Shown here: positions 1 through 64,000 of the stretch, piece by piece
How the letters are laid out: each line of letters begins with the position of its first letter
How positions within the stretch are numbered: the stretch's first letter is position 1
IMG/VR virus record: IMGVR_UViG_3300033405_000004
Coordinates: 64,001-128,000 of that record
DNA from: a virus
DNA: 64,000 nt
Direction: 5' to 3' (one strand)
Notes under the pieces: generated by a model
Told to the model about the DNA's origin: nothing
What the model saw: the letters and a program-made list of their open reading frames with translations, nothing else
Databases searched by the model: none
Translations under genes and position numbers: made by a program

Positions 1-136
1 CTACCAGAACGCCCGGGTGATCGCCTGGAACAACGGCTCGACCGCATACGCGATCCCGAACTGCTGGTTCCTGCGGCTCCCGTTCTACAACAACCGCATC
101 CGCATCTCGGCGCTCGACATGATCATGATCAGCTAG
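1..136 (+). CDS. 3' end of a putative virion protein, paralogue of 140..949 (partial)
   Basis: Reads ...IAWNNGSTAYAIPNCWFLRLPFYNNRIRISALDMIMIS*, closely matching the C-terminus of the next ORF. Confidence 0.75.
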   Translation, partial: YQNARVIAWNNGSTAYAIPNCWFLRLPFYNNRIRISALDMIMIS

Positions 137-139
137 CCT

Positions 140-949
140 ATGGCCGAGATCTACAACAACACTGTCGAAAACACCCTCATCCTGGCGCCGAGGGAGTACG
201 TTTCGCGGCCGTTCAGCTTTGGCGCGTCGTGGACGGAGATCCGTATGGGGATGTTCTTTGGTCTGGTTTCCGCAGTTGGCGACAATGTCAACTCCGTTGC
301 GGAGACCGTGGCCATCGCGAGCGCCGCCGACCGGATAACTTTTGGGATAAAGGACTCTAGCGCGGTGGTCCCCGGCGCGGTGGGCTCCCAGTTTCTCGGC
401 GCGATCACGAACTACGCTTCGGGCGCCTACGGCTATCCGCCCACCTCGCAGAACGTCGTCGGGGCTGGTTTGAACTGGGTTGGCACCAATTATGCCGCCA
501 GTGGAAACAACACCCTGTGCGCGGTGGGGGCCAACGGCACGACCCTCGCGACGGCGGCGTCGCAAGCGGCTCCAGGGACGCCGGTGACTTCGGGTTACAG
601 CACCACGATGGATAACATGTGGTACCCCACGACGATCAGTGGCGTGTCGAGCTACTGCGGGTTCTTCGGGCTCCGGTTCGTCATCGCCAACGCCGGGTTG
701 GCCACGCAGACGGTTACCATCTGGTATTCGAGCAATGGTCAGCAGGCTGTTGCTGGAAGCAATTATTCGGTGCCTGCGCTGCAGACTTTGCTCAACAACA
801 CGGCTTGGGGCGGCACTGGTAACACTTGGATCATCCAGTGGAACAACGGCTCGGTCGCCTACTCCATTCCGAGCTATTGGTGGTTGCGGCTCCCACTCTA
901 CAACAACCGCATCAGAATCTCCGCGATGGAGATCATGAAGATCAGCTAG
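140..949 (+). CDS. putative virion/tail-associated beta-rich protein
   Basis: 269 aa, rich in G/S/T/N/A with few charges; tandem paralogue upstream. Confidence 0.7.
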   Translation: MAEIYNNTVENTLILAPREYVSRPFSFGASWTEIRMGMFFGLVSAVGDNVNSVAETVAIASAADRITFGIKDSSAVVPGAVGSQFLGAITNYASGAYGYPPTSQNVVGAGLNWVGTNYAASGNNTLCAVGANGTTLATAASQAAPGTPVTSGYSTTMDNMWYPTTISGVSSYCGFFGLRFVIANAGLATQTVTIWYSSNGQQAVAGSNYSVPALQTLLNNTAWGGTGNTWIIQWNNGSVAYSIPSYWWLRLPLYNNRIRISAMEIMKIS

Positions 950-2013
950 TAGCTGAACGTGACCGGGTGGACGGGCTGGTTCGGCGCCGCGGCGGCGCAC
1001 ACGTATGCGACGGGCAGGGCGAAGTTCAGGGCGACGAACAGCCAGAGCGCCCACGCCGGAAGCCGCGTCCGGCTCGCGCCGAGCACCGCCCACGGCAGCA
1101 GAACGGCGATGGATCGGCTGGAGTCCCACGCGAGGAAGTAGACCACCAGCAGGCAGGCCGCGCCGATCGCCATCGCCCACCGGGCCAACGCGCCGCCGAA
1201 GGCGGGGCGCGAGTCCCAAACTATCCAGAGCGTCGGGGCGATCACCAGCCAGCCCGCGCGCCAGCCGTGCCACCAGCCGACGGGGAGCCAAGCCGCGAAG
1301 TTCGCGAAGCAGCCCCCCTGCATCCTGATCTGCTCACCCACGCCGGGGTCCCCGGTGAAGTGGGCGTAGAGGCGCCCCGCGCAATAGGGCAGCGCGCCGA
1401 GGGCGGGCCACAGGCCGCGCGGCCAGCCGCTGCGCCGGTCGACGCCGCGCAGGGCGGCGCAGAGCGGGAGGGCGAGCAGGAACCGCTCGTCGACCCACGG
1501 CCCGAAGAGGCACGCGGCCAGCGCCACGGTCGGCGACGGCGAGAGGCTGAACGCCAGCAGCGGCAGGAGGTACCACGCGTCCATCGCGAAGACCCACGGC
1601 CCGCTCGTCCACGCCGACGAGGTCACGAAGAGGCCCGCCGCCACGGCGATCCGCGCCGGGTCGCGGCTGTCGCGCCAGGCGTAGTGCATGACCGCGAGCA
1701 GCAGGACGATCGAGCCGAGCCACGGCACCCAGAGGTACTGCTGGTCGGAGAGGCCGAGGTCGTGGCAGACGACGGGCACCAGCATGCGCCAGCGCATCGC
1801 GTGGGCGACGCCGGTCTGCATGCAGAAGGCGTAGGCCCGGTCCCAGTGCACCGGGTCGTGCAGCTGGGCCAGCAGGGGCGGCACGCGGATGCCCTCGTGG
1901 TTGATGTCGATTAGGCCGCAGGGCAGCGACTTCGGCGGGTAGCGGTAGAGTGACAGCAGGGCGAGCGCAACGGAGCCCGCCACGGCCAGGGAGAGGCGCA
2001 TGGGTTTCGTCAT
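946..2013 (-). CDS. multi-pass membrane protein (GT-C glycosyltransferase-like topology)
   Basis: Many hydrophobic segments with motifs such as WVDERF and AWDSSR; start moved to ATG 2013, just downstream of TTTACA-N17-CATAAT. Confidence 0.65.
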   Translation of the reverse strand: MTKPMRLSLAVAGSVALALLSLYRYPPKSLPCGLIDINHEGIRVPPLLAQLHDPVHWDRAYAFCMQTGVAHAMRWRMLVPVVCHDLGLSDQQYLWVPWLGSIVLLLAVMHYAWRDSRDPARIAVAAGLFVTSSAWTSGPWVFAMDAWYLLPLLAFSLSPSPTVALAACLFGPWVDERFLLALPLCAALRGVDRRSGWPRGLWPALGALPYCAGRLYAHFTGDPGVGEQIRMQGGCFANFAAWLPVGWWHGWRAGWLVIAPTLWIVWDSRPAFGGALARWAMAIGAACLLVVYFLAWDSSRSIAVLLPWAVLGASRTRLPAWALWLFVALNFALPVAYVCAAAAPNQPVHPVTFSY

Positions 2014-2020
2014 GGGGCCG

Positions 2021-2049
2021 ATTATGGCCGCCCATGCTGGGGCTGTAAA
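2021..2049 (-). promoter_or_regulatory. sigma70-type promoter TTTACA-N17-CATAAT
   Basis: Near-consensus -35/-10 with a 17-bp spacer in an AT-rich gap, 7 nt before the ATG. Confidence 0.7.
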
Positions 2050-2051
2050 CA

Positions 2052-2070
2052 AAAATGTTTATGACATTTT
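2052..2070. promoter_or_regulatory. 19-bp palindromic operator copy (AAAATGTTTATGACATTTT)
   Basis: Related copies at 15709, 15757, 17784 and 46405. Confidence 0.65.
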
Positions 2071-2119
2071 GTGGGCAGTGGCGGGCAACAATGCCATTCT
2101 TATCCCATGTAGTTAGGCC

Positions 2120-2497
2120 ATGAGGTTCGACGAGCACGACGAGACGATGCCCGCCGCCCAGGAGCTGGCCCGCAAGGCCCGCGAGCAGGGCTGGGAGGTC
2201 GAGCTGCACCACGACACCATCGACCTGCAGCGAGGCGGCGACTGGATCGACGTGGTCTACGACGACGGCCGCCCGGTCGAGGTCCGGGTGCTCGCCGGCT
2301 CCGTTGGCTTCGAGGGCCTGCTCGCCGTCGTCGAGCGGTCGGTGGACGAGTTCCTGGCGGCCATCGGCGGCGAACGCGCCGAGCTCAGGACGGCCATCGC
2401 GCCGGGCGTCCACGAGGCCATGCGCTGGCTGGCTGACCTGCCCCCGGTCCCGGAGGCCGACGGGATCAAGCCCATCCTCAGGCGGTTGCTCGGCTAG
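2120..2497 (+). CDS. hypothetical protein (late-motif gene)
   Basis: ORF preceded by TAGTTAG-N3-ATG. Confidence 0.7.
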   Translation: MRFDEHDETMPAAQELARKAREQGWEVELHHDTIDLQRGGDWIDVVYDDGRPVEVRVLAGSVGFEGLLAVVERSVDEFLAAIGGERAELRTAIAPGVHEAMRWLADLPPVPEADGIKPILRRLLG

Positions 2498-2907
2498 AAC
2501 GGGTCGCCGTCCTCCGGGTTCGGCTCGATCTGCGGCGCGGTGGCCGGCCACCGCTTGCTGTTCGTGTCCTCCGCCGCCCGGCGGGAGTTCTCGGCCACGG
2601 TGAGCAGCCGGATGTTGTCGATGGAGTAGCCGAGCCAGGACTTCACCCGGTCGATGGAGAGGCAGCGGCTGTTCCTGCCGCGGGCCGTGAGGTAGTCGGG
2701 GTGGCTCGCGCAGAAGGCTTTGAACTCCTCCAGGGTGATGGAGAATGGGATGCCCCGCCTCTTCGCGTTGGACCGGAGCTTGTTCAGCGTGTAGCTGGCC
2801 GGCTGGTTGGCCGCCCAGCGGCGGGTCGCGCAGCGGCAGCAGTAGGTGTTCCGCTTCTTCCGGGGCCGGCCGCAGCCGGGCGTCTTGCAGCGTCCAGTTT
2901 TGGGCAC
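2494..2907 (-). CDS. HNH-like endonuclease/zinc-finger protein
   Basis: N-terminal Cys cluster; AKRRGIPF...SIDR...GY...NI...EN pattern typical of phage HNH-like proteins. Confidence 0.65.
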   Translation of the reverse strand: MPKTGRCKTPGCGRPRKKRNTYCCRCATRRWAANQPASYTLNKLRSNAKRRGIPFSITLEEFKAFCASHPDYLTARGRNSRCLSIDRVKSWLGYSIDNIRLLTVAENSRRAAEDTNSKRWPATAPQIEPNPEDGDPF

Positions 2908-2972
2908 GGAGGCGAAGAACGGATCGCTAGATGTTTACGCCGTCGGTTACAATCCGGTTCTATACTTACGGC

Positions 2973-3371
2973 ATGGCGCTGACACAGGCTGAGAAGGACG
3001 AAATCCAGAGGATGCTCGACGGCTTGCCCTGCAACGAGCACGGGCGCCTGAGCGAGGAGATGAGGTCCGAGCTGATCGGCTATCGGGAGACCATGCAGAC
3101 CCTCGCCAAGGCCATGGAGCGCCTCAGTCTCGTGGTGGTCGGCGACGACGAGCTCAAGATCGTCGGCCTGGGCCAGCGGGTGCAGCAGGTCGAGGGGGCG
3201 CAGAATAAGCTTCGGGAGGACGTGGAGAGGCGGTGGCAGCGGGACGACATCCAGCGCACCAAGATCGTCTTCTTCGTGATCGGGGCGGCTGCCGTGATGA
3301 ACGCCGCCTTCCGCCTCGTGGCATGGGTCGCCGGCCTTCTCGGCCTGGGCGGCATCCCCGGCCTTCATTAG
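2973..3371 (+). CDS. coiled-coil protein with C-terminal transmembrane segment
   Basis: Start set by TACTTAC-N3-ATG; hydrophobic C-terminus. Confidence 0.6.
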   Translation: MALTQAEKDEIQRMLDGLPCNEHGRLSEEMRSELIGYRETMQTLAKAMERLSLVVVGDDELKIVGLGQRVQQVEGAQNKLREDVERRWQRDDIQRTKIVFFVIGAAAVMNAAFRLVAWVAGLLGLGGIPGLH

Positions 3372-3387
3372 TCCGTACTTAGGCATC

Positions 3388-4035
3388 ATGGACTCGCCGA
3401 CTGCAAGCACTTCTTTGAAGCCCCTGAGCAGCTACTTTGGCCGCGACTCGGCCTATTGGGGCGAGAAGGGCGACTGGCTTGTCGTCCTCGCCCACACCCG
3501 CGACTCCGATCTCATGGCGGAGTCCAACTGGCGCACCGTGCTCGCCTACCTTGGCGGCGAGCGGGGCGACGTCGCCATCGAGCGCGCCAGCCATTGGGGG
3601 CCGGGCTGGGTCGAGTACATGCTCGTCAACCCGTTCAACGTCGAGCTGGTCGAAAAGGCTGAGGCCGTCAGGGCGCAGCTCGACGACTACCCGGTTTTCG
3701 ACGAGGAGGACTGGAGCCGCTCGGAGATGGAGGAGTACGACCGCCAGTGGGAGGACTGGGGGGCCGGCGACTTCGTCAGGGAGCTTGAAAAGAAGCTCGA
3801 CCTCACCGACGAGGAGCGGGAGCGCTTGGAGGGCATGGACAAGGAGGAGCTCCGCGAGTTCTTCGAGTCGCTCATAGGTTCGGGCGAGTACTACGTCGAA
3901 GATGGCGATCCGAACATCAGATCTGCCATGAACAGCGCCAACGAGGCCGCCCTCCGGGGCTGGTGGACCCGGCGGGATGAGCAGGCTTCCGATGTGGTGA
4001 CCGGCCAGAAGTTCCTGGACTTGGGGGAGAGGTGA
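3388..4035 (+). CDS. acidic phage hypothetical protein
   Basis: RDSD..ESNW, HW.PGWVE and DYPV.DEE motifs; TACTTAG upstream. Confidence 0.75.
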   Translation: MDSPTASTSLKPLSSYFGRDSAYWGEKGDWLVVLAHTRDSDLMAESNWRTVLAYLGGERGDVAIERASHWGPGWVEYMLVNPFNVELVEKAEAVRAQLDDYPVFDEEDWSRSEMEEYDRQWEDWGAGDFVRELEKKLDLTDEERERLEGMDKEELREFFESLIGSGEYYVEDGDPNIRSAMNSANEAALRGWWTRRDEQASDVVTGQKFLDLGER

Positions 4036-4036
4036 C

Positions 4037-4489
4037 ATGCCCAGCGTGCTCCACGTCGAGGACGACCGCGGATTCAACGCAGCCCTGGCGGCCACGCTCG
4101 GCCCCGGCTTCGACCTGGCCCTGGCGACGACGCTGCAGGAGGCCATCGTGGCCGCGTGCACGCGGCAGTTCGACGGCTGCCTGCTCGACCTCAACCTGCC
4201 CGACTCCGAGGGGTTCGCGACCTTCCAGAAGTTCCGCTGCTGCGCGGACGTGCCCGTCATCGTGGTTACCGCCATCGACGACGACCAGCTGGCCCTCAAG
4301 GTGCTCCGCTCCGGGGCGAAAGACTTCTTCGGCAAGGACAAGATTTTCGACGCCGAGGGCCGCGCCCGGCTGGCCCGGTCCATCCGGTGGCACTTCGGCG
4401 ACGGGGCCAACGTCAAGTGCTCGGACATCCTGGCCCTCAGCCGCCGGATTCACGAGCGCGTGCTGGAGCGCTGTGCGATCAGTATTTAG
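4037..4489 (+). CDS. single-domain response regulator receiver (CheY-like)
   Basis: VLHVEDD, LLDLNLPD (phosphoacceptor Asp), PVIVVT and conserved Lys. Confidence 0.9.
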   Translation: MPSVLHVEDDRGFNAALAATLGPGFDLALATTLQEAIVAACTRQFDGCLLDLNLPDSEGFATFQKFRCCADVPVIVVTAIDDDQLALKVLRSGAKDFFGKDKIFDAEGRARLARSIRWHFGDGANVKCSDILALSRRIHERVLERCAISI

Positions 4490-4492
4490 ACC

Positions 4493-4771
4493 ATGAGCCT
4501 CATCGACGAAAAGAAGCTTACCTACAAAGCCAAGAAGAAGCTGCCGCGGGCGAGCTTCGCCATCCCCGGCAAACAGGACGGGGTCAAGGGCAAGTACCCG
4601 ATCCACGACGCGCCCCACGCCCGCAACGCCCTGGCGCGGGTGTCCGCCCACGGCTCCCCCGAGGAGAAGAAGAAGGTGCGCGCTGCCGTGCACCGCCGGT
4701 TCCCGGGCATCGGCAAGGACAGGAAGACCGAGTCGCTCGCGTGCACCCTGGTGGACCGCCTCCTGGAGTGA
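4493..4771 (+). CDS. small basic protein (DUF6582-like)
   Basis: KKLP..SFAIP...KYPIHD..HARNALAR motif; TATTTAG-N3-ATG upstream. Confidence 0.7.
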   Translation: MSLIDEKKLTYKAKKKLPRASFAIPGKQDGVKGKYPIHDAPHARNALARVSAHGSPEEKKKVRAAVHRRFPGIGKDRKTESLACTLVDRLLE

Positions 4772-4774
4772 GCC

Positions 4775-5083
4775 ATGCGCGCCCGCCAGATACTTGAGTC
4801 GCTCCTCTTCCTGGAGGCGGGCGAGGGCCTCCGGCTCAGGCGCCACGGCTTCCGGCCGCTGACCGACGCCGACCGCCGCTACCTGCCCGCCGGTGTCGCC
4901 GCCGGCGACGTCGTGATCAAGGTCACGGACGATGGGGCGATTGTTTACGATTTCACAAGGCGGTACGTCGTCGAGTACGACAGGAATGGCAGGTCGCTTG
5001 ACGCGAGGCACATCTCCATCGACGACTTCGTCAACGAACTCGACCGCGAGGCCCGCCAGGCTAGGGTGGGCGCGGTCCGCTGA
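4775..5083 (+). CDS. hypothetical protein with N-terminal ARQILESL tag
   Basis: Operon-like spacing; N-terminus shared with ORFs at 13731 and 57687. Confidence 0.7.
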   Translation: MRARQILESLLFLEAGEGLRLRRHGFRPLTDADRRYLPAGVAAGDVVIKVTDDGAIVYDFTRRYVVEYDRNGRSLDARHISIDDFVNELDREARQARVGAVR

Positions 5084-5093
5084 GTCCCCGCCC

Positions 5094-7115
5094 ATGCCGT
5101 CCAGAATCGTCCAGAGGCTCATGGAAGGCTCGTGCGGCTGCCTGCTGTGCAGGCTCCCCGCCGTGGCCGACTGCGCCAGGATCACCGCTTGGGCGCATGA
5201 GAACGTCGGCGAGCTGGACCTCGCCGGGGACGGCTATGAGAACGACGCCCACGTGACCGTGCTCTACGGCTTCACGCCCGACGTCCGGCCCGAGGAGGTC
5301 AACGAGGTCGTCCTGCGCCACGCCCCGGAGGGCGTCGACTTGCGCCTGGGCGCCGTGGGCTTCTTCACGAACGACCCGGACTACGATGTGCTCAAGGTTT
5401 CCGTGGAGAGCGGCGGGCTCCAGGCCCTCCACTATTCGCTTTGCGCCGCCTTCAGCGGGCGCGTCCAGAGCGACTACCCCGATTACCACCCCCATCTGAC
5501 CCTTGCCTACGTGAAAAAGGGCTGCTGCAGGCATCTGGAGGGCAATGCGAGCCTGTCTGGCTGGGCGTTCAGGTGCTCCGAGTTCACTTTTTCGACCCCC
5601 GGCATGGCCCTGAACTACAAGCTGCCCATGGCCCCCGCCGAGCCGCCTCCCGTTTCGGTTCCGTCGGCCGCCCCGGAGCAGCCGCCTCCCCCGCCGGTGC
5701 CCCCGCCCGCGCAGCCCGCAGTGTCCGCCGAGCCGGCGGCCGCCCCCGTCGCGCCCGTGGTGGCCGCGATGGCCGAGTCGCGCGACGACGACCCGGCGGC
5801 CTGGCGCCTGTCCGAGTTCGACTACAACGTCGATCTGGCGCGCTATCGGGACAAGCCCGCCCCGGCCAAGGGGAGCAGGGGCGAGCCGAGCAAGGAGGGG
5901 CTGGCGTGGCTGCGCGCGGAGCAGGAGAAGGCATCCGCCGCGCAGGAGAAGGCCAGGAAGGAGAGGGAGGAGAGGGAAAAGAGGGAGAAGGAGGCCGCCG
6001 TGGCCGAGGGCATGCGCCCGCTCTACTCCATTAACCGGGCGGTCATCGCAGTCGTCCGGGCGCTGGCCGGCAAGGGGGACTACTCCCCGACCACGATCCG
6101 GTGCTACATTAACGATTTGCTGGACGCCAAGGAGAGGGAGGGCTTCAACGTCGACTTCGGCTACGACCAGCGCAAGGCCGTCGCCCGGGCCCGCCTGCTC
6201 CTGCAGGCGCACCGGATCGCCTCCGGCCCGGCGAACGAGAGCCGCCGGGTCATCGACGAGATTATGGAGCAGCCGGAGGCCCCCGGCCAGGCTGGCAAGC
6301 TGAAGGTCTTCGTGGCCACCAAGCGCGGCCAGGGCCAGCGCAAGTCCGACTTCTTCTGGTGCAAGGAGGGCGAGCTGCTCATCTTCGGCACCGAGTGTGA
6401 CACCGACGCCAACGACCCCAACCCCGACGGCGGCTGCGGCTGCGGGCGGTCGCTGGTCGGGATCGAGACCCTCAAGGGCACCACCACCTTCACCGTCGAG
6501 GAGCGCGACATGACCCCCGAGCAGTTCGAGGAGGCCTACGTCGAGGGCCAGAGGGCCGGCGGTTGGCCGGTCCACGACAAGCAGTACGCCGCGGCGGTTC
6601 GCTCCGACGCGAAGGAGGTCCTGCGCGTGGCCAAGACGTTCCCCGTCGGCGTCGTCCTGGAGAAGCGCAAGGACGTCATCCAGGTTCGCCGCGAACCGGC
6701 CCGGAAGGCCCGCGGGGCCGTCGAGGGGCTGCTCGGAGAGACCTGGGGCGTCCCGGACGAGGCCGAGGTTGAACCCGACGCGGACCCGGCGCAGGAGCAG
6801 CAGGTCGAGGACTACGAGGAGATGCGGCGCGACTTGGAGAGCGGCGACTGCTACGCCATCACCGACAGGGTGCGCGGGGGATACGACTTGGCGGGCCCAA
6901 CGCACCGGAGCGCCGAGTGGGGCCGGTACGCGGCCCCGGGCCGGCGCGTCGCCCACTTCGACGACTTCGACGATGCGGTGCGCGCGATGGTGCACCTGGC
7001 CAACACCAGCCAGTATTGGCCGAACGCCTACAGCATCAACGACCACGGCAACGTCACCCAGCTCGTCGTGAACTGGGACGAGGGCACCTACGAGTTCGGC
7101 CACGCCTGGGTCTGA
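5094..7115 (+). CDS. multidomain (polyvalent) protein with N-terminal 2H phosphoesterase (T4 gp57B/Acb1-like) and a Cys-rich domain
   Basis: HVTVLYG and HPHLTLAY 2H motifs, Pro-rich linker, C-D..DGGCGCGRS domain; start moved to ATG 5094. Confidence 0.8.
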   Translation: MPSRIVQRLMEGSCGCLLCRLPAVADCARITAWAHENVGELDLAGDGYENDAHVTVLYGFTPDVRPEEVNEVVLRHAPEGVDLRLGAVGFFTNDPDYDVLKVSVESGGLQALHYSLCAAFSGRVQSDYPDYHPHLTLAYVKKGCCRHLEGNASLSGWAFRCSEFTFSTPGMALNYKLPMAPAEPPPVSVPSAAPEQPPPPPVPPPAQPAVSAEPAAAPVAPVVAAMAESRDDDPAAWRLSEFDYNVDLARYRDKPAPAKGSRGEPSKEGLAWLRAEQEKASAAQEKARKEREEREKREKEAAVAEGMRPLYSINRAVIAVVRALAGKGDYSPTTIRCYINDLLDAKEREGFNVDFGYDQRKAVARARLLLQAHRIASGPANESRRVIDEIMEQPEAPGQAGKLKVFVATKRGQGQRKSDFFWCKEGELLIFGTECDTDANDPNPDGGCGCGRSLVGIETLKGTTTFTVEERDMTPEQFEEAYVEGQRAGGWPVHDKQYAAAVRSDAKEVLRVAKTFPVGVVLEKRKDVIQVRREPARKARGAVEGLLGETWGVPDEAEVEPDADPAQEQQVEDYEEMRRDLESGDCYAITDRVRGGYDLAGPTHRSAEWGRYAAPGRRVAHFDDFDDAVRAMVHLANTSQYWPNAYSINDHGNVTQLVVNWDEGTYEFGHAWV

Positions 7116-7242
7116 AAACTTTTTCCGGGTTCCTGCCCGGGATTCTGTTCTTTGTTGGTAGCGCCCGACGCTTCTCACACCGCCGGCTGGCGGTGGGCGA
7201 TCGGTCGCGAGCTAGCGACTGCCGGCCTGGCAGTCAGGAAAG

Positions 7243-8139
7243 GTGACAATGACATACGAGACGAAAATGGCGCGGGTTCGCGCCTTGATCGAGGCGTTTA
7301 ACGCCTCTGCGGCCACGAAGATCGAAATCGAGGCCTTTGAACTGAAACTGAAGGGGCTCGGCGTGTACTCCGAGGGGACGCTGGACCTCGTGAGGCCGGA
7401 GGACCTGGAGGACGCCGGCCTGCCCACGATCCTGGCCCGCCAGGTGTGCCTGGAGCTGAAGGGCAAGAAGGACGACGACTACGTCTCCCAGAAGAAGGTC
7501 GACCGGATGAACTACCAGGAGCTCCTGGAGCGGTACGACCCGCGCGAGGACAACCTGGTGGCCCGGAAGCTCAAGGAGCTGTCCGGCGGCAAGCGGTTCA
7601 TCGTGTTCCTCGCCGGCGACAAGGTGGACGTCGAGGCCAGCGTGAGGCTCCTCACCGAGCTCAAGCGCGGCCTGGGCGAGGCCCAGATCACGAACAACTC
7701 CAAGGGCGTGCCCGTGAAGCCCTACAAGGTCGGCGAGGTGCCCAACGACGAGGTGGACGAGAACCCGCTCTACCCCGGGCGCGTGCTGCGCACCGACGAG
7801 ACGTGCGACCAGACGCTGCGCTCCTGGAAGGGCGTGCCGCTGGAGCTGCGCCAGCTGCTCTACATCGCGGTGTCCGAGACCAAGGAGGCCAAGGTCGCCA
7901 GCATCGGCGAGGCCCACGACCTGCTCGACCGGGTGCTCGCGGCCGTGGCCGAGTGGAACCAGCCCCCGGCCGGCGCCGTGACCGCCATGTCCCCCATGGG
8001 CAGGCTCGGCCAGCGGTACCCGCGGGCCGTCATCCGCTTCGAGGAGCTCAAGGAGAAGGGCCAGCTCCCCCGCCTCAAGATCAAGTCGTCCCGCGCCGCC
8101 CCCGCGGCCGGGCACCCGTTCTTCCAGCCGGAGGAGTGA
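7243..8139 (+). CDS. hypothetical protein
   Basis: 298 aa with strong GC3 codon bias; AGGAAAGG RBS. Confidence 0.8.
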   Translation: MTMTYETKMARVRALIEAFNASAATKIEIEAFELKLKGLGVYSEGTLDLVRPEDLEDAGLPTILARQVCLELKGKKDDDYVSQKKVDRMNYQELLERYDPREDNLVARKLKELSGGKRFIVFLAGDKVDVEASVRLLTELKRGLGEAQITNNSKGVPVKPYKVGEVPNDEVDENPLYPGRVLRTDETCDQTLRSWKGVPLELRQLLYIAVSETKEAKVASIGEAHDLLDRVLAAVAEWNQPPAGAVTAMSPMGRLGQRYPRAVIRFEELKEKGQLPRLKIKSSRAAPAAGHPFFQPEE

Positions 8140-8142
8140 GCC

Positions 8143-9372
8143 ATGGCCAAGTCCCACCTGTTCCTGTCGGTCCCGGGCGACCCCCGCCTGGGGCTCACCG
8201 TCAACCTCCCCGCCGCCCTCGCGGGCGGCGGGTTGTTCGGCCTGCCCCCGTACGCGCGGGTGCACGGCCACCGGGTCGACAACTACCCGGCCTGCCCGGA
8301 GGACTGGCCCCGCTCCACCGCCTCCATGGCCAGCTACTTCATCCCCATCCGGGAGGGCTGCGGCATGTGGCTGGACTTCAACAAATGCGCCGCCCACCCG
8401 CACCACGTCGCCATCGTCGTCTCCATCCAGGGCGTCAACCCGCTCACCGGCCGCAAGGCCGACAAGCTGGAGATGGAGCGGTACCCCGATGACCCGAACG
8501 TCGAGGCGTGGCTCCGCGGGCGCCAGAACTACCTGTCGTCCGTGGCCACCCCGGAGGGCCTGATGTGGATCGACGGGTTCCGCGCCAAGGACGGCACCGT
8601 CCGGCAGTACGTCTTCGCCAAGGACGAGAGCCGCGGCGTGGCCGCCCAGATCATCGGCGTGGACCGGGTCTTCGCCATCGGCGTGGCCTTCTTCCTGAGC
8701 AAGGAGCCCAAGCCCCCGCCCCCGAAGGTCGAGGAGCGCACCACCTACGGCGGAATGGCCGTCCAGGACTATGGCGGGGCCCTCCAGGACTTCGACGGGG
8801 TGAAGGGCCTCCTGGGGCCGTTGGGCCCCAAGGGCACCCCGGGCGACTGGTCCGGCGGCACTGTTACCATCCCCAACAGCTCGATCACCTGGACCACCCA
8901 CATGGGCGTGAACACGGCCCAGTACACGTTGACGAGTGGCATGACGAAGCTCGGCAACATCACCAACCACGCGGGGTCGACCAAGGCGGCCGCCTACTGC
9001 GCCAACAGCATCCCCAAGGTGGACGGCGAGCAGGCGTTCATGTTCCTCGCCCCCGAGGCCGCCATGCAGATCAGCCGGTGCCTCGGCCAGGACGCGGCGG
9101 CGCCCGACGGGAACCTCGTCAGGAAGGGGCTAATCTCCGGCCAGACGGCTGGGGAGGTCTGGGCCGAGACCGACCGCATCGAGATCGCCGCCGGGGCCGA
9201 GATCCAGCAGGAGCTCTACCGCGACACCGTCGGGGCCGAGTTCTGGCAGGCCGCGTGCGCCGGCATCGTCGCCGTCAGCTACGCGCCCGTCGCACTCGTG
9301 AGGAAGATCCTCGCGGCCGGCGAGGCCGAGGAGAAGGAGGGCTTCCTGGAGGGCCTCAAGGTGGGGAACTGA
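8143..9372 (+). CDS. conserved hypothetical protein
   Basis: 409 aa; LPP..MWLDF..GVN.LTG..QNY..WIDG..G.VRQ motifs recall an uncharacterised bacterial/fungal family. Confidence 0.75.
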   Translation: MAKSHLFLSVPGDPRLGLTVNLPAALAGGGLFGLPPYARVHGHRVDNYPACPEDWPRSTASMASYFIPIREGCGMWLDFNKCAAHPHHVAIVVSIQGVNPLTGRKADKLEMERYPDDPNVEAWLRGRQNYLSSVATPEGLMWIDGFRAKDGTVRQYVFAKDESRGVAAQIIGVDRVFAIGVAFFLSKEPKPPPPKVEERTTYGGMAVQDYGGALQDFDGVKGLLGPLGPKGTPGDWSGGTVTIPNSSITWTTHMGVNTAQYTLTSGMTKLGNITNHAGSTKAAAYCANSIPKVDGEQAFMFLAPEAAMQISRCLGQDAAAPDGNLVRKGLISGQTAGEVWAETDRIEIAAGAEIQQELYRDTVGAEFWQAACAGIVAVSYAPVALVRKILAAGEAEEKEGFLEGLKVGN

Positions 9373-9388
9373 TCCCGTTCTTATACGC

Positions 9389-9925
9389 ATGGGCGAGACG
9401 CCTCATTTCAGCAAGCTGCCGCCCTCCTCGTTCGAACTGGTGGGCGGCGACCCCGCCACGCTACGCCCCTCGCCGCAGGTCCCCGACGGGCAGGTCCCCC
9501 ACCGCGACGGGCAGGCGATCACCGAGGTGCCCGACCAGGCCGCCGTCATCCGGGCGGCCTGCCAGCTCTTCCTCGACCGGGGCTGGACGGACCTGGCCTC
9601 CGGCCGCAACAGCTTCACCGTCGAGAAGGGCGAGCAGGTGTTCAGCTGCTTCCTCTACCCGTCCGACAAGGTCATCGCCATGCGCGGCCTTTCGGGCGTC
9701 GAGGTTCAGCGGCTGTCCGACGCCATCAAGGAGCCGTTCTGCCTGGTCCTCACCATGGAGAAGGACCACCGCACCGGGAATCCCGTCTACGTGGGGGTGC
9801 GCGACCTGTCCAAGGTGCCGGAGCTGGTCGGCGACAAGGTGCTCGCGCTGCGGCCCGACCCGCCGTTTGGCACGCATGTGCGCGAGGCTGTCGCCATCGT
9901 CAAGGACTGGGTCAGGAACCCGTGA
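9389..9925 (+). CDS. hypothetical protein
   Basis: ORF preceded by GTTCTTA motif. Confidence 0.7.
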   Translation: MGETPHFSKLPPSSFELVGGDPATLRPSPQVPDGQVPHRDGQAITEVPDQAAVIRAACQLFLDRGWTDLASGRNSFTVEKGEQVFSCFLYPSDKVIAMRGLSGVEVQRLSDAIKEPFCLVLTMEKDHRTGNPVYVGVRDLSKVPELVGDKVLALRPDPPFGTHVREAVAIVKDWVRNP

Positions 9926-9997
9926 GGGACGGCCTGTACCAGGTGACCACGCCGTACCTCTGCGCCGGCTTCGTCGCGGATCAGCCACTGGGCCGCG

Positions 9998-10975
9998 CTA
10001 GGCCGTCGTCTTGATGAACTCGAAGGCCTTGATGGCGCCCCGCAGGGTGGGCTTGGCCGTGCCGGCTCGGTGGGTGTTGCAGACGTACCAGGGCTTCCCC
10101 CGCACGATTGACTTCCAGACGCCGGGGCTGGGCTTCTGCTCGCCGTCCTTCCAGGCGTGGTGCCAGACCGCCCCGGCCTTCATCACCTCGTCCCGCTCCT
10201 CGTCCGTGAGCTTCACCTTCCCGGCCTTGAGCGTCTCCATCCGGGGGCACTCCAGCAGGAGCAGGTCGACCAGCAGCCCGGCCAGCTCGCGGGAGTCGCC
10301 GAGCCTGGCCCCGTAGTGGGCGGGCTGGGCCGCGACGTCCATCTGGCGCAGCTGAGCGCTCGGCCCGGTCGGCGGCTCGGTCCGCTCGCCGCTCTCGCCC
10401 GTCTCGATCTGGCGCAGGGTGAGGTAGAGGCTCTTCCCGTCCAGCGTGTGGATGGTCAGCTCGTGGTCGTAGGGGTGCTCCTCGCCCGCGTCGCCTTCGT
10501 CGCCGTCGTAGAAGCCGTTGTCCTCCAGGATGGAGTGCACGCCGCTGACGAGGTCGGCCTTGGTCGACTCGTCCCACGTGGCCAGCCCGAACCAGTCGTC
10601 CTTGCACCAGATCCAGCCCCAGTGCTGCATGGCGTATTCGCGGGGGTCGGCGCCCGAAAGGAATAGAGCGCAGGCGATCAAGTCCGCGTACTCCGCCGGG
10701 TCCTTCCCGTTGGCCTGGAGCAGCACCTTCGCGGCCTCCTCCGCGTCGTCCGGCGCCATTTCGGGGTCCAGGACCTCCCCGGCGGCCGCCTCGACGAGAT
10801 CCTTGCCCAGCTGCTCCCAGTCGCCGCCCTCGTAGTCGACGTTGCAGAGGTCGGCCAGCTCGGAGGCGGCGCGCTCGGCCGCCACGCCCTCGTGGTTGAA
10901 GTTGCCCACGTCGCCGTCGGCGAAGGTGACCTCGCCGTCCTCGATCCAGTACTCGCCGCGGAAGTAGTCGGGCAT
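9998..10975 (-). CDS. two-domain hypothetical protein (acidic domain plus small basic domain)
   Basis: TAATTAA upstream; domains joined by DSRELAGLLVDLLLLE linker. Confidence 0.75.
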   Translation of the reverse strand: MPDYFRGEYWIEDGEVTFADGDVGNFNHEGVAAERAASELADLCNVDYEGGDWEQLGKDLVEAAAGEVLDPEMAPDDAEEAAKVLLQANGKDPAEYADLIACALFLSGADPREYAMQHWGWIWCKDDWFGLATWDESTKADLVSGVHSILEDNGFYDGDEGDAGEEHPYDHELTIHTLDGKSLYLTLRQIETGESGERTEPPTGPSAQLRQMDVAAQPAHYGARLGDSRELAGLLVDLLLLECPRMETLKAGKVKLTDEERDEVMKAGAVWHHAWKDGEQKPSPGVWKSIVRGKPWYVCNTHRAGTAKPTLRGAIKAFEFIKTTA

Positions 10976-11009
10976 GCTGGTTTAATTACGCGTGGTGGTT
11001 ACTTAGGGT

Positions 11010-13316
11010 GTGGCTGACACGTTCCAATACCTGAAGGTCGACTTCGCCTCCCAGCAGCAGGCCCTCATCCAGCGGAGCAGGGCCCGGTACCCCGGCGTGT
11101 GGAACGACTACGTGGCCGGGAGCTTCGGAACCGTGCTCATCGACCTGATGTCCTGGTCCGCCGCGACCCTGGCCTACACCGCCAACCGGCTCGCCGCCGA
11201 GAACTACCTCCCGACCATGCAGCTGCGGGAGTCCGCCGTCCGGCTGGGCACCCTGGTGGGCTATCAGCTCCGCGGGCCCGCCCCCGCCACCGTCCCGTGC
11301 GACGCCACCCTCTCCGCCCCGGCCCCGGCCGACGTGCTGCTGAGCAAGGGCACCGCCGTGCGCACGGGCGACGCCTCGTCCCTGCCGTTCGAGCTGGACA
11401 CGGACTACACCATCCTCGCCGGCGACACCTCGCCGCTCTCCACGGTCGTCACCTTCGACCCGTCGCTCGGCGGCTCCCGGGTCATCCAGGCGCTCGTCAA
11501 CCTGGTCAACGGCCAGCCGTACGCCGACTGCCTGGACAGCACCGTCGACCTGACGCAGTACGTCGAGGCGGGCCAGCAGTTCCAGGCCGGCGCCCTCGGC
11601 GGCCCGGAGTACCCCGTCGTCTCCGTCGAGTCCGCCCCCGGCGCGATCAGCTACAACCGCATGGTCCTCGCCACGCCGTGGGCCGGGGCCACCGGCGCCA
11701 CCACCGCGGAGGTCGTGGACCGGCGCGTCTTCTTCATCCAGGGCACCACCCAGACCGAGCAGATCGTCACGGCGGACGTGGTCGTCCCCGGCTACACCTA
11801 CCAGCTCACCTACGCGCCGATCATCGACGGCTCGCTCGGCGTGACCGTCAACGGCGTCGCCTGGGCGCAGGTGGGCAACCTCATCGAGAGCGCGGCCGAG
11901 AACCTCGCCTTCCAGGTGCGCACCCTCGCCACCGGCAACACCGTGGTCACCTTCGGCGACGACACCTTCGGCGCCGCCCTCCCGACCGAGGCCACCGTGG
12001 TCTTCACCTACCGCACGGGCGGCGGGAGCGTCGGCAACGTGACGATCGGGGCCATCAGCGCCTCCATCGTCGGCCTCGTCACCAGCCTCTCCAACCCGGT
12101 CAACGTCACCGTCGTCAACAACCAGCCCGGCTCCGGCGGGGCCGACGCCGAGACCCTGGGCGAGGCCCAGGCCAAGATGCCCGCCTTCGTCCAGTCCAAC
12201 AACCGGGCCGTCACCTTCGGCGACTACCAGGCGCTCGCCACCAGCTTCAACAGCCCGCTCGGCCAGGTCCAGTACGCCCGGCCGAGCGTGCGCAGCGGCA
12301 ACGCCCTCCTGGAGGGCAACGTCGTCGTCATCTACGCCTGGACGACCGGCGCGTCCGGCGGCCTCGTGCCGCTCTCCGCCGCCCTCAAGGCCTCCCTCCA
12401 GGACTACCTCCAGGGCGTGGCCGTCGGCACCGACTACATCCTGATCGCCGACGGCACCGCGGTGCCCCTTCCCTGGGCCGTCCGGTTCATGACCTCGGCC
12501 GGCTATTCGGCCGCCGATGTCGAGACCGCCGTAAGCGACCAGATGACGGCCTACGTCAACGCCCTCGTGCCGGGCGCCCCCGTTGTGTTCAGCGCCATGC
12601 TCTCCCAGCTCTTGGCCGTGCCCGGCGTCCAGAGCATGGTCGTGGCGACCCCGAACGGCGACCTCGTGCCGCCGAGCGACGACAGCCTCTTCATCCCGCC
12701 GAGCGCCGAAGCCACCTATGCCGTCGACCTGGTCTCCGCCGGAGTCAGCACCTCCGGCTCGAACGTCTACACCGCCCAGTCGCCGGCCGTGCCGCTCCAG
12801 GCCTGGTGCTTCAACGCCACCCTCGGCGGCCAGGCGCTCGCCGTCGTCCCCGACGTCCAGCCGGGCTTCGCCGACCTCTCCGGCGTCAACCTGGACTCGA
12901 CGGTCACCTCCACCGTCAACTTGCTCACCGGCCAGTTCACCCTTTACGTCCTCGGGCCTCCGGGCGACTTCGTGGTGACCCTCATCCCCGCCAGCGGCTA
13001 CGAGCTCGTGCGCACCGTCGACGTCTACGCCGGCTACACCGGCGACCAGTCGCTCACCACCCGCCAGGCCATGCGCTCCGCCCTGCGGGCCTGGGCCGGC
13101 GGCCTCTCGGTAGGCTCCTCGCTCTTCGCCCAGCAGATTTCCGGCGTGCAGGCTTCGGCCACGAACGTCCAGGCCGTCCTGGCGGCGGTCAACGGGGTAA
13201 CCTCGATCACCCGTGTCTCGCTCGACTCGGCCGCCAACCCGGCCCAGCGCATCGACGTCGGCGAGTACGAGCTCGTCGCTCTGGGGAACATTTACCTCAA
13301 CAATCAGATTTCGTAG
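11010..13316 (+). CDS. baseplate wedge protein (baseplate J / T4 gp6-like)
   Basis: WND....FG..LID, FGD..FG..P, YRTGGG..GNV, GG.D.ET and RAVT..DY motifs. Confidence 0.9.
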   Translation: MADTFQYLKVDFASQQQALIQRSRARYPGVWNDYVAGSFGTVLIDLMSWSAATLAYTANRLAAENYLPTMQLRESAVRLGTLVGYQLRGPAPATVPCDATLSAPAPADVLLSKGTAVRTGDASSLPFELDTDYTILAGDTSPLSTVVTFDPSLGGSRVIQALVNLVNGQPYADCLDSTVDLTQYVEAGQQFQAGALGGPEYPVVSVESAPGAISYNRMVLATPWAGATGATTAEVVDRRVFFIQGTTQTEQIVTADVVVPGYTYQLTYAPIIDGSLGVTVNGVAWAQVGNLIESAAENLAFQVRTLATGNTVVTFGDDTFGAALPTEATVVFTYRTGGGSVGNVTIGAISASIVGLVTSLSNPVNVTVVNNQPGSGGADAETLGEAQAKMPAFVQSNNRAVTFGDYQALATSFNSPLGQVQYARPSVRSGNALLEGNVVVIYAWTTGASGGLVPLSAALKASLQDYLQGVAVGTDYILIADGTAVPLPWAVRFMTSAGYSAADVETAVSDQMTAYVNALVPGAPVVFSAMLSQLLAVPGVQSMVVATPNGDLVPPSDDSLFIPPSAEATYAVDLVSAGVSTSGSNVYTAQSPAVPLQAWCFNATLGGQALAVVPDVQPGFADLSGVNLDSTVTSTVNLLTGQFTLYVLGPPGDFVVTLIPASGYELVRTVDVYAGYTGDQSLTTRQAMRSALRAWAGGLSVGSSLFAQQISGVQASATNVQAVLAAVNGVTSITRVSLDSAANPAQRIDVGEYELVALGNIYLNNQIS

Positions 13317-13321
13317 TTCTA

Positions 13322-13714
13322 ATGCAGAGATCCGAAAAGGAGCTGTACAGCCCGACCTGGGCGGCCGACGCCGCCGCCGCCACCCCCGCCATCGTCACCC
13401 CCGCCGCCGACGGGCTCTCCGCCCTGATCGTGGCGCCGCTCGCCGTCGACCCGGACCCCGCGAAGAACGTCACGACCGTCAAAGTCTCGGCCTTCGTCGA
13501 CGCCGCCCTGACCCAGCCCCTTTCGGACACGGTCGTCGTCACGGTGACCCAGGCCCCCGCCGCCGCCCTCGGACTGGCTGCGGGCGCCCCGGTGGACAAG
13601 AACCCGCCAGCGGCCCCCGCCGCTGAGGTGGATGTGACGGCCTCCGCCCCGGCCGCCGGGGCGGATGCGACGACCGAAGCCCCCACCCCTCCGGCCCCGG
13701 CCCCCACCGCCTGA
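13322..13714 (+). CDS. Ig-like, Ala/Pro-rich small protein
   Basis: PAADGLSA motif and alternating V/T beta pattern; fills the gap after the baseplate gene. Confidence 0.55.
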   Translation: MQRSEKELYSPTWAADAAAATPAIVTPAADGLSALIVAPLAVDPDPAKNVTTVKVSAFVDAALTQPLSDTVVVTVTQAPAAALGLAAGAPVDKNPPAAPAAEVDVTASAPAAGADATTEAPTPPAPAPTA

Positions 13715-13730
13715 GTCCCGTACTTAGGCT

Positions 13731-14153
13731 GTGAAAGCCGCGCAGATCTTAGAGGCGCTCGTCGAGGACGCCCCCGCCCTCGACGAGTTCACCCGCGCCT
13801 ACATCGAGTGCGCCCTGTGGTCGTCGAACGACGAGTCCACGCCCCAGGGCGGCGAGCCGATGGACGCGAACTACTCCATCGACGACATCGCCCCGGAGGC
13901 GCTCGCGGGGATGGCCGAGGACTGCCGCAAGTTCCAGGAGCAGTTCGGCGTCCCGGCCTACAACCGCGGGGACTACACCGACGAGGAGATGGCGGGCCAC
14001 GACTTCTGGCTCACCAGGAACGGCCACGGCGCCGGCTTCTGGGACCGCAGCGAGCTGGACGAGGCGACGCGGAAGAAGTACACGGACGCCGCCCACGGCT
14101 TCGGCGAGTGCAACCTCTACGTCGGCGACGACGGCAAGATCTACTGCTCCTGA
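13731..14153 (+). CDS. conserved phage protein (DFWLTRNGHGAGFWDR family)
   Basis: Recognisable motif; TACTTAG-N3-GTG upstream; N-terminal AAQILEALVE tag. Confidence 0.8.
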   Translation: MKAAQILEALVEDAPALDEFTRAYIECALWSSNDESTPQGGEPMDANYSIDDIAPEALAGMAEDCRKFQEQFGVPAYNRGDYTDEEMAGHDFWLTRNGHGAGFWDRSELDEATRKKYTDAAHGFGECNLYVGDDGKIYCS

Positions 14154-14329
14154 GGCGCCGGCGGCACGGAGAAGCCCGCCTTCTCCAACGTCTCCCGGCT
14201 GACCGTGCTGTGCTTGCAGTGGCCGGGGATGTCCTCCGTGAGGTTGTACAGGTCGATTGGCGGCCCGATCCGCTGCGTGCCGATGAAGATCGCGGGCGCG
14301 GGGGGCTTGGAGGCTTGCGTTTCTTCCAT
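14141..14329 (-). CDS. small hypothetical protein
   Basis: LYNLT.DIPGH...STVS..TL pattern; last gene of a leftward cluster. Confidence 0.55.
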   Translation of the reverse strand: MEETQASKPPAPAIFIGTQRIGPPIDLYNLTEDIPGHCKHSTVSRETLEKAGFSVPPAPQEQ

Positions 14330-14334
14330 TTGAT

Positions 14335-14589
14335 TTAATTTCTGTCGCGGGTGCTTCGCGGGGCGTCGGTCTTCAGCGCACGCTCGTATTCCCTGCACTC
14401 ACGGCAGATCCGTTCGGCCTCGCTGGCGACGACGTCGGACGGATCGAGTTCGCCGAGGTAGCCGGCGATGACGTGGGCGGCGGCGTGGAAGGCGTTCATC
14501 CCGGCTTGGTCGCCGGTGGTGCTGAGGTACACCTTCCACGCTATGTCGACGATGTCGGCGCCGGGTTCGAGCGGGCCGTGCTTGCTCAT
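14335..14589 (-). CDS. hypothetical protein
   Basis: MSKHGPLE... start overlaps the upstream stop (ATGA). Confidence 0.55.
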   Translation of the reverse strand: MSKHGPLEPGADIVDIAWKVYLSTTGDQAGMNAFHAAAHVIAGYLGELDPSDVVASEAERICRECREYERALKTDAPRSTRDRN

Positions 14590-15167
14590 GATCCCTCCCC
14601 CAGCCCGAAATGCTTGTCGACGTCGATCTCCAGCCACGCCTGTGGGATGCGCTCGGCGAACCAGGGGCTCTTGGCCGGGTTCTGGAGCTCGGCGATGACG
14701 ATCCAGTAGAGCGACAGGACGAAGGCGGTCGAGGAAACGGCGGCCAGCCCGGCCCGCCAGCTTGAGTACTCCAGCCCGCCGATCATCGCTAGCAGCGGCA
14801 GCGACAGGGCCGCTATGAGGAGGTGCACCGTGATGGGCACCCGCTCGTCGCGGTAGCAGAGGAAGGTGTCCCGGTCCTTCTTCAGCACGCAGACCACGAC
14901 CTTCTGGTACTTCTCCCACACGGTGCCGAAGACGAGCGTCACGGTGATGCCATAGGCCACGGCCAGCGTGGTGACGACGGCGCCGATCAGCGGCGCCTCG
15001 TCCGCCTTCGAGAAGTGGAGCCCGGCCGCGTTGGCCAGGCACCAAAGGCCGGAGGCGAGCGCCGACAGGTAGAGCGGCTCGCACAGGAGCAGCGTGTGGG
15101 CCACGAAGGAGCGCCGCCTGCGGGCCGGGTCGGAGCGTTTGGACAGTCGCTTCAAGCATACCTCCAT
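14586..15167 (-). CDS. membrane protein (DUF4239/bestrophin-like)
   Basis: About four TM segments followed by ELQNP. Confidence 0.6.
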   Translation of the reverse strand: MEVCLKRLSKRSDPARRRRSFVAHTLLLCEPLYLSALASGLWCLANAAGLHFSKADEAPLIGAVVTTLAVAYGITVTLVFGTVWEKYQKVVVCVLKKDRDTFLCYRDERVPITVHLLIAALSLPLLAMIGGLEYSSWRAGLAAVSSTAFVLSLYWIVIAELQNPAKSPWFAERIPQAWLEIDVDKHFGLGEGS

Positions 15168-15379
15168 CCGTATCGGACAAAGTTTTCGCTGACGTGCCAT
15201 GCGCCGAACTGCGAGCACCAGGCTTCCAGGAGGTGCTGCTTCTCGTCGGCGGGCGTGCCGCGCGGCAGGATTACGGTCTCCCGCCTGTTCGTGCCCCGGC
15301 TGGAGCGAATCCAGAAGACTACTTTGATCTGCGGCGCCGTCCTGGGCAGCGCCTGTTCTTTGAAGCCTAGTACTTTCAT
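15152..15379 (-). CDS. hypothetical protein
   Basis: MKVLGFKE... coupled to neighbouring ORFs. Confidence 0.5.
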   Translation of the reverse strand: MKVLGFKEQALPRTAPQIKVVFWIRSSRGTNRRETVILPRGTPADEKQHLLEAWCSQFGAWHVSENFVRYGWRYA

Positions 15380-15681
15380 ACTTCGGGGAGGTCGGGTGGG
15401 ATGATGTCGCCGAAGAGCCGCTGCGGCACGAGGAGCAATGTGAGTTCGCCCTTCCCGCAGCGGGGGCACTCGCCGTACGAGAACGCGTCGCCGACGAAGT
15501 CCGCCTCGGCGTCCAGGGGGCGGGCGCCCATGTACTCGACGTTGCCCGGCGGCATGGCGGCGACCTCCGCCCGGCTGGCGACGTAGCCGCAGCGGTCGCA
15601 CTGCGGCCTGCCGTGGGCGCCGGGCATCCTGGTCCAGTGGATTTTCGCGGTTGGGTTGGGGAAGAGCACGGCGGGACTCAA
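15376..15681 (-). CDS. zinc-ribbon protein
   Basis: CDRC and CPRC pairs. Confidence 0.55.
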   Translation of the reverse strand: MSPAVLFPNPTAKIHWTRMPGAHGRPQCDRCGYVASRAEVAAMPPGNVEYMGARPLDAEADFVGDAFSYGECPRCGKGELTLLLVPQRLFGDIIPPDLPEV

Positions 15682-15694
15682 GCACGAAACTGGA

Positions 15695-15808
15695 TTGTTG
15701 TAAACAAAATAAAGTTTACGACGTTTTGCGGACGGTCAGTCCGGGCCGTTTTTGCCAAAAAGTCTATGACATTTTGTTGTTTACAAGCGGCCCGGTTCCG
15801 TCCAGATT
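15695..15808. promoter_or_regulatory. divergent early-promoter region with two operator copies
   Basis: TTTACA on both strands; operators at 15709-15727 and 15757-15775; TTTACA-N17-CAGATT toward the ATPase. Confidence 0.6.
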
Positions 15809-15816
15809 CCCCGTCG

Positions 15817-17349
15817 ATGAAAAGCCCATCCACTCCACCCGCCCCCAAGAAGCTCCACCCGCTGGACGCCGCGAGGCGCGCCGGCGTCCCCCTGCTGGCC
15901 TACGAGACCAGCGACCCCCAGGCCACCATCGAGGGCTGCACGCGGGCCCTCAACTCCAAGCTCGACGAGACCCCGGTCCTCCGCTGGGACTACGTCCGGG
16001 GGCTGGTCGGCCTCAACGACCTCGGCATCCAGGTGGCCAAGAAGCTCGCGCCGCAGAGCCCGATGCAGGCCGCCGAGCCGCGCGCCTGCCTCCAGGCCCT
16101 CGCCGCCTGCGCCGAGCCGAAGGTGCTCTGCTTCTGGCTCAACGCCCACCGCTACATCAGGGACGTGGCCGTGGCGCAGGGCCTCTGGAACCTGCGCGAC
16201 GCGTGGAAGGTCCACGGCTCCACCCTCGTCCTTTTGTGCCCCGCCATGCAGCTGCCCGACGAGCTGTCCCACGACATCGTCGTCGTGACCGAGCCGCTCC
16301 CCACCCCGGAGGAGATCGGCGTGATCGCCGACCGCATCGCCGAGGCCGCGAACATCAAGCTGCCCGACGAGGACAGGCCGAAGATCATCGACACCCTTTT
16401 GGGCATCTCCGCCTTCGCCGCCGAGCAGTCCCTCGCCATGAGCATCGTCAAGAAGGACGGCAAGTGGGGCGTCGACCGCGACGCCCTGTGGGAGAGGAAG
16501 AGGAAGATGGTCGAGCAGACCCCCGGCCTCTCCGTGTGGCGCGAGACCACCACCTTCGACGACCTCGGCGGGCTGGAGAACATCAAGGGCTTCATGACCC
16601 GGATACTCAAGAGCGGCAAGAACCCCGTCAGGGCGGTCGGTTTCGTCGACGAGATCGAGAAAATGTTCGCCGGAGCGGCGGGCGACCTGTCCGGCGTCTC
16701 CCAGGACCAGCTTCGCGTGTTCCTCACCGAGATGCAGGATCACAACATCCCCGGCATCATACTGATTGGGCCCGCAGGCACGGGCAAGAGCCACATCGCC
16801 AAGGCCGCCGGGGCCGTCGCCGACGCCGAGGTCCTCAACATCGACACCGGGGCCATGACCGGCTCCCTCGTCGGCGAGTCGCAGGCCAAGATCAGGAAGG
16901 CCTTCCAGACCCTCCACGCCGTCAGCCAAGGCAAGTCCCTCGTGGTGGCCACCTGCAACAAGATCGCGGCGCTGCCGCCCGAGTTGCGCCGCCGCTTCAC
17001 CCTCGGAACCTTCTTCGTCGACCTCCCGTCGGACAGCGAGCGCAAGGCCATCTGGAAAATCTGGCTCAAGAAGTACGGCTTCGCCGAGGACTCGAAGCTC
17101 CCCGCCGACGAGGGCTGGACGGGCGCCGAGATCAAGGCGTGCTGCGACGTGGCCTACCGCACCAGCATGGACCTCGCCGAGGCCTCCACCTTCGTCGTCC
17201 CCGTCTGCCAGTCCGCCGCCGACCAAATCGAGGCCCTGCGCAAGCAGGCCAACGACCGTTTCATCTCCGCCAGCAAGCCGGGCATGTACCGCTACGTCGA
17301 GCGCGCCGCCCCCGCTCTCCCCACCCACCGCAAGATCGACCTGAACTGA
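15817..17349 (+). CDS. Ycf46-like AAA+ ATPase
   Basis: Degenerate N-terminal AAA domain, DLGGLENIK, DEIEKMFAG, Walker A GPAGTGKS, LPPELRRRF and GWTGAEI. Confidence 0.9.
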   Translation: MKSPSTPPAPKKLHPLDAARRAGVPLLAYETSDPQATIEGCTRALNSKLDETPVLRWDYVRGLVGLNDLGIQVAKKLAPQSPMQAAEPRACLQALAACAEPKVLCFWLNAHRYIRDVAVAQGLWNLRDAWKVHGSTLVLLCPAMQLPDELSHDIVVVTEPLPTPEEIGVIADRIAEAANIKLPDEDRPKIIDTLLGISAFAAEQSLAMSIVKKDGKWGVDRDALWERKRKMVEQTPGLSVWRETTTFDDLGGLENIKGFMTRILKSGKNPVRAVGFVDEIEKMFAGAAGDLSGVSQDQLRVFLTEMQDHNIPGIILIGPAGTGKSHIAKAAGAVADAEVLNIDTGAMTGSLVGESQAKIRKAFQTLHAVSQGKSLVVATCNKIAALPPELRRRFTLGTFFVDLPSDSERKAIWKIWLKKYGFAEDSKLPADEGWTGAEIKACCDVAYRTSMDLAEASTFVVPVCQSAADQIEALRKQANDRFISASKPGMYRYVERAAPALPTHRKIDLN

Positions 17350-17368
17350 AACCCGAACCTTCCCAACC

Positions 17369-17779
17369 ATGAGTCACATAGAAACAAGCTCCGTCGTAAT
17401 CAAGAACCTCGACGCCCTCAAGCGGGCGTGCGAGAAGCTCGGCCTGGCCTTCAAGGAGGGCCAGGACCACTACCGCTGGTGGGGCACCCGCCACGGCGAG
17501 TCGGCCTACGGGGGCCACTGCGACCACGCCATCCGCGTCCCCGGCGCCGACTACGAAATCGGCGTGACCAAGGCCGCGGAGGACACCTGGGTGCTCGCTC
17601 ATGACCCCTACTACCAAGGCGGGCTGCAGGTCCTCAGCGACCCCGGCTCGACCGGGCTGGAGAAGCTGTACGACGCCTACTCCGCCGAAGTTCTCAAGGC
17701 CGAGGCGTGGTCGAAGGGCTACCGGGTGGAGGAGAGCTTCACCGAGAGTGGCGAGATCAAGCTGGAGGTCTTCACCTGA
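17369..17779 (+). CDS. DUF1257 (Ycf35-like) protein
   Basis: MSH.....I.NLDALKRACEKLG...YEIGV...Y......A...GY pattern; follows the AAA ATPase. Confidence 0.8.
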   Translation: MSHIETSSVVIKNLDALKRACEKLGLAFKEGQDHYRWWGTRHGESAYGGHCDHAIRVPGADYEIGVTKAAEDTWVLAHDPYYQGGLQVLSDPGSTGLEKLYDAYSAEVLKAEAWSKGYRVEESFTESGEIKLEVFT

Positions 17780-17844
17780 TTGTAAAACGTCATAAACATT
17801 TTGTTGACTCACCACCCCTCAACGTCCATAACCATCATATCGCA

Positions 17845-18045
17845 ATGGAACAGAAAATCACCTTCATCATAGCCCACGGCAAGGTCAAGATCGAGGCCCA
17901 CGGCTTCATCGGCCCCGCCTGCGAGGCGGCGACCAAGGCCTTCGAGGCCGCCCTCGGCGGCGAGGTCAGCGACAAGACCAAGAAGCCGGAGTACCACCAG
18001 TTCACCAGCGAGTCCCAAGGCGAGAGCGCCAAGCAGGGGTTCTGA
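17845..18045 (+). CDS. DUF2997 protein
   Basis: G.VKIEA.GF.G.AC..AT..FE.ALG...KPEY. Confidence 0.85.
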   Translation: MEQKITFIIAHGKVKIEAHGFIGPACEAATKAFEAALGGEVSDKTKKPEYHQFTSESQGESAKQGF

Positions 18046-18046
18046 A

Positions 18047-18310
18047 ATGCGCGCCGTGTTCATCATCGGGGGAAGGAAGGTCACGGCTCTGGCCGGTGGC
18101 CCCCTGTCCCTCGCGGGCCTCGGCCCCCGCACCACTCGCCGGGTCAGCCGTGTTGAGTTCAATGGCGTGACCAGCCTGTGGGAGGTCCTCGACCCCGTCG
18201 ACCGCGCCCTGCCCGCCCTCTTCACGCACGCCGACTACGACATCTGCCTCCGCTGGGAGGCCGACCACTTCAACGCCGTCCTCGCCAGCAACCCCGCCGC
18301 ACTTCGATGA
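18047..18310 (+). CDS. hypothetical protein
   Basis: RRVSRVEF...W.V pattern; coupled to neighbours. Confidence 0.65.
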   Translation: MRAVFIIGGRKVTALAGGPLSLAGLGPRTTRRVSRVEFNGVTSLWEVLDPVDRALPALFTHADYDICLRWEADHFNAVLASNPAALR

Positions 18311-18675
18311 GCCTCGACAAACCCATCCTCACGCGCATCCCCTTCCGCTCGCAGAGCAAGCCGGAGAACAGCTACGAGACGATAGTCTACACCGACCTCA
18401 GCACCAGTTGTAACTGCCGGGGCTGGTGCATCGCCAAGAACGGCATCCGCGAGTGCCGCCACACCATTCAAGTCGAGGAGAGCATCAGGAGCGGCCTGCT
18501 CCAGCTGGACCCGCAAAAGATCGCGTGGTCGGAGGTCAGCCGGAAGATGCAGGAGGCGAAGAACGTCCTGACTGGCGGCGTCGCCCCGTCCATCCCCAAC
18601 GCCGTCCCCGCCAGAAAGTCTAGGAAGCCCTCCGGCCCCGCCCCCATCCGTAAGTTCGACCTGACCGAGGGCTGA
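18307..18675 (+). CDS. SWIM-type zinc-finger protein
   Basis: SCNC.GW......CRH; ends PIRKFDLTEG. Confidence 0.75.
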   Translation: MSLDKPILTRIPFRSQSKPENSYETIVYTDLSTSCNCRGWCIAKNGIRECRHTIQVEESIRSGLLQLDPQKIAWSEVSRKMQEAKNVLTGGVAPSIPNAVPARKSRKPSGPAPIRKFDLTEG

Positions 18676-18696
18676 ACCTTTCCATCCAATCCATCC

Positions 18697-19608
18697 ATGA
18701 CCCTCCAACCCGAAGCTGCCATCCTGCGACAGGCGATGCTATTCAGCCTGACGCGCCACGCGTGGTCGAACCGCCGCGAGGGCGACAAGACCGCTATCGA
18801 GACCACCGCCGACAAGAAGAACCTCAACATGACGAAGCGGCTCCTGAACTGCAAGGAGCTCGACGCCGTCAACGAGCACCTGAACGCCATCTACGAGTGG
18901 TGCTTCAGCCACGCGATGCAGTCCAGGACCCGCAAGGGCATCTACTTCGTCAAGCGGGACATGATCCCTGAGTTCGAGGCCCGGCTGGCCGAGGCCAACC
19001 GGAAGCTGCGCGAGGATCTCGTGCCCGCCCTCGTCGCCGCGTACCCCGCCGCCCGCGAGTCCATGCGGCTCCCCGCCGAGAACGGGGGCCTGGGCGACCT
19101 CTTCAAGGAGAGCGACTACCCCACCGCCGCCGAACTGGCCAAATCCTTCTACGTCGAGTGGTCGTGGCTGGCCCTGTCCGTGCCGAACGAGCTTCCCGAG
19201 GAGGTTCGCCAGCGCGAGGTCGCCAAGCTGCGCGAGAGCATGGAGGCGGCGCAGCAGGAGGTCGTGTACGCCCTCCGCGTCGGCTTCAAGAAGCTGGTCG
19301 ACCACGCCGTCGAGCGGCTCACGCCGAACCCGGACGGCAGCGTCAAGGTCCTCCGCGAGAGCACCCTCACCGGTAACTTCGAGCAGTTTTTCGAGGCCTT
19401 CCACGCCCGCGACCTGATGGGCGACTCCGAACTCAGCGCCCTCGTCGACCAGGCCCGCGCCATCGTCAAGGACATGCCCGACTCCGAGAAGCTGCGCAAG
19501 CGCCGCAGCCTGCTCTCTTCGACCGCCGCCTCCTTCAAGAAGGTCGGCGACGTGCTGGACACCCTCATCATCAACACCCCCATCCGCAAGTTCGACTTGG
19601 AGGCCTGA
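18697..19608 (+). CDS. DUF3150-like protein
   Basis: Helical 303-aa protein with KRLL, GIYFV and DYPT..EL...F motifs; ends PIRKFDLEA. Confidence 0.7.
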   Translation: MTLQPEAAILRQAMLFSLTRHAWSNRREGDKTAIETTADKKNLNMTKRLLNCKELDAVNEHLNAIYEWCFSHAMQSRTRKGIYFVKRDMIPEFEARLAEANRKLREDLVPALVAAYPAARESMRLPAENGGLGDLFKESDYPTAAELAKSFYVEWSWLALSVPNELPEEVRQREVAKLRESMEAAQQEVVYALRVGFKKLVDHAVERLTPNPDGSVKVLRESTLTGNFEQFFEAFHARDLMGDSELSALVDQARAIVKDMPDSEKLRKRRSLLSSTAASFKKVGDVLDTLIINTPIRKFDLEA

Positions 19609-19821
19609 ATGAGCGACTTTAGACTCTACGTTGTCTTTATTACCCTGCCGGACGGTACGCGTCGCTATTTTAAGGGCCATCGGACTCCGGCGATTAAGAG
19701 CTTCCGTGGTCGCGTCAAAGCTAGCCAGATTGGCGTGTGCCGCGGTCAGGCCGAGGGCCTGCGGGGCATGTACTCCGACCTGAACGCTCAGATTGAACCC
19801 CGAGACGCAGTGGAGGCCTGA
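19609..19821 (+). CDS. hypothetical protein
   Basis: Coupled ORF with lower GC. Confidence 0.5.
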   Translation: MSDFRLYVVFITLPDGTRRYFKGHRTPAIKSFRGRVKASQIGVCRGQAEGLRGMYSDLNAQIEPRDAVEA

Positions 19822-20039
19822 TGCCGCTGATCAAGAAGTTCCACGACGCCGAGATCGAGCCGGTGCTGGAGGCGGTCCGCTCCATCGTGAGGAAGCTGCC
19901 GCAGCGCGCGAATCGCGTCCGCATCCCGCCCGGCCTCAGCCCCGATCAGGTCTATTACATCGAGCATGGCCACTACCCGCCCAGGAAGGAAAAACCCAGG
20001 AAGCCCATCCGCAAGTTCGACTTGGAGGATCGCCAATGA
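19821..20039 (+). CDS. small basic protein ending PIRKFDLEDRQ
   Basis: GGAGG RBS; shared C-terminal motif. Confidence 0.65.
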   Translation: MPLIKKFHDAEIEPVLEAVRSIVRKLPQRANRVRIPPGLSPDQVYYIEHGHYPPRKEKPRKPIRKFDLEDRQ

Positions 20040-20527
20040 CCCCCTTTCAACAGGCTGAAATCCCCGCCTCCGAGCGAGCGGCCACCCGCGCTTCCATCCT
20101 CGAAGCCCACCGCAGGGGCGAGCTGCTCCCCGGCAAGACCGAGGCCGAAGTCGTGGCGGAACTGGACGACGTCGACCGCGAGGACGCCGACGCGGTGTAC
20201 TGGCGTAACGACCTCTACCAGGTGCGCGTGTGCCCCGTCGGCCCGCCGCGGTCCGGCTGGCCCCCGATGGTCCACCTGAGCATCAAGCGGCTCGACCGCC
20301 AGCCCATCCATGACTGGCGCGACCTCCAGGAGATCAAGAACCGGCTGGTCGGCCCGGAGTGCGAGGCGGTCGAGCTTTACCCCGCCGAGAGCTGCGTGGT
20401 CGACTCGGCCAACCAGTTCCACCTGTGGTGCCTCGGCAACGCCGGCCAGCGCTTCCCCTTCGGCTTCCAGGAGCGGCTGGTCACCGACCTTTCCGTTCAC
20501 AAGTCCAAGAATCGCCCCCGAACATGA
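20036..20527 (+). CDS. conserved phage protein (HLSI.R.D...W..LQ.IKN family, DUF7694-like)
   Basis: HLSIKRLD..IHDWRDLQEIKN..G.ECEAVELYP...VD.AN.FHLW. Confidence 0.8.
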   Translation: MTPFQQAEIPASERAATRASILEAHRRGELLPGKTEAEVVAELDDVDREDADAVYWRNDLYQVRVCPVGPPRSGWPPMVHLSIKRLDRQPIHDWRDLQEIKNRLVGPECEAVELYPAESCVVDSANQFHLWCLGNAGQRFPFGFQERLVTDLSVHKSKNRPRT

Positions 20528-20784
20528 GACGCCCCCGCCTAGTTGTTTGTGCCGCCCTCCGCCTTGGCATCCGCATCATCTGCGGGCCACGCCATTACGA
20601 TTCCACCATGCGCCAGCAGATGCTGGAGCCGCGTGCGTGGTGCGTTGCGGAGCAGGGTTTCGTCGACCAGAAGGGCCGGTTCCTTACCCGCGAGCAAGCG
20701 CGCGCCATCGCCGAGAGGCGCGGCCAGATCCGCTACCGCTGCGGCGGCGACGAGAAGAAGCTATTTAGTGACAACCTCTACTGA
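20524..20784 (+). CDS. conserved small phage protein
   Basis: G.RH, QGF.DQ.GRFLTREQA and LFS..LY motifs. Confidence 0.75.
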   Translation: MRRPRLVVCAALRLGIRIICGPRHYDSTMRQQMLEPRAWCVAEQGFVDQKGRFLTREQARAIAERRGQIRYRCGGDEKKLFSDNLY

Positions 20785-20785
20785 A

Positions 20786-20983
20786 ATGCGCAAGGCAATC
20801 ACAACCCTTTTGAGCGCCCTGTGGGTGGTGGGCTGGGTCTCGGCGGGCCTCGCGACGCTGAACCGCTCCCATCTGTTCAAGGTGCCCCAGCCGGCCCACG
20901 CCTGGTTCGTTGTCATCGTGTTCTGGCTGGCCATCCTGTTCGCCGGCCTGGGCCTCATCCGCGGGGCGATGCGGGAGCGTTAG
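20786..20983 (+). CDS. small two-TM membrane protein
   Basis: Two hydrophobic segments. Confidence 0.55.
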   Translation: MRKAITTLLSALWVVGWVSAGLATLNRSHLFKVPQPAHAWFVVIVFWLAILFAGLGLIRGAMRER

Positions 20984-23514
20984 GCGACGGTGGCGCTCTT
21001 GATTTCGACGGCGTAGCCCTCCGCCGCGCCGATGGTGGCCCCGGACGCCTGCTGCGTGGTCGTCGTGGCCGTGAAGTAGATGTAGACGTTGCTCAGGACC
21101 GGCGGCAAGCTGCCGTCCAGCGGGTAGGTGGAGAGCGTCGCCGTGATCGTGTAGGCGTCGCCCACCGTCAGGTTGATGCAGGTGACCGTCCAGTCCACGG
21201 TCTGGCTCAGGGTGCCGCCGGCCGGGCCGGGGTTGGCGACGGTGTAGGCCAGGGGCTGGTTGCCGTCCGGCGAGCCGGGGTAGTGGCTCACGGCCGCGAT
21301 GTCCACGATCGTGGGCTCGGTGGCGAACTGGCCGAAGGCCGACGGCACCGCCGAGAAGTCCGCCGTGAAGGGCTGCAGGCCCTGGGACGCGCAGCCGTTG
21401 TCGACGAGGGGCAGGAAGTCCGGGCCGGCCACCACCGCCCCGAAGTCGTTCATCCACGCCTGGAACGTGCGGAGCACGGGCGTGCAGTTTGGGTCCGTGG
21501 CGAGCACCCGGGTGCCCTGGTCGAGCTGGAGGCCCGCCGGCACGAGCGCCAGCCGCCCGACGTCGCCCGGGCCCCCTAGCTGGAACGCCTGGGCGAGCCT
21601 CGTCTCGACGAGGGAGATGGCCCTGAGCCATGCGCCGTTCGCCGCCGCGTCCCACAGGTGGTCCCCCGTGGCCGGGTCCAGCGTGCGGTAGTCCGTGGGC
21701 GGGGTGGTCTGCGTCGCGGCGGCCGAGCGCTGCACGCTCTCCAGGGCGCGCTGCACGAGCAGCTGCTTGTAGGGGTCGTAGGCCAGCGGGTTGGGCAGCG
21801 TCTCGACGGTGTCGAAGACGCGGACGTCGTAGGCGAAGACGTAGAGGCAGATCTGGGTGCCCCCGGACCAGCTGACCGTGAGCGTCGGCTGCGTCAACGC
21901 GGACGTGACGCACACGTCGAACCAGGCCGCGTCGACCCGGCCCGGCACCCCGGCGAGTGTCAGCGGGTACGAGCTGTAGCCGCCCAGGCCGACCTGCACG
22001 GTGTACAGCACCTGCTGCCCGGAGGCCGCCTGGGTGAAGAAGGAGATCTCGTCGAGCGTGAACTGCCCGGCCGCGCCGTCCCAGGTCACGGTGAACAGGC
22101 CCGGGCCGCCGGGCGAGTTCAGCTGGACTAGCTGGCTCGTGACGGGCGTGCCCGCGGGCTGGTTGTAGACCAGCGACCCGTCGAAGACGGCCACGCCGTT
22201 GTAGGCGCAGCTTAGGTTGAAGCTGAGCGTCTGGGCGGTGTCGTCCCGGAAGGTGAGGCTGAAGAAGAGCGTCCCCGCCGGCAGCGGGAACTGCCAGGAG
22301 TGCGTCCCGCCCTGGTAGTAGGTCACGGCCGTGCCGTTGGCCGACCCCTCCAGGTTCTGGAAGCCGAGGATGTCGATGTCCGTCGAAGGCTGGAGCGTCA
22401 GGCCGACCCGCACGCAGGAGGCCGGGATCTGCGCGGGCACGCCGAACGTCGCCGAGCCGGCGACGGGGAGCAGCACCGAGTCGGACTGGTAGAGGCCGCC
22501 GGAGGTGACGAAGTTGTTGGGCAGTGCGGTGAGGAAGAGGGTCCGGTCCTTCCAGGGGCGCACGTTCACCCGGGCGGATTTCTGCCGCCAGTACTCGGCG
22601 TCGAGGTAGCCCGGCACGTCGTAGATGACCGTGACCGTGCTGTTGAACGCGCTGCTGAAGCTCGTGGCCGTCGGGGAGGGCCCGCCCGCGTCGGACAGGT
22701 CCTCGCCGGCCCAGGAGAGCGTCTGGGTCGTCCGGTCGAAGACCAGCTGGAGCCTGCCGGGCACGAGCGGCTGCGCGGCCCAGGTGCGGAAACGCCCGTC
22801 GTCGCTGACCAGGGCGTAGACCTCCGGCTCGGCCGCGTTCGGGCCGGCGACCTGCACCAGCAGCCGGGAGGCGACGGCGTAGACGTTGCCCAGGTTGTTC
22901 ACCGTGGCCGCCACGTAGGCGGCCAGCACGTTGTCCCGCCACGCCAGGAACTGGTCGGTGCTGGAGAAGAGCCCGGGGGCGAGCGGGAGGTTGTAGCCGG
23001 CGTCGACGTTGCCCTGGCTGATGCCGTAGGCGAGCGCCCAGAGGTCGCTCGTCGCCAGGCCGGGGAGCACGTCCGCGGGGAGGGGGTTGTCCGCCAGCTG
23101 CTCGGCGGCCTGCTGGAGGGCCTCGTAGATCAGGAGGTCGCGGGCGTAGAGCTGCTGGTCCGTCGCGGCGGCGTTCACCGGGAGCGACTGGTTGTCCACG
23201 TGGTCCACGGTGCCGGGGAAGCCCACGGTCGGCGGCAGGTCCACGGCGGCGTTCTGCAGCGCCCCCGCCGCGGGGTACGGGAGGGCCGGCCTGGGCGCCC
23301 GGAAGTCCCAGATGTCCGAGGTCTTGAGTGCCACCTGGGCGATGGCCGCCCCGACGAGCAGGTCCCGGTAAGCCAGCTCCCGGTCCCGCCCGGCGTACTG
23401 GCCGACGTCGAGGGCCGCGTCGAACGCCACGGTGCCCAGGGTGGGGCCGGGCGCCACCGCCTTGGCCCAGTCGAGCCGCGGCACCAGCGGGAGGATGTAG
23501 GCGGACTGCAGCAT
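20980..23514 (-). CDS. large virion structural protein
   Basis: 844 aa, beta-rich and low in Lys; start MLQSAYIL coupled to the upstream stop. Confidence 0.75.
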   Translation of the reverse strand: MLQSAYILPLVPRLDWAKAVAPGPTLGTVAFDAALDVGQYAGRDRELAYRDLLVGAAIAQVALKTSDIWDFRAPRPALPYPAAGALQNAAVDLPPTVGFPGTVDHVDNQSLPVNAAATDQQLYARDLLIYEALQQAAEQLADNPLPADVLPGLATSDLWALAYGISQGNVDAGYNLPLAPGLFSSTDQFLAWRDNVLAAYVAATVNNLGNVYAVASRLLVQVAGPNAAEPEVYALVSDDGRFRTWAAQPLVPGRLQLVFDRTTQTLSWAGEDLSDAGGPSPTATSFSSAFNSTVTVIYDVPGYLDAEYWRQKSARVNVRPWKDRTLFLTALPNNFVTSGGLYQSDSVLLPVAGSATFGVPAQIPASCVRVGLTLQPSTDIDILGFQNLEGSANGTAVTYYQGGTHSWQFPLPAGTLFFSLTFRDDTAQTLSFNLSCAYNGVAVFDGSLVYNQPAGTPVTSQLVQLNSPGGPGLFTVTWDGAAGQFTLDEISFFTQAASGQQVLYTVQVGLGGYSSYPLTLAGVPGRVDAAWFDVCVTSALTQPTLTVSWSGGTQICLYVFAYDVRVFDTVETLPNPLAYDPYKQLLVQRALESVQRSAAATQTTPPTDYRTLDPATGDHLWDAAANGAWLRAISLVETRLAQAFQLGGPGDVGRLALVPAGLQLDQGTRVLATDPNCTPVLRTFQAWMNDFGAVVAGPDFLPLVDNGCASQGLQPFTADFSAVPSAFGQFATEPTIVDIAAVSHYPGSPDGNQPLAYTVANPGPAGGTLSQTVDWTVTCINLTVGDAYTITATLSTYPLDGSLPPVLSNVYIYFTATTTTQQASGATIGAAEGYAVEIKSATVA

Positions 23515-23954
23515 CAGGAGGTGAAGTTCATCACCCGGAAGGCCCCGGAGCACGCCACGTCGACGTCCGATTCCGCCAGGTTGTTCACGAGCAGGATGAG
23601 GTAGGTGCCCGTCGACTCCACCTCGTGGTAGAAGTACGGGCTGGTCTGGTTCACGCCGGGCACGTCCACCGGCGTGTACGCCAGCGGCTGGCCGGGGGCC
23701 GTGAGGATGCCCGCCCCCGCCTCGTAGAAGCCGGCGTAGACCGAGCCGAGGCCGGGGTTGACCTTGGCCGGGAGGTCGGGCGCCAGCACCCTGATCAGGT
23801 GCACGGAGAGCCACCTGAGCCGGAAGACCTGCCCTGCCGCGAGGTTTAGATAGGCGACGGGGATGCTGTACTGGGCTTTCACCCGGCTCTGCTGGAGGCT
23901 GAAGCCCTGGTCCAGCACCTGGCTCAGGCCGGCGTCGGTGACGTAGGCGCCCAT
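23514..23954 (-). CDS. virion protein, paralogue of 23957..24493
   Basis: YVT, F.LRWL..HLI, LG.VY.G.Y and VNN motifs shared with the neighbour. Confidence 0.75.
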   Translation of the reverse strand: MGAYVTDAGLSQVLDQGFSLQQSRVKAQYSIPVAYLNLAAGQVFRLRWLSVHLIRVLAPDLPAKVNPGLGSVYAGFYEAGAGILTAPGQPLAYTPVDVPGVNQTSPYFYHEVESTGTYLILLVNNLAESDVDVACSGAFRVMNFTS

Positions 23955-23956
23955 GG

Positions 23957-24493
23957 TCAGCTGCTGGCGTTGGTGCCGAACGCCAGGTTCACGCGCACCT
24001 GTCCAGAGACCGACACCCGCTCCAGCTGGTTGGTGGTGTTGTTCACGATCACGAAGGAGTAGACCCCGGCGGCCGCGTAAGTCGTGGGCGCCAGCGGGCG
24101 GATGGCGTACTGCGGGGGCAGGAGCGCCGCGTTGTAGGGGATGTAGAGGGGTGCCTCCTGCGCCGCCTGGAAGCTGGGCACCTGTTGGTCGTCGAAGCCC
24201 GTGTAGAGGCCCACGTAGACCAGGCCGAGCGTCGGCACCACGAGGTTCGGGCCCTGCGCCGGGAACACGCACTCGCCCTGGGCGTTCGGGGTGGTGACCA
24301 CCACCGCGCCGGTGCTGCCCACCGCCTCCATCTCGATCAGGTGCAGCTGGAGCCACCGCAGCGTGAAGGCCTGGGGCGTGTCGATGCGGAATGTCGAGAC
24401 GATCAGCCACTGGTTCGCCGGGAGGTCCGTCAGCGGGAGCTGCACCGGCACGTCGAGCTGCTGGTCAAGCTGGTCAAGGGTCACATAGCTCAC
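23957..24493 (-). CDS. virion protein
   Basis: TAGTTAG-N3-GTG upstream; paralogous to the downstream gene. Confidence 0.75.
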   Translation of the reverse strand: MSYVTLDQLDQQLDVPVQLPLTDLPANQWLIVSTFRIDTPQAFTLRWLQLHLIEMEAVGSTGAVVVTTPNAQGECVFPAQGPNLVVPTLGLVYVGLYTGFDDQQVPSFQAAQEAPLYIPYNAALLPPQYAIRPLAPTTYAAAGVYSFVIVNNTTNQLERVSVSGQVRVNLAFGTNASS

Positions 24494-24500
24494 GCACTAA

Positions 24501-25202
24501 CTAACCCGGAGGCCCCGAGGCCACCGGCACCAACGTGTAGCCCTGCATGTCCGGGTCGATGTAGTCCTGGAGGTCCCTCAGGAGCGGGTCCATCTCATCC
24601 CAGTCTTTTGACCAGCCTTCAGGGTCTAGCTCGTCTTCGCCCAAGTCGAAGTGGACCAGCGTTTCCATCGTGGCGTCGAACAGCGTTATCCGGTAGGGCT
24701 TCTGGCCGGGCTTCGTGTTGCGCGAGACTAGCATCCATCCGTGCCCCGTGTACTCCTTTTCCTCCTCGTCCAGGGCGTCGTAGTCGATCCGATACCGTCC
24801 GAGGCCTAGTTTCGCCTCGCCGATCCGGGCCCGCAGCCGCGCCTGGTAGTGGGCCGGGCAGGGGGCCTCCTGGCAGTCCATGCCCTTGGCCTTGGCCCAG
24901 TCCCGCACCTCCTGCGCGTCGGGGCACTCTGGGCAGACCTTCGCCATGAAGCCGCCCCGCGGGTTGGGCTTGTAGCCTTGGAAGGCTTTCCAGTCGCGGG
25001 AGTCGTCCTCCAGCAGCGCGTCCGCCAGCCGGCGGCCAAGAGCCTCGGCCTGCTGGCGCCAGTGTGGCGCCCCGTAAAACATCCGGGCGCGGCACCGCTT
25101 GCAGTCAGCCACCAGCCACCCGCCGACCACGTGGTGCACGAGGTCGTTGCTGCCGCACTCCACGCACTCGGTGGGCACGGCCTGGTCGATGGCGGCGGGC
25201 AT
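24501..25202 (-). CDS. multidomain zinc-finger hypothetical protein
   Basis: Several CxxC pairs; EALGRRLADALLE linker; TAGTTAG-N3-ATG upstream. Confidence 0.7.
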   Translation of the reverse strand: MPAAIDQAVPTECVECGSNDLVHHVVGGWLVADCKRCRARMFYGAPHWRQQAEALGRRLADALLEDDSRDWKAFQGYKPNPRGGFMAKVCPECPDAQEVRDWAKAKGMDCQEAPCPAHYQARLRARIGEAKLGLGRYRIDYDALDEEEKEYTGHGWMLVSRNTKPGQKPYRITLFDATMETLVHFDLGEDELDPEGWSKDWDEMDPLLRDLQDYIDPDMQGYTLVPVASGPPG

Positions 25203-25239
25203 GCCCTAACTACGTTTTCTAAGCGTGATCCCGTGAACA

Positions 25240-25269
25240 GGAAGGCCCGCCTTTTGGGGCGGGCCTTCC
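25240..25269 (-). terminator. strong hairpin downstream of the major capsid gene
   Basis: GGAAGGCCCGCC / GGCGGGCCTTCC 12-bp perfect stem. Confidence 0.7.
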
Positions 25270-25309
25270 AATGGAAACCCAAAACTACTCTCTATGGCCG
25301 AAGGTTGGT

Positions 25310-26764
25310 TCAGCCGATGATCGGGCCGAAGCTGACCGGGCTGTTGAGCACCAGGCCGCGGGCGTAGAACTTGTCGTTCACCATCTTCTTGGCGAAGCTG
25401 GTGGCGAAGCCCCGACGGTGCAGGAAGTCCGTCAGCATGATGTCGGGCGTGGTGTAGAGCTTCTGGTACTCCGCCAGCACGTAGCCCGTCGTGAGGAACT
25501 GGTCGCCCTTGTAGCCGATCAGGAACTCGTTGATGGGATAGTGCGGGTCGGCGAAGACCTTAAATTGGCCTAAATCGCCAATGTAAGTGATGCCCTGCAT
25601 CTTCACCCGGCTGCCCTTTGCGTTGAACTGGGGCAGCGTCTCTACCACCGTGGCGGCCTGCAGGCCCAGGAGCAGCCAGTTGCCGGACGCCATGTTGCTG
25701 GCGCTGAAGATGAAGTTGGATGCGGTCGTGAACGCGTCGATGATCGAGAACTTGTGCGTCTGGTAGTTCACGCCCGAGGGGGCGGTCGCGTCCCACTGCA
25801 CGAAGCCGGCGTCCGCGCGAGCGCGGAGGTCGTAGATCACCTGGCGGTGCTTCTGGTACTGGAGCGCGTTGACCAGCGCGTTGAGGAGGGTGCTCTCCAT
25901 CTTCACGTTGTACATCGCGGCCAGGTTCTGGTCGGCCTCTTCCGACCAGAGGGCGCGCAGCTTGAGGACCTTCGCGGTCACCGGGGTCTGGGTGAGCTTG
26001 AGCTCGTACCCCTGGATGTTCGCGTTGCCCTCGGAGTTGTACGCGTAGGTCACCGTGCAGGCGGTGGTCGTCGGGCCGACGAGGACGATGGTGCCCAGGG
26101 CGTAGTTGATGGTGCCGGTGATGCCGGTGCCGACCACGTTCCCGTTGCCGTCGTCCGTCGCGTAGTCAGCGCCCATCGTGACCTGGAGGGTGCCGGAGCG
26201 GACCGGCGTCCAGGACAGGGTGGTGCTGACGTTGCCGGCGCCGTCGGAGGTGCCGAGCGACTCGTTCGTCACGAGCTCGTCCGAGTCGTCGAAGCGGTCG
26301 ACTGCGCCCTGCAGCGCGCGCCACATGGGCGTGCCCGCCGGGGTCTGGCCCTTCGCGCGCTCAGTCACGATGTCGAGGTAGACGATCTGGCTGACCGGGC
26401 CGGCCATGGGCTGGAGCGCCACGAGCTGGTCGATCACGTCGTTCTCCGACATGTTCGCGATGACGGGGAAGATCCACTTGTCGAAGGTGCCGAGGCTCTG
26501 CGTGCGGGTCACCTCGTCGAGGCGCCCGAACCGGCGGCGGCAGTTTTCGAGCATGATGGCCGTTGTGGCCTGTTTGTGCTCAGGCATGTGCGAGACGTAC
26601 TGCTTCCAGCCGCGCGCCTCCCACAGGTTCTTGTACGAGCCCTCCGGGACGCCGATGTCGGTGGTGGCGAGCCGCGCACCCCATTCGAGAATCTGGGGGA
26701 ATGTCGCTGCCCCGCCTCCATCCGTCACCAGGGTGGGCCTGTTAACGCTGTCCATGAGAATCAT
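25310..26764 (-). CDS. gp23: major capsid protein (T4 gp23-like)
   Basis: TAIMLEN, LQPMAGP, VTAK..KLRA.WS.EA.Q.L.A and IGYKG motifs. Confidence 0.95.
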   Translation of the reverse strand: MILMDSVNRPTLVTDGGGAATFPQILEWGARLATTDIGVPEGSYKNLWEARGWKQYVSHMPEHKQATTAIMLENCRRRFGRLDEVTRTQSLGTFDKWIFPVIANMSENDVIDQLVALQPMAGPVSQIVYLDIVTERAKGQTPAGTPMWRALQGAVDRFDDSDELVTNESLGTSDGAGNVSTTLSWTPVRSGTLQVTMGADYATDDGNGNVVGTGITGTINYALGTIVLVGPTTTACTVTYAYNSEGNANIQGYELKLTQTPVTAKVLKLRALWSEEADQNLAAMYNVKMESTLLNALVNALQYQKHRQVIYDLRARADAGFVQWDATAPSGVNYQTHKFSIIDAFTTASNFIFSASNMASGNWLLLGLQAATVVETLPQFNAKGSRVKMQGITYIGDLGQFKVFADPHYPINEFLIGYKGDQFLTTGYVLAEYQKLYTTPDIMLTDFLHRRGFATSFAKKMVNDKFYARGLVLNSPVSFGPIIG

Positions 26765-26829
26765 GGTGATGTCCTTTATTGGATGATGTGAGTGTTACCG
26801 GGTTGTTTGGCGGTGTAACTGCGGGGCAG

Positions 26830-28392
26830 TTAGCCGTTCAAAACTGCTTTGGAGAGGCGGGCCGTGAGCTCGGTGCTCTCGGCGACCGTGAAGGGCCGGT
26901 CGACGGGGTACTCGGGCGCCTTCGGCGCGTCCTTCGGGGCGTCCTTGGGGGTGTCCTTCGGGGCGTCCTTGGGGGCGTCCTTCGACTCCATCGCGGGCTG
27001 CGGGGCGACGACCTTGCCCAGGCCGGCCTTCTCGTCCTTGATGTCGGACGGGACCTTGCCGGCGGCGTCCTTGCTGCCGCCCTTCTCGCCGTCCTTCTTC
27101 GCCTTCTTCAGCTCCTCCTTGATGGGGAGCAGGTGGGCGGGCTTGGTGGCCTCGTTGAGCCTCTTCTTGATGGCCTCGTCCGTCGGGTTGAACTCCAGGA
27201 TGATGAGCCTGCGGCCGAGCGAGGTGGTGTCCTCGTTGTAGCGGCGGGTCATCTCGTCGAGGGCGGCGCAGGTGATGTCCACCTTGCGCTCCAGGAGCGC
27301 GCACTTGCGGGCCTTCGCCTGGAGGCTGTCCCGGAGCGCGGCGATGCGCTTCAGGGTCTCGGCCATCTTCCCCTTGTAGGAAAGAGCCGTTTCGGCGACG
27401 CCCTTCAAGACCTTGAGGGTCTTGGTCTGCTGCTCCTTGAGCGTGGCCGCCTCCCTGCCGGGCGCGGTCGCGGCCTCCGAGAAGCTCTTCTCGATGGCGT
27501 TCAGCTCGTCGTCGATGCGGCGCCCGTCGTAGGACAGCTTCGGGTCCTCTGCGACAAGGGCGGCCACTTCGCGGTGGAGCTGCTGCGCCTGGGTGAGGCT
27601 CTCAGCGAACCGCTGCGGGTCCAGCTTGGTGGGGTCCACGGACCGGAGCCGGCTGACCGATTCATTGATGGATTTGATGTCCGGCATGGGTGTGGTTTTG
27701 GTTGGAGATTTGCCGGCGTCGCCGGCGGGTTGGGAAGGTTTGGCGTCCGCCGCGGGCGCGGGCGGTGCTGCCTCCGAAAGGGGTTGGGCCTTGGCGGCCG
27801 GGGCGGACTCCTTGACCGGCCCCTCCGCGGCGGCCGCCTTGGGCGGCTCGCGGTTGGGGTGGAGCTCGGCCTCGGTGAAGCTCGGCGTGAACACGCAGTC
27901 CCAGGTCTCGCAGACGTAGTCCTCCTGGACGACGTCGACGCCCCTGTCGTTGGCCACGACCGTGCCGTAGCCGCGCGAGGAGACCAGCGGGTTGTAGCCG
28001 ACCTCGATCAGGGCCGACAGCTTGTGACCCTCGGCGGTGTTCACCAGGGTGATCTCGCCGTTGACTTCGTTGCCCTCCATCCAGACCTTGGTCAGGACGT
28101 GGGAGATGGGGCTGTTCAGGTCGACCTTGCCGTCCTTCGGGTGCTCAAGCAGGCCGAAAGCCGAGCGGGCCGCGATCGACTTCTGGAGCTGGGAGCCCTC
28201 GGCGAGGTTCTTCTCCCAGACGGCCTTCGGGTAGATGCGGTTGTTGCCGTTGACCAGGTCGCAGATGGAGAGCCGGCCAGGGATGGTCAGGGGGAAGACG
28301 CTCTTGCCCGCGCTCCTGTCCTCGTGCAAGCGGGTGATGGCCTCGGGCTTGGGGACGAAGGCGTAAGTCTCGTACAGCAGTTGCTTTGCCAC
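26830..28392 (-). CDS. gp21: prohead core protease (gp21/U9) fused to a coiled-coil scaffold region
   Basis: N.NNRIYP, GLLEHP (His), SSRG.G (Ser), WD.V..PS (Asp); long coiled-coil C-terminus; directly upstream of the capsid gene. Confidence 0.9.
   Translation of the reverse strand: MAKQLLYETYAFVPKPEAITRLHEDRSAGKSVFPLTIPGRLSICDLVNGNNRIYPKAVWEKNLAEGSQLQKSIAARSAFGLLEHPKDGKVDLNSPISHVLTKVWMEGNEVNGEITLVNTAEGHKLSALIEVGYNPLVSSRGYGTVVANDRGVDVVQEDYVCETWDCVFTPSFTEAELHPNREPPKAAAAEGPVKESAPAAKAQPLSEAAPPAPAADAKPSQPAGDAGKSPTKTTPMPDIKSINESVSRLRSVDPTKLDPQRFAESLTQAQQLHREVAALVAEDPKLSYDGRRIDDELNAIEKSFSEAATAPGREAATLKEQQTKTLKVLKGVAETALSYKGKMAETLKRIAALRDSLQAKARKCALLERKVDITCAALDEMTRRYNEDTTSLGRRLIILEFNPTDEAIKKRLNEATKPAHLLPIKEELKKAKKDGEKGGSKDAAGKVPSDIKDEKAGLGKVVAPQPAMESKDAPKDAPKDTPKDAPKDAPKAPEYPVDRPFTVAESTELTARLSKAVLNG
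26924..26982 (-). repeat. 12-bp tandem repeat encoding KD[A/T]P x5
   Basis: KDAPKDAPKDTPKDAPKDAP in the scaffold tail. Confidence 0.85.
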
Positions 28393-28517
28393 GTACTAAG
28401 TGGCGGTGATGTTTACGCCAACCGGGCGCGCCTATGAAGTTGTTAGCAAAACCATTGAGCGCTAATGGAAAAGCGTTAACGCCCGGCCCGGCCCCGCAAG
28501 GCTCAACCCTCTGCGCC

Positions 28518-28826
28518 TCAAACTTTTGGCTCGCCGGGAACCTCGGCCGGCTTCACGGGCTTCGCGATGACGACCTCGGAGTGGTAGAAGTTGAACGCGT
28601 CGTTGATCGCCTGGTTGACCTTGTCCATGTCGACGGCGCCCCTCTTCCTGAACCATTCCAGGGCCTCGACGTGCTCTAGCTCCTCGGTCTTCCCATCCTC
28701 GTATTCGAGCGTGACCCAGGGCAGGCCGAACTCGTGTGTGATGATGACGCGCAGGGAGCCCGGCGGGGGCGGGGCCGACTTCTTGGGTTCTGGCAGGGGC
28801 GGCCTGCCGGGCTCGATGACGATCAT
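28518..28826 (-). CDS. hypothetical protein
   Basis: MIVIEPG... start overlaps the upstream stop. Confidence 0.65.
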   Translation of the reverse strand: MIVIEPGRPPLPEPKKSAPPPPGSLRVIITHEFGLPWVTLEYEDGKTEELEHVEALEWFRKRGAVDMDKVNQAINDAFNFYHSEVVIAKPVKPAEVPGEPKV

Positions 28827-29530
28827 GAGATGCCGCCCGGCCGGTGGAACTTGGTGTTCTCTGGCGCGGGCGGGGGCAGCCCGGCCGCCATGAGGCTCGC
28901 GCCGACGGGCGCGTCGGCGGCGGTCTCCACGAGATCCGCCACGGGCGACGGCGGCGTGATGATGGCCGGCACGCCGGTGGGGGCGTTCACGCCCATCTCC
29001 TCCAAAATCTGCGCCGTGCTGGGCCTGCCGTCCTCCGCCACGGCGGCGGACGCCGCGGAGGCGGGCCGCGGCGGCACGTTGTCCTGGCGGGGCACGGACG
29101 GGACCACCGGCGGTTGAGCCGGCGACGGCGGGACTCCGGGCGCAGCCCCCGGCGTGGGCTTCCCGCCCTTCAGCTCGGTGACCTGCGCCTGCAAGTCGGC
29201 CATCTGCTGCATCAGGACGGTCGCCCAGGGCGGCGCGTCGACGACCGGCTCCGGCCCGGCGGCGGGGAGCGGCACCGGGGGCGGCTTGTCCACGCTGGGC
29301 GCCGGGGCGCCGTCGTCCGCCTCCTCCTCGCCGATCAGGGCCTCCACGGCCCGGCGGCGCCGTTTCGGATCGAGGCGGCGCGGGACCCGGATGAGCGGGC
29401 GGCGCGGCATCGGCTTGGGGGCGAGGCCCGGCGCCGGGCCCTCGGTGGTGCCCATGGAGGCGCACCCGGTGAACTCGCTGAGCTCCTCCCCGTCGAGCAG
29501 TCTGCGGCTTGGTGACGACGATGATGGCAT
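28823..29530 (-). CDS. Pro/Ala-rich protein
   Basis: TAATTAA-N3-ATG upstream. Confidence 0.6.
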   Translation of the reverse strand: MPSSSSPSRRLLDGEELSEFTGCASMGTTEGPAPGLAPKPMPRRPLIRVPRRLDPKRRRRAVEALIGEEEADDGAPAPSVDKPPPVPLPAAGPEPVVDAPPWATVLMQQMADLQAQVTELKGGKPTPGAAPGVPPSPAQPPVVPSVPRQDNVPPRPASAASAAVAEDGRPSTAQILEEMGVNAPTGVPAIITPPSPVADLVETAADAPVGASLMAAGLPPPAPENTKFHRPGGIS

Positions 29531-29559
29531 GCCTTAATTACGATTCAGTTCTAAAGAAC

Positions 29560-30513
29560 ATGCCCAAGGAGACCGGGACCGCGAATAATCCTGTAAACAT
29601 CGCCGCGGGAACGACGGCGATCGCCATCCTCACCTACCGCCGGGCGCAGGCCCTGCGGACGTTCATGACCAGCCTGCGGGAGCACTGCCCCGGCTACCCC
29701 GTCGCCGTCTTCGAGGACATGGGCAACGTCGACGACACCAGGCGCTGGCTCACCCAGTCCGCCGCGTTCAAGGAGCACGACGCCGAGCTGGAGGCCGACC
29801 GCTGGGAGGCCTTCGACTACACGGCCTTCCTCGGCACCCGCAACGTCGGGGTCAGCGGCAACAGCAACCGGGCGATCCGCTGGTTCCTGCGCGACATGCC
29901 CGGGTTCGACCACCTGTGCCTCTGCAACGACGACCTGGAGGCCAAGGGCGACTGGCCCGCGGTCTACGCCGACGCCCACCGGTTCTTCCCCGCCCTGGGC
30001 CTGTTCTGCTTCAGCGACTGGTTCGACGACGAGAGCAAGTTCGTCCCCATCCGCGAGCGCGGCCGGGTGCTCCGCTTCCTCCCCGTCCGCAAGGGCGCCA
30101 TGATGTCCATTACCCGAAAGCTGCTCGACCGGATCGGCTACTTCGACGCCGAGACCTTCGGCAAGTTCGGCGACGAGCACAACGACTTCACCAACCGCGC
30201 CGCCCAGGCCGGGTTCATGACCGTCCGCGGCCAGCCCCAGCACTGCCTGGACGTCCCCTGCGACCTGCTGGCCCACCAGGAGGCGCAGCCCTCGATCAGC
30301 CCCATCGAGAAGCCGGCCCTGGACCGCGAGTCCGCGTCCGCGCTGAGCATCGCCTCGGGGCGCTACCCGTTCACCGAGCCGTGTCGCCCGTTCACGCTGG
30401 GCGGCTACAGCCGCATGGCCGGGGCCTACGCCGGAGCCGGCATCCACATGTACAGCCTCCGGCGCATGAACTACGACGCGGTCGTCCACGGCTGGGTGCC
30501 CGACCTGTTCTAG
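29560..30513 (+). CDS. glycosyltransferase family 2-like
   Basis: AILTYRR, N.GV.GN.N, LCNDD, IGYFD and FG.EH.DF..R. Confidence 0.85.
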   Translation: MPKETGTANNPVNIAAGTTAIAILTYRRAQALRTFMTSLREHCPGYPVAVFEDMGNVDDTRRWLTQSAAFKEHDAELEADRWEAFDYTAFLGTRNVGVSGNSNRAIRWFLRDMPGFDHLCLCNDDLEAKGDWPAVYADAHRFFPALGLFCFSDWFDDESKFVPIRERGRVLRFLPVRKGAMMSITRKLLDRIGYFDAETFGKFGDEHNDFTNRAAQAGFMTVRGQPQHCLDVPCDLLAHQEAQPSISPIEKPALDRESASALSIASGRYPFTEPCRPFTLGGYSRMAGAYAGAGIHMYSLRRMNYDAVVHGWVPDLF

Positions 30514-30520
30514 TTAGGGC

Positions 30521-30751
30521 ATGAGAACCGCCGACGAGGTGAAGGCCGCCGTGCTGATCCGGTACAACGAGGAGCGCGCGGCGTACGGGGACCCGCCCGT
30601 CGCCATGCTGTCCCGCCAGATCAGCGCCCTGATCGAGGTGCTCTGCACCCCGGAGGGGCAGCCCCTGTTCAAGAGGACCGCCTCGAAGCTCCCGCGGGGC
30701 GTCCAGGCCGCGCTGTCCGAGCAGGATCGGCTCCCGTCGGACCCGCCTTAG
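30521..30751 (+). CDS. hypothetical protein
   Basis: TAGTTAG-N3-ATG upstream. Confidence 0.55.
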   Translation: MRTADEVKAAVLIRYNEERAAYGDPPVAMLSRQISALIEVLCTPEGQPLFKRTASKLPRGVQAALSEQDRLPSDPP

Positions 30752-31271
30752 GCTCCGGCGGCGCCAGCGGATGCCTGTAGCTCTCCCCCATCGCGTTCTC
30801 GTAGACCCCCTGGAGGACCCTGAGCGCCCCGGAGCCGAGGTAGGTCGCCTCCTCGATGTAGGTCAGCCCGAGCATGTTCGTCATCCAGTGGACGACGTCG
30901 TAGAGCTGGCCGAACTGCTTCGGCTTGGCCCGGCGGATCTCCCTGACCACCTCGTACGCCCTGGAGTGGGCCTCGCTCCACGGCCCCCGGGACCGGACGG
31001 TGACCTTGGCCTCCGCCGGCACGGCCTCGTGGTGCCTGATCCAGTCGCGCAGCTGCGGCACCGTCGCCGGCGCCTTGAACTTGATCTCGACCCGTGGCGC
31101 GGCGCCCTTCGAGTCGTAGGCGGCGAAGTAGATCGAGCGGACGCTCCAGCGAGCCACGAGCGCCTCGCAGAACGCGAAGCCCCAGTCGGCGTCGAGGCCC
31201 CTCGCCGCGACGATTGCCAGCATCCAGCGCGGCTCCCTCTTCGGGCCGAGTATCCGCCGCAGCAGGCTCAT
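30669..31271 (-). CDS. hypothetical protein (weak resemblance to lantibiotic dehydratase C-terminal domain)
   Basis: YFAAYD...PRVEIKF and VVHWMTNMLG..EE. Confidence 0.55.
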   Translation of the reverse strand: MSLLRRILGPKREPRWMLAIVAARGLDADWGFAFCEALVARWSVRSIYFAAYDSKGAAPRVEIKFKAPATVPQLRDWIRHHEAVPAEAKVTVRSRGPWSEAHSRAYEVVREIRRAKPKQFGQLYDVVHWMTNMLGLTYIEEATYLGSGALRVLQGVYENAMGESYRHPLAPPEPKAGPTGADPARTARPGRPAGASRRSS

Positions 31272-31519
31272 TTGCCCAGTCTCCAGCCCCAGCTGCGCCC
31301 GTCGCAGTCCCAGCGGGCCAGCCCCTCCTTCTCCAGCCGCTTGAGGATGCGGGTGGCGGCGCCGCCCGCGCCCTGGGAGTGCATCTTATGGTCGGGCCAG
31401 ATGGCGGCGGCCACCCAGTGGGCGGGGAGCAGGCCGCCTGCCGTTCGGAGGCAGGCAAGGGCCCGCTCCTTCGCGACTGCGAGGGGCACCCTGGGCTGTT
31501 TGGAGTACTTGAGCAGCAT
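31268..31519 (-). CDS. small winged-helix-like protein
   Basis: VAAAIWP...ILKRLEKEGL pattern. Confidence 0.55.
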   Translation of the reverse strand: MLLKYSKQPRVPLAVAKERALACLRTAGGLLPAHWVAAAIWPDHKMHSQGAGGAATRILKRLEKEGLARWDCDGRSWGWRLGK

Positions 31520-31732
31520 CTAGGTTGCGCGGAGGGCTTTCGTGAGTTCGTCTGCCACGGCGCCGGTCACTTTCACGGTGTAGCTTGTGTTGGCCGCGAT
31601 CACCGAGCCTGCGTATTGCACGCGGAGCACCGCCTGGCCGGATTGGGCCAGCGGGTCTAGCTGGAGGGCCGCCACGTGGTCGAGGTTCAGCAGGAGGGCG
31701 CTGTCGTCGGTGCAGATGAAGATGGCGGTCAT
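31520..31732 (-). CDS. hypothetical protein
   Basis: LLNLDHV motif; coupled ORF. Confidence 0.55.
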   Translation of the reverse strand: MTAIFICTDDSALLLNLDHVAALQLDPLAQSGQAVLRVQYAGSVIAANTSYTVKVTGAVADELTKALRAT

Positions 31733-31977
31733 TTGTTGCTTTGGCTGACGTTGATCGCGAAGGGCGAGGCCGCGCGGACGAGGCCGCTCAGGATGCCCAC
31801 GACGATGAAGATCCCGACGCAGTTCCAGAACGGTATCGCCTGGTAGCGCTCCGGGACGAAGTAGAAGTAGGTCTTGCCGACGCCGCAGGCGGTCCAGCAG
31901 ATCCAGAAGGGGATCGACAGGGACACGTTGGCGATGAAGGACAGGAGCCAGCCGATGAATGGGAGTTTGTTTATCAT
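31729..31977 (-). CDS. small membrane protein
   Basis: Two hydrophobic segments. Confidence 0.65.
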   Translation of the reverse strand: MINKLPFIGWLLSFIANVSLSIPFWICWTACGVGKTYFYFVPERYQAIPFWNCVGIFIVVGILSGLVRAASPFAINVSQSNK

Positions 31978-31989
31978 GGGGGCGGTCGG

Positions 31990-32436
31990 TCACTTGAGGG
32001 TCTCCTCCACCATGTCGATCCACATCGAGGTGCGGGCGCGCACGGCCGGCTGCGACACGCACAGCTTGTAGAGCGTCTCGAAGCGGTGGGCGAACTCGCC
32101 CGGCAGGCGGTTGCGCTGGAGGTACCACGACTCGAACTCCTTGCCGTGGCTGTTGACCGGCTTGAGTTCGAGCAGCGGCTTGGCGGTGGTCGGCAGGAGG
32201 TCGAGGAGGTAGGTCTTCACCAGCTCGGCCCGCTCGAAGGTCAGCGCCGTCACGTGCTCGATGATCCGGGCGATGTGGTCGGGCTTGATCGTGCGGTACT
32301 TGCCCTGGAGGTAGTTGTTGATCCGCGAGACGGCAATGCCGGTGCTCGCGGCTATCTGGACCTGGTTGATCCGGTTGCGCTGCATCGTGGCTTCGAGGCA
32401 GCCGGGGAACAGCTTGGACGTGTTTCGTTTCATCAT
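31990..32436 (-). CDS. XRE-family HTH transcriptional regulator (repressor-like)
   Basis: NQVQIAASTGIAVSRINNYLQG helix-turn-helix; upstream inverted repeat TTGTTTACA...TGTAAACAA. Confidence 0.8.
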   Translation of the reverse strand: MMKRNTSKLFPGCLEATMQRNRINQVQIAASTGIAVSRINNYLQGKYRTIKPDHIARIIEHVTALTFERAELVKTYLLDLLPTTAKPLLELKPVNSHGKEFESWYLQRNRLPGEFAHRFETLYKLCVSQPAVRARTSMWIDMVEETLK

Positions 32437-32486
32437 TCCAAACTATAGGAACTTGTTTACAAAAAATGTAAACAATAAAATGGGCA

Positions 32487-33173
32487 TCACTTCTTGAGGC
32501 CTTCCACCCCGAAGATCACCGCGTCGCACTCCCGGTCCGAGGAGGCCAGCACCTTCACGAAGTGGAACCGGCTGTAGAGCAGGGAGGGGAGCCTGTCCTC
32601 GAACTTGAGGCCCGCCCAGCCCAGCCACCAGGTCTTCGGGTTGGGCCGCAGCAGGGTCAGGGTGCAGCCGGGCTGCACCAGCTCGGCGGCCTGCGCCACC
32701 TGCTCGGCGGTCAGGTTGCCCTCCCACCACACGGCCACGTCGTCGGGGAAGCCCCCGCGCTCGCCCTGGAAGTTGCCCAGCCGCATCTGGTCCAGCGTGC
32801 CGCCGCGGCGCATGGCCTTCCAGTCCCCGCACACGGCCAGGTAGAAGGCGCTGCCCTCGGCGGGCTCCTCGTGGCAGGCGGGGGCGCCGACGTGGAGCCG
32901 GAACTTGGCCGGGCGCAGCTTCCGCTGCTCCGGGTGGCACAGCCAGAAGGCCTGCATCATCAGCGGGGCAGGGTCGCCGCCCCGAAGCCTGCACGCGACG
33001 GCCTGCTGCAGCAGCGCCGAGACCTCGGCCGGGGTGTCCTCCGCCTCGGCCCGCGCGATGGCCAGCTCCGCCTCCGCCACGGACTGCGGCGCGTTGAGCC
33101 TGGCCAGTCCCCGGTGGACCCGGACGTGGTCGGCCAGTTGCACCAGCAGTCTCGTTTCGAACAGGCTGTTCAT
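32487..33173 (-). CDS. hypothetical protein
   Basis: MNSLFETR... start coupled to the upstream ORF. Confidence 0.65.
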   Translation of the reverse strand: MNSLFETRLLVQLADHVRVHRGLARLNAPQSVAEAELAIARAEAEDTPAEVSALLQQAVACRLRGGDPAPLMMQAFWLCHPEQRKLRPAKFRLHVGAPACHEEPAEGSAFYLAVCGDWKAMRRGGTLDQMRLGNFQGERGGFPDDVAVWWEGNLTAEQVAQAAELVQPGCTLTLLRPNPKTWWLGWAGLKFEDRLPSLLYSRFHFVKVLASSDRECDAVIFGVEGLKK

Positions 33174-33520
33174 GGCCCCGGTGGCGCCCATGCGCCGGGC
33201 GGCGGCGCCGTCCCGGCCGGGGGCGGGCCGAGCTGGTAGGCGTGCACCAGCTGGGCCGCCCTGACCGTCATGGTGTTGATGTCGGCCCGGCACTGCAGGG
33301 TGTAGTAGGCGCAGCGGAAGACCAGCAGGACCAGCCACGCGTTGAAGGCGACGGAGGTGAAGAGGGCCCAGCCCATCGCGGCCGTGGGGTGGCCCGTCAA
33401 CGCGCACCAGACCACCGTCGAGATCGCCGAGGCTATGGCGACGGCGAAGAGCGCGTCGATCACGCGTATGAAGCGGAGCTGGAAGAGCACCCGCGTCGAT
33501 TGGTCGAAGAAGGGTTTCAT
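33170..33520 (-). CDS. two-TM membrane protein
   Basis: GTTCTAAG motif upstream; hydrophobic segments. Confidence 0.7.
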   Translation of the reverse strand: MKPFFDQSTRVLFQLRFIRVIDALFAVAIASAISTVVWCALTGHPTAAMGWALFTSVAFNAWLVLLVFRCAYYTLQCRADINTMTVRAAQLVHAYQLGPPPAGTAPPPGAWAPPGP

Positions 33521-33526
33521 GTTGAC

Positions 33527-34009
33527 TTAGAACTGGTGATGAGGCCAACGCTTGCCTCTGGAGATTCTGCTGACCGCCTGTCGCGTAATGTTATACAAAA
33601 AGCCTACGCTAGCACAGGTCTGGTTGTTGGCTCGGCGTCTCTTTATGTCGCTCACATCTTCGGGGCTCAGATTTGTTTTTCCACTCTTCTCCCCGTAGGG
33701 CATCCTCTTCTTTTGCACTTTATCAGCCACATTATCTGCCTGGGTTCCGGTAAATAAATGATCTGGGTTGAAACAAAGCGGACGGTCACACCGATGTAGC
33801 ACGCACAGAGGCGAATCTAGGTCGAAATTGAAGAAGGCAAAAGCAGCTACACGGTGGATGAGTCTTGTGCGTCCCCAAAGTCTTATTCGTCCATAAGGAG
33901 GCCCGCGATCCTTCACACACCGCCCACCGGTCCAGATCCAACATCCAGTGGCAGGGTCTACCCTACGTTTTGCAAACATCCTTTTGAGGAGTAGTCCCTT
34001 GGTTGTCAT
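33527..34009 (-). mobile_element. HNH homing endonuclease gene
   Basis: CWIWTG, HR, VLHRCD..LCFNPDHL..GT..DN..D; markedly lower GC than flanks. Confidence 0.9.
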
Positions 34010-34286
34010 TTCGCCTCGCTTTCAACCAATCAGATAGGTTTGTTTCTACTGCTCCCAGCACTACTGCTTTAGCGCGGCGTGTTGGAATCAAATCGTAGTG
34101 GGGAAAGCCGGCCTTGTTCTGGAACCAGGCCCGGCGCAACCCTAGAGCTTCAGCAAACGCGTGCAACATAGGCTCATTTCCAGGCTCAACCCAGAGATGG
34201 CACCAGCGGTGCCCGTGGCGGCTCCCGACGGCGAAGGCCTGGGCCTCCGCGCTGGGCTGGGTGAAGAGATGGTCGACCATGATCAC
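33963..34286 (-). CDS. DUF4031 family protein
   Basis: WCHL....LHAFA..LGLRRAWFQ...HYDL...RRA.AV..GA. Confidence 0.85.
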   Translation of the reverse strand: MIMVDHLFTQPSAEAQAFAVGSRHGHRWCHLWVEPGNEPMLHAFAEALGLRRAWFQNKAGFPHYDLIPTRRAKAVVLGAVETNLSDWLKARRNDNQGTTPQKDVCKT

Positions 34287-35824
34287 GGCATGCGGTAGGT
34301 GTAGTCGGCGTGCTCGTTGATGAGCTTGACGGCCTCCTCCGCCGGGGTCGCCGGCGGGAGGTACCAGTTGGCCCGGTGCTCGATCAGGTCGCGCTTCATG
34401 GGTTCGCTCGGCTTGCAGAAGCGCAGCGCCCAGTGGCCGCCCTCCAGCCTGTCCACCCGGCCCAGCCAGAAGCAGTGGCGCACCTTGCCGTCCGGCCTGG
34501 GCACGCGGTGCCGGAAGTAGAGGTCGCCGGAGTAGAGCACGTCGCGGAAGTGGGCGTAGAGGTAGGCCTCGATCTCGTCCTCCCGGCTGGTCTGCGGGAT
34601 CGCCTTGTGGCTGATCTTGGGGGCGGGCTTGGCCGGCTCGGGCGGGACCGCCAGGACGACCTCCTGCGGCGGGGGCGGCTCCGGCGGTGGCGGCTCGGGT
34701 GGCGGCGGCTCCGGCGTGTCGGTGAAGATCGGGACGCGGGTCTGGACGCGGGCCCCCAGCAGCTTCGGGCTGAGCGCCACCTCGCCGAGGCCGTAGTTGG
34801 TGGCCTCCACGGCGCAGCTGTCCCGCACCCCGCAGGAGGCGCAGATGCGGTTCTCGCGCTGGAACAGCACGCCGAAGCAGGTCAGGTTGCCGGAGGCGTC
34901 CTTGGTCGGGACGCGCGCCCCGGCGGCCTCCAGCAGGGCGGCCACCCTCTCGTCCACCAGCTCGGCGTTGGTGCGGGCCGCCAGCGTCAGGAGCCGGCGC
35001 ACCACTACCGGCTCGACCGAGCGGGGGATGTGCAGTTTGAAGGTGCGCTCCAGGGAGGTGATGGCCGCGTGCCTGGGGGAGTCGGAGGGGATCGGGTCGC
35101 TCATGTAGGCCTTGACTTTCTCCTGGAGCTGCCCCTGCACCGCGGTGAACTGCGCGGCGGTGAGGCCCAGCCCCCGGGCGAGATGCTCGGCGGTGATCCG
35201 AAGCTCGACCGCGCTGCGGCGGCGGCCGCGGTGGGAGTCGAGCGTGGCGTAGATGAGCGAGGCCTCATTGGGTTCTACCAGTTGCTTAAAGACCAAGAAC
35301 TCGATGGGCGTGAGGAGGACTTTCATGTCCCCCCGGAGGGAGGGCAGCGGGGAGTGGGTGAGGGCGGGCGGCAGGTGGACGACGGCGTCCGGGTCGTCGA
35401 GGCTGATCTCCGGCTTCGGCCTCGGGTCCCAGCTCATGGCTCCCCGGGCCGGGGGCTTCTGGCCCGTGCGCTTGAAGGTGAACCTGTACTTGTGTACAAG
35501 TCCCTTGATGTGGTTGTTTACGCAGGTCTTGATCCACTTGAACAGCTCGCTCCGGCGCCCGGCGAACCGCGTCAGGATGCCCTTGTTGATGCACTCGCTC
35601 AGCTTGTGGTTGCCTTCCGAGACGAGCTCCTCCTCGTGCAGCTCCATGCAGGAGTTGTCGGTGTATTGGCGGGCGACCGAGGCGATCATGCGGGCGCAGT
35701 CGGCCTGGATCTCCTCGTAGGTGAGGGGCGTGGGCGGGAACAGTTCGCGGCCGAAGTCGCGCTCGGCCTCGTGGATGATGACAAGCAGATGCGACTCGGG
35801 GGCGTCACTCGTCCGGTTGCTCAT
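34283..35824 (-). CDS. sigma-factor-like protein with C-terminal extension
   Basis: Region-2-like IASVARQY...EELVSEG..KL...FKWIKTCVNN; HTH-like HLARGLGLT; Cys cluster. Confidence 0.6.
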   Translation of the reverse strand: MSNRTSDAPESHLLVIIHEAERDFGRELFPPTPLTYEEIQADCARMIASVARQYTDNSCMELHEEELVSEGNHKLSECINKGILTRFAGRRSELFKWIKTCVNNHIKGLVHKYRFTFKRTGQKPPARGAMSWDPRPKPEISLDDPDAVVHLPPALTHSPLPSLRGDMKVLLTPIEFLVFKQLVEPNEASLIYATLDSHRGRRRSAVELRITAEHLARGLGLTAAQFTAVQGQLQEKVKAYMSDPIPSDSPRHAAITSLERTFKLHIPRSVEPVVVRRLLTLAARTNAELVDERVAALLEAAGARVPTKDASGNLTCFGVLFQRENRICASCGVRDSCAVEATNYGLGEVALSPKLLGARVQTRVPIFTDTPEPPPPEPPPPEPPPPQEVVLAVPPEPAKPAPKISHKAIPQTSREDEIEAYLYAHFRDVLYSGDLYFRHRVPRPDGKVRHCFWLGRVDRLEGGHWALRFCKPSEPMKRDLIEHRANWYLPPATPAEEAVKLINEHADYTYRMP

Positions 35825-36815
35825 AAAGGTAGTGCTCGCCCGCCCGGTTCTGGTCCATCTCCCGCATGACCTCCTCGTATATCTCCTGCGCGCTCTTCGG
35901 GGACCGCCCGAACTCCTTCGCCGCCGCCTCCACCGCCGCCACGTCCGCCCCCAGCTTCTCGATGCGCCGCGCCATCAGGTGGTTCTCGTGGAGCCGCGCC
36001 AGCTGCGCCATCGTCGGGATGCGCAGCCGCTGGCCGCCCAGCGTCGCCACCAGCGTCTGGAACTGGCGCCACGAGACGATGTTCAGCAGGTCGGGCAGGT
36101 GCGTGTAGCTGTACTTGTGCCGCAGCAGATCCTCCCGCGTGAAGGGGATGTACGCCCGGTCCAGCATGGCGTCGCGCAGCGCGAACAGGCCCCAGCTGTA
36201 GAAGAAGCGGCCCAGTTCGGGCGACAGGGCGTAGGCGAAGCAGATGGTGCGCACCGCCGCCTCCCGGTCCTGCTCCCGGTCGTCCACGAGGCAGTCGATG
36301 GCCAGCCGCACGGCGGCCGCCTCCTGCGGGTCGCCCCACCGGATCGTGATCTCCTGGAGCCGCCGCTTCGCCTCGCGGGCCGCGTCGTGCTTGTTGGCGG
36401 CGTGGTCCTCCGCGCCGAAGAACTTCTCCAGCGTCTCGCTGGTGGCGTGGAAGCGCCGCCGGTGGCTGTTGGTCTTGTTGACCTCCGACAGGAACGCGTT
36501 CTTCGCGCAGACGCTGAAGTACGAGAAGAGGCTCCGCTTCTTGTCCCACCCGATCAGCCAGCGCACGACCTTCTCCCGCGCCGCCTGCACCAGCGTCTCC
36601 AGGTCGACCGTCTTGGTGAACCCCTCCGACTGCGCCAGCCGCTCAAACATGTTCGTGCAGCCGACGATGATCTCCTCCAGCATCTCCTGGGCCTCGGCAT
36701 GGCGACCGGCCTCGGTGAGCTGCTTCCAGCGCAGGCAGGTCTCGGTCATCTGCCTCGCGTTGAAGATGTGCTGGCCCTCGGGCGCGTCTACGGCTTTGGC
36801 GTCTGGAACGAGCAT
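35805..36815 (-). CDS. phage sigma factor (gp55-like late sigma candidate)
   Basis: ETLVQAA...W..WD...LFSYFSVCAKNAF resembles the gp55-family F.YF....NAF motif. Confidence 0.65.
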   Translation of the reverse strand: MLVPDAKAVDAPEGQHIFNARQMTETCLRWKQLTEAGRHAEAQEMLEEIIVGCTNMFERLAQSEGFTKTVDLETLVQAAREKVVRWLIGWDKKRSLFSYFSVCAKNAFLSEVNKTNSHRRRFHATSETLEKFFGAEDHAANKHDAAREAKRRLQEITIRWGDPQEAAAVRLAIDCLVDDREQDREAAVRTICFAYALSPELGRFFYSWGLFALRDAMLDRAYIPFTREDLLRHKYSYTHLPDLLNIVSWRQFQTLVATLGGQRLRIPTMAQLARLHENHLMARRIEKLGADVAAVEAAAKEFGRSPKSAQEIYEEVMREMDQNRAGEHYLYEQPDE

Positions 36816-36889
36816 GGCTGCCCGGATTGGGGGAGAATCCGGCGAATGGGAGTGAGACGACGGCCCCCACCCCGTCGTTCAAAGATAGA

Positions 36890-37513
36890 CTAGGCGGCCT
36901 TGGGCGTGTTCTTTGGCGCGGGGTTGACTGCGACGCAGGGCTTGTAGGCTTCGACGGCCCGCTTGAGCGTTTGGATGCGCCCGGCCGCGCCCGCTCTCCG
37001 GTCATGCTCGCCAATCGACTTGGCGGCGAGGAGCAGGCTGTAGACCGCGAGGCACGCGTTCTCGCCGAGGATCGCCGGGTCGCTGTCCGCCGTCATCGTC
37101 ACCGACGGCGGTACGGGCGGCGTGCTCTCCGGCGCGATCGCGGCCCGCTCCGCAAAGTAGGCCTTGGCCTCGGCCAGGATTTCGTCGCGCGTGCAGGTGT
37201 TGACGTCGATGTCCTGCGCCTGGAGGCGGGCTGCGATCTCGACCACAGATTCGGGGTACTGCTCGACCCCCTCGTCGCGCCGCTGGACGCCCACCGTTTT
37301 TGCGCCGAGCAGGTTGCTGAAGGCCGGCTCGCGGGTCAGGGTCACGTAGATCCGGTTGCAGCGGGCCGCTGACGGCAGCGGGGCCTTGGGCGCGGGGGCC
37401 TTGGGAGCCGGGGCCGCGGCGGCGGGAGCGGCGGGGGCGGGTTTCGCGGGCGCTTTCGGTGCGGTGGGCTTGGCCTGGGTGGCGGCGGGGGCGGCTGTTT
37501 CTGCGGTGGGCAT
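36890..37513 (-). CDS. Ala/Pro-rich hypothetical protein
   Basis: AAGGAG RBS; ORF fills the gap. Confidence 0.7.
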   Translation of the reverse strand: MPTAETAAPAATQAKPTAPKAPAKPAPAAPAAAAPAPKAPAPKAPLPSAARCNRIYVTLTREPAFSNLLGAKTVGVQRRDEGVEQYPESVVEIAARLQAQDIDVNTCTRDEILAEAKAYFAERAAIAPESTPPVPPSVTMTADSDPAILGENACLAVYSLLLAAKSIGEHDRRAGAAGRIQTLKRAVEAYKPCVAVNPAPKNTPKAA

Positions 37514-37559
37514 GGCGTGCTCTCCTTTTCGTTGGATGGTTCTAAGTTTGTTGCAAGAT

Positions 37560-38882
37560 TTAAGGTGATTTTTCGTCCTCGTCCTCGATTGGCGTGAGGT
37601 CCTCGTCGGTGCCGCCCTCGACGGCGTCCACCAGCCCGACCTCGCCCTCCACGGCGAACAGGATCGTGCAGGCTTTCTCCCACAGCAGATCGAGGTCGGC
37701 CTTGTGCGCCTCGTGGAACGCGGGCCACTGGGCGCGCGAGTCGAGTCGCGGGTCCGCCCGGGTCTCGTCCTCGCCGAAGGTGGTCGGCTTGATGCCGAAG
37801 TGCTGGAAGCGGAACGACACCGACCCGGCGTCGCCTTCCTCCTTCTTGCCGCTCTTCGCGAGCTTGAGGAAGATCAGCGTCTCCAGGAGGGAGTAGAGGT
37901 TGTTGAGGCCGCGGTCATAGAGCAGCACGAAGCGTCCCGCCCGCATCGGCTTGGCCAGCCGGTTCTTCACCGTGACGAAGCCGGAGCAGAAGCCGACCGG
38001 GAACTGCTGGTCCTTGTGCAGCTTGTAGTGCGCGTTCACCTGATACATGAAGATGCGCACGCTGGCGAAGAACTTGAGGGCGCGGCCGCCGGGCGAGTCG
38101 AAGTCGTCGTCCTGCGGGAGGGCGCCCCCGCCGCGGCGGCGGTTCGCCTCGTAGCGGGCGTTGACTTGGTTCGTGAAGATGGCGAGCACGTTCCGCTGGC
38201 TCAGCTTCCGCATCATGCGGCGGAAGCCCCGGCGCAGCATCTTCGGCTGGCGCGGGAAGTCCTGATCCTCCCACTTCGCCTTCATCTCCTCGCGGGAGGA
38301 GGTGCCGCCGATGGTGTCCACGATCACCAGGATGAAGACGGGGTGCTCCTTGGTGCTGACCCGGTCGATGGCGTTGATCGCCACGTCGATCATCTTGAAC
38401 ATCTGGTCCACGGTGTCCGCCCGCGCCACGGCGACGTCGATGATGTTCCCGTCGACGACCAGCTTCTCGTCCTCCTCCAGCGACTGCTCGTTGTCGATGT
38501 AGAGCGTGGTCACCTCCACGTCCTTGGGCACCGGCTCCCAGGCTACTGAGAAGTCCTTGTCGCCGGGGTGGCCCACCTGCTTGCGCTGGATGATGTGGCG
38601 CCCCTGGAGGCGCCCGGCGCAGTGGGTCACCATCGCCGTCTTGCCGCAGCTCTCCAGGCCGTACAGTTCGACGACTCGCCCGAAGGGCAGGCCGCCGCCG
38701 AGGGCCACGTCGAGCGAGTCGATGCCGGTGGTGAGCTTGTAGTGGACCTTCGAGAGGATCTCCTTCGACGAGCGCGACACCTCCCACATCAGCTCCCCGG
38801 TCTTGGGGCGGCTGCGTTCGAGGCTCCCGACGATGGCGCCGACGAGGTCCTTCCTGCCCTTCGCGCGGAGTGTCTTGGCCAT
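37560..38882 (-). CDS. recA: RecA/UvsX recombinase
   Basis: TGIDSLDVALGGGLP.GRVVELYG.ES.GKT, IFTNQV and PGGRALKFFASVR. Confidence 0.95.
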   Translation of the reverse strand: MAKTLRAKGRKDLVGAIVGSLERSRPKTGELMWEVSRSSKEILSKVHYKLTTGIDSLDVALGGGLPFGRVVELYGLESCGKTAMVTHCAGRLQGRHIIQRKQVGHPGDKDFSVAWEPVPKDVEVTTLYIDNEQSLEEDEKLVVDGNIIDVAVARADTVDQMFKMIDVAINAIDRVSTKEHPVFILVIVDTIGGTSSREEMKAKWEDQDFPRQPKMLRRGFRRMMRKLSQRNVLAIFTNQVNARYEANRRRGGGALPQDDDFDSPGGRALKFFASVRIFMYQVNAHYKLHKDQQFPVGFCSGFVTVKNRLAKPMRAGRFVLLYDRGLNNLYSLLETLIFLKLAKSGKKEEGDAGSVSFRFQHFGIKPTTFGEDETRADPRLDSRAQWPAFHEAHKADLDLLWEKACTILFAVEGEVGLVDAVEGGTDEDLTPIEDEDEKSP

Positions 38883-38885
38883 GGG

Positions 38886-40337
38886 TCAGGTCTCCAGCCT
38901 GCGCCTCGGCGGGGGCAGCGCGCCCTCGCTTCCGGGCTCCGACGGCTCGTCGGCGGCGTTCGTGGCGGCGCGCACGCCCTCGCGGATGATGCTGCTCAGT
39001 TGCGGGCGGGCAGCCTTGCCCTGCTGCGGGCTGGCGGCGGTGCTGATCGGCGGCGCCGCGTCGCGCCTCTCGGGCGGCACCTCGTCGAGCGCGTCGCCCT
39101 CCTGCTGGGCGTCCCGGCGGGGCGGCGGCGACGCCGCCACCCTCGCGTCGGCGCGGCGCACCGCGGGCGGGGGCGAGGCGCGCACTGGGGGCGGGGGCTC
39201 TTCAGCTCCCCCAGCCTCTTCGCCGCTGGCAGCGGCGGCATCCTCGTCCAAAAGTGGATCGTGCGCGGGAGCGGAGCGGCGCAAGACAGCGTCGCGATCT
39301 GCTGGGTGCAGCACTTGGGTCGTGTCCGAATCGGCGCGGCGTGCCGTCCGCTCAGGCGGCGCTTCTGAGCGCCGGGGCGGAGGTGCCTCCTCACGCCTGG
39401 GCGGGGGTGCCTCCTCGCGCCTGGCCTCTGTCCGTCGGGGCGGCGGCTCTTCGCGCCTGGGTGGTTCTTCGCGCCGGGGTGGAGCCTCCTCGCGTCGGGA
39501 CGGGGGCGGCGCCTCCTCCCTGGACTCGCTGCGCCGCGGCCTGTCGTCCCCCTGGCGGGGCGCGCGGTCGTCGTCGCCCTCAGCCTCCCGCTGGCGCGTC
39601 CTCGGCCCGCCGAGGATGGCCTCGTCCAGCTTGTCCAGCGCCTCGTCCAGCTGCGCCGGGGTGAGCGGCTTGAAGTCCTCGACCTTCACCTTCGCGATGA
39701 TGTCCTCCACGACCTTCTCGGAGTCCTCGGCGGTGTGCACCGGCTTCGGGTCCTCGCGGTCGAACTTCACCATGCCGCGGTTGTCCTTCCTGATCCACAC
39801 GTCGTAGCCCCTCACCGGGTCGAGCAGGCCGAGCGGCACCTCGCCCCGGCGGGTGGACCGCTTGAACATGGCCGACAGCTCTAGCCACTGGTTGCGGTTC
39901 AGCCAGAAGGCGTACGGCTTGTACAGGTCGCTCTTCGGCACGGCGCGCGGCTCGTCGCCGCTCTCCTCGCGCTCCCAGGTGATGACGTAGGTCAGCCACT
40001 GCGGGAAGGCGCTGCAGAAGTTGGCGCGCTCGGCGACCCTCGTGTTCTGCGAGGCGAGGTACTTGTCGCACAGGTCGCACAGCTCGCACTGGCACGCCGG
40101 GTCGCCGCCCACGTCGGGCGAGGTGACCTTCTTGCAGACGTAGGGCCGCTTGTTGATCCAGTGGCGGCCGACGCGGAGGTACCAGGTGCCCCGCGCGCCG
40201 AGCCTGACCGGGATGAACCGGGCGAGGACGGATTCGTTTTTCTTGAGGTCGAGGCGCTCGGCGCGGTTGAACCGCGAGGACGCGAAGACGCGCTCCTCTT
40301 CGAGGAGGTTGCTGAGTTCGGGATCGACTTGGACCAT
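38886..40337 (-). CDS. single-stranded DNA-binding protein (gp32-like) with long repetitive tail
   Basis: RFIP, HW, C...C.LC zinc site and DP..GYD motifs; lies between UvsY-like and RecA genes. Confidence 0.75.
   Translation of the reverse strand: MVQVDPELSNLLEEERVFASSRFNRAERLDLKKNESVLARFIPVRLGARGTWYLRVGRHWINKRPYVCKKVTSPDVGGDPACQCELCDLCDKYLASQNTRVAERANFCSAFPQWLTYVITWEREESGDEPRAVPKSDLYKPYAFWLNRNQWLELSAMFKRSTRRGEVPLGLLDPVRGYDVWIRKDNRGMVKFDREDPKPVHTAEDSEKVVEDIIAKVKVEDFKPLTPAQLDEALDKLDEAILGGPRTRQREAEGDDDRAPRQGDDRPRRSESREEAPPPSRREEAPPRREEPPRREEPPPRRTEARREEAPPPRREEAPPPRRSEAPPERTARRADSDTTQVLHPADRDAVLRRSAPAHDPLLDEDAAAASGEEAGGAEEPPPPVRASPPPAVRRADARVAASPPPRRDAQQEGDALDEVPPERRDAAPPISTAASPQQGKAARPQLSSIIREGVRAATNAADEPSEPGSEGALPPPRRRLET
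39355..39522 (-). repeat. degenerate coding tandem repeat RREE(A)PPP
   Basis: About seven units in the SSB tail with synonymous variation. Confidence 0.8.
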
Positions 40338-40359
40338 GGTGGGTTGGGTTTGAAGGCTG

Positions 40360-40812
40360 TTACTTTTCTGACGATTCGAAAACTTTGCGCCGGGTCGCCT
40401 CGGTCGAGCGCACCAGCTCCAGCTTCATCTGGAGGTTCTCCTGCGTGCCGCGCAGCCGGGAGACCCAGCCGGAGAGCACGGCGATCTCCTCGTTGAGCTT
40501 GCGCACTTGCGGGTCGATCACGACCGCGTGCTTGAGGGCGTCCTCGGTCTCCCTCCCGCCGTAGTCGTCGGCGAAGCGGCCCTTCCGCAGATCGAAGTAG
40601 GCCATGGCCTCCGCCTCGTCGAGCTCGTTCCTGCGCTTCTGGAGCGTCTCGATGAAGGCCTGGAGCTGCTCGTTGACCCACTCCGCGATGGAGGGGAGCT
40701 CGTTCGCCGCCTGGGAGACGTCCTCGTACTCGCGGGCGAGGTAGGCGTTCAGGTCGAGCGTGTAGCCGCCGAGGGTGATGGGCGCGATGGTTGGCAGCTT
40801 GTTTTTGGGCAC
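40360..40812 (-). CDS. UvsY-like recombination mediator
   Basis: Helical ~150-aa protein with ETE..L...V..DP pattern upstream of SSB and RecA; GTG start after GTTCTTA. Confidence 0.6.
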   Translation of the reverse strand: MPKNKLPTIAPITLGGYTLDLNAYLAREYEDVSQAANELPSIAEWVNEQLQAFIETLQKRRNELDEAEAMAYFDLRKGRFADDYGGRETEDALKHAVVIDPQVRKLNEEIAVLSGWVSRLRGTQENLQMKLELVRSTEATRRKVFESSEK

Positions 40813-40923
40813 GGCTGATAAGAACAATGTTTACAACCCGCCGGTCAAACAAATCGGGGGAAAGTTATCCACCCGTTTTTGTGGGCGGCGTGTGAGCAAG
40901 TTTTGTGGGGAAGATGTGCACAG

Positions 40924-42321
40924 TCAGTTGAGGGGCTCGGCCATGGCGCTCATCGGCGGCCGCCGGAGCCGCTCGCTCTTCTTTTTCCTCTGCTTCTCCG
41001 CCTCGGCGGGGTCGTACGCGATCCGCTCCATGAACGTCATGGTCCACGTCCGCGGGTCGACCCGCCCGCGTAGGTGCTGGAAGGCGGGGCCGTGGCGGTT
41101 CAGGAAGTTGAAGAAGCGGATCTGGTGCTGCAGGAACTCCTCGTCGGTGGCGCACAGCCCGAAGGCCACGTCGACGATGCCCGCCTTCTCGAACGACCCC
41201 TGGAGCGCCCTGGCGTCCGGCACCGGCTGGTCCACCGTCTCGCGGTTGACCCGGTCGGGCATGACCACGGTGGCGCCGAACTCGCCCGCGAGCGCCCGCG
41301 CCTCCACGTAGATGCTCGACTGCTGGCGGTACTCGGCGTCCCGCTTGTTGCTCGGCATGATCGTCTCGGCGAAGTCGATGACGATGAGCCGGGGGTTGAT
41401 CCCCAGCTGCGCCTTGGCGGTGTGGGCGTGGGCCCGCAGGTCGCCGATGGTGGCGTTCTTCGACGGGAACGACTTGAAGAGGAGGGTCTTCTTGAGCTTG
41501 TCCCTCGCGGCCGCCTTCACGTCCAGGGTGAACTTTTGGGGGTTCTCGTAGAGGTAGTCCTCGGGGAGCTGGGCCAGGTTGCACATCGCCCGCACCATCG
41601 CCAGCTCCTGGTTGATCTCGCAGGCGTAGTAGATGACGTCCTCGCCGACGGCCGGCGAGGCCACGTTCACGGCGAGGTTGATGCAGAAGCCCGTCTTGTA
41701 CCGCTTCGGCGGGGCCGCCGGCACCACCAGCCAGCCCGGGCCCCAGCCCCGCCTCCAGATCGCGTCGAGCTCCCCGAAGCCGGTGCTGAGGCCGTAGTCC
41801 TGGTTGACGACCTTGCCGACGACGTCGTCGATGTCCCTCGGGTCGCCCAGCACGTAGCCGAGATCCTCCAGATTCTGGCCGACCTGCATGGCCTGCATGA
41901 ACAGGCTGGCGAAGCCGTCCTTCGGGACCTTGCCCTCCTGGAGCAGGCCTACCGACTCGCGGATGGCGTTCACCAGCGCCCGCTCGCGCAGCCAGGAGCC
42001 CACCCGGTCGCGGACGTACTGCCAGTCCGCCGTGTCGAGCGACTTGAGTTTGTTTACATAATCGTGGGCGAGGCCCGCCTCCGCCTCCGGGAGCTGCCTC
42101 GTCTCCTCGTCGAGCCGCTGCTCCAGCACGACCCACGTGGGGTAGCGGTTGTACTTCTCCGCGTGCTCCAGCATGCACCGGGCGGCCAGCGTCGGCTGCA
42201 CCCCGGCGAAGTACTTCGGCTTGAGGGCGGCCGCCACGTAGGCGAACTCCTTCGTGTGCCTCGCCATGGTGGCGAGCAGGAGGTCCTGGAAGTCCTCCCT
42301 GAAGTCGAAGAGATCGGGCAC
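40924..42321 (-). CDS. DnaB/gp41-like replicative helicase
   Basis: STGF.ELD, atypical Walker A APPKRYKT, YYACE, LIVIDF and VNR motifs. Confidence 0.85.
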   Translation of the reverse strand: MPDLFDFREDFQDLLLATMARHTKEFAYVAAALKPKYFAGVQPTLAARCMLEHAEKYNRYPTWVVLEQRLDEETRQLPEAEAGLAHDYVNKLKSLDTADWQYVRDRVGSWLRERALVNAIRESVGLLQEGKVPKDGFASLFMQAMQVGQNLEDLGYVLGDPRDIDDVVGKVVNQDYGLSTGFGELDAIWRRGWGPGWLVVPAAPPKRYKTGFCINLAVNVASPAVGEDVIYYACEINQELAMVRAMCNLAQLPEDYLYENPQKFTLDVKAAARDKLKKTLLFKSFPSKNATIGDLRAHAHTAKAQLGINPRLIVIDFAETIMPSNKRDAEYRQQSSIYVEARALAGEFGATVVMPDRVNRETVDQPVPDARALQGSFEKAGIVDVAFGLCATDEEFLQHQIRFFNFLNRHGPAFQHLRGRVDPRTWTMTFMERIAYDPAEAEKQRKKKSERLRRPPMSAMAEPLN

Positions 42322-42333
42322 GGAGAGAAGAAC

Positions 42334-43359
42334 TCAGTTGTGTTGTGTTGTGCTGGTTGGTGCTGCGCTGTTCGGCGCTGTGCTAGCTGGTTCGTCCGGG
42401 TCCGGGTCTGGCTCGGAAAGCAGGCACTCCGCCCACAGGATGGCGTCGCCCAGGGCCGACCAGAACGCCATCGGGTGCCTCACCGGCGACCTGGCCTCGA
42501 AGTCGGCCTCGCGGTGGCCGTAGTGCGCGAGCACGCGCCGCAGCACGTCGGGGAGGATCTTCTCCCGCTCGCGGCGCCACTCGTCCCTGTCCCGCCCCGC
42601 CTGCGCGACCCGGTGCCGGTGTCGCTTCAGCTCGTCGCTGTCGCGGGTCGGCGCTTCGAGCCAGCGCCGGGTGTAGGTCGGCTCGGTCGAGAGCCAGCGC
42701 GGGTCCAGCGCCAGCTCCTGGGCGTTGTAGAGGCTGTTTACGGCCCCCTCCCCCCACTTCTGGCGGTGGCCCACCACCCACCTCGCCGCCAGCCATTCGC
42801 TGGCTGCCAGTGCGCGGGTGGCGTCCTCGGTCGGCCCGACCATCGAGAGGAGCGTCGTCATGTCGAACACGCCGTAGCGGCCAGCCGCTGCCTGCCGGTA
42901 CATCTCGACGTTCTTCTTGGCGGCCGGGCCGAGCAGCATGCGCGCGTGGAACCTGCGCCCCGGGCTGCCCTCGTTCGTGTCGCGGAACGCCATCATCGCC
43001 GCGAAGATGTAGAGCCGGAGCGTGATGCCGTCCCTGCGCAGGCCCGCGCGGAGGCGGCGCCCCTGTAGCTGGGTCATGCGGGCCGGCGCCCTCTTGAAGA
43101 CCTGGCGGTAGCACGAGGCGTAGGTGCCGAGCACGTCCTCCCGGTCGGGGTCGCCGCTGTCCAGCTGCGCCACCGGCCCCAGGCTGAACGCCAGGCGGCT
43201 CAGCGGCACCCTGCCCGCCCGCGAGCCCGTGGCTTTGAGGCAGCGGGCCTCGTGGGGGCAGGTCCTGCACTTCGGGTCCGCGCCGTCGTGCTCCAGCGCA
43301 AAGCACGGCAGGGGCGCCGGCGGCGCCGGGCGCCGCATGAACTGGGTTTGTTCGGGCAC
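42334..43359 (-). CDS. hypothetical replication-cluster protein with N-terminal Cys motif
   Basis: CF.....D..C..C....C; located between helicase and polymerase. Confidence 0.7.
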   Translation of the reverse strand: MPEQTQFMRRPAPPAPLPCFALEHDGADPKCRTCPHEARCLKATGSRAGRVPLSRLAFSLGPVAQLDSGDPDREDVLGTYASCYRQVFKRAPARMTQLQGRRLRAGLRRDGITLRLYIFAAMMAFRDTNEGSPGRRFHARMLLGPAAKKNVEMYRQAAAGRYGVFDMTTLLSMVGPTEDATRALAASEWLAARWVVGHRQKWGEGAVNSLYNAQELALDPRWLSTEPTYTRRWLEAPTRDSDELKRHRHRVAQAGRDRDEWRREREKILPDVLRRVLAHYGHREADFEARSPVRHPMAFWSALGDAILWAECLLSEPDPDPDEPASTAPNSAAPTSTTQHN

Positions 43360-43392
43360 GCGATGGGAAGAACTCGTTCTTAGACCCCGCAG

Positions 43393-46300
43393 ATGGAACC
43401 CAAGCGGTCAAAGGCCCGGAAGCCCACGGTCCCGAAGTTCGTTCGCGACCTGATGGCGGCGAGGGAGGCGGGCGGCAAGCTGCTCGCGGGCGACGCCTCG
43501 CCCATCTGCCAGAAGTGCGGCCTGAACGAGTGCGGGGCGCGGCAGCCCTACGTCAAGTTCCACGGCGCGGAGGACCCGCTGCTCACCGTCGTCTTCGACT
43601 CCATCTCCAGGCGCGAGGACGACGCCGACGAGATCGCCGTGGAGGGCTCGGCCAACGGGTTGCTCCGTAAGGTGCTGGAGCACGAGGCCAAGGATCTCGG
43701 CGTCGACTTGGGGCGCGTGCGGTGGGTTGCCACGACGCGCTGTGCTAACCGGCGGGACGGGAAGAAGGTCAACTACAAGACGCACGGCAACTGGTGCCGC
43801 TACTTCGCCGTGCAGGACCTCCGCAGGCGCCCGCCCGCCGTCGTGATGCCCGTCGGCTCGACCGCCCTGGCTATGTTCTCGCACAAGGCCAGCGCCTACA
43901 ACTGGGCGGGCAAGGTGCTTAACTGGCGCGGCTGGCCGGACGGCTGGCTCGTCGACAAGGCCTTCGCGGAGGGCCACCCGTTCTTCGGGCCGAGGCCGGC
44001 GGAGTCCGAGCGCCGCCCCATGGTGCCGGTGCAGGCGCCGCGGGTCGTCTACATGACGCAGAACCCGCAGGAGAAGGCGCGCTGGATTCGCCACATCCGC
44101 CGGGCGCTGGAGCTCGTCGTCCACGGGGCGCAGGCCCCGAGCTACGACCGCCCGTGGTTCCGCCTGCTGGAGACGCCGGAGGAGGTCGAGGCCGCCCTCG
44201 ACGCCATCCCCGGCGGGGTCTCGCTCACCTACGACTCCGAGACCACCGGCCTGCTCGCCTTCCTGAACGGGGCCGCCATCGTCTTCATGATGTTCCGGTA
44301 CAAGCTGCCGGACGGCGCGCCCGTGGCGATCGCCTTCCCCTGGGACTACGAGGGCAGCCCGCTCAGGCCGCACATCAGGCGGCTCACCCCGCGCGTCCTC
44401 TCGACCATGTACCGGACCAAGCTCAACGGTCACAACCTGGGCTTCGACGTGATCTACGCCTTCGCGACCCTGGAGGGGGCCAGCTTGTCGAAGCTGACTG
44501 CGGCGATGGACTGCGACACGCGGCACCTCATCTACACTTACCGGCAGACCAACGAGTCGCTCGGCTTGGAGCGCGTCGCCTACGACTGGTGCCCCGACAT
44601 GGCCGGGTATGAGGAGGCCTTTGAGCTCCTCAAGCAGTCCGAGCCAACCCTGCTCGATCCCGCCGCGGGCGAGGGCGGCCACTACGCGAAGTGCCCGCGC
44701 GAGCTCTGGCCGACGCACTTCCTGCCGTACGTCTTCGGCGACGTCGAGGTCGCCGCCGGGACGCGCGAGTCCACGCTGGCGAAGCTCAGGGAGGCGCGCT
44801 CCTACATGTTCCCCCTCGCCGACCCGGCGCACCTCGGTCGCTTCCGCCTCTACAAGCCGCTGCACCGGCTCCAGACCTACCGGCGCATCATGCTGCCCAG
44901 CCAGCGGGTGCTCACCCGGCTCATGGGCCGGGGCATGTTCGTCGACGTGGACGAGCTGGAGCACCAGGAGGACACCTTCCCCAAGATGATCGTGGCGGCC
45001 CGCGCCAAGCTCCGCCTGGTCGACGAGCGCATCGTCAAGTGGTGCCAGGCCCAGGAAGCCACCGTCCCCGACTGGAAGCTCGACTTGGAGGACCGTGACC
45101 AGCTCAAGACCATCCTCTTCGAGATCCTCAACCTCCCGGTGAAGCGGCTCACCGAGACAGGCATCCGGCTCCTTGGCGAGGACCTGGCTGAGGTGTCGAG
45201 GGAGGACCAGTTCAAGTACGCCGCCATCGACCGGTACACGCTCAACGGCCTCGCCGCTGAGTTCCCGAACCCCCTGAAGCCCGACGAGAGCTTGCTCAAG
45301 CCGCTCCAGGACTACCGCAAGCTCTACAAGGCCTACACCACCTACGTGCGCTCCATGCGCAACCTGTTCAGCAAGGGCGTCGACAAGAAGGAGCGCGAGA
45401 AGGAGCAGTACCTCATGCCCGACTACTGCGTCCACCCGACCTTCAACCAGTGCGGCACCCGATCGGGCCGGCTCAGCTCCAGCCAGCCCAACGCCCAGCA
45501 GCTCCCCAAGGACTCCATCGTGAAGCGGTTCTACACCTCCCGCTTCGGCGAGCGCGGTTGCATCTACCAGGCCGACCTGTCGCAGATCGAGCTGCGCTTG
45601 CTCGCCGCGGCCAGCGGCGACCCCCTCATGGTCAAGACCTACCGGGAGGGCACGGACATCCACTCGACCACCATGTCGCGGATCTTCAAGCTGCCTTACG
45701 AGCAGTGCGTGAAGGAGTGGGTCTCCAAGCTCCAGGCGGAGGGTCGGGACGCCGAGGCCAAGAAGATGGAGCTGTGGCGCCGCATCGCCAAGACCACCAA
45801 CTTCCTCACGTCGTACGGCGGCGGCGCTTACGGCCTCCAGACCACCCTGGCCGAGGATGCCGTCTACCTCCCCATCGAGGAGTGTGAGCGCATCGTCGAG
45901 GCCCTCTTCGACACCTACCCCAAGCTGCGCGAGCATATCGGCGTCTACAAGCAGTTCATCCTCGACCACGGCCTGGCCGTCTCCATGTCGGGTCGCATCC
46001 GGGTCTTTGAGGACGTCTACTCCGACGACCGCGGCGTCCTCAGCAAGGCCCTTCGCTCCGGCTACAACCACCTGATCCAGTCCACCGCCTCCGACATGAT
46101 GCTTACCTGCATGGCCGCCATCGAGGCCGCCATGCGCCAAGCCGGGCTGGAGTCCATTCTCGTTTCTACCGTCCACGACTCCATCGTCACCGACGCCGTC
46201 CGGGCCGAGCTGCCGCAGGTTCACGCCATCACCATGGAGGTCATCAACAACATCCCCGACGTGCTGGAGCTCATGTGGGGGCCGGGCTTCAACTCCGACT

Positions 46301-46416
46301 GGACCCGCATCCTTCCGTTCGGGGGCGATGCCGACGTGGGCCTCAACTACCTGGATGTGAAGCGGGTGGAGGGCGACGACCCGGACTGGGACGCCCTCCT
46401 TAGCAAAAAGTCATAG
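43393..46416 (+). CDS. family A DNA polymerase with N-terminal uracil-DNA-glycosylase-like domain and 3'-5' exonuclease
   Basis: CQKCGL/RC (family-4 UDG-like); DSETTGL and HNLGFD (exonuclease); TRSGRLSS, DLSQIELR, AKTTNF..SYG and VHDS (PolA). Confidence 0.93.
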   Translation: MEPKRSKARKPTVPKFVRDLMAAREAGGKLLAGDASPICQKCGLNECGARQPYVKFHGAEDPLLTVVFDSISRREDDADEIAVEGSANGLLRKVLEHEAKDLGVDLGRVRWVATTRCANRRDGKKVNYKTHGNWCRYFAVQDLRRRPPAVVMPVGSTALAMFSHKASAYNWAGKVLNWRGWPDGWLVDKAFAEGHPFFGPRPAESERRPMVPVQAPRVVYMTQNPQEKARWIRHIRRALELVVHGAQAPSYDRPWFRLLETPEEVEAALDAIPGGVSLTYDSETTGLLAFLNGAAIVFMMFRYKLPDGAPVAIAFPWDYEGSPLRPHIRRLTPRVLSTMYRTKLNGHNLGFDVIYAFATLEGASLSKLTAAMDCDTRHLIYTYRQTNESLGLERVAYDWCPDMAGYEEAFELLKQSEPTLLDPAAGEGGHYAKCPRELWPTHFLPYVFGDVEVAAGTRESTLAKLREARSYMFPLADPAHLGRFRLYKPLHRLQTYRRIMLPSQRVLTRLMGRGMFVDVDELEHQEDTFPKMIVAARAKLRLVDERIVKWCQAQEATVPDWKLDLEDRDQLKTILFEILNLPVKRLTETGIRLLGEDLAEVSREDQFKYAAIDRYTLNGLAAEFPNPLKPDESLLKPLQDYRKLYKAYTTYVRSMRNLFSKGVDKKEREKEQYLMPDYCVHPTFNQCGTRSGRLSSSQPNAQQLPKDSIVKRFYTSRFGERGCIYQADLSQIELRLLAAASGDPLMVKTYREGTDIHSTTMSRIFKLPYEQCVKEWVSKLQAEGRDAEAKKMELWRRIAKTTNFLTSYGGGAYGLQTTLAEDAVYLPIEECERIVEALFDTYPKLREHIGVYKQFILDHGLAVSMSGRIRVFEDVYSDDRGVLSKALRSGYNHLIQSTASDMMLTCMAAIEAAMRQAGLESILVSTVHDSIVTDAVRAELPQVHAITMEVINNIPDVLELMWGPGFNSDWTRILPFGGDADVGLNYLDVKRVEGDDPDWDALLSKKS

Positions 46417-46464
46417 ACATTTTGTTGTTTACAACTGCCCTCCTCACTCCCCATTATTCCGGGC

Positions 46465-47100
46465 ATGGCACAGGAAATCCGCGACTTCAAGGCCCACCCT
46501 AATTTGCTTTGGGACGTCATCACCCGCCAGGCGGGTACGCTCGGCAAGGCCATGCTGGAGGGCGTCTGCAACTCCTGCGACGCCGGGGCAACGCGGATTG
46601 ACGTCTCGCTCGGTGCGGACAGCTTCTCCATCGTGGACAACGGGCGCGGCTTCCGCGACAAGGCGGAGATCACGCAGGTCTTCGAGATCTTCGGCCAGCC
46701 GCACGCCGAGGGCGACGCCCTGTACGGGTGGTTCCGCATGGGGCGCGGCCAAATCATGGCCTTCGCCAAGACGGTGTGGCGGTCCAACGGCTCGGTCATG
46801 CGGGTCGACATCAAGAAGGACGGCCTGCGCTACGAGTACGCCGAGCTCAGCCCGCCCGAACCCGGCTGCCGCATCGACGGCATGCTCTACGAGCCGCTCA
46901 GCCTCGGTCAGGTTCGGATGGTCGCCGACGAGGTCGTTCGCGACTGCCGCTACATTGCGGCCCAGCTTTTCATCAACGGCGCGCAGGTGAACGACGACCC
47001 CGCCAAGAAGAAGTGGCCCCTTGAAGGCCCCGACTTTTGGGGGCGGGTTAGCCCCGGCGGCGGGCGGATAACTTTTTTTGTAAACAGTCTTAGTTACGGT
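46465..47100 (+). pseudogene. GHKL (HATPase_c) ATPase N-terminal fragment, open in frame into the next gene
   Basis: E...NS.DA, DNGRGF and G.F.MG motifs; sequence turns AT-rich and intergenic-like at about 47035-47100. Confidence 0.6.
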
Positions 47101-47682
47101 ATGAAATTAGTTAGTGGAAACATAGACATAAGCGTGCCTGATGGGGTGTCCGGCGGATGGCGCGTGGAGACGTTCACGGTCTCCCAGCAGGAGTCCGACT
47201 TCACGCGTCTGCGTGCCGTCTGTGGCCATCCGGCCGAGTTCGTGTCGCCCGGCAGCTACAAGCGCCTCATGCACGGGGGCACTGTGGTGATGTCGAACAC
47301 GCCGCATGAAATCCTGACCCACCGGCCCGTGATCAGGATGGCGCGGGGGCGCGTGCTCCTTAACGGCCTTGGCCTGGGCGTGTGCCTCAAGGTCATCCTT
47401 GCGGACGCGGAGGTTGAGCACGTCACTGTGGTCGAGAAGGAGGCTGACGTGCTCAGGCTGGTCGGCCCGACCTACGAGTGCCCTCGCCTCACGCTGATCC
47501 ACGGCGACGCCTATACCCGCGAGCTTCGTCGGGGCGAGCGGTACGATGTCGCCTGGCACGACATCTGGAACGAGATTTGTAGCGACAACGCCGACGATAT
47601 GCGGCGGTTGATGCGCAAGTACGCCCGGCGGGCGGCCTGGCAGGGCTGCTGGTGCTACTACGAGACGCTCCGGGATCGGTAA
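47101..47682 (+). CDS. class I SAM-dependent methyltransferase (spermidine-synthase-like)
   Basis: VLLNGLGLG, VTVVE, HGDA and YD..WHDIW; has its own TAGTTAC-N3-ATG. Confidence 0.8.
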   Translation: MKLVSGNIDISVPDGVSGGWRVETFTVSQQESDFTRLRAVCGHPAEFVSPGSYKRLMHGGTVVMSNTPHEILTHRPVIRMARGRVLLNGLGLGVCLKVILADAEVEHVTVVEKEADVLRLVGPTYECPRLTLIHGDAYTRELRRGERYDVAWHDIWNEICSDNADDMRRLMRKYARRAAWQGCWCYYETLRDR

Positions 47683-47683
47683 C

Positions 47684-48154
47684 ATGAAGCGGTTGCTGGA
47701 GAACCTCACCGGCCCGTGGGCCTGCGCCAAACGGAACGAGATCCGAAGGCTCCTCCTGCTGGAGCGCGAGCGCCGTGCGCTCGGCGACCTGGAGGGGGCC
47801 AAGGCGGCCGGGGAGAAGGCCCGCCGCATGCGCTCCTTTTATGAGGCCGTCAAGCCCCCCAGGAAGCGCCGCAAAGCCGAGCCGAGGCCGGAGGACCCGG
47901 CGCTCGCCCCGGAGAGGGAGGAGCTGATGGCCCTGCTCACGGCTAGGGAGCGGGAGGGCCGCGGGGCCGTCCGCTACTGGCAGCTGATCGACGGCGCCGC
48001 CAAGCGGGCCGGCGCCCGCGGCAAGGCCGAGATGAAGCGGGTGCGCCTCCGCTACATGTCCGCGTTGGGGGAGCTCCTCAGGGCGGGCCGCGCCGTGCGC
48101 GTCTGCAGGCGGTTCGTCCTTTCCGTGGGCGCGATCAGCGCAACCGGAAGATGA
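47684..48154 (+). CDS. basic hypothetical protein
   Basis: Coupled ORF. Confidence 0.55.
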   Translation: MKRLLENLTGPWACAKRNEIRRLLLLERERRALGDLEGAKAAGEKARRMRSFYEAVKPPRKRRKAEPRPEDPALAPEREELMALLTAREREGRGAVRYWQLIDGAAKRAGARGKAEMKRVRLRYMSALGELLRAGRAVRVCRRFVLSVGAISATGR

Positions 48155-48743
48155 GGTTGTCGGGCGCCCGGTGGACCATGTCGTAGCCCTTGAACAGCTG
48201 CCTGAACTGCTCTTCGAACGAGGCCGGCCCCACCCTGAACTCCACGCACCACGCGGCCGGGGTGAACCGCTCGGCCAGCGCGGTCGCGACCTCTAGGCTG
48301 GTGCCCTCCGTGTCGACGTTGATGAAGTCGGGCTGCCCGCCCCCGAAGGAGGAGTGGTACAGCCTCTCGATTTCGGCCACGCCCACCGGCGAGACGTACA
48401 CCGGGATGTAGTTGCCGACGTGCGCCCAGATCCGGCGGAACGCCTCGGAGGTCGTCGAGACGGCGTCGTCGGTCATCTCCAGCTTAATCAGGCCCCCGCC
48501 ATCGCCCGGGACGACGGCCGCGTTCACCAGCCGGAGCCTAGGGTTGTGGCCGTGCAGGGCGGCGAGGTCGTGGAACGGCTGCGCGGACGGCTCGACGAGT
48601 ATGCCGCCCCACCCGTCCTCGATCAGCTTCAGGGTGTTGGAGAAAGTGCGGCCGTTGAAGGCCCCCACGTCGATGAGCGTCCCCTCGGCCTTCCCCTCGA
48701 AAATCCCGAGGATGTGCTTTTCTTCGTCGTATTGGCTGTACAT
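48135..48743 (-). CDS. FkbM-family methyltransferase
   Basis: YSQ..E, IDVGA.NG...SNT..L...GW.GILVEP and DF..VD.EG. Confidence 0.9.
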   Translation of the reverse strand: MYSQYDEEKHILGIFEGKAEGTLIDVGAFNGRTFSNTLKLIEDGWGGILVEPSAQPFHDLAALHGHNPRLRLVNAAVVPGDGGGLIKLEMTDDAVSTTSEAFRRIWAHVGNYIPVYVSPVGVAEIERLYHSSFGGGQPDFINVDTEGTSLEVATALAERFTPAAWCVEFRVGPASFEEQFRQLFKGYDMVHRAPDNLIFRLR

Positions 48744-48981
48744 CTTGGGTTAAGAACAGGGTGCGCCGGCGGCTTGTCGATCCAGACCTGCCAGCGCGGC
48801 CCGAAGGCGGCTTTGAAGCTGGAGAGGGCCGTGGTTATCGAGTTGAAGTGGTAGCTGTAGCCGTGGCCGGGGCGGCTGCGGGCCCGCATCAGCTCCACGG
48901 GGTCGGGGTCGCCGTCGAGCTGGGCCATTATCTTGCAGAAGGAGGTGGGAGTTGGTGGGTTCATTTCAGTTCTAAGAACGC

Positions 48982-50217
48982 ATGCCAGAAACTGTTTCGA
49001 TTTCGGACGGCACGGGTAAGCGGGCGCCGAGCGCCAGCTGGAAGATCGTGAGCTTCAGCAAGCCGGTCCTCTGGACGAGGACCGAGGAGGAGGTCTGGAT
49101 GCTGCACCCCCTGCGGCGGTACATCCTCAACGCGGACCAGCTCGAAAGGCTCATGCCCTACATAGAGACCATGTCGGAGCTCAAGGGGTCGCGCCACTAC
49201 CGGCCCCTGGTGGCCGGGGCGGCCCTCGCGGGCACCCGCATCCTCGTCTACCGGTACGCCGACCGCGGCGTCGGCGACCACCTCTTCATGACCGGGCCGC
49301 TGAACTACCTCCGCCACGTCTCCGGCAACAGCGCCGACATCACCATGTACGGCCTGACCGACCGCCACCAGATCCTCGCCTTCCACCCCGCCCTCAAGCA
49401 CGAGGCCGTCCTGGCCGGGCCGGTGCACTACGACGACCTCCAGTACTACCACTGGCACTGGTTCGTCGAGACCGCCACCGAGTACGACGAGGAGTTCGAC
49501 CAGCTCAACGTCTACGACTCGCTCTACCGGCAGATGGGGGTGGACCCGACCACCGTCGACGTCACCTTCAAGCGGCCCTCGATGAAGCTCAACGATAAGG
49601 ACTACAGGGACCTCGACCAGCTGTACTACTTCGTCTACTGCAACCGCAAGCTCGACCTGCGCCTCACGCCCTACTACGTGGTCGCCCCGACCTCCTATGC
49701 CAGCCTGCGCTCCGCCCCCTACGGGCTGTGGCTGGCCGTCATCGCCGAGCTGGCCAAGGTCAGGCCCGTGGTCGCCGTCGGGCGCCCGGGCAAGGGCCGC
49801 ATGCCCGACACCGACCTGTCGTTCGGCCAGTTCGTGGGCGACCTGAACAAGATCCCCAACACGGTGAACCTGATGAGCGACATCCCCATCCGCACCGTCG
49901 CCGCCCTGGTCTCACGCGCCATCTGCGCCGTCACCCTCGACGCCGGCATCCTCTACGTCGCCCAGGCCCTCGGCGTGCCCGCCGTCTCGCTCTGGGGCAC
50001 CCACGCCCCCGCCGTCCGCCTGCTGTACGACAAGAAGTACATGGACCTGGCCGTCTGGAACCGCGAGGCCTGCCACAACTCGCCCTGCTTCTCCTACGCC
50101 GTCTTCCCGAAGGCGAAGTGCCCCCGCGGCGAGCTCCAGAAGGTCTGCGAGCCGTTGGCCGCCGTGAAGCCGTCCGACGTCATCGCCAAGGTCACCGAGG
50201 CCGAAAAAGCCCGCTAG
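48982..50217 (+). CDS. glycosyltransferase family 9 (heptosyltransferase-like)
   Basis: RGVGD.L and VTLDAG..YVA.ALGVPAVSLWG; C..C tail. Confidence 0.85.
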   Translation: MPETVSISDGTGKRAPSASWKIVSFSKPVLWTRTEEEVWMLHPLRRYILNADQLERLMPYIETMSELKGSRHYRPLVAGAALAGTRILVYRYADRGVGDHLFMTGPLNYLRHVSGNSADITMYGLTDRHQILAFHPALKHEAVLAGPVHYDDLQYYHWHWFVETATEYDEEFDQLNVYDSLYRQMGVDPTTVDVTFKRPSMKLNDKDYRDLDQLYYFVYCNRKLDLRLTPYYVVAPTSYASLRSAPYGLWLAVIAELAKVRPVVAVGRPGKGRMPDTDLSFGQFVGDLNKIPNTVNLMSDIPIRTVAALVSRAICAVTLDAGILYVAQALGVPAVSLWGTHAPAVRLLYDKKYMDLAVWNREACHNSPCFSYAVFPKAKCPRGELQKVCEPLAAVKPSDVIAKVTEAEKAR

Positions 50218-50224
50218 TTAGCCG

Positions 50225-51391
50225 ATGAGCTACTGCGACATCATCTGCGGCGAGGCGCTCGCCGAGCTGCGCAAGCTGCCCCCTGATTCGGCGCACGCCT
50301 GCGTGACGGACCCGCCGTACGGCCTGAAGTTCATGGGCAAGGACTGGGACCGCGGCGTGCCTGGGTCGGCTTACTGGGCCGAGGCCCTGCGCGTCTGTAG
50401 GCCCGGCGCCCACCTCCTCGCGTTCGGCGGCACGCGCACCTTCCACCGGCTCGCCTGCGCCATCGAGGACGCCGGGTGGGAGATCCGCGACACCCTGATG
50501 TGGGTCTACGGCTCCGGCTTCCCGAAGTCGCTCGACGTGGGCAAGGCCTTCGACAAGGCGGCGGGGGCGAAGGGTGAGGTCGTGGGCGTGCAGAAGGTCG
50601 ACGTGGGGATGCAGTCGGGCCACATGCACAGCGGCAGGCGGTCGGAGGTGGTCGAGCGCGAGGTGCGGGCGCCCGCGACCGACGAGGCCAGGGAGTGGCG
50701 CGGCTGGGGCACGGCCCTCAAGCCCGCCTGGGAGCCGATCTTGCTCGCCCGGAGGCCCCTCGACGGGACCGTGGTGGAGAACGTGCGGAAGTGGGGCTGT
50801 GGGGCGCTGAACGTCGACGGGTGTAGGGTGGGCGAGGAGAGCACCGTTCGCACGAGGAGGGACAGCCTGAGCGCGTCTGGCTGGGCGAGCGTGAACCGCT
50901 CGCCAGTGGGCGGGTCGGAGGCGGGCCGCTGGCCCGCGAACGTGGTGCACGATGGCAGCGAGGAGGTTCTGGCGGGCTTCCCCCGCACTAGGAGCGGCAG
51001 CGATACCGTCAAGCGGGAGAGCGGGGCCGACCGCGACGGCAACCGGGGCGCGGCCTACGGGGCCGAGAGCCGGCCCGCCGGGTCGCCGATGGTCTTCTAC
51101 GGCGACGAGGGCTCCGCCGCCCGCTTCTTCTACTGCGCTAAGCCGAGCCCCTCCGAGCGGGAGGGCAACCCCCACCCGACCGTCAAGCCGCTGGCCCTGA
51201 TGGAGTGGCTGCTGCGACTCGTCTCCAGGGAGGGCGACACCGTGGTCGACCCGTTCGCCGGGAGCGGCACCACGGGCGTCGCGGCCTACCGGCTGGGGCG
51301 GAACGCCGTTCTCATAGACAAGAGCCGCGCCGACTACGAGACCATGAAGGCCCGCATGGCCAAGGCCGGGGCGGCCCTCGAACCCATTTGA
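50225..51391 (+). CDS. DNA N6-adenine/N4-cytosine methyltransferase (beta class)
   Basis: TDPPY, HPTVKP and DPFAGSGTT. Confidence 0.93.
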   Translation: MSYCDIICGEALAELRKLPPDSAHACVTDPPYGLKFMGKDWDRGVPGSAYWAEALRVCRPGAHLLAFGGTRTFHRLACAIEDAGWEIRDTLMWVYGSGFPKSLDVGKAFDKAAGAKGEVVGVQKVDVGMQSGHMHSGRRSEVVEREVRAPATDEAREWRGWGTALKPAWEPILLARRPLDGTVVENVRKWGCGALNVDGCRVGEESTVRTRRDSLSASGWASVNRSPVGGSEAGRWPANVVHDGSEEVLAGFPRTRSGSDTVKRESGADRDGNRGAAYGAESRPAGSPMVFYGDEGSAARFFYCAKPSPSEREGNPHPTVKPLALMEWLLRLVSREGDTVVDPFAGSGTTGVAAYRLGRNAVLIDKSRADYETMKARMAKAGAALEPI

Positions 51392-51393
51392 AG

Positions 51394-52695
51394 ATGTGGA
51401 TACTCCCGCGCCACTTACACACCTCAGCCTTTGTTCGGGATACGAGGGCATTGGTCTCGGACTTGAGCGAGCTGTCCCAGGCCTGCGCACAGTCGCTCTT
51501 TGTGAGATCGAAGCCTTTGCCTGCGCGAACCTGGTCGCAAAAATGGAGGCGGGACTCCTGGACCCGGTTCCTCTCTGGACGGATCTGCGCACCTTCCCAT
51601 TCACAGAGTTTCACGGACTCGTGGGCGTCCTGTCAGGCGGCTTCCCTTGCCAGCCCTTCAGCGCCTGCGGCAGGCAGGCCGCCGACCACGACCCCCGGCA
51701 CCTCTTCCCCGCCATCCTCGAAGGGGTCGAGCGGTGCCAGCCCGCCCTCGTCTTCCTTGAGAACGTGCCCGGGATTGTCTCCGCCAAGCTCAAGGGGGAT
51801 GGCTGGTCGGACCCCGCCGGGACCCCCGTTCTGCTCCATGTCCTCCGAGAGCTGGAGCGCGTGGGTTACCGCGTCGCGTGCGGACTATTCAGCTCGGCTG
51901 AAACGGGCGGCAGCCACCGGCGCGAGCGCATCTATATCCTGGCCCACCGCCTCGGCGCGGGACTGGAAGGATTCGCCCGGCATGTCGACGGAGCGGCGGA
52001 GGGGCGTGGACCAGCTGGCGAGGGTCGTCTACCACCAAGTCCCGCCGGGCCCGGGGGGCGGCAGCTCTGGTGGGAGCCCCCCAGGACTCTGGCAAACGCC
52101 AAGCACGGACAGCTTTCGAAGCCGGGGCCGGGACCGGAAGGACGAGATGGGCCTGGACCAGCAGGTGAGGTACGGCCCGGCGAGGTGGGCGACGCCCAGG
52201 GCGGAGGACGCGGAGAGCGCGGGCCGCAGGGTCGAGCGGGGGACGGCGGACACGCTGACGGCCCAGGTGAGGGAAATGTGGCCGACGCCGAAGGTCATGG
52301 ACGCGGAGCGGTCGTCGCTCCAGACGCAGGCGAAGTACGTGGCCCGGACCGGGCGGCAGACGAACCTGAGGGCGGCGGTGGGCATGAGCCTGTGGCCGAC
52401 GCCGAGGACGCCGACGGGCGGGGCGGAGTCGGCGGGGAGGAAGCAGGAGCTGGGGCGGGACGCGTCGGGCGGGGGCGACCTGACGAGCGAGGTGAGGAGG
52501 TGGCCGACGCCGATCCACGGCTGCGCGGAGGCGAGCCACGGCCAGATCAGCGGCCAGTATCGCGACGCGATGACGGCGGCGGGGGTCCCCGCGGGGAGGC
52601 TGAACCCGCGGTGGGTGGAGGTCTTGATGAGGGTGCCGGTGGGCTGGTGCCTGCCGAGCTGTTCGTATCCGTGGACTCCCGGACCGACGAGCTGA
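51394..52695 (+). CDS. overlapping-frame beta polypeptide of the C5-methyltransferase (WxTP repeats plus motif-IX-like end)
   Basis: 433-codon open frame with six W-x-T-[P/A] repeats and RLNPRWVEVLM.VP.GW; ATG overlaps the alpha GTG. Confidence 0.7.
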   Translation: MWILPRHLHTSAFVRDTRALVSDLSELSQACAQSLFVRSKPLPARTWSQKWRRDSWTRFLSGRICAPSHSQSFTDSWASCQAASLASPSAPAAGRPPTTTPGTSSPPSSKGSSGASPPSSSLRTCPGLSPPSSRGMAGRTPPGPPFCSMSSESWSAWVTASRADYSARLKRAAATGASASISWPTASARDWKDSPGMSTERRRGVDQLARVVYHQVPPGPGGGSSGGSPPGLWQTPSTDSFRSRGRDRKDEMGLDQQVRYGPARWATPRAEDAESAGRRVERGTADTLTAQVREMWPTPKVMDAERSSLQTQAKYVARTGRQTNLRAAVGMSLWPTPRTPTGGAESAGRKQELGRDASGGGDLTSEVRRWPTPIHGCAEASHGQISGQYRDAMTAAGVPAGRLNPRWVEVLMRVPVGWCLPSCSYPWTPGPTS

Positions 52696-52778
52696 GGCTC
52701 CTGGGCAACGGAGTCGACCCGGTCGTGGCTGAGCACGCGTTCAGGACGCTGCTGGCCCGGCTGCTGGAGGGGCCGTGA
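51396..52778 (+). CDS. DNA C5-cytosine methyltransferase, alpha polypeptide (motifs I-VIII and X)
   Basis: SLCSG.EG, GGFPCQPFS, ENVPG, HRRERIYI and LGNGV; no motif IX in this frame. Confidence 0.9.
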   Translation: MDTPAPLTHLSLCSGYEGIGLGLERAVPGLRTVALCEIEAFACANLVAKMEAGLLDPVPLWTDLRTFPFTEFHGLVGVLSGGFPCQPFSACGRQAADHDPRHLFPAILEGVERCQPALVFLENVPGIVSAKLKGDGWSDPAGTPVLLHVLRELERVGYRVACGLFSSAETGGSHRRERIYILAHRLGAGLEGFARHVDGAAEGRGPAGEGRLPPSPAGPGGRQLWWEPPRTLANAKHGQLSKPGPGPEGRDGPGPAGEVRPGEVGDAQGGGRGERGPQGRAGDGGHADGPGEGNVADAEGHGRGAVVAPDAGEVRGPDRAADEPEGGGGHEPVADAEDADGRGGVGGEEAGAGAGRVGRGRPDERGEEVADADPRLRGGEPRPDQRPVSRRDDGGGGPRGEAEPAVGGGLDEGAGGLVPAELFVSVDSRTDELRLLGNGVDPVVAEHAFRTLLARLLEGP

Positions 52779-53980
52779 TCGCCGAGGTCTGCGTGGACAC
52801 GGCGTACGTGCAGGACACTGGGGTCTACTACCGGGTGGTCTCCATGGCGCCGGGCGCGATCGTGGTCTCCGAGCGGTGCGGCGACGGCGCCGGCCTGGAG
52901 ATGCCGCTGGAGGAGTTCAAGCGGCGGTTCGCCGCCCTGGACCTGCAGGAGGAGGCCAAGCTGCGGTGGGCGGAGAAGGCCCTCAGGAGGAGGGGCCTCC
53001 CGGCCGACCGGGAGACGGTGAGGGGCATCTGGCGGCGCCCGCTGGAGGACCCCCCGGCGCCCGAAGTCGACAAGGCTAGCCAGCCGCCCGACGGCCCGCC
53101 GCGGCGGGAGAGGGAGGAGTCCGACCAGTCCGCGGGCGGCCGTGGCGGCGCTAGGTCGCCGGACATTGGCGTGCTGGTGACGCCCTCCAAGTCGGACGAC
53201 CTGGCCGGCCTCGTGCTGAGCGAGTCCACCCGCCAGGAGCTGGACGACGCCCTGCGCCTCATCCTCCGGCGCGAGGACTTCGAGGCCGTCTGGAGGCTCG
53301 GCGAGATCTTCCCGTTCAAGAACCGCTGCGCCCTGAACTTCTACGGCGAGCCTGGCACCGGCAAGACCACGGCGGCGCGCGGCCTGGCGCTGCGCCTGGG
53401 GCGCCAGCTCTACCAGGTCGACTACGCCAAGCTCACCAGCAAGTGGGTCGGCGAGACCGACAAGTACATCAAGTTCGCCTTCGAATACGCGCACCGGGCC
53501 ATGGCGGTCCTCTTCTTCGACGAGGCCGACAGCGTCCTCAGCCGGCGCATGACCGACCCCGACCAGTCGTGGGCCGTCGCCCTCAACCAGCAGCGGAACG
53601 TCCTGATGCAGGAGCTTGACAGGTTCGACGGCATCGTGGTCTTCTCCACCAACCTCTTCTCCGCCTACGACTCGGCTGTCGTGCGCCGGATCTCCCACCA
53701 CGTGGAGTTCCCCATGCCCGACCAAGGCATGAGACTTCGCCTGTTCCGGCGTCACCTGCCTAACCCGGACCGGGCCGTGCTCAGCCAGGCGCAGTGGGAC
53801 CGCCTGGCCCTCGACAGCCGCGGCCTCTCCGGGGGCGACATCCTGAACGCCTGCGTCAACGCCATGGTGCGGGCGAGCGCCCCGGCCGACGTCGCCGACT
53901 GGAAGCTCACCTTCAAGCTGCTCGACGACGAGGCCAGGAGGGTGCTGCGCACCAAGCTCGCCGCGGCGGGCCATAGTTAG
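52775..53980 (+). CDS. AAA+ ATPase
   Basis: GEPGTGKT, SKWVGE..K, LFFDEADS, STN, D.A..RR and LSGGDI. Confidence 0.9.
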   Translation: MIAEVCVDTAYVQDTGVYYRVVSMAPGAIVVSERCGDGAGLEMPLEEFKRRFAALDLQEEAKLRWAEKALRRRGLPADRETVRGIWRRPLEDPPAPEVDKASQPPDGPPRREREESDQSAGGRGGARSPDIGVLVTPSKSDDLAGLVLSESTRQELDDALRLILRREDFEAVWRLGEIFPFKNRCALNFYGEPGTGKTTAARGLALRLGRQLYQVDYAKLTSKWVGETDKYIKFAFEYAHRAMAVLFFDEADSVLSRRMTDPDQSWAVALNQQRNVLMQELDRFDGIVVFSTNLFSAYDSAVVRRISHHVEFPMPDQGMRLRLFRRHLPNPDRAVLSQAQWDRLALDSRGLSGGDILNACVNAMVRASAPADVADWKLTFKLLDDEARRVLRTKLAAAGHS

Positions 53981-53983
53981 TTC

Positions 53984-54292
53984 GTGGCACAGCAGAAGGT
54001 ACAGCTCCCGGCCAACTCGGCCTACGTCACGACGCCCATCTACCAGCAGCCCGACGGCACCGTCGTCTTCGGGCTCCTGCAGCTCGCCACCCCGCCGGAC
54101 CCGAGCGACCGCCTCTACACCGTCCCGGCCCAGTTCGAGGACAGGCTGGACCTGATCAGCAACGGCATGTACGGCCTGCCCGACTTCTGGTGGGCGATCG
54201 CGGAGGCCAACGGCCTGGTGGACCCGCTCATGGAGGCCTCCGAGGGCGTCCAGATCCGCATCCCGCTCAAGTCGAGGCTGCCGAGCACCTGA
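53984..54292 (+). CDS. baseplate wedge protein (gp53/LysM-like)
   Basis: DRLDLIS..MYG....WW.IA.AN...DP......IRIP. Confidence 0.85.
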   Translation: MAQQKVQLPANSAYVTTPIYQQPDGTVVFGLLQLATPPDPSDRLYTVPAQFEDRLDLISNGMYGLPDFWWAIAEANGLVDPLMEASEGVQIRIPLKSRLPST

Positions 54293-54692
54293 GCGCGCGG
54301 CGCACCCGCCCCACGGCCCTCCTGCCCGTGCCGCCGAGCTGGCACTCCCAGATCGTGACCACCCGGTAGCCGAGCCTGCGAAGCTCGGCGGCCACCCGGC
54401 GGTCGCGGCGCCGGTTGTTCGCGATCTTGTCCTGCCAGAAGCCGGTGTGCGTCTTCGGGGTCTTGGAGTGTCGCGGGCAGCCGTGCTAGAAGCAGCCGTG
54501 CACGAAGACGCAGACGCGCTGCTCGCGGAACGTGAAGTCGGGCGTGCCCGGCAGGGGCGACTGGGGCGACCACTTCGGCAGCCCGGCCTCCTGCATGAGC
54601 GTGGCCAGCCTGACCTCCGTCGTCTTGTTCCCGCTGCTGCGGATGCGGGACATTATCTCGGAGCGCTTCTGCGGGCTGACGGTGTCGGCCAT
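54267..54692 (-). pseudogene. vsr: Vsr very-short-patch endonuclease interrupted by an in-frame TAG
   Basis: D.....RS..MS.I....T..E, PG.PD, FVHGCF*HGC, FW..K...N..RD and G.RV..IWEC; TAG at 54486-54488 replaces the conserved Trp. Confidence 0.85.
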
Positions 54693-54709
54693 GGTGGAAG
54701 TTGTAAACA

Positions 54710-55510
54710 TTAAACGTCCGGGACGGCAAGCTCACACCGTCGGCAGATTGGGTCCCCACTGGCGTCGTCCCGCTGCGCCTCGCGGACGCGCCGGTAGGCC
54801 TCACCCCTGAACAGTTCGGGGTAGCCCGTCGCGGTCAGGTTGCCGAGGATGTGCTCCATCCCGTAGTCCATGCAGCACAGGACCACGTCCCCGTTCGGGA
54901 GCAGGACGTTGTGGTCCAGCTCCGGGCCGCATGCCGAGCACTTGATCCTGCCAGCCCGCCAGGGAACCGCCTTCCCCTTCAGGTTGCCGGCCCGGCCTAC
55001 GATGCCGCCCAGGTCGCTCGGCACATCCCGGCCCAGCGCCTCCCGCACCCTGGGGTGGAGCCTGCCGATCACCGTGACGTGGCTCCCGGCGGGGTGGGCC
55101 AGCGCGAGCCGCAGCACCGCCAGGTAGTCGTCCGTGACCTCCAGCTTCATCATGCCGTCCGCGTCGGGCAGGTGCACGCAGAGGCACAGGAGCGGCACGT
55201 GCCAAATGCGGGCCAGGTCCGCCGGCTTCATGCCGAAGGTCGTGGTGTAGACGCCGACCCGGTAGCCCGAGTCGTGGGCGTGCAGCAGCATGTCCGTGGC
55301 CCGCGGGTTCAGCCATGGCTCGGCCATCCCGGCGAACAGGATCTCCACCCCCTTGGGGACGCCGGCCAGGCATCGCGCGAAGGTGTCGAAGGACATCTCT
55401 CGGGGGCCGCCCACCCTCGCGTAGGCGCGCACGTGGGTCGCCTGCGGGCAGTAGTCGCAGGCCATCCTGCAGCCCACCGTCGTGGACACTTCGAGGTTGG
55501 GTTTCGGCAC
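54710..55510 (-). CDS. radical SAM/SPASM domain protein
   Basis: CRMACDYC; SPASM-like PNGDV.LCC.D...LGN...C..C. Confidence 0.9.
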   Translation of the reverse strand: MPKPNLEVSTTVGCRMACDYCPQATHVRAYARVGGPREMSFDTFARCLAGVPKGVEILFAGMAEPWLNPRATDMLLHAHDSGYRVGVYTTTFGMKPADLARIWHVPLLCLCVHLPDADGMMKLEVTDDYLAVLRLALAHPAGSHVTVIGRLHPRVREALGRDVPSDLGGIVGRAGNLKGKAVPWRAGRIKCSACGPELDHNVLLPNGDVVLCCMDYGMEHILGNLTATGYPELFRGEAYRRVREAQRDDASGDPICRRCELAVPDV

Positions 55511-55539
55511 GCCATAAGTAGTTCTATGTGGAGAGCGAA

Positions 55540-56193
55540 ATGAACATCCCGTTGTCCGTCTTGATCCCCGCCGTGCTGGAGCGCGACGCCCGCCGGCTCT
55601 ACGAGAAGCTCATGGCCCAGGCCGAGCCGTTCGGGGCCGAGGTGCTCGTCTTCCTCGACAACCGCAAGCGGTCCACCGGCCTCAAGGACCAGGCGCTGCT
55701 GAACGCCGCCCTGGGCAGGTACGTCATGCTCGTCGACGACGACGACGACGTGGCGGACGACTGCGTGGCCGCCATCGCCGGCGTGATCGACGCCCAGGCC
55801 CGCGGGTCGACCGGCCCCAGCCCGGTGTTCACGGGGGAGGTCGACGTCATCTCGTTCGACTCCCAGGCGACGCTCAACCTGCACGACGACTCCCCCAAGA
55901 ACCCCTTCGTCGTCCACACCAGCCTCGCCTTCGAGAACGAGCAGCTGCGAGCCGTGAGCGGGCAGTGGGTGGACATCGGGCGCAAGCCCTGGCAGTGGTG
56001 CGCCTGGCGGCGCGAGCTCGCCCAGTCGGCCTCGTTCCCCGACGGGTACATCGACCCCGACGCCTATTGGCTCAGGCAGCTGTGGGCCAAGGCCAAGACC
56101 GAGTATCACATCGACCGGGTGCTCCACTTTTACCATTACGATAACCAAAAATCGCTTTCGAACCGGGGGAAGCCGGCCGTCTCACCTTCATGA
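55540..56193 (+). CDS. glycosyltransferase family 2-like
   Basis: LSVLIP, A.GRYV..VDDDD, F.D...D..W. Confidence 0.85.
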   Translation: MNIPLSVLIPAVLERDARRLYEKLMAQAEPFGAEVLVFLDNRKRSTGLKDQALLNAALGRYVMLVDDDDDVADDCVAAIAGVIDAQARGSTGPSPVFTGEVDVISFDSQATLNLHDDSPKNPFVVHTSLAFENEQLRAVSGQWVDIGRKPWQWCAWRRELAQSASFPDGYIDPDAYWLRQLWAKAKTEYHIDRVLHFYHYDNQKSLSNRGKPAVSPS

Positions 56194-56363
56194 GCCTGTC
56201 CAAGTTCGTCAACGTCCTGTGCTTCGTGGCCGTGGTCTCATTCACGGCCGTCGTTCTGGCGGCGACCATCGTCGACCGCCACTCCACCTGGCGGGAGTAC
56301 CTGTTCACCGCCTTCCTGATGGCCGTTTCGACCTTCGTCGGCCGCGCCGTCTTCAAAAGCTAA
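56190..56363 (+). CDS. small two-TM membrane protein
   Basis: 57 aa, MSLSKFVNVLCFVAVV...; ATGA overlap with the upstream gene (below the ORF-track size cutoff). Confidence 0.55.
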   Translation: MSLSKFVNVLCFVAVVSFTAVVLAATIVDRHSTWREYLFTAFLMAVSTFVGRAVFKS

Positions 56364-56367
56364 TCGC

Positions 56368-56541
56368 ATGAAAGTAAAAGTTGGCAGCAAAATCTACGAC
56401 GGCAACGACCAGCCAGTGATGGTCATTCTGTCCAAGAAGGATAAGTTCAACATCGCGCACATGCCTCCGCGCGTTAGGTGTTACTGTAGCTTTCCTGACG
56501 GTATGGACGCCAAGAAAGTCCTGCAATGGATGAAGAGATGA
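56368..56541 (+). CDS. small hypothetical protein
   Basis: 57 aa, MKVKVGSKIYDG.DQPVMVIL...; coupled to the next gene. Confidence 0.6.
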   Translation: MKVKVGSKIYDGNDQPVMVILSKKDKFNIAHMPPRVRCYCSFPDGMDAKKVLQWMKR

Positions 56542-56921
56542 AGGTCACCCTGATCCGCGCCGACGTCACCAGCCTGAACGGGCGATGCTACCCGAAGGGC
56601 GTGCTGGAGCAGGCGCTCCTGAAGATGCCGCGCGAGATGTTCGGCACCGTCGGGTTCCTCGAATATGGCGAGCCGGTCACCCTGGAGAACGCCGCCTTCA
56701 GGGCCAGCGGCTTCGCCACCAACGAGCGGGGCGACGTCGTCGCGGAGATCGCCGTCCTGGACACCGCCCCCGGGCGCAAGCTCTGCGAGCTGATCGAGAA
56801 CAAGATCGACGTCGTGTTCCGCGCCGCCGGCACCGGCAGGCTGGAGGGGGCGGAGGTCAGGGAGTTCGAGATCACCGGCATCGCCATGCTGCCGAAGGAG
56901 AGGGACGCTTTCAACTTGTAA
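56538..56921 (+). CDS. gp21/U9 prohead-protease-like protein lacking catalytic residues
   Basis: NGR.YP..VL and LDT..GR.L..L fold motifs, but GTVGFL and RAAG.G in place of the His and Ser motifs. Confidence 0.65.
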   Translation: MKVTLIRADVTSLNGRCYPKGVLEQALLKMPREMFGTVGFLEYGEPVTLENAAFRASGFATNERGDVVAEIAVLDTAPGRKLCELIENKIDVVFRAAGTGRLEGAEVREFEITGIAMLPKERDAFNL

Positions 56922-56962
56922 GTCTAAAACTTTTCAGCCACAGTGTGGCTCGTTCTTTCCAA

Positions 56963-57554
56963 CCCCGGGGGTGTACCGGATTCGATCCGGTCGTGACCGG
57001 GGCCCCTGCACGCCGGGCGATCCGACCTCACCCCGTAAAACTGCGGCCGGAACCATAGACGGCAACGACTATGACCAAAAGGTGATCAAGGTGGACTTCT
57101 CGAAGTCCGCCGAGGTCGCCCTGGCGGCCGCCTAAGCGGCCGCCCGCCGAGCCCCGACGCCTGCTGAGGGCCACGGCGACGCAGCAGGCGAAAACGGCGG
57201 CGGACTCAGCGTCGGAGAAGGGTGACTGGGTCCAAACCGACTTCGGCCGGGGTTGCCCAACCCACTCGTTGACAAACGGCGGCCGGCCCTTTGGTTGGGG
57301 ACCGCTCCGCACTGGCTTGTCAGCGCAAGCCGAAAGGCGCGGACAAAACCGCGGGCACTTGCGAGGTCGCCAACCCATGCCAATGGGGACTCCTGGTAGG
57401 GCGACGCGTCCGGGGCTCACACCCCGGGTTTTGCCGACAAGGCCGGGTCACGCGATGTCACGCAATGAAATGGAAGCGCCGGAAGTGCACGGGGGCGCGC
57501 CCCCGAACGATGCACGCAAGCCGGTTCTAACCCGGATCGAGGATAGCCCTGGGG
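56963..57554 (+). ncRNA. ssrA: tmRNA-like RNA (tag GNDYDQKVIKVDFSKSAEVALAAA) with non-canonical 3' end
   Basis: 5' GGGGGTG...GATTCGA start, PK1-like region, ATAGAC|GGC resume context, ALAAA* tag with stop in a hairpin loop, long-range helix-2 pairing; no T-arm or CCA found. Confidence 0.8.
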
Positions 57555-57586
57555 GCCGGCGACCCCTGCGCTGACGCCATTTTCCC

Positions 57587-57676
57587 ATGATGATTGCCTG
57601 CTCCATCCTGGCGGCCTGGCTCCTCTGGAAACTGCTCCATCGGTGGAGCGAGGACGCTCCCCGCGACTATGAGTGA
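57587..57676 (+). CDS. putative small membrane peptide
   Basis: 29 aa, MMIACSILAAWLLWKLLHRWSEDAPRDYE. Confidence 0.35.
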   Translation: MMIACSILAAWLLWKLLHRWSEDAPRDYE

Positions 57677-57686
57677 TAGTTAGGGC

Positions 57687-57974
57687 ATGCCGAACGCGCG
57701 CCAGATTCTCGAAAGCCTCGTCGAAGACGAGGCCGTCCGCATCGGCCCGCCGCCGCGGGTGAAGTCCCTTACCGACCGGGAGTGGCTGGCCTGGAAGGAC
57801 AGGCTCACCCCGCAGCAGTGGGAGGCCCTGGGGAGGGTGCGGGAGCGCTGGGACTGGGTGGCCGACCCGGGGTTCCTGCCGCTGGAGAAGTGCCTGATGG
57901 TCCACGTCGGCTCGAACGAGACCGGGGCGGAGATGTGGCTCGGCATCGAGACCGATGGCCACACCCACTCCTGA
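57687..57974 (+). CDS. hypothetical protein with ARQILESLVE tag
   Basis: TAGTTAG-N3-ATG upstream; C-terminal MWLGIETDG.THS. Confidence 0.75.
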   Translation: MPNARQILESLVEDEAVRIGPPPRVKSLTDREWLAWKDRLTPQQWEALGRVRERWDWVADPGFLPLEKCLMVHVGSNETGAEMWLGIETDGHTHS

Positions 57975-59181
57975 CCTGCACGTCCCGCCCTACGACGGGT
58001 TCTGGCTCCGCCCCGACGGGCGGCTGTACCTCGTCGGGATCAAGGAGGAGCACGACGCGTGGGCGGAGGACTACTTGAGGCTTCCCAGCAACGTCTACGG
58101 CGACGCCAGGGAAAAGCTCCTGGCCATGGGCTGGTGGCGCGGCGTCAGGGAGACCGACGCCCGCGAGGAGGTCATCGGCGTCAACGGCGAGAGGCCGCTG
58201 ACCAGCCGCCAGCGCGCGACCCTGGAGGAGGTGGGGATGGAGAACGGCATCCCCGTGGTGGCCTACTGGCCCGACCCGGAGGAGACGATCTATTCGCCGC
58301 CGGAGATGGCGGTGGCCGAGGCCCGGCTCCCGTACGTGCCCCGCGGCTTCTGGCTCACCCAGGCGGGGAAGGTGTACGACGTGGGCCTGGACGACCACGA
58401 CCTCTGGGCGGCCGACTTCCTCGACTTCAAGCGGCCCGCGGACAGCGACGACCCCACTTATGGTGACAGCTCGCAGATCCTTCTGCGGCGCGGCTGGTGG
58501 CGGGCCGTGCTCATCGACGAGCAGTACATCGCCAACGGCGACATCGCGCTCACCCGCGCCCAGCGCGGGGTCCTGGAGGAGATGGGCCTGGAGGCCGGCG
58601 TCCCGGTGCTGGCCTACCTGGGGGCGCCGAGCTGGGAGGGCGGCGGGGAGCCGGAGGTGGTCTTCTCGCCGCCGACGGAAGTCGCGGAGGCCTTCGGGCG
58701 CGGCAAGCCGCTCGAACCGGCCACGGTGGAAAGGCTCAGGGCGAGGCTGACGCGGGGCATGGAGGTCTGGCGGGGGTTCAGGCGGCCGGGCCAGAAGCCG
58801 GCCGACCCCGGCGACCTCGGCCAGGGCGCCTACCACAGCACCTCGCGCTCGCGGGCGTCCGGCTACGGCGAGCCCCGGCGGGTCGTCCTGCGTCTGCGCA
58901 ACCCCCTCATCCTCTCGGCCGGCGAGGCCTACGACCAGGTCGCCGACCGGTTCGGCACGATCAGCGGGGTGGCCGGCGAGCCGCAGCACGGCGCCGGAGA
59001 CATGGGGGCGCGGGCCCTGCGCTCGGCCGAGGCGACGGCGGCCCTCGTGCGGGCGGGGTACGACGGGCTGGTGGCCGTCAACCCGCACCGTTACGGCGGC
59101 CTGGGCGGCGAGATCGAAATCGTCCAGTTCCCGGCCGTCTCCGAGGAGGCCTGCCGGCTCGTCGACGCGTTGCTGGCGTGA
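57955..59181 (+). CDS. polyvalent protein: two tandem repeated domains plus ADP-ribosyltransferase-like (ART-PolyVal-type) domain
   Basis: GFWL..G..Y.V...HD.WA.D.L...GWWR twice; then VWRG, G.GAYHST, L.NPL, GYDG and EIVQF. Confidence 0.65.
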   Translation: MATPTPDLHVPPYDGFWLRPDGRLYLVGIKEEHDAWAEDYLRLPSNVYGDAREKLLAMGWWRGVRETDAREEVIGVNGERPLTSRQRATLEEVGMENGIPVVAYWPDPEETIYSPPEMAVAEARLPYVPRGFWLTQAGKVYDVGLDDHDLWAADFLDFKRPADSDDPTYGDSSQILLRRGWWRAVLIDEQYIANGDIALTRAQRGVLEEMGLEAGVPVLAYLGAPSWEGGGEPEVVFSPPTEVAEAFGRGKPLEPATVERLRARLTRGMEVWRGFRRPGQKPADPGDLGQGAYHSTSRSRASGYGEPRRVVLRLRNPLILSAGEAYDQVADRFGTISGVAGEPQHGAGDMGARALRSAEATAALVRAGYDGLVAVNPHRYGGLGGEIEIVQFPAVSEEACRLVDALLA

Positions 59182-59200
59182 TCCAGTTCTTCCTTACCCG

Positions 59201-60037
59201 ATGAGGAAGATCTACGCCACGTTCAGCGGGGACAAGTACCACGACACCACCCGCGAGATAGTCAGGCGCGCCCCCCTGTTCGGGGTCGACGAAGTTTGGG
59301 TCTACGACGACCACTGGCTCAGGACCAAGCGCGCGGAGTACTGCGCCCAGAACAAGTGGCTCTTCGAGCACCGCTGCCACACCGGCCCGCCGAGGGAGCC
59401 GTCGTTCCACGACGAGCCAGGCCCCCGCGGGGTGAACTGGTTCGCGTTCAAGCCGTTCGTCGTCCTGGACGCGCTCGAACGCGCCGTGCCGGGCGACCTC
59501 GTCCTCTTCACCGACGCCGACACCTACCCCATCGCGCCCCTGCAGGTCCTGTACGACATCTGCCAGCGCGATGGTCTCATGCTCTTCTCGGCCGTCGGCA
59601 ACTGGCACAGCCGCTGGTGCAAGCGGGAGTGCTTCGCCGTCATGGGCCAGGACGAGCCCCGCTGGCGCGACGTGCAGCACGCCGTCGCCCGCTTCATGCT
59701 CTTCAGGAGGCCGGAGCGCATGAGCGCCTCCCGGCCGGTCCAGATGCTCTGGGAATGGTTCACCTACACCCTGAACCCGCTCGCCACCACCTTCACCCAG
59801 ACCGGCAGGCTGGGCCTCCCGGAGTACCCGGAGTTCTACGAGCACCGCTGCGAGCAGGCCATCCTCACCAACCTGGCCCACAAGTACGGCTTCCGGCTGT
59901 ACCGCGAGGCCTGCGCGTACGGGAACTCGGTCAAGGACGACCTGGACCTCTACCCGCAGCTGTTCGAGCAGATCGGCGGCCACAGCTACGGCCCCGTGCG
60001 CGGGCAGGGCAGCATGTTCAGGAACATCGAGGACTGA
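59201..60037 (+). CDS. putative glycosyltransferase
   Basis: W.FKP.V...AL, LFTDAD and EHR.EQAILT. Confidence 0.75.
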   Translation: MRKIYATFSGDKYHDTTREIVRRAPLFGVDEVWVYDDHWLRTKRAEYCAQNKWLFEHRCHTGPPREPSFHDEPGPRGVNWFAFKPFVVLDALERAVPGDLVLFTDADTYPIAPLQVLYDICQRDGLMLFSAVGNWHSRWCKRECFAVMGQDEPRWRDVQHAVARFMLFRRPERMSASRPVQMLWEWFTYTLNPLATTFTQTGRLGLPEYPEFYEHRCEQAILTNLAHKYGFRLYREACAYGNSVKDDLDLYPQLFEQIGGHSYGPVRGQGSMFRNIED

Positions 60038-60086
60038 TTTTCTGTTCTTACACCGTTGCTGGTTCAATCCCCAACTCCCTGAAAAC

Positions 60087-60308
60087 ATGATCTACGTCTA
60101 TATCGCGCTCGTTGTCCTGTTCGTCATCGTGATCCTCGTGCACTTCTTCGGCAGGAAGGCCCTCGCCAAGGCGAAGGCTGAGCTCGCCGTCCTGAAAGCT
60201 GACGCTGAAGCCGACCTCGCCGCCGCGAAGGCGGATCTCCAGAAGGCCGACGCCGCCCTTGAGGCGAGGGTTAAGGTCGTCGAAGCCTGGATCAAGAGCA
60301 AGACCTGA
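60087..60308 (+). CDS. membrane-anchored coiled-coil protein
   Basis: N-terminal TM segment plus Ala/Lys heptads. Confidence 0.7.
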   Translation: MIYVYIALVVLFVIVILVHFFGRKALAKAKAELAVLKADAEADLAAAKADLQKADAALEARVKVVEAWIKSKT

Positions 60309-60313
60309 GCCGT

Positions 60314-61681
60314 TTACGGCCAGACGGCGCCCTGGAGCTGGTCGAGGGCGTTGGCTATGCTCGTGGGTGGCGACGGCCACTTGTTCGAGTGTGCGGGGGT
60401 GTACATCCCGGAGATGACCACCGCGTTGTGCGACCCGTCGCTGGTGACGGCGATGGTGGTGCCGTCGCCGGCGATGCTCTTGAAGGGGAGGTTGACGCCT
60501 GACTTCGGCAGCACCAGCCCGACGCCGATCATGCCGGCGTTCGAGGCCGTGTTGGCCTCGCCGCCCGTGCCGGTGCCGACGGTAGTTGCCAGGCCGAACT
60601 TTCCGGCCTCCCGGAAGTAGGCCACGTTGGGGTTCGAGAGGTCCGTCGCGCCCTTCTGGACGATCAGCCAGCCCCTGAAGCAGGCCCGGCTGGCTATCGG
60701 GTTGATCGCTACTGAGTTCTGGATGTCGGCCTTCGCATCGTTCAGCGTGTCGTAGATCCGCTGCCCGATGCCTAGGCCGGTCAGGTTGATGATTGGGAAA
60801 TGGAACAGCAGCTGGATCGTCCAATAGGTGTCCGGCACGGTGGCCAGGTGCCCGGAGCCGTCGTCCCAGTGGTTCGGGTCGATGTTGGGCGTGGGTGGGA
60901 GCTCGATCCAGCCCCCCTGGCCGTCTTGGTAGGCGGAGATGAAGTAGAGGTAGCCGGCACCCTGGCTCGGACATGTCGTGATGTTGGGCGATTTCGGGTC
61001 GATCCCGAAGTTGCCGCCCGGGACGAACGAGTGCCCGGCGGTTTTTGTGAGGTAGGGGCCGCTCGCCCCGCTGGCCCCGGCGTAGACGTTCCCGTCGACG
61101 TTGAAGACGCCGAACTGGGCGAGGAAGTCCTCCACCGTCTTGGCGTGGTCCGGGATCAGCCAGGGCGTGCCCTCCGCGTAGGCGATGACGCCGCCCGAGT
61201 GCCCCAGGGCGCCGAGTTCGATGGCGTCGCGCGTGTCGTCCGGCGTGAAGTCCGTGTCCGAGATCTGGAACGACCCGTTTGAGTCGATGGCGACGAAGGA
61301 GGCGTCGGTGGTGGCCGCGTAGGGGTCCGTGAGGCCCGGCAGGGTGCCCCAGCTGACCAGCGTCCGCACGGGGTTGGTCGGGTCGGTGTAGTTGTTGACA
61401 ATGACCCCGGTGCCCGCGGCGATGCCGAACGTCGTCGTGCCGGGCGTGAACGAGAGCCCCCCGCCGCTGATCAGGCCCGTGCCCATGATGTTGTTGAGGA
61501 GGTCGAAGTCCTGCGACCCGCCGCCGGAGCCGGTGGCCCCCTGGTAGCCCTGCGGGCCTGTGGCGCCCTGGAACCCCTGGTAGCCCTGCGGGCCGAGGTA
61601 GGGGTTCGGGAGGTAGAACGCCTCCAGGTACTGCGCGCCCTGTGGGCCGGTGTACCCGTAGTAATACCCGTAATAAGGCAT
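60314..61681 (-). CDS. collagen-repeat virion fibre protein
   Basis: GPQGYQGFQGATGPQGYQGATG; GEANTASN.G...G....KSGV.L.FKSI. Confidence 0.8.
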   Translation of the reverse strand: MPYYGYYYGYTGPQGAQYLEAFYLPNPYLGPQGYQGFQGATGPQGYQGATGSGGGSQDFDLLNNIMGTGLISGGGLSFTPGTTTFGIAAGTGVIVNNYTDPTNPVRTLVSWGTLPGLTDPYAATTDASFVAIDSNGSFQISDTDFTPDDTRDAIELGALGHSGGVIAYAEGTPWLIPDHAKTVEDFLAQFGVFNVDGNVYAGASGASGPYLTKTAGHSFVPGGNFGIDPKSPNITTCPSQGAGYLYFISAYQDGQGGWIELPPTPNIDPNHWDDGSGHLATVPDTYWTIQLLFHFPIINLTGLGIGQRIYDTLNDAKADIQNSVAINPIASRACFRGWLIVQKGATDLSNPNVAYFREAGKFGLATTVGTGTGGEANTASNAGMIGVGLVLPKSGVNLPFKSIAGDGTTIAVTSDGSHNAVVISGMYTPAHSNKWPSPPTSIANALDQLQGAVWP

Positions 61682-61685
61682 GGTG

Positions 61686-62849
61686 CTAGCCGATGAGCTG
61701 GGTGACCAGCGTCCGGGCGTAGAGCTTGTCGCCGACCACGCGCTGCACGTCGGCGGCGATCTCGCTGATGAGCCTCCCGGTGTTCAGGCGGTGGTAGGCC
61801 CCCTTCAGCAGCGGCGGGAGGATGCGCCGGTAGGCGGCGTCCATGAGTTCGAGGTAGCGCCGGCAGCTCTCGTCCATGTCCTCGCTCAGCTTGAGGTCCA
61901 TGCCGGCGGCGTAGTAGTTGAGGCTGCCCTGGCGCTCCGTGAGCCGGGCGTAGGCGACCTCCGGGGGCACCACGCAGTGGAAGACGACGTCGGGGACCCG
62001 CAGGCCCCTGTAGAGGGCGAGCAGCGCCGACTCGTCGACGCCGCGGAGGGAGTCGCGCACGAGGCTCGTGTAGAGGTAGCGGTCGCAGAGGACCGTCCTG
62101 CCCTCCTGCAGCGCCGGGGCGATGACGGTCTCGTACCGCTCGACCAGGTCGGCGGCGTGGAGGAGGGAGAAGAGGAGCGGCGACAGCGACTGCTCCTCCT
62201 TCGCCTGCCGGATGAGCGGGGCGAAGCGGGCGCTGCTGTTCCACTTGGTGGCGACCGCCGGCTGGCGGTTGGATTCCAGCCACTCCTGGAGCTTCCGGTG
62301 CTGCGTGGACTTGCCGGACCCGTCCGGCCCCTCGAAGGCGATGAGCAGGCCCCGCCTGGACTCGACGATCGGGTGCGCCGCCGCGAGGGCCGCGAGGGAC
62401 TCGTGGACCGCCAGGGCCGCCGCGACCAGGGAGCCGGTCTGGGTCAGCCTGCCCGCCTCCCTGGCGGGGACCCACTCCAGGGCCTTCTCGTCGCTCGACG
62501 CCTTGGCCTCGGTGCCCGGGGGCACCCTGGTGGTGTAGAAGTGGAGGCCGCCCAGCTTGCCCACGTAGGTGAGCCTGTCGGCGGGCGCGTCGATGCCGGT
62601 CTCCTCGCGCAGCTCCCGGCTGGCGGCCTGCGCGGGGTCCTCGCCCGGCCGCAGGTGGCCGCCGGGGAAGTCGTGCGCCGCGCCCTTCTTGACCCCGACC
62701 AGCACCTCCGGCCAGGGGGCGCCTACGTAGCCGGGCGGGATGGCCGTCCCCGCGGCGCCGGGGTCGCGCCCCGGGCGCACCACGATGACGTGCGCGCCCT
62801 CCTTCAGGTCGCCGGGGTCCTTCTCGATCAGGGCGTGGATGCGGTTCAC
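61686..62849 (-). CDS. Nudix hydrolase-thymidylate kinase fusion
   Basis: PGG....GE....AA.REL.EETG Nudix box; IAFEG.DGSGKST and VLCDRY..S (Tmk). Confidence 0.9.
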   Translation of the reverse strand: MNRIHALIEKDPGDLKEGAHVIVVRPGRDPGAAGTAIPPGYVGAPWPEVLVGVKKGAAHDFPGGHLRPGEDPAQAASRELREETGIDAPADRLTYVGKLGGLHFYTTRVPPGTEAKASSDEKALEWVPAREAGRLTQTGSLVAAALAVHESLAALAAAHPIVESRRGLLIAFEGPDGSGKSTQHRKLQEWLESNRQPAVATKWNSSARFAPLIRQAKEEQSLSPLLFSLLHAADLVERYETVIAPALQEGRTVLCDRYLYTSLVRDSLRGVDESALLALYRGLRVPDVVFHCVVPPEVAYARLTERQGSLNYYAAGMDLKLSEDMDESCRRYLELMDAAYRRILPPLLKGAYHRLNTGRLISEIAADVQRVVGDKLYARTLVTQLIG

Positions 62850-62863
62850 GCCCTAACTACGGT

Positions 62864-63706
62864 TCACTTCGGGGGCGGGTCCTTCGGGTCGTGCTTGTCC
62901 CTGTACCGCTGGTCGTCCCGGCCGGTGTAGCCGTACGGCTTGCCGTCGACCGCGTCGTAGAACCAGGAGTGCTGCTTCCGGCCGAACTGGGCGTGGGTGA
63001 CGTCCAGGCCGAGAACCACGTTCTTGAGGCCGGCGTCGACGCACCGCTGCCCGTAGTCCTCCCACACGCACCAGGCGGTGAAGCCCTCGTCTAGGTAGCC
63101 CACCCTTCCGACGACGTGCCGGGGGTAGCTGATGGGGCCGGAGTTCATGTGGTCCCGCTCGACGAACTCGCCGTGCTTCAGCCACGTCCTCCGGTCGGGG
63201 AGCGGCGCCTCCGACCGGGACCAGAACGAGCTGGCGAGGTTCGGCTCGCCGCGGACGCTGTACCCGTCGCGGCTGCCGATGATGCCCAGGCTGGGGCCGT
63301 AGGCTTCGAGCACCCTCTGCACCTCGGCGTGGATGGGCCGGTTGAACCGCTCGTCGTCCTGCGGGGCCACCAGGACGTCGCAGTCGGTGCGCTCCACGAA
63401 GTGCCTGAGCAGGATGTTGTGGCCCCCGACTTCGCGCACCTCCTTGTCGGGCTTGAAGACCGTGTACTTGAAGGGCTTCCTCGGCGCGGTCTCGTAGCCG
63501 AGGTCGTACGGGTAGAACTTGAACCCCCGGTGCTCCAGCCAGAAGCTCTCCATGTGCTCGAAGGCCTGGTCCGTGCCGTCCTTCGGGGCGTCGAGCACGA
63601 AGGCCAGCTCGGTGTTGCCCGGGTCGAAGTTCTCGACGATCCCGTCGAGCAGGTAGGCCAGCATGTCGGCCCGGCACCAGATGTGGTAGCCCAGGAGGAT
63701 CTTCAT
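62864..63706 (-). CDS. glycosyltransferase family 2-like
   Basis: PQDD, VGYLDE.F and WED...R. Confidence 0.75.
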   Translation of the reverse strand: MKILLGYHIWCRADMLAYLLDGIVENFDPGNTELAFVLDAPKDGTDQAFEHMESFWLEHRGFKFYPYDLGYETAPRKPFKYTVFKPDKEVREVGGHNILLRHFVERTDCDVLVAPQDDERFNRPIHAEVQRVLEAYGPSLGIIGSRDGYSVRGEPNLASSFWSRSEAPLPDRRTWLKHGEFVERDHMNSGPISYPRHVVGRVGYLDEGFTAWCVWEDYGQRCVDAGLKNVVLGLDVTHAQFGRKQHSWFYDAVDGKPYGYTGRDDQRYRDKHDPKDPPPK

Positions 63707-64000
63707 CAGGGGTTAGAACTAGGCCCAGACCAGCCGGTGGGCGTGGATCTGCCGTCGTTTGAGGCTTTCCCGCACCTGCCGTATGAAGGTGGGGAGTGGG
63801 CTCTTGCGGGCGGCGCGGAGGCAGGGCTGGCGCCGGACGGGGGCGTCGTCCAGATGGCCAGCCTCCGGCAGGCCCGCAGGGGGCGCCAACTCTCCCGGGG
63901 TTCCGTCATCAGCTCGTGGATGAACCGCTGCCAGCGCAGGCGCGCGGCCTTCAGCCTGGCCTGCTCCTCGCTGTAGTCCCCATAGGAGCTGCTGGCGATG
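63706..64000 (-). CDS. 3' part of a gene running off the window (partial)
   Basis: Open frame ...YGDYSEEQARLKAARLRWQRFIHEL...; true end uncertain. Confidence 0.35.
   Translation of the reverse strand, partial: IASSSYGDYSEEQARLKAARLRWQRFIHELMTEPRESWRPLRACRRLAIWTTPPSGASPASAPPARAHSPPSYGRCGKASNDGRSTPTGWSGPSSNP

Follow-up and report, generated by a model that had tools for sequence, protein, structure and literature searches.

The closest described counterparts of the locus reported here are two methyltransferases divided between two polypeptides, M.EcoHK31I and M.AquI. In M.EcoHK31I of E. coli (YGGCCR; Lee, Kam and Shaw 1995), the beta chain is encoded in another frame that lies wholly within the alpha gene (PMC2836561); as described in these accounts, alpha carries motifs I-VIII, motif X and a predicted target-recognition domain, beta carries motif IX, and activity depends on their association (PMC2836561, PMC3404938). 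M.AquI (CYCGRG) is described as having two subunits, split after motif VIII, with motifs IX and X on the second chain (PMC3404938). Beyond these two enzymes, our literature search found no description of the present family.

Here we report a locus of a large phage that, judging from comparative sequence analysis, most likely encodes both chains of a two-chain DNA cytosine-5 methyltransferase by dual coding in co-extensive frames. It lies at 51394-52778 of a 64,000-nucleotide stretch of viral DNA (the window), which corresponds to bases 64001-128000 of the 157,322-bp IMG/VR record IMGVR_UViG_3300033405_000004; the record has a GC content of about 68% (70% in the window) and encodes baseplate, major head, protease, UvsX-like, DnaB-like and family A polymerase proteins. 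The reading is carried by what can be observed directly, namely the layout of the locus and its conservation, the adjacency of the two start codons and the selection that acts on each frame. All features of the window discussed below are on the plus strand. At 51394..51398 the sequence reads ATGTG, in which the ATG opens frame B (beta) and the GTG opens frame A (alpha). Frame A runs from GTG 51396, the earliest start codon of its open stretch, to TGA 52778 (460 aa) and holds motifs I-VIII, a variable middle and motif X; frame B runs from ATG 51394 to TGA 52695 (433 aa), with an open region that reaches upstream as far as 51205, and holds a conserved N-terminal part, six WxTP units and a motif-IX-like end. 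Over the same span, the third frame has 15 stops. Immediately upstream, an N6/N4 DNA methyltransferase gene (50225..51391; PF01555, E 7.9e-27) stops 2 nt before ATGTG, and downstream an AAA ATPase gene (52775..53980; PF00004, E 2.3e-22) begins at a GTG that overlaps the alpha stop as GTGA.

An initial annotation, made from the letters of the window, had proposed a two-chain enzyme here, written in two long open frames that begin at an overlapping ATGTG, and had pointed to M.EcoHK31I as a precedent for a motif-IX beta subunit in an alternative frame. The start overlap and both frames (460 codons in A, 433 in B) are as it described, the precedent agrees with the account in PMC2836561, and the two-chain enzyme is our best reading as well, both frames being kept open, the start pair conserved and both frames under amino-acid-level selection in many diverged loci. 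Compared by description, the present gene is like M.EcoHK31I in that a second chain occupies another frame of the alpha DNA and in that alpha has motifs I-VIII and X. Whereas the beta of M.EcoHK31I is described as small, nested in the alpha gene and supplying motif IX only, the present frames are co-extensive, with starts 2 bases apart, and the present beta also bears all of the WxTP units and, ahead of them, a conserved N-terminal part of 180 aa; unlike the M.EcoHK31I alpha, which is described with a target-recognition domain, the present alpha leaves the region between motifs VIII and IX primarily to frame B. The present gene is thus best read as an extended form of the M.EcoHK31I layout. 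It is also like M.AquI, as described, in being divided naturally between one chain that bears motifs I-VIII and another that bears the distal variable region, and unlike it in that motif X of the window is on alpha and the chains overlap fully in DNA; the M.AquI alpha, moreover, is described as bearing part of the variable region.

The catalytic half of alpha (aa 1-186; 51396..51953), which doubles as beta aa 1-186, accounts for the whole of the frame A match to PF00145 (aa 9-186, profile positions 3-163 of 324, E 1.6e-26), and an alpha profile matches M.HhaI (1.8e-20) and M.HaeIII (1.1e-17). Among 46 alpha sequences, C85 of PCQ, E122-N123-V124, R176 and R178 are invariant, as are G437-N438-G439-V440 of motif X in frame A; in the window, the C-terminal part with motif X, LRLLGNGVDPVV, covers aa 429-460 and, with the stop codon, 52680..52778. 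The PF00145 match and the invariant catalytic and GNGV residues bear out the earlier claim that motifs I-VIII and X lie in one frame. The C-terminal half of PF00145, which holds the variable region and motif IX in single-chain enzymes, has no detectable match in alpha; the places of these elements are occupied in the +1 frame by the WxTP array and LNPRWVEVLM. The alpha catalytic core is like that of M.HhaI and M.HaeIII (PF00145), whereas the small domain and motif IX would be in the other polypeptide frame. The middle of frame A, taken beforehand to be Gly-rich filler, is indeed rich in G, R, E and A and mostly a shadow of beta, as is the LGR..DG that it reads over the motif-IX-like segment, but the description fails for one conserved element, Q..WE.PR (aa 223-230). 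Its consensus is WPxRPGExQxxWExPRV (alignment A2), Q223 is nearly invariant, and in the window the element reads QLWWEPPRTLA (alpha aa 223-233; 52062..52094).

In beta, the six W-x-T-[PA] units span 51940..52596, with unit starts at 51940, 52090, 52186, 52279, 52393 and 52501, and begin with WPTA (aa 183), WQTP (aa 233), WATP (aa 265) and WPTP (aa 296, 334 and 370); each of units 1-5 ends in L...V. All six modules that had been noted are therefore located, and the motif-IX-like end that had been ascribed to frame B is found directly after them, at aa 402-419 (52597..52650; RLNPRWVEVLMRVPVGWC), with RLNPRWVEVLMRVPVGW at aa 402-418 within the LNPRWVEVLM segment. Six residues of this segment (L403, N404, P405, V408, L411 and M412) are invariant among 45 sequences, their third codon positions being free. 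The window has R at beta position 413, where at least 90% of relatives have G. Among PHROG families, phrog_1008, which bears the name 'DNA methyltransferase', is matched by beta aa 231-419 (E 1.3e-11). No Pfam family was found in beta at E 0.1, and a profile search of the PDB gave only chance-level matches (E above 0.5), with no solved methyltransferase detected. Predicted alone with AlphaFold2, beta folds poorly (mean pLDDT 51), with the exception of helices at 151-178 and 405-411; the former is a long helix (51844..51927; pLDDT ~95) that overlaps alpha motifs VII-VIII in the DNA. Since beta has no sequence match to a solved enzyme, the names 'motif IX' and 'TRD' rest here on position, on the name of phrog_1008 and on the structural model described below.

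Taken by itself, the window says little about whether two open frames are more than chance. When synonymous codons are permuted, the catalytic half is free of frame B stops with P 0.10 and the middle is free of frame A stops with P 0.23; neither is significant, because third-position GC is ~0.95 in this genome and long alternative frames are common. These window-only figures would fit an ordinary methylase gene with two compensating indels, from sequencing error or in a pseudogene, whose second frame is open only through high GC. The family gives a different answer. We counted loci irrespective of openness, with expectations again from synonymous-codon permutation. Of 77 viral loci, 70 have a catalytic half that frame B crosses without a stop, where 5.5 would be expected (16 stops, expectation 208.6); of 64 loci, 62 have a WxTP middle that frame A crosses without a stop, where 1.6 would be expected (25 stops, expectation 351). 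These figures overstate the number of independent observations because the loci share phylogeny. In the 50 loci with both frames open, the third frame has 18 stops on average. Although not in the window alone, double openness is decisively beyond chance in the family. Artefact or decay is also hard to reconcile with an identical layout and start pair in about 80 viral loci and 78 of 80 genome loci, at gene GC down to 0.42-0.44 (L025 and L027 have a gene GC of 0.44, and one of them has both frames open for 1.6 kb). We give that explanation practically no weight, and sequencing error or a pseudogene is ruled out by these comparative data from viral and genome loci.

The breadth of the family emerged from a protein search with frame B aa 183-420, which found 673 proteins. 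Among the best 120 of these, about 40 also have the beta N-terminal 180 aa, aligned from residue 1 (MWILP...); that relatives share this part was unexpected. One relative, L001 (60% GC), has two co-extensive ORFs of the same kind, with the methylase core in the -1 frame. In L001 and in nearly all of a further 80 fetched viral loci (contig GC 35-70%), the catalytic half lies in one frame (f) and both parts of frame B lie in f+1, with motif X returning to f in most. The same offset holds outside viral records: a search with the beta motif led to 80 loci in bacterial or archaeal genomes, and in 78 of these beta lies in the +1 frame with respect to the catalytic half, many of them having a beta that either spans the same stretch as alpha or is nested within it. 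These genome loci come from Verrucomicrobia, Planctomycetota, Paenibacillus and other Bacillota, Dehalococcoidia (Chloroflexi), Solirubrobacterales, Pseudomonadota and one Methanoregula MAG. One of the loci, L086, is a Geminisphaera colitermitum contig and the source of relative P0024. A condition that had been set against the two-chain proposal, an unconserved beta frame, is not what we find, as the open frame, the starts and the residues are kept across the family.

Cultured phages are represented too. A tblastn search of the cultured-phage collection with window beta aa 180-420 gave no match, and one with the beta of a low-GC relative, P0124, gave 39 phages. In Klebsiella phage LASTA, the single cultured phage whose annotation we checked in full, a 274-aa alpha (43163-43987 of MT251347) is the sole annotated chain, and a 229-codon +1 ORF with WPTP and LNP..WLMGLP, at 970-1659 of locus L083, is unannotated. 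The converse is seen in many metagenome records, in which beta alone is called and is labelled 'hypothetical protein'. Gene callers give one frame per stretch, and one chain is left unannotated as a result.

The start codons are kept together with the frames. An ATG followed 2 bases later by a GTG is found in 37 of 47 complete genes, and the remainder have other close pairs, GTG/GTG, TTG/GTG and ATG...ATG; the start string ATGTGGATA is strikingly conserved among relatives, and frame B homologues share the same MWIL beginning. At many loci, neither open stretch offers any start codon besides its member of the pair. A Shine-Dalgarno core is present upstream in 32 of the 47 genes. In the window, the stop of the upstream N6-methylase 2 nt before the ATG suggests coupled initiation. 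We picture one ribosome loading site from which initiation would occur at either ATG 51394 or GTG 51396, loading in the window probably being coupled to termination of the N6-methylase, with most relatives having an upstream Shine-Dalgarno sequence instead.

Selection can be followed in each frame separately. Frame A of the window has a third-position GC of 0.75 in the catalytic half and 0.54 in its first 150 nt, against ~0.95 in the genome, which indicates that synonymous sites of frame A are not free there; the value rises to 0.91 in the tail with motif X. Third-position GC of frame B is 0.95 in the WxTP region, which marks B as the primary frame in that part. Across 46 genes, in pairs with less than 55% alpha identity, the catalytic half as read in frame B is 37% identical, compared with 24.6% for permutations without stops (z 41), and third-position identity of frame A is 59% against 41.6% permuted. 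The constraint is concentrated at particular codons: alpha E37, I38 and E39 are GAG (46 of 46), ATC (41 of 41) and GAA (42 of 45), which jointly read R-S-K in frame B, and P59 is CCT (44 of 46), F72 TTT (44 of 44), G157 GGT (43 of 43) and A167 GCG (45 of 45). Alpha L153 uses only TTG or CTG, giving W in frame B in all 46 sequences, and where beta W154, V158 and R168 are invariant or nearly so, the alpha codons are fixed. The codons of alpha PCQPFS vary freely. Such site-specific synonymous constraint argues that the N-terminal part of beta is not passive read-through, and on this codon evidence the beta N-terminal 180 aa, on which the initial annotation was silent, is selected at the amino-acid level. 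The motif-IX-like segment has the opposite pattern, frame B residues being the invariant ones and their third positions free.

These observations bear on whether the two frames might be joined rather than read apart. A ribosome that started in A, shifted +1 into B after motif VIII and shifted -1 after the motif-IX-like segment would make a single ordinary methyltransferase, with motifs I-VIII, variable region, IX and X in canonical order, and some called database proteins, P0109 among them, do hop between both frames and remain open. Such recoding, however, has no need of a frame B start at the 5' end, of an open frame B over the catalytic half or of an open frame A over the middle, all of which are conserved, nor does it require the amino-acid-level selection seen in the beta N-terminal part. 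A scan for -1 sites in the last 120 nt of frame B, +1 shifts having no general signature, showed all 47 loci examined to be free of canonical -1 slippery heptamers. We regard recoding as improbable.

Natural variants of the layout likewise point to separate chains. In five loci (L023, L026, L046, L052 and L063), alpha ends early and motif X lies in the beta frame, so that IX and X would be on the second chain in the fashion described for M.AquI. In L021, whose alpha linker contains 17 stops, alpha falls into two open stretches, and the C-terminal one (WPSRPG...GNGVVP) has its own in-frame ATG.

The initial annotation had suggested prediction of the heterodimer as a check, and we modelled alpha with beta 140-433 using our own alignments and three controls. 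The complex reached an ipSAE of 0.86 (0.87, 0.86 and 0.86 in separate runs), against 0.00 for the best of the controls; the benchmark for this mark, 58 of 80 solved complexes against 2 of 110 mismatched pairs, is a rough one because our own alignments were used. Contact agreement between runs was at least 31%, with partner pLDDT of 43-48. In the model, beta 400-430 sits on alpha 432-443, 226-234 and 16-54, and beta 144-191, including helix 151-178, sits on alpha 144-177; the lowest-error contacts are those of the motif-IX-like segment with alpha 432-443, and the Q..WE.PR element of alpha (226-234) meets the beta motif-IX helix at 404-407. Because the chains resemble the halves of a split gene, resemblance to single-chain methyltransferases of solved structure may account for the pass, and we take the model to support the geometry and to show likeness, rather than binding by this copy.

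Two translated frames need not make one enzyme, and beta could instead be an independent or regulatory protein overprinted on a methylase gene. That beta has no sequence match to solved methyltransferases, is predicted at low confidence alone and has an N-terminal part of no known family would fit such a protein. It would leave alpha, however, without the C-terminal half of PF00145, when beta occupies exactly that place, matches a PHROG family named for DNA methyltransferases and also bears motif X in the five loci above; the model, too, sets beta 400-430 against alpha motif X with a score well separated from its best control. A beta that is no subunit has, in our estimate, little chance of being correct.

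Returning to the two-chain enzyme, we infer that both frames are translated, that their products assemble into an active methyltransferase and that the WxTP units take part in the choice of DNA target. Alpha, from the GTG frame, would provide the AdoMet-binding, catalytic large domain with motifs I-VIII, followed by a linker that is mostly an out-of-frame shadow of beta, the short Q..WE.PR element and a motif X helix that would close the large domain. Beta, from the ATG frame, would begin with the conserved N-terminal part ending in the long helix at aa 151-178, and would supply the six WxTP units at the place of the single-chain target-recognition region, together with the motif-IX-like helix LNPRWVEVLM. 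The chains may assemble at two interfaces, one between beta 144-191 and alpha 144-177, the other between beta 400-430 and alpha 226-234 plus 432-443, and together they would restore the usual two-domain enzyme.

The array itself had been proposed to be modular and expandable and, as a hypothesis, to be a target-recognition region for multispecific anti-restriction methylation; its variation among relatives fits the description as modular and expandable. The 165 beta-type proteins have 1 to 13 WxTP units each (median 5). Single-linkage clustering put 740 of 875 units in one cluster, and a stricter typing was used instead, which yields common types such as WPTPRTITGGAESAERKQELGR..SGGGDL (73 of the 165 proteins), W.TPRAEDSESCGNHPGA.DSLTGA (66), WQTPATDSFRSRGGDRKDEMGLDQQ (56) and WPTASARDWKDSPGM (29). 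Typed units occur at about one copy per protein, in 140 different arrangements among the 165 proteins; the window array reads.ECB.A. in the letter code of unit types, where a dot stands for no common type. The comparison supports an array that is modular, apparently reshuffled between relatives and sited where single-chain enzymes have their target-recognition region.

The C5-methyltransferases of Bacillus phages SPR, phi3T and rho11s are multispecific orphan single chains with experimentally mapped target-recognition domains. The present array is like theirs in its tandem short units between motifs VIII and IX, reshuffled among related phages, and in belonging to orphan phage enzymes. Unlike those single chains, it has its WxTP units on a separate frame, with no detected similarity to solved structures. 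As a tentative extension, which we consider possible but not probable, WxTP units might be independent target-recognition modules, borne by a chain of their own and with one DNA motif for each type, in a cassette system that phages would reshuffle to alter or widen the sites they methylate; the second frame and the shared start might then link the expression of the two chains, and the beta N-terminal part might be a truly dual-coded assembly domain. If this extension is true, the locus would be among the longest same-strand, co-extensive, doubly selected overlaps known in prokaryotic viruses.

The two-chain reading, if true, has consequences of its own. Cytosine methylases of this class, which is very widespread in phages and prophages, would be half-described, and their specificity would not be predictable from the annotated chain. 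The family would offer a natural split-methylase scaffold with exchangeable units, and it would also provide an instance of long same-strand dual coding that nature has replicated many times over, in which selection can be measured in both frames.

Among cultured phages, matches to beta, the frame that carries the WxTP units and the motif-IX-like segment, lie inside the methylase genes of 39 records, whose host names are Klebsiella, Salmonella, Cronobacter, Escherichia and Kosakonia. In Klebsiella phage LASTA (MT251347), the 274-aa product of the gene at L083:912-1736 is annotated as a 'DNA cytosine methyltransferase', and within this gene an unannotated +1 ORF of 229 codons (970-1659) encodes a single WPTP unit and LNPDLSRWLMGLPVEW. 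The +1 alpha/beta layout is also present on a 2504-bp contig of a Methanoregula sp. MAG (L157), alpha being the frame with the catalytic motifs; this short sequence was binned with an archaeon and may represent a virus or a binning artefact.

The division of motifs between the two frames varies among related loci. Taken over the whole gene, the alpha ORF of the viral loci L023, L026, L046, L052 and L063 stops mid-gene, and motif X lies within the frame of beta; the motifs are divided as in the two-subunit M.AquI, whose second chain carries motifs IX and X, yet the frames still overlap. The alpha frame is broken in a phage contig of 38% GC (L021:1870-3327), in which the catalytic half occupies an open stretch (1870-2469) that terminates directly after motif VIII, the alpha linker contains 17 stops, and the WPSRPG...RVDRLRLLGNGVVP piece has an open stretch of its own (2980-3327), in which an ATG lies in frame. 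Beta is uninterrupted throughout, and this gene looks like a natural three-piece version. Some called database proteins switch between the alpha (A) and beta (B) frames while remaining open: P0109 follows the order A, B, A, B, and in L085 (1405-2946, P0052) the WxTP array and motifs IX and X share a frame with motifs I-II, motifs IV-VIII being encoded in an overlapping open stretch of 357 codons (1644-2717). These hops could reflect either indel errors or real variants.

In low-GC phages, GC is far higher in the dual-coded gene than in its contig (0.49 versus 0.37 in L020, 0.44 versus 0.35 in L025 and 0.50 versus 0.41 in L019), as expected if two frames must both avoid stops.

Within the window itself, beta residue 413 (52630-52632), located within the LMG of the motif-IX-like segment, is Arg, versus Gly in at least 90% of relatives. 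Several possible modification genes, at 46465-50217 and 54710-55510, flank the window's two methylases. Two of them are on the minus strand and encode an FkbM-type methyltransferase (48135-48743) and a radical SAM/SPASM protein (54710-55510); the products of the others are HATPase_c_3-like (46465-47682) and glycosyltransferase-9-like (48982-50217). Together these genes may constitute a modification cluster acting on nucleic acid or on the surface.

Follow-up and report, generated by a model that had tools for sequence, protein, structure and literature searches.

A phage tmRNA homologue with an intact messenger half and a tRNA-like 3′ end that appears to have degenerated in place

The acceptor and T-arm part of transfer-messenger RNA (tmRNA) is read by RNase P, by alanyl-tRNA synthetase (AlaRS, via the G3:U70 pair), by EF-Tu and by SmpB. 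Position 3:70 is the site of alanine identity, SmpB binding normally requires the T-loop elbow, and phages usually do not carry an SmpB gene. Partial and rearranged forms of tmRNA genes have been described. Pseudogenes that are truncated or lack one gene end are known and are routinely rejected by curators, whose rules demand an intact tRNA-like domain (TLD) and intact CCA positions (Hudson, Lau and Williams 2014, PMC4131195; 2025 database paper, PMC11915505). A TLD-only RNA of phage DS6A inhibits tmRNA (PMC4131195; PMC11915505), and none of the tmRNA introns reported in the 2025 database paper exceeds 700 bp (PMC11915505). The locus described here differs from each of these forms in the state of its 3′ end.

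The window, by which we mean the whole stretch of 64,000 nucleotides that was analysed, comprises bases 64001–128000 of a 157,322-base IMG/VR virus record that is linear, has a GC content of 67.7% and is estimated to be 69% complete. The source of the RNA is a large high-GC phage, and the genes near it include a family A DNA polymerase, glycosyltransferases, a tail-fibre-like protein and a short paralogue of the T4 gp21 prohead protease. Between the protease paralogue and the next gene (57687–57974) lie 765 non-coding bases, in which a codon-signature test detected no open reading frame with the GC pattern of the phage (about 0.63/0.45/0.95 at codon positions 1/2/3). This is no assembly artefact, because an independent assembly from another sample (L003) reproduces the locus without a single difference over 800 nt; the neighbouring gene is present on 12 contigs, the longest of which measures 204.7 kb.

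Several further features of this phage and its relatives were observed alongside. Short gp21/Peptidase_S77 paralogues of about 110–150 aa form a widespread family in large phages (homologues P0002–P0151), and in one distant relative (L133:79-944) such a paralogue and a gp23 capsid gene lie beside a peptidyl-tRNA hydrolase gene (PTH2), a tRNA-Ile with a long variable region and an ochre-suppressor-like tRNA with anticodon TTA. The phage itself carries an amber-suppressor tRNA about 6 kb before the window (G000:C1:57898-57974; L002:1479-1555), with anticodon CTA and labelled 'Pyl' by ARAGORN. TAG stops still close many of its high-GC3 open reading frames, and antisense frames confounded a quick test for recoding. 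A tRNA-Thr (CGT) call at G000:C1:29760-29851 has 92 nt, which is unusually long for a tRNA. A repeated 13–14-nt motif of the TAGTTAGGGCATG type occurs directly at start codons, at window positions 57677–57690 and at other sites in the genome, and is probably the translation-initiation context of the phage.

Judged from its sequence and predicted pairings, the RNA encoded in the non-coding block is a real tmRNA homologue, with a probable gene span of 56967–57579, or 613 nt (Table 1). A sequence check places GGGGGTG at 56967–56973 and GGATTCGA at 56978–56985. As in tmRNA, an acceptor 5′ strand that starts with GGG is followed by a D-loop analogue (GGAUUCGA), and model positions 1–25 of a hidden Markov model (HMM) of the phage tmRNA family described below match exactly this stretch by nhmmer, with near-identity to the family consensus. 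The 5′ and 3′ regions are joined over a long range by a helix of the P2 type, consisting of the nested pairings 57003–57011/57485–57494, 56996–57000/57521–57525 and 56982–56990/57532–57540 (9, 5 and 9 bp), which are evident from the sequence and in the minimum-energy fold; GTGCAC on the 3′ side of this helix is the counterpart of the family's GCATGT motif. Enclosed by it, a local alignment to Rfam RF00023 (57021–57178, E 1.6e-5) traces PK1, then a resume codon and a tag frame with its stop in a hairpin. An AACCA-type motif ahead of the resume codon is common to the window RNA and three other phage tmRNAs (L126, L237 and L217).

The tag has a GC content of 0.62/0.29/0.88 at the three codon positions, which resembles the genes of the phage, whereas the values for the 30 in-frame codons ahead of it are 0.63/0.73/0.60. 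This coding-type pattern, unlike that of the codons before it, indicates that the tag was translated for much of the history of the lineage. The first-pass annotation of this DNA had described a tmRNA 5′ end, PK1 and a tag of 24 codons whose stop is located in a hairpin loop closed by 9 bp, and the sequence check found all of these coordinates to be correct. Its description of the tag frame as intact likewise holds, with 24 codons, a TAA and a coding-type GC3, as does its description of the RNA as oversized, given the 613 nt here against 294–449 nt in the family.

Table 1. Features of the tmRNA-like locus and its surroundings, in window coordinates
Feature	Positions	Strand	Basis and remarks
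Upstream gene, 131-aa short paralogue of T4 gp21/Peptidase_S77 prohead protease	56526–56921	+	phrog_207, E 5.7e-6; homologue family partly with PF03420; synteny anchor
GTTCTTT box, 8 nt upstream of the RNA 5′ end	56952–56958	+	Shared with about 90 of 100 phage tmRNA loci in IMG/VR and with L126
5′ half of tRNA-like domain	56967–56985	+	Acceptor 5′ strand 56967–56973, two nt, D-loop analogue ending in GGATTCGA
P2 (long closing helix), 5′ strand	56982–57011	+	Nested pairings with 57485–57540
PK1 and A-rich stretch ahead of resume codon	57021–57060	+	Rfam RF00023 alignment, model positions 56–95
Tag frame, 24 codons and TAA	57061–57135	+	Rfam alignment; codons 57061–57132, TAA 57133–57135
Stop-codon hairpin, 9 bp, 4-nt loop holding the stop	57123–57144	+	Sequence, Rfam alignment, folds
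Expanded middle region replacing PK2–PK4	57145–57484	+	Exceeds that of relatives by about 200 nt; Rfam model aligned to its start only
P2, 3′ strand	57485–57544	+	Inserted GC hairpin 57490–57504; ends in GGAT, equivalent of family GGAC
Six inserted nt pairing with the 5′ acceptor strand and lengthening the closing stem	57545–57550	+	Minimum-energy fold; relatives without equivalent
T-arm-sized hairpin, perfect 5 bp and 7-nt loop, without UUC..A consensus	57551–57567	+	Sequence; stem like the L126 and L236 T-stems
Degenerate acceptor 3′ strand, G, CCA (57577–57579), T run; likely 3′ end of the gene	57568–57583	+	Sequence; family ends in ACCA and T run
Spacer, non-coding, before next gene (57687–57974)	57584–57686	.	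Small ORF 57589–57678 with GC3 0.47, non-coding for this phage; fold of 57536–57690 z +0.47

The gene is collinear with its relatives up to GGAT (57541–57544), beyond which the family has 28 nt that form the T-arm, the acceptor strand and ACCA, as against 35 nt here. The minimum-energy fold joins 56963–56977 to 57541–57554, and both this extension of the stem and the three P2-type pairings were recovered where the first-pass annotation had placed them. The hairpin that follows has no UUC in its loop and does not show the T-loop consensus (UUC.A), whereas TTC is present in all members of the family. Eight bases come after the hairpin, and among them the strand at 57569–57575 pairs with the 5′ end at five of seven positions, with mismatches at 2:71 and 3:70, and is followed by a G as discriminator; a 7-bp acceptor stem with G3:U70 and a discriminator A is not formed, although the CCA itself is present. 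A hairpin of such shape with a CCA at such spacing occurs at about 0.5% of positions in the phage genome, a figure that was obtained post hoc. Because the vestigial hairpin, the CCA and the T run lie at roughly the spacing seen in the family, the 3′ end appears to have been altered in place and not moved, and we read it as a former T-arm, acceptor and CCA that were remodelled in situ, degenerate rather than absent and not the result of a deletion. The earlier claim that the RNA has no tRNA-like 3′ end is thus right as regards a canonical T-arm, acceptor and ACCA, and goes too far as regards 57551–57583, where the degenerate hairpin, strand, CCA and T run are found.

Automated detectors see this gene poorly or not at all. 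ARAGORN, although it also detects permuted forms, reported no tmRNA at the locus, and a 'pseudogene' call that appeared when the tool was relaxed to 70% was discarded as junk that used the wrong 5′ end. The RF00023 match is limited to PK1, the tag and the stop hairpin (model positions 56–185) and scores 19.5 bits, below the gathering score of 47. Both tools had been suggested in the first-pass annotation as a means of confirming the missing 3′ domain, and both agree with it, ARAGORN being silent and the Rfam match ending at 57178. That annotation had also found no T-arm/CCA fragment in a permuted position upstream or in a downstream one, and the same outcome now extends to the entire 157-kb record, in which a regular-expression search, a structural scan and a 3′-end HMM identified no separate acceptor piece, their sole scorer being the T-arm of the suppressor tRNA. 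A canonical T-loop with a complementary acceptor strand was not found anywhere in the record, and the upstream region, where a permuted gene would hold its acceptor piece, consists of a protein gene and a short hairpin. The group I intron model RF00028 had no match in 56600–58000 or in the whole record, and a 3′ exon was likewise not found; in the positive control, an intron-bearing phage tmRNA (L217), the model scored 41.5 bits and gave clean exon junctions. No SmpB gene is present in the record. A second site with GTTCTTT and a G run (G000 53420) proved to be an ordinary promoter region, and a scan for 15-mer palindromes returned mostly chance matches.

The expanded middle region shows little sign of additional structure. 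The RNA as a whole is more stable than shuffled sequences (z −3.6), but the fold of the extra middle part (57136–57480) is no better than that of shuffles (z −0.25) and the 3′ spacer equals them (z +0.47), pseudoknots being outside the fold model in both cases. These values lend no support to the suggestion, made in the first-pass annotation, of a new large structured RNA. A perfect 8-bp complementarity exists between an internal hairpin loop (57322–57329) and the 3′ tail just before the CCA (57568–57575); as a real contact, this pairing was judged to be due to chance.

The ordinary form of this gene is known from a large family of phage tmRNAs, which was collected from IMG/VR by a pattern that combines the upstream GTTCTTT box with the 5′ motif. 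About 90 of the 100 loci obtained are real tmRNAs of 294–449 nt according to ARAGORN and the family HMM. Their 5′ ends are almost identical to that of the window RNA, and their 3′ ends are canonical, in that GGAC precedes a T-arm whose loop contains TTC, and a complementary strand with G3:U70 leads on to ACCA and a T run; on these features the window RNA is placed as a divergent member of this family. The box lies 2–14 nt upstream of the mature 5′ end in about 90 phage tmRNA genes, and may be a promoter or a processing signal. The first-pass annotation had regarded the GTTCT motif as a phage trait, a view that does not survive, since the GTTCTTT box precedes some bacterial tmRNA genes as well as many of phages; the bacterial cases belong to Kofleriaceae, Opitutales, Thermoanaerobaculia and Balneolaceae, and the tags of the Opitutales resemble that of the window RNA.

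The family also contains unusual members. A 777-nt group I intron interrupts a phage tmRNA at position 7 of the T-loop (L217:609-1385, the same place as L238, IMG/VR record G002), and this intron holds an apparent reverse-strand ORF. Permuted, two-piece members also occur (L187 and L219). Six TLD-only mini genes of about 85 nt (L145, L157, L171, L191, L226 and L229, all in IMG/VR) stand behind a GTTCTTT box and have an acceptor stem with G3:U70, the GGATTCGA motif and a T-arm but lack a tag, and they are similar to the inhibitory RNA that mycobacteriophage DS6A encodes.

The nearest syntenic relative is a 1-kb Logan contig (L126), on which a homologue of the protease paralogue (P0004) is followed about 100 nt on by an ordinary tmRNA that scores 60.1 bits, measures about 350 nt, has a normal T-arm and is cut only by the end of the contig. 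This tmRNA is canonical and is preceded by a GTTCTTT box, with the same CGTTCTTT motif, and its tag shares with that of the window RNA an N-D start, a V-I-x-V-D-F-S core and an Ala-rich end. The synteny, the box and the similar tag indicate that the window locus descends from a canonical phage tmRNA. The two loci are the only places in which a tmRNA adjoins the protease paralogue: the corresponding site of the closest protein relative (L123) is devoid of a tmRNA, ten further homologues of the paralogue have none adjoining, and no gene for the paralogue was found beside the tmRNAs of the IMG/VR family. Close relatives of the window RNA were not recovered by blastn against phage records, by the exact 5′ 19-mer in IMG/VR or with the neighbouring proteins as single queries, and cluster members of the neighbouring genes showed no variants. 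A joint pattern of tag and 5′ motif gave only two matches in IMG/VR and metagenomes, both due to chance.

Our preferred explanation, in which we place about half of our confidence, is that the window RNA is a disabled tmRNA, that is, a relic. According to this model, a phage ssrA (tmRNA) gene would have arisen from a canonical ancestor and kept its messenger half intact while the 3′ half of its tRNA-like domain degenerated in place, losing the T-loop consensus and leaving an acceptor 3′ strand mismatched to the 5′ strand and without G3:U70, and the six inserted bases would lock that 5′ strand in the long closing stem. As encoded, the RNA would not be recognized normally by RNase P, alanyl-tRNA synthetase, EF-Tu or SmpB; because the features that these four proteins read are absent, trans-translation has most likely been lost, and the relic gene is perhaps still transcribed. 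While this loss of charging and of function is something we infer from the sequence, homology to tmRNA is demonstrated by the local RF00023 match, the HMM match of the 5′ 25 nt and the P2 pairings, together with the synteny with L126, all of which uphold the earlier designation of the RNA as a tmRNA derivative. Its intact parts are likewise demonstrated and its canonical end is missing, with ARAGORN silent, the Rfam score below threshold, no T-loop or acceptor in 157 kb and no group I intron, and the vestigial hairpin, CCA and T run retain the family spacing. Canonical ancestry is supported by L126 and by the roughly 90 canonical family members in IMG/VR, the absence of a tmRNA from the corresponding site in L123 fits a lineage that is losing the gene, and truncated, one-ended tmRNA pseudogenes provide a precedent (PMC4131195; PMC11915505). 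The first-pass annotation would have given up its own reading, that of a repurposed derivative, had a canonical or spliced end or random decay among homologues come to light; no such end was found, but the one relative with synteny has a canonical tmRNA, an indication of loss or decay in the lineage of this phage. Against a relic stands the fact that all but the last 35 nt or so looks selected, including the 5′ strand, the D-loop analogue, PK1, the resume context and the codon signature of the tag. Moreover, the T-stem keeps all of its 5 bp next to a scrambled loop and a scrambled neighbouring strand, and under neutral decay such a stem should not survive; a compact phage genome pays heavily for 765 nt of non-coding sequence; the record covers only 69% of the genome; and no close relative was found by which to date the change.

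This same asymmetry, in which the 5′ half, PK1, the resume context, the tag and the T-stem are kept and the T-loop and acceptor strand are replaced, would also suit a derivative that is no longer chargeable but still functions, the RNA being kept for what the messenger half or the 5′ tRNA-like half, or the two together, still do, an alternative that we consider doubtful. Such an RNA might serve as a decoy against the host tmRNA–SmpB system or the ribosome, or as a regulatory RNA, and its remodelled 3′ hairpin would only stabilize or terminate the transcript. The retention of a long RNA in a dense genome favours this alternative, as do the TLD-only tmRNA inhibitor of DS6A, which is the opposite partial form (PMC4131195; PMC11915505), and the six TLD-only genes behind the GTTCTTT box. 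One conceivable, though on our assessment unlikely, version is a 'tag-half' RNA that dispenses with alanylation and yet still serves the phage, interfering with or redirecting ribosome rescue in the host; with its 5′ tRNA-like strand, PK1 and translatable tag kept, it could, with similarly low probability, be seen as a mirror image of the DS6A inhibitor, and perhaps as one example of a broader class of phage tmRNAs devoid of a tRNA part. However, no relative was found with the same 3′ end, so the new parts offer neither covariation nor another sign of selection, neither the extra middle part nor the 3′ spacer folds better than shuffled sequence, and SmpB, for which the record has no gene, normally needs the T-loop elbow. 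The decoy role, which had already been put forward in the first-pass annotation, gained no positive support from the analysis. The same applies to an acceptor supplied in trans, another of its proposals, for which the 157-kb record holds no matching piece. A split or otherwise completed tmRNA, in which the T-loop, acceptor and CCA come from the unsequenced 31% of the genome or by trans-splicing, or in which a second, intact tmRNA gene makes this copy redundant, is in our view quite improbable, even though it draws some support from a record that is 69% complete, from a 204.7-kb contig of this phage and from the two-piece and intron forms in the same family. The vestigial hairpin and CCA already fill the proper place, and neither a matching piece in 157 kb nor a group I intron was detected. 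Because P2 is closed in cis, a piece acting in trans would be held by the 7-bp acceptor stem alone, and the acceptor 5′ strand is already paired with the 6-nt insert. Finally, the low Rfam score of 19.5 bits and the silence of ARAGORN might suggest that the locus is an artefact of assembly or that GC-rich non-coding DNA resembles tmRNA here by chance, an explanation to which we attach a minimal probability: the locus is identical in an independent assembly from another sample, the neighbouring gene occurs on 12 contigs, the synteny, upstream box and tag are common to L126, and the 5′ end matches the family HMM. For practical purposes, the independent assembly and L126 refute such an origin.

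If the gene is a disabled relic, it documents the loss of tmRNA by a phage and constitutes an annotation trap, in which an intact tag frame is attached to a tRNA end that no longer works. Continued use by the phage would make it the first RNA of the tmRNA type with demonstrated activity in the absence of a chargeable tRNA-like domain, and would be relevant to the question of why tmRNA genes are so common in large phages. In either case, the analysis has provided a context, namely a large canonical family of phage tmRNAs that have a common box and include intron-bearing, permuted and TLD-only members.

Compared with known systems, the window RNA agrees with standard tmRNA, as represented by RF00023, the GTTCTTT family and L126, in its 5′ acceptor strand, the GGATTCGA motif, P2, PK1 and the resume context, and also in a long tag with an Ala-rich tail, a stop within a hairpin, the upstream box and a 3′ CCA with a T run. 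It departs from this standard in its length of 613 nt instead of 294–449 nt, in a T-loop without UUC, in an acceptor 3′ strand that is non-complementary and has no G3:U70, in the 6-nt insert before the hairpin and in falling below the thresholds of Rfam and ARAGORN. Its lesion is at the T-arm, where introns sit, and intron and permuted forms occur among its relatives; unlike these forms, however, it is accompanied by no detectable intron, 3′ exon or upstream acceptor piece. It resembles one-ended tmRNA pseudogenes in lacking a usable end and would fail the rules of curators, but whereas those pseudogenes are cut by island integration, here the end is remodelled in place with the hairpin and CCA kept, and the gene sits in a large phage of lytic type. 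The TLD-only tmRNA of DS6A is likewise a phage-borne partial tmRNA and sets a precedent for a fragment with an inhibitory role. The two would be opposites in construction, the DS6A RNA having a tRNA-like domain and no tag, and the window RNA having a tag and what is predicted to be no working tRNA-like domain.
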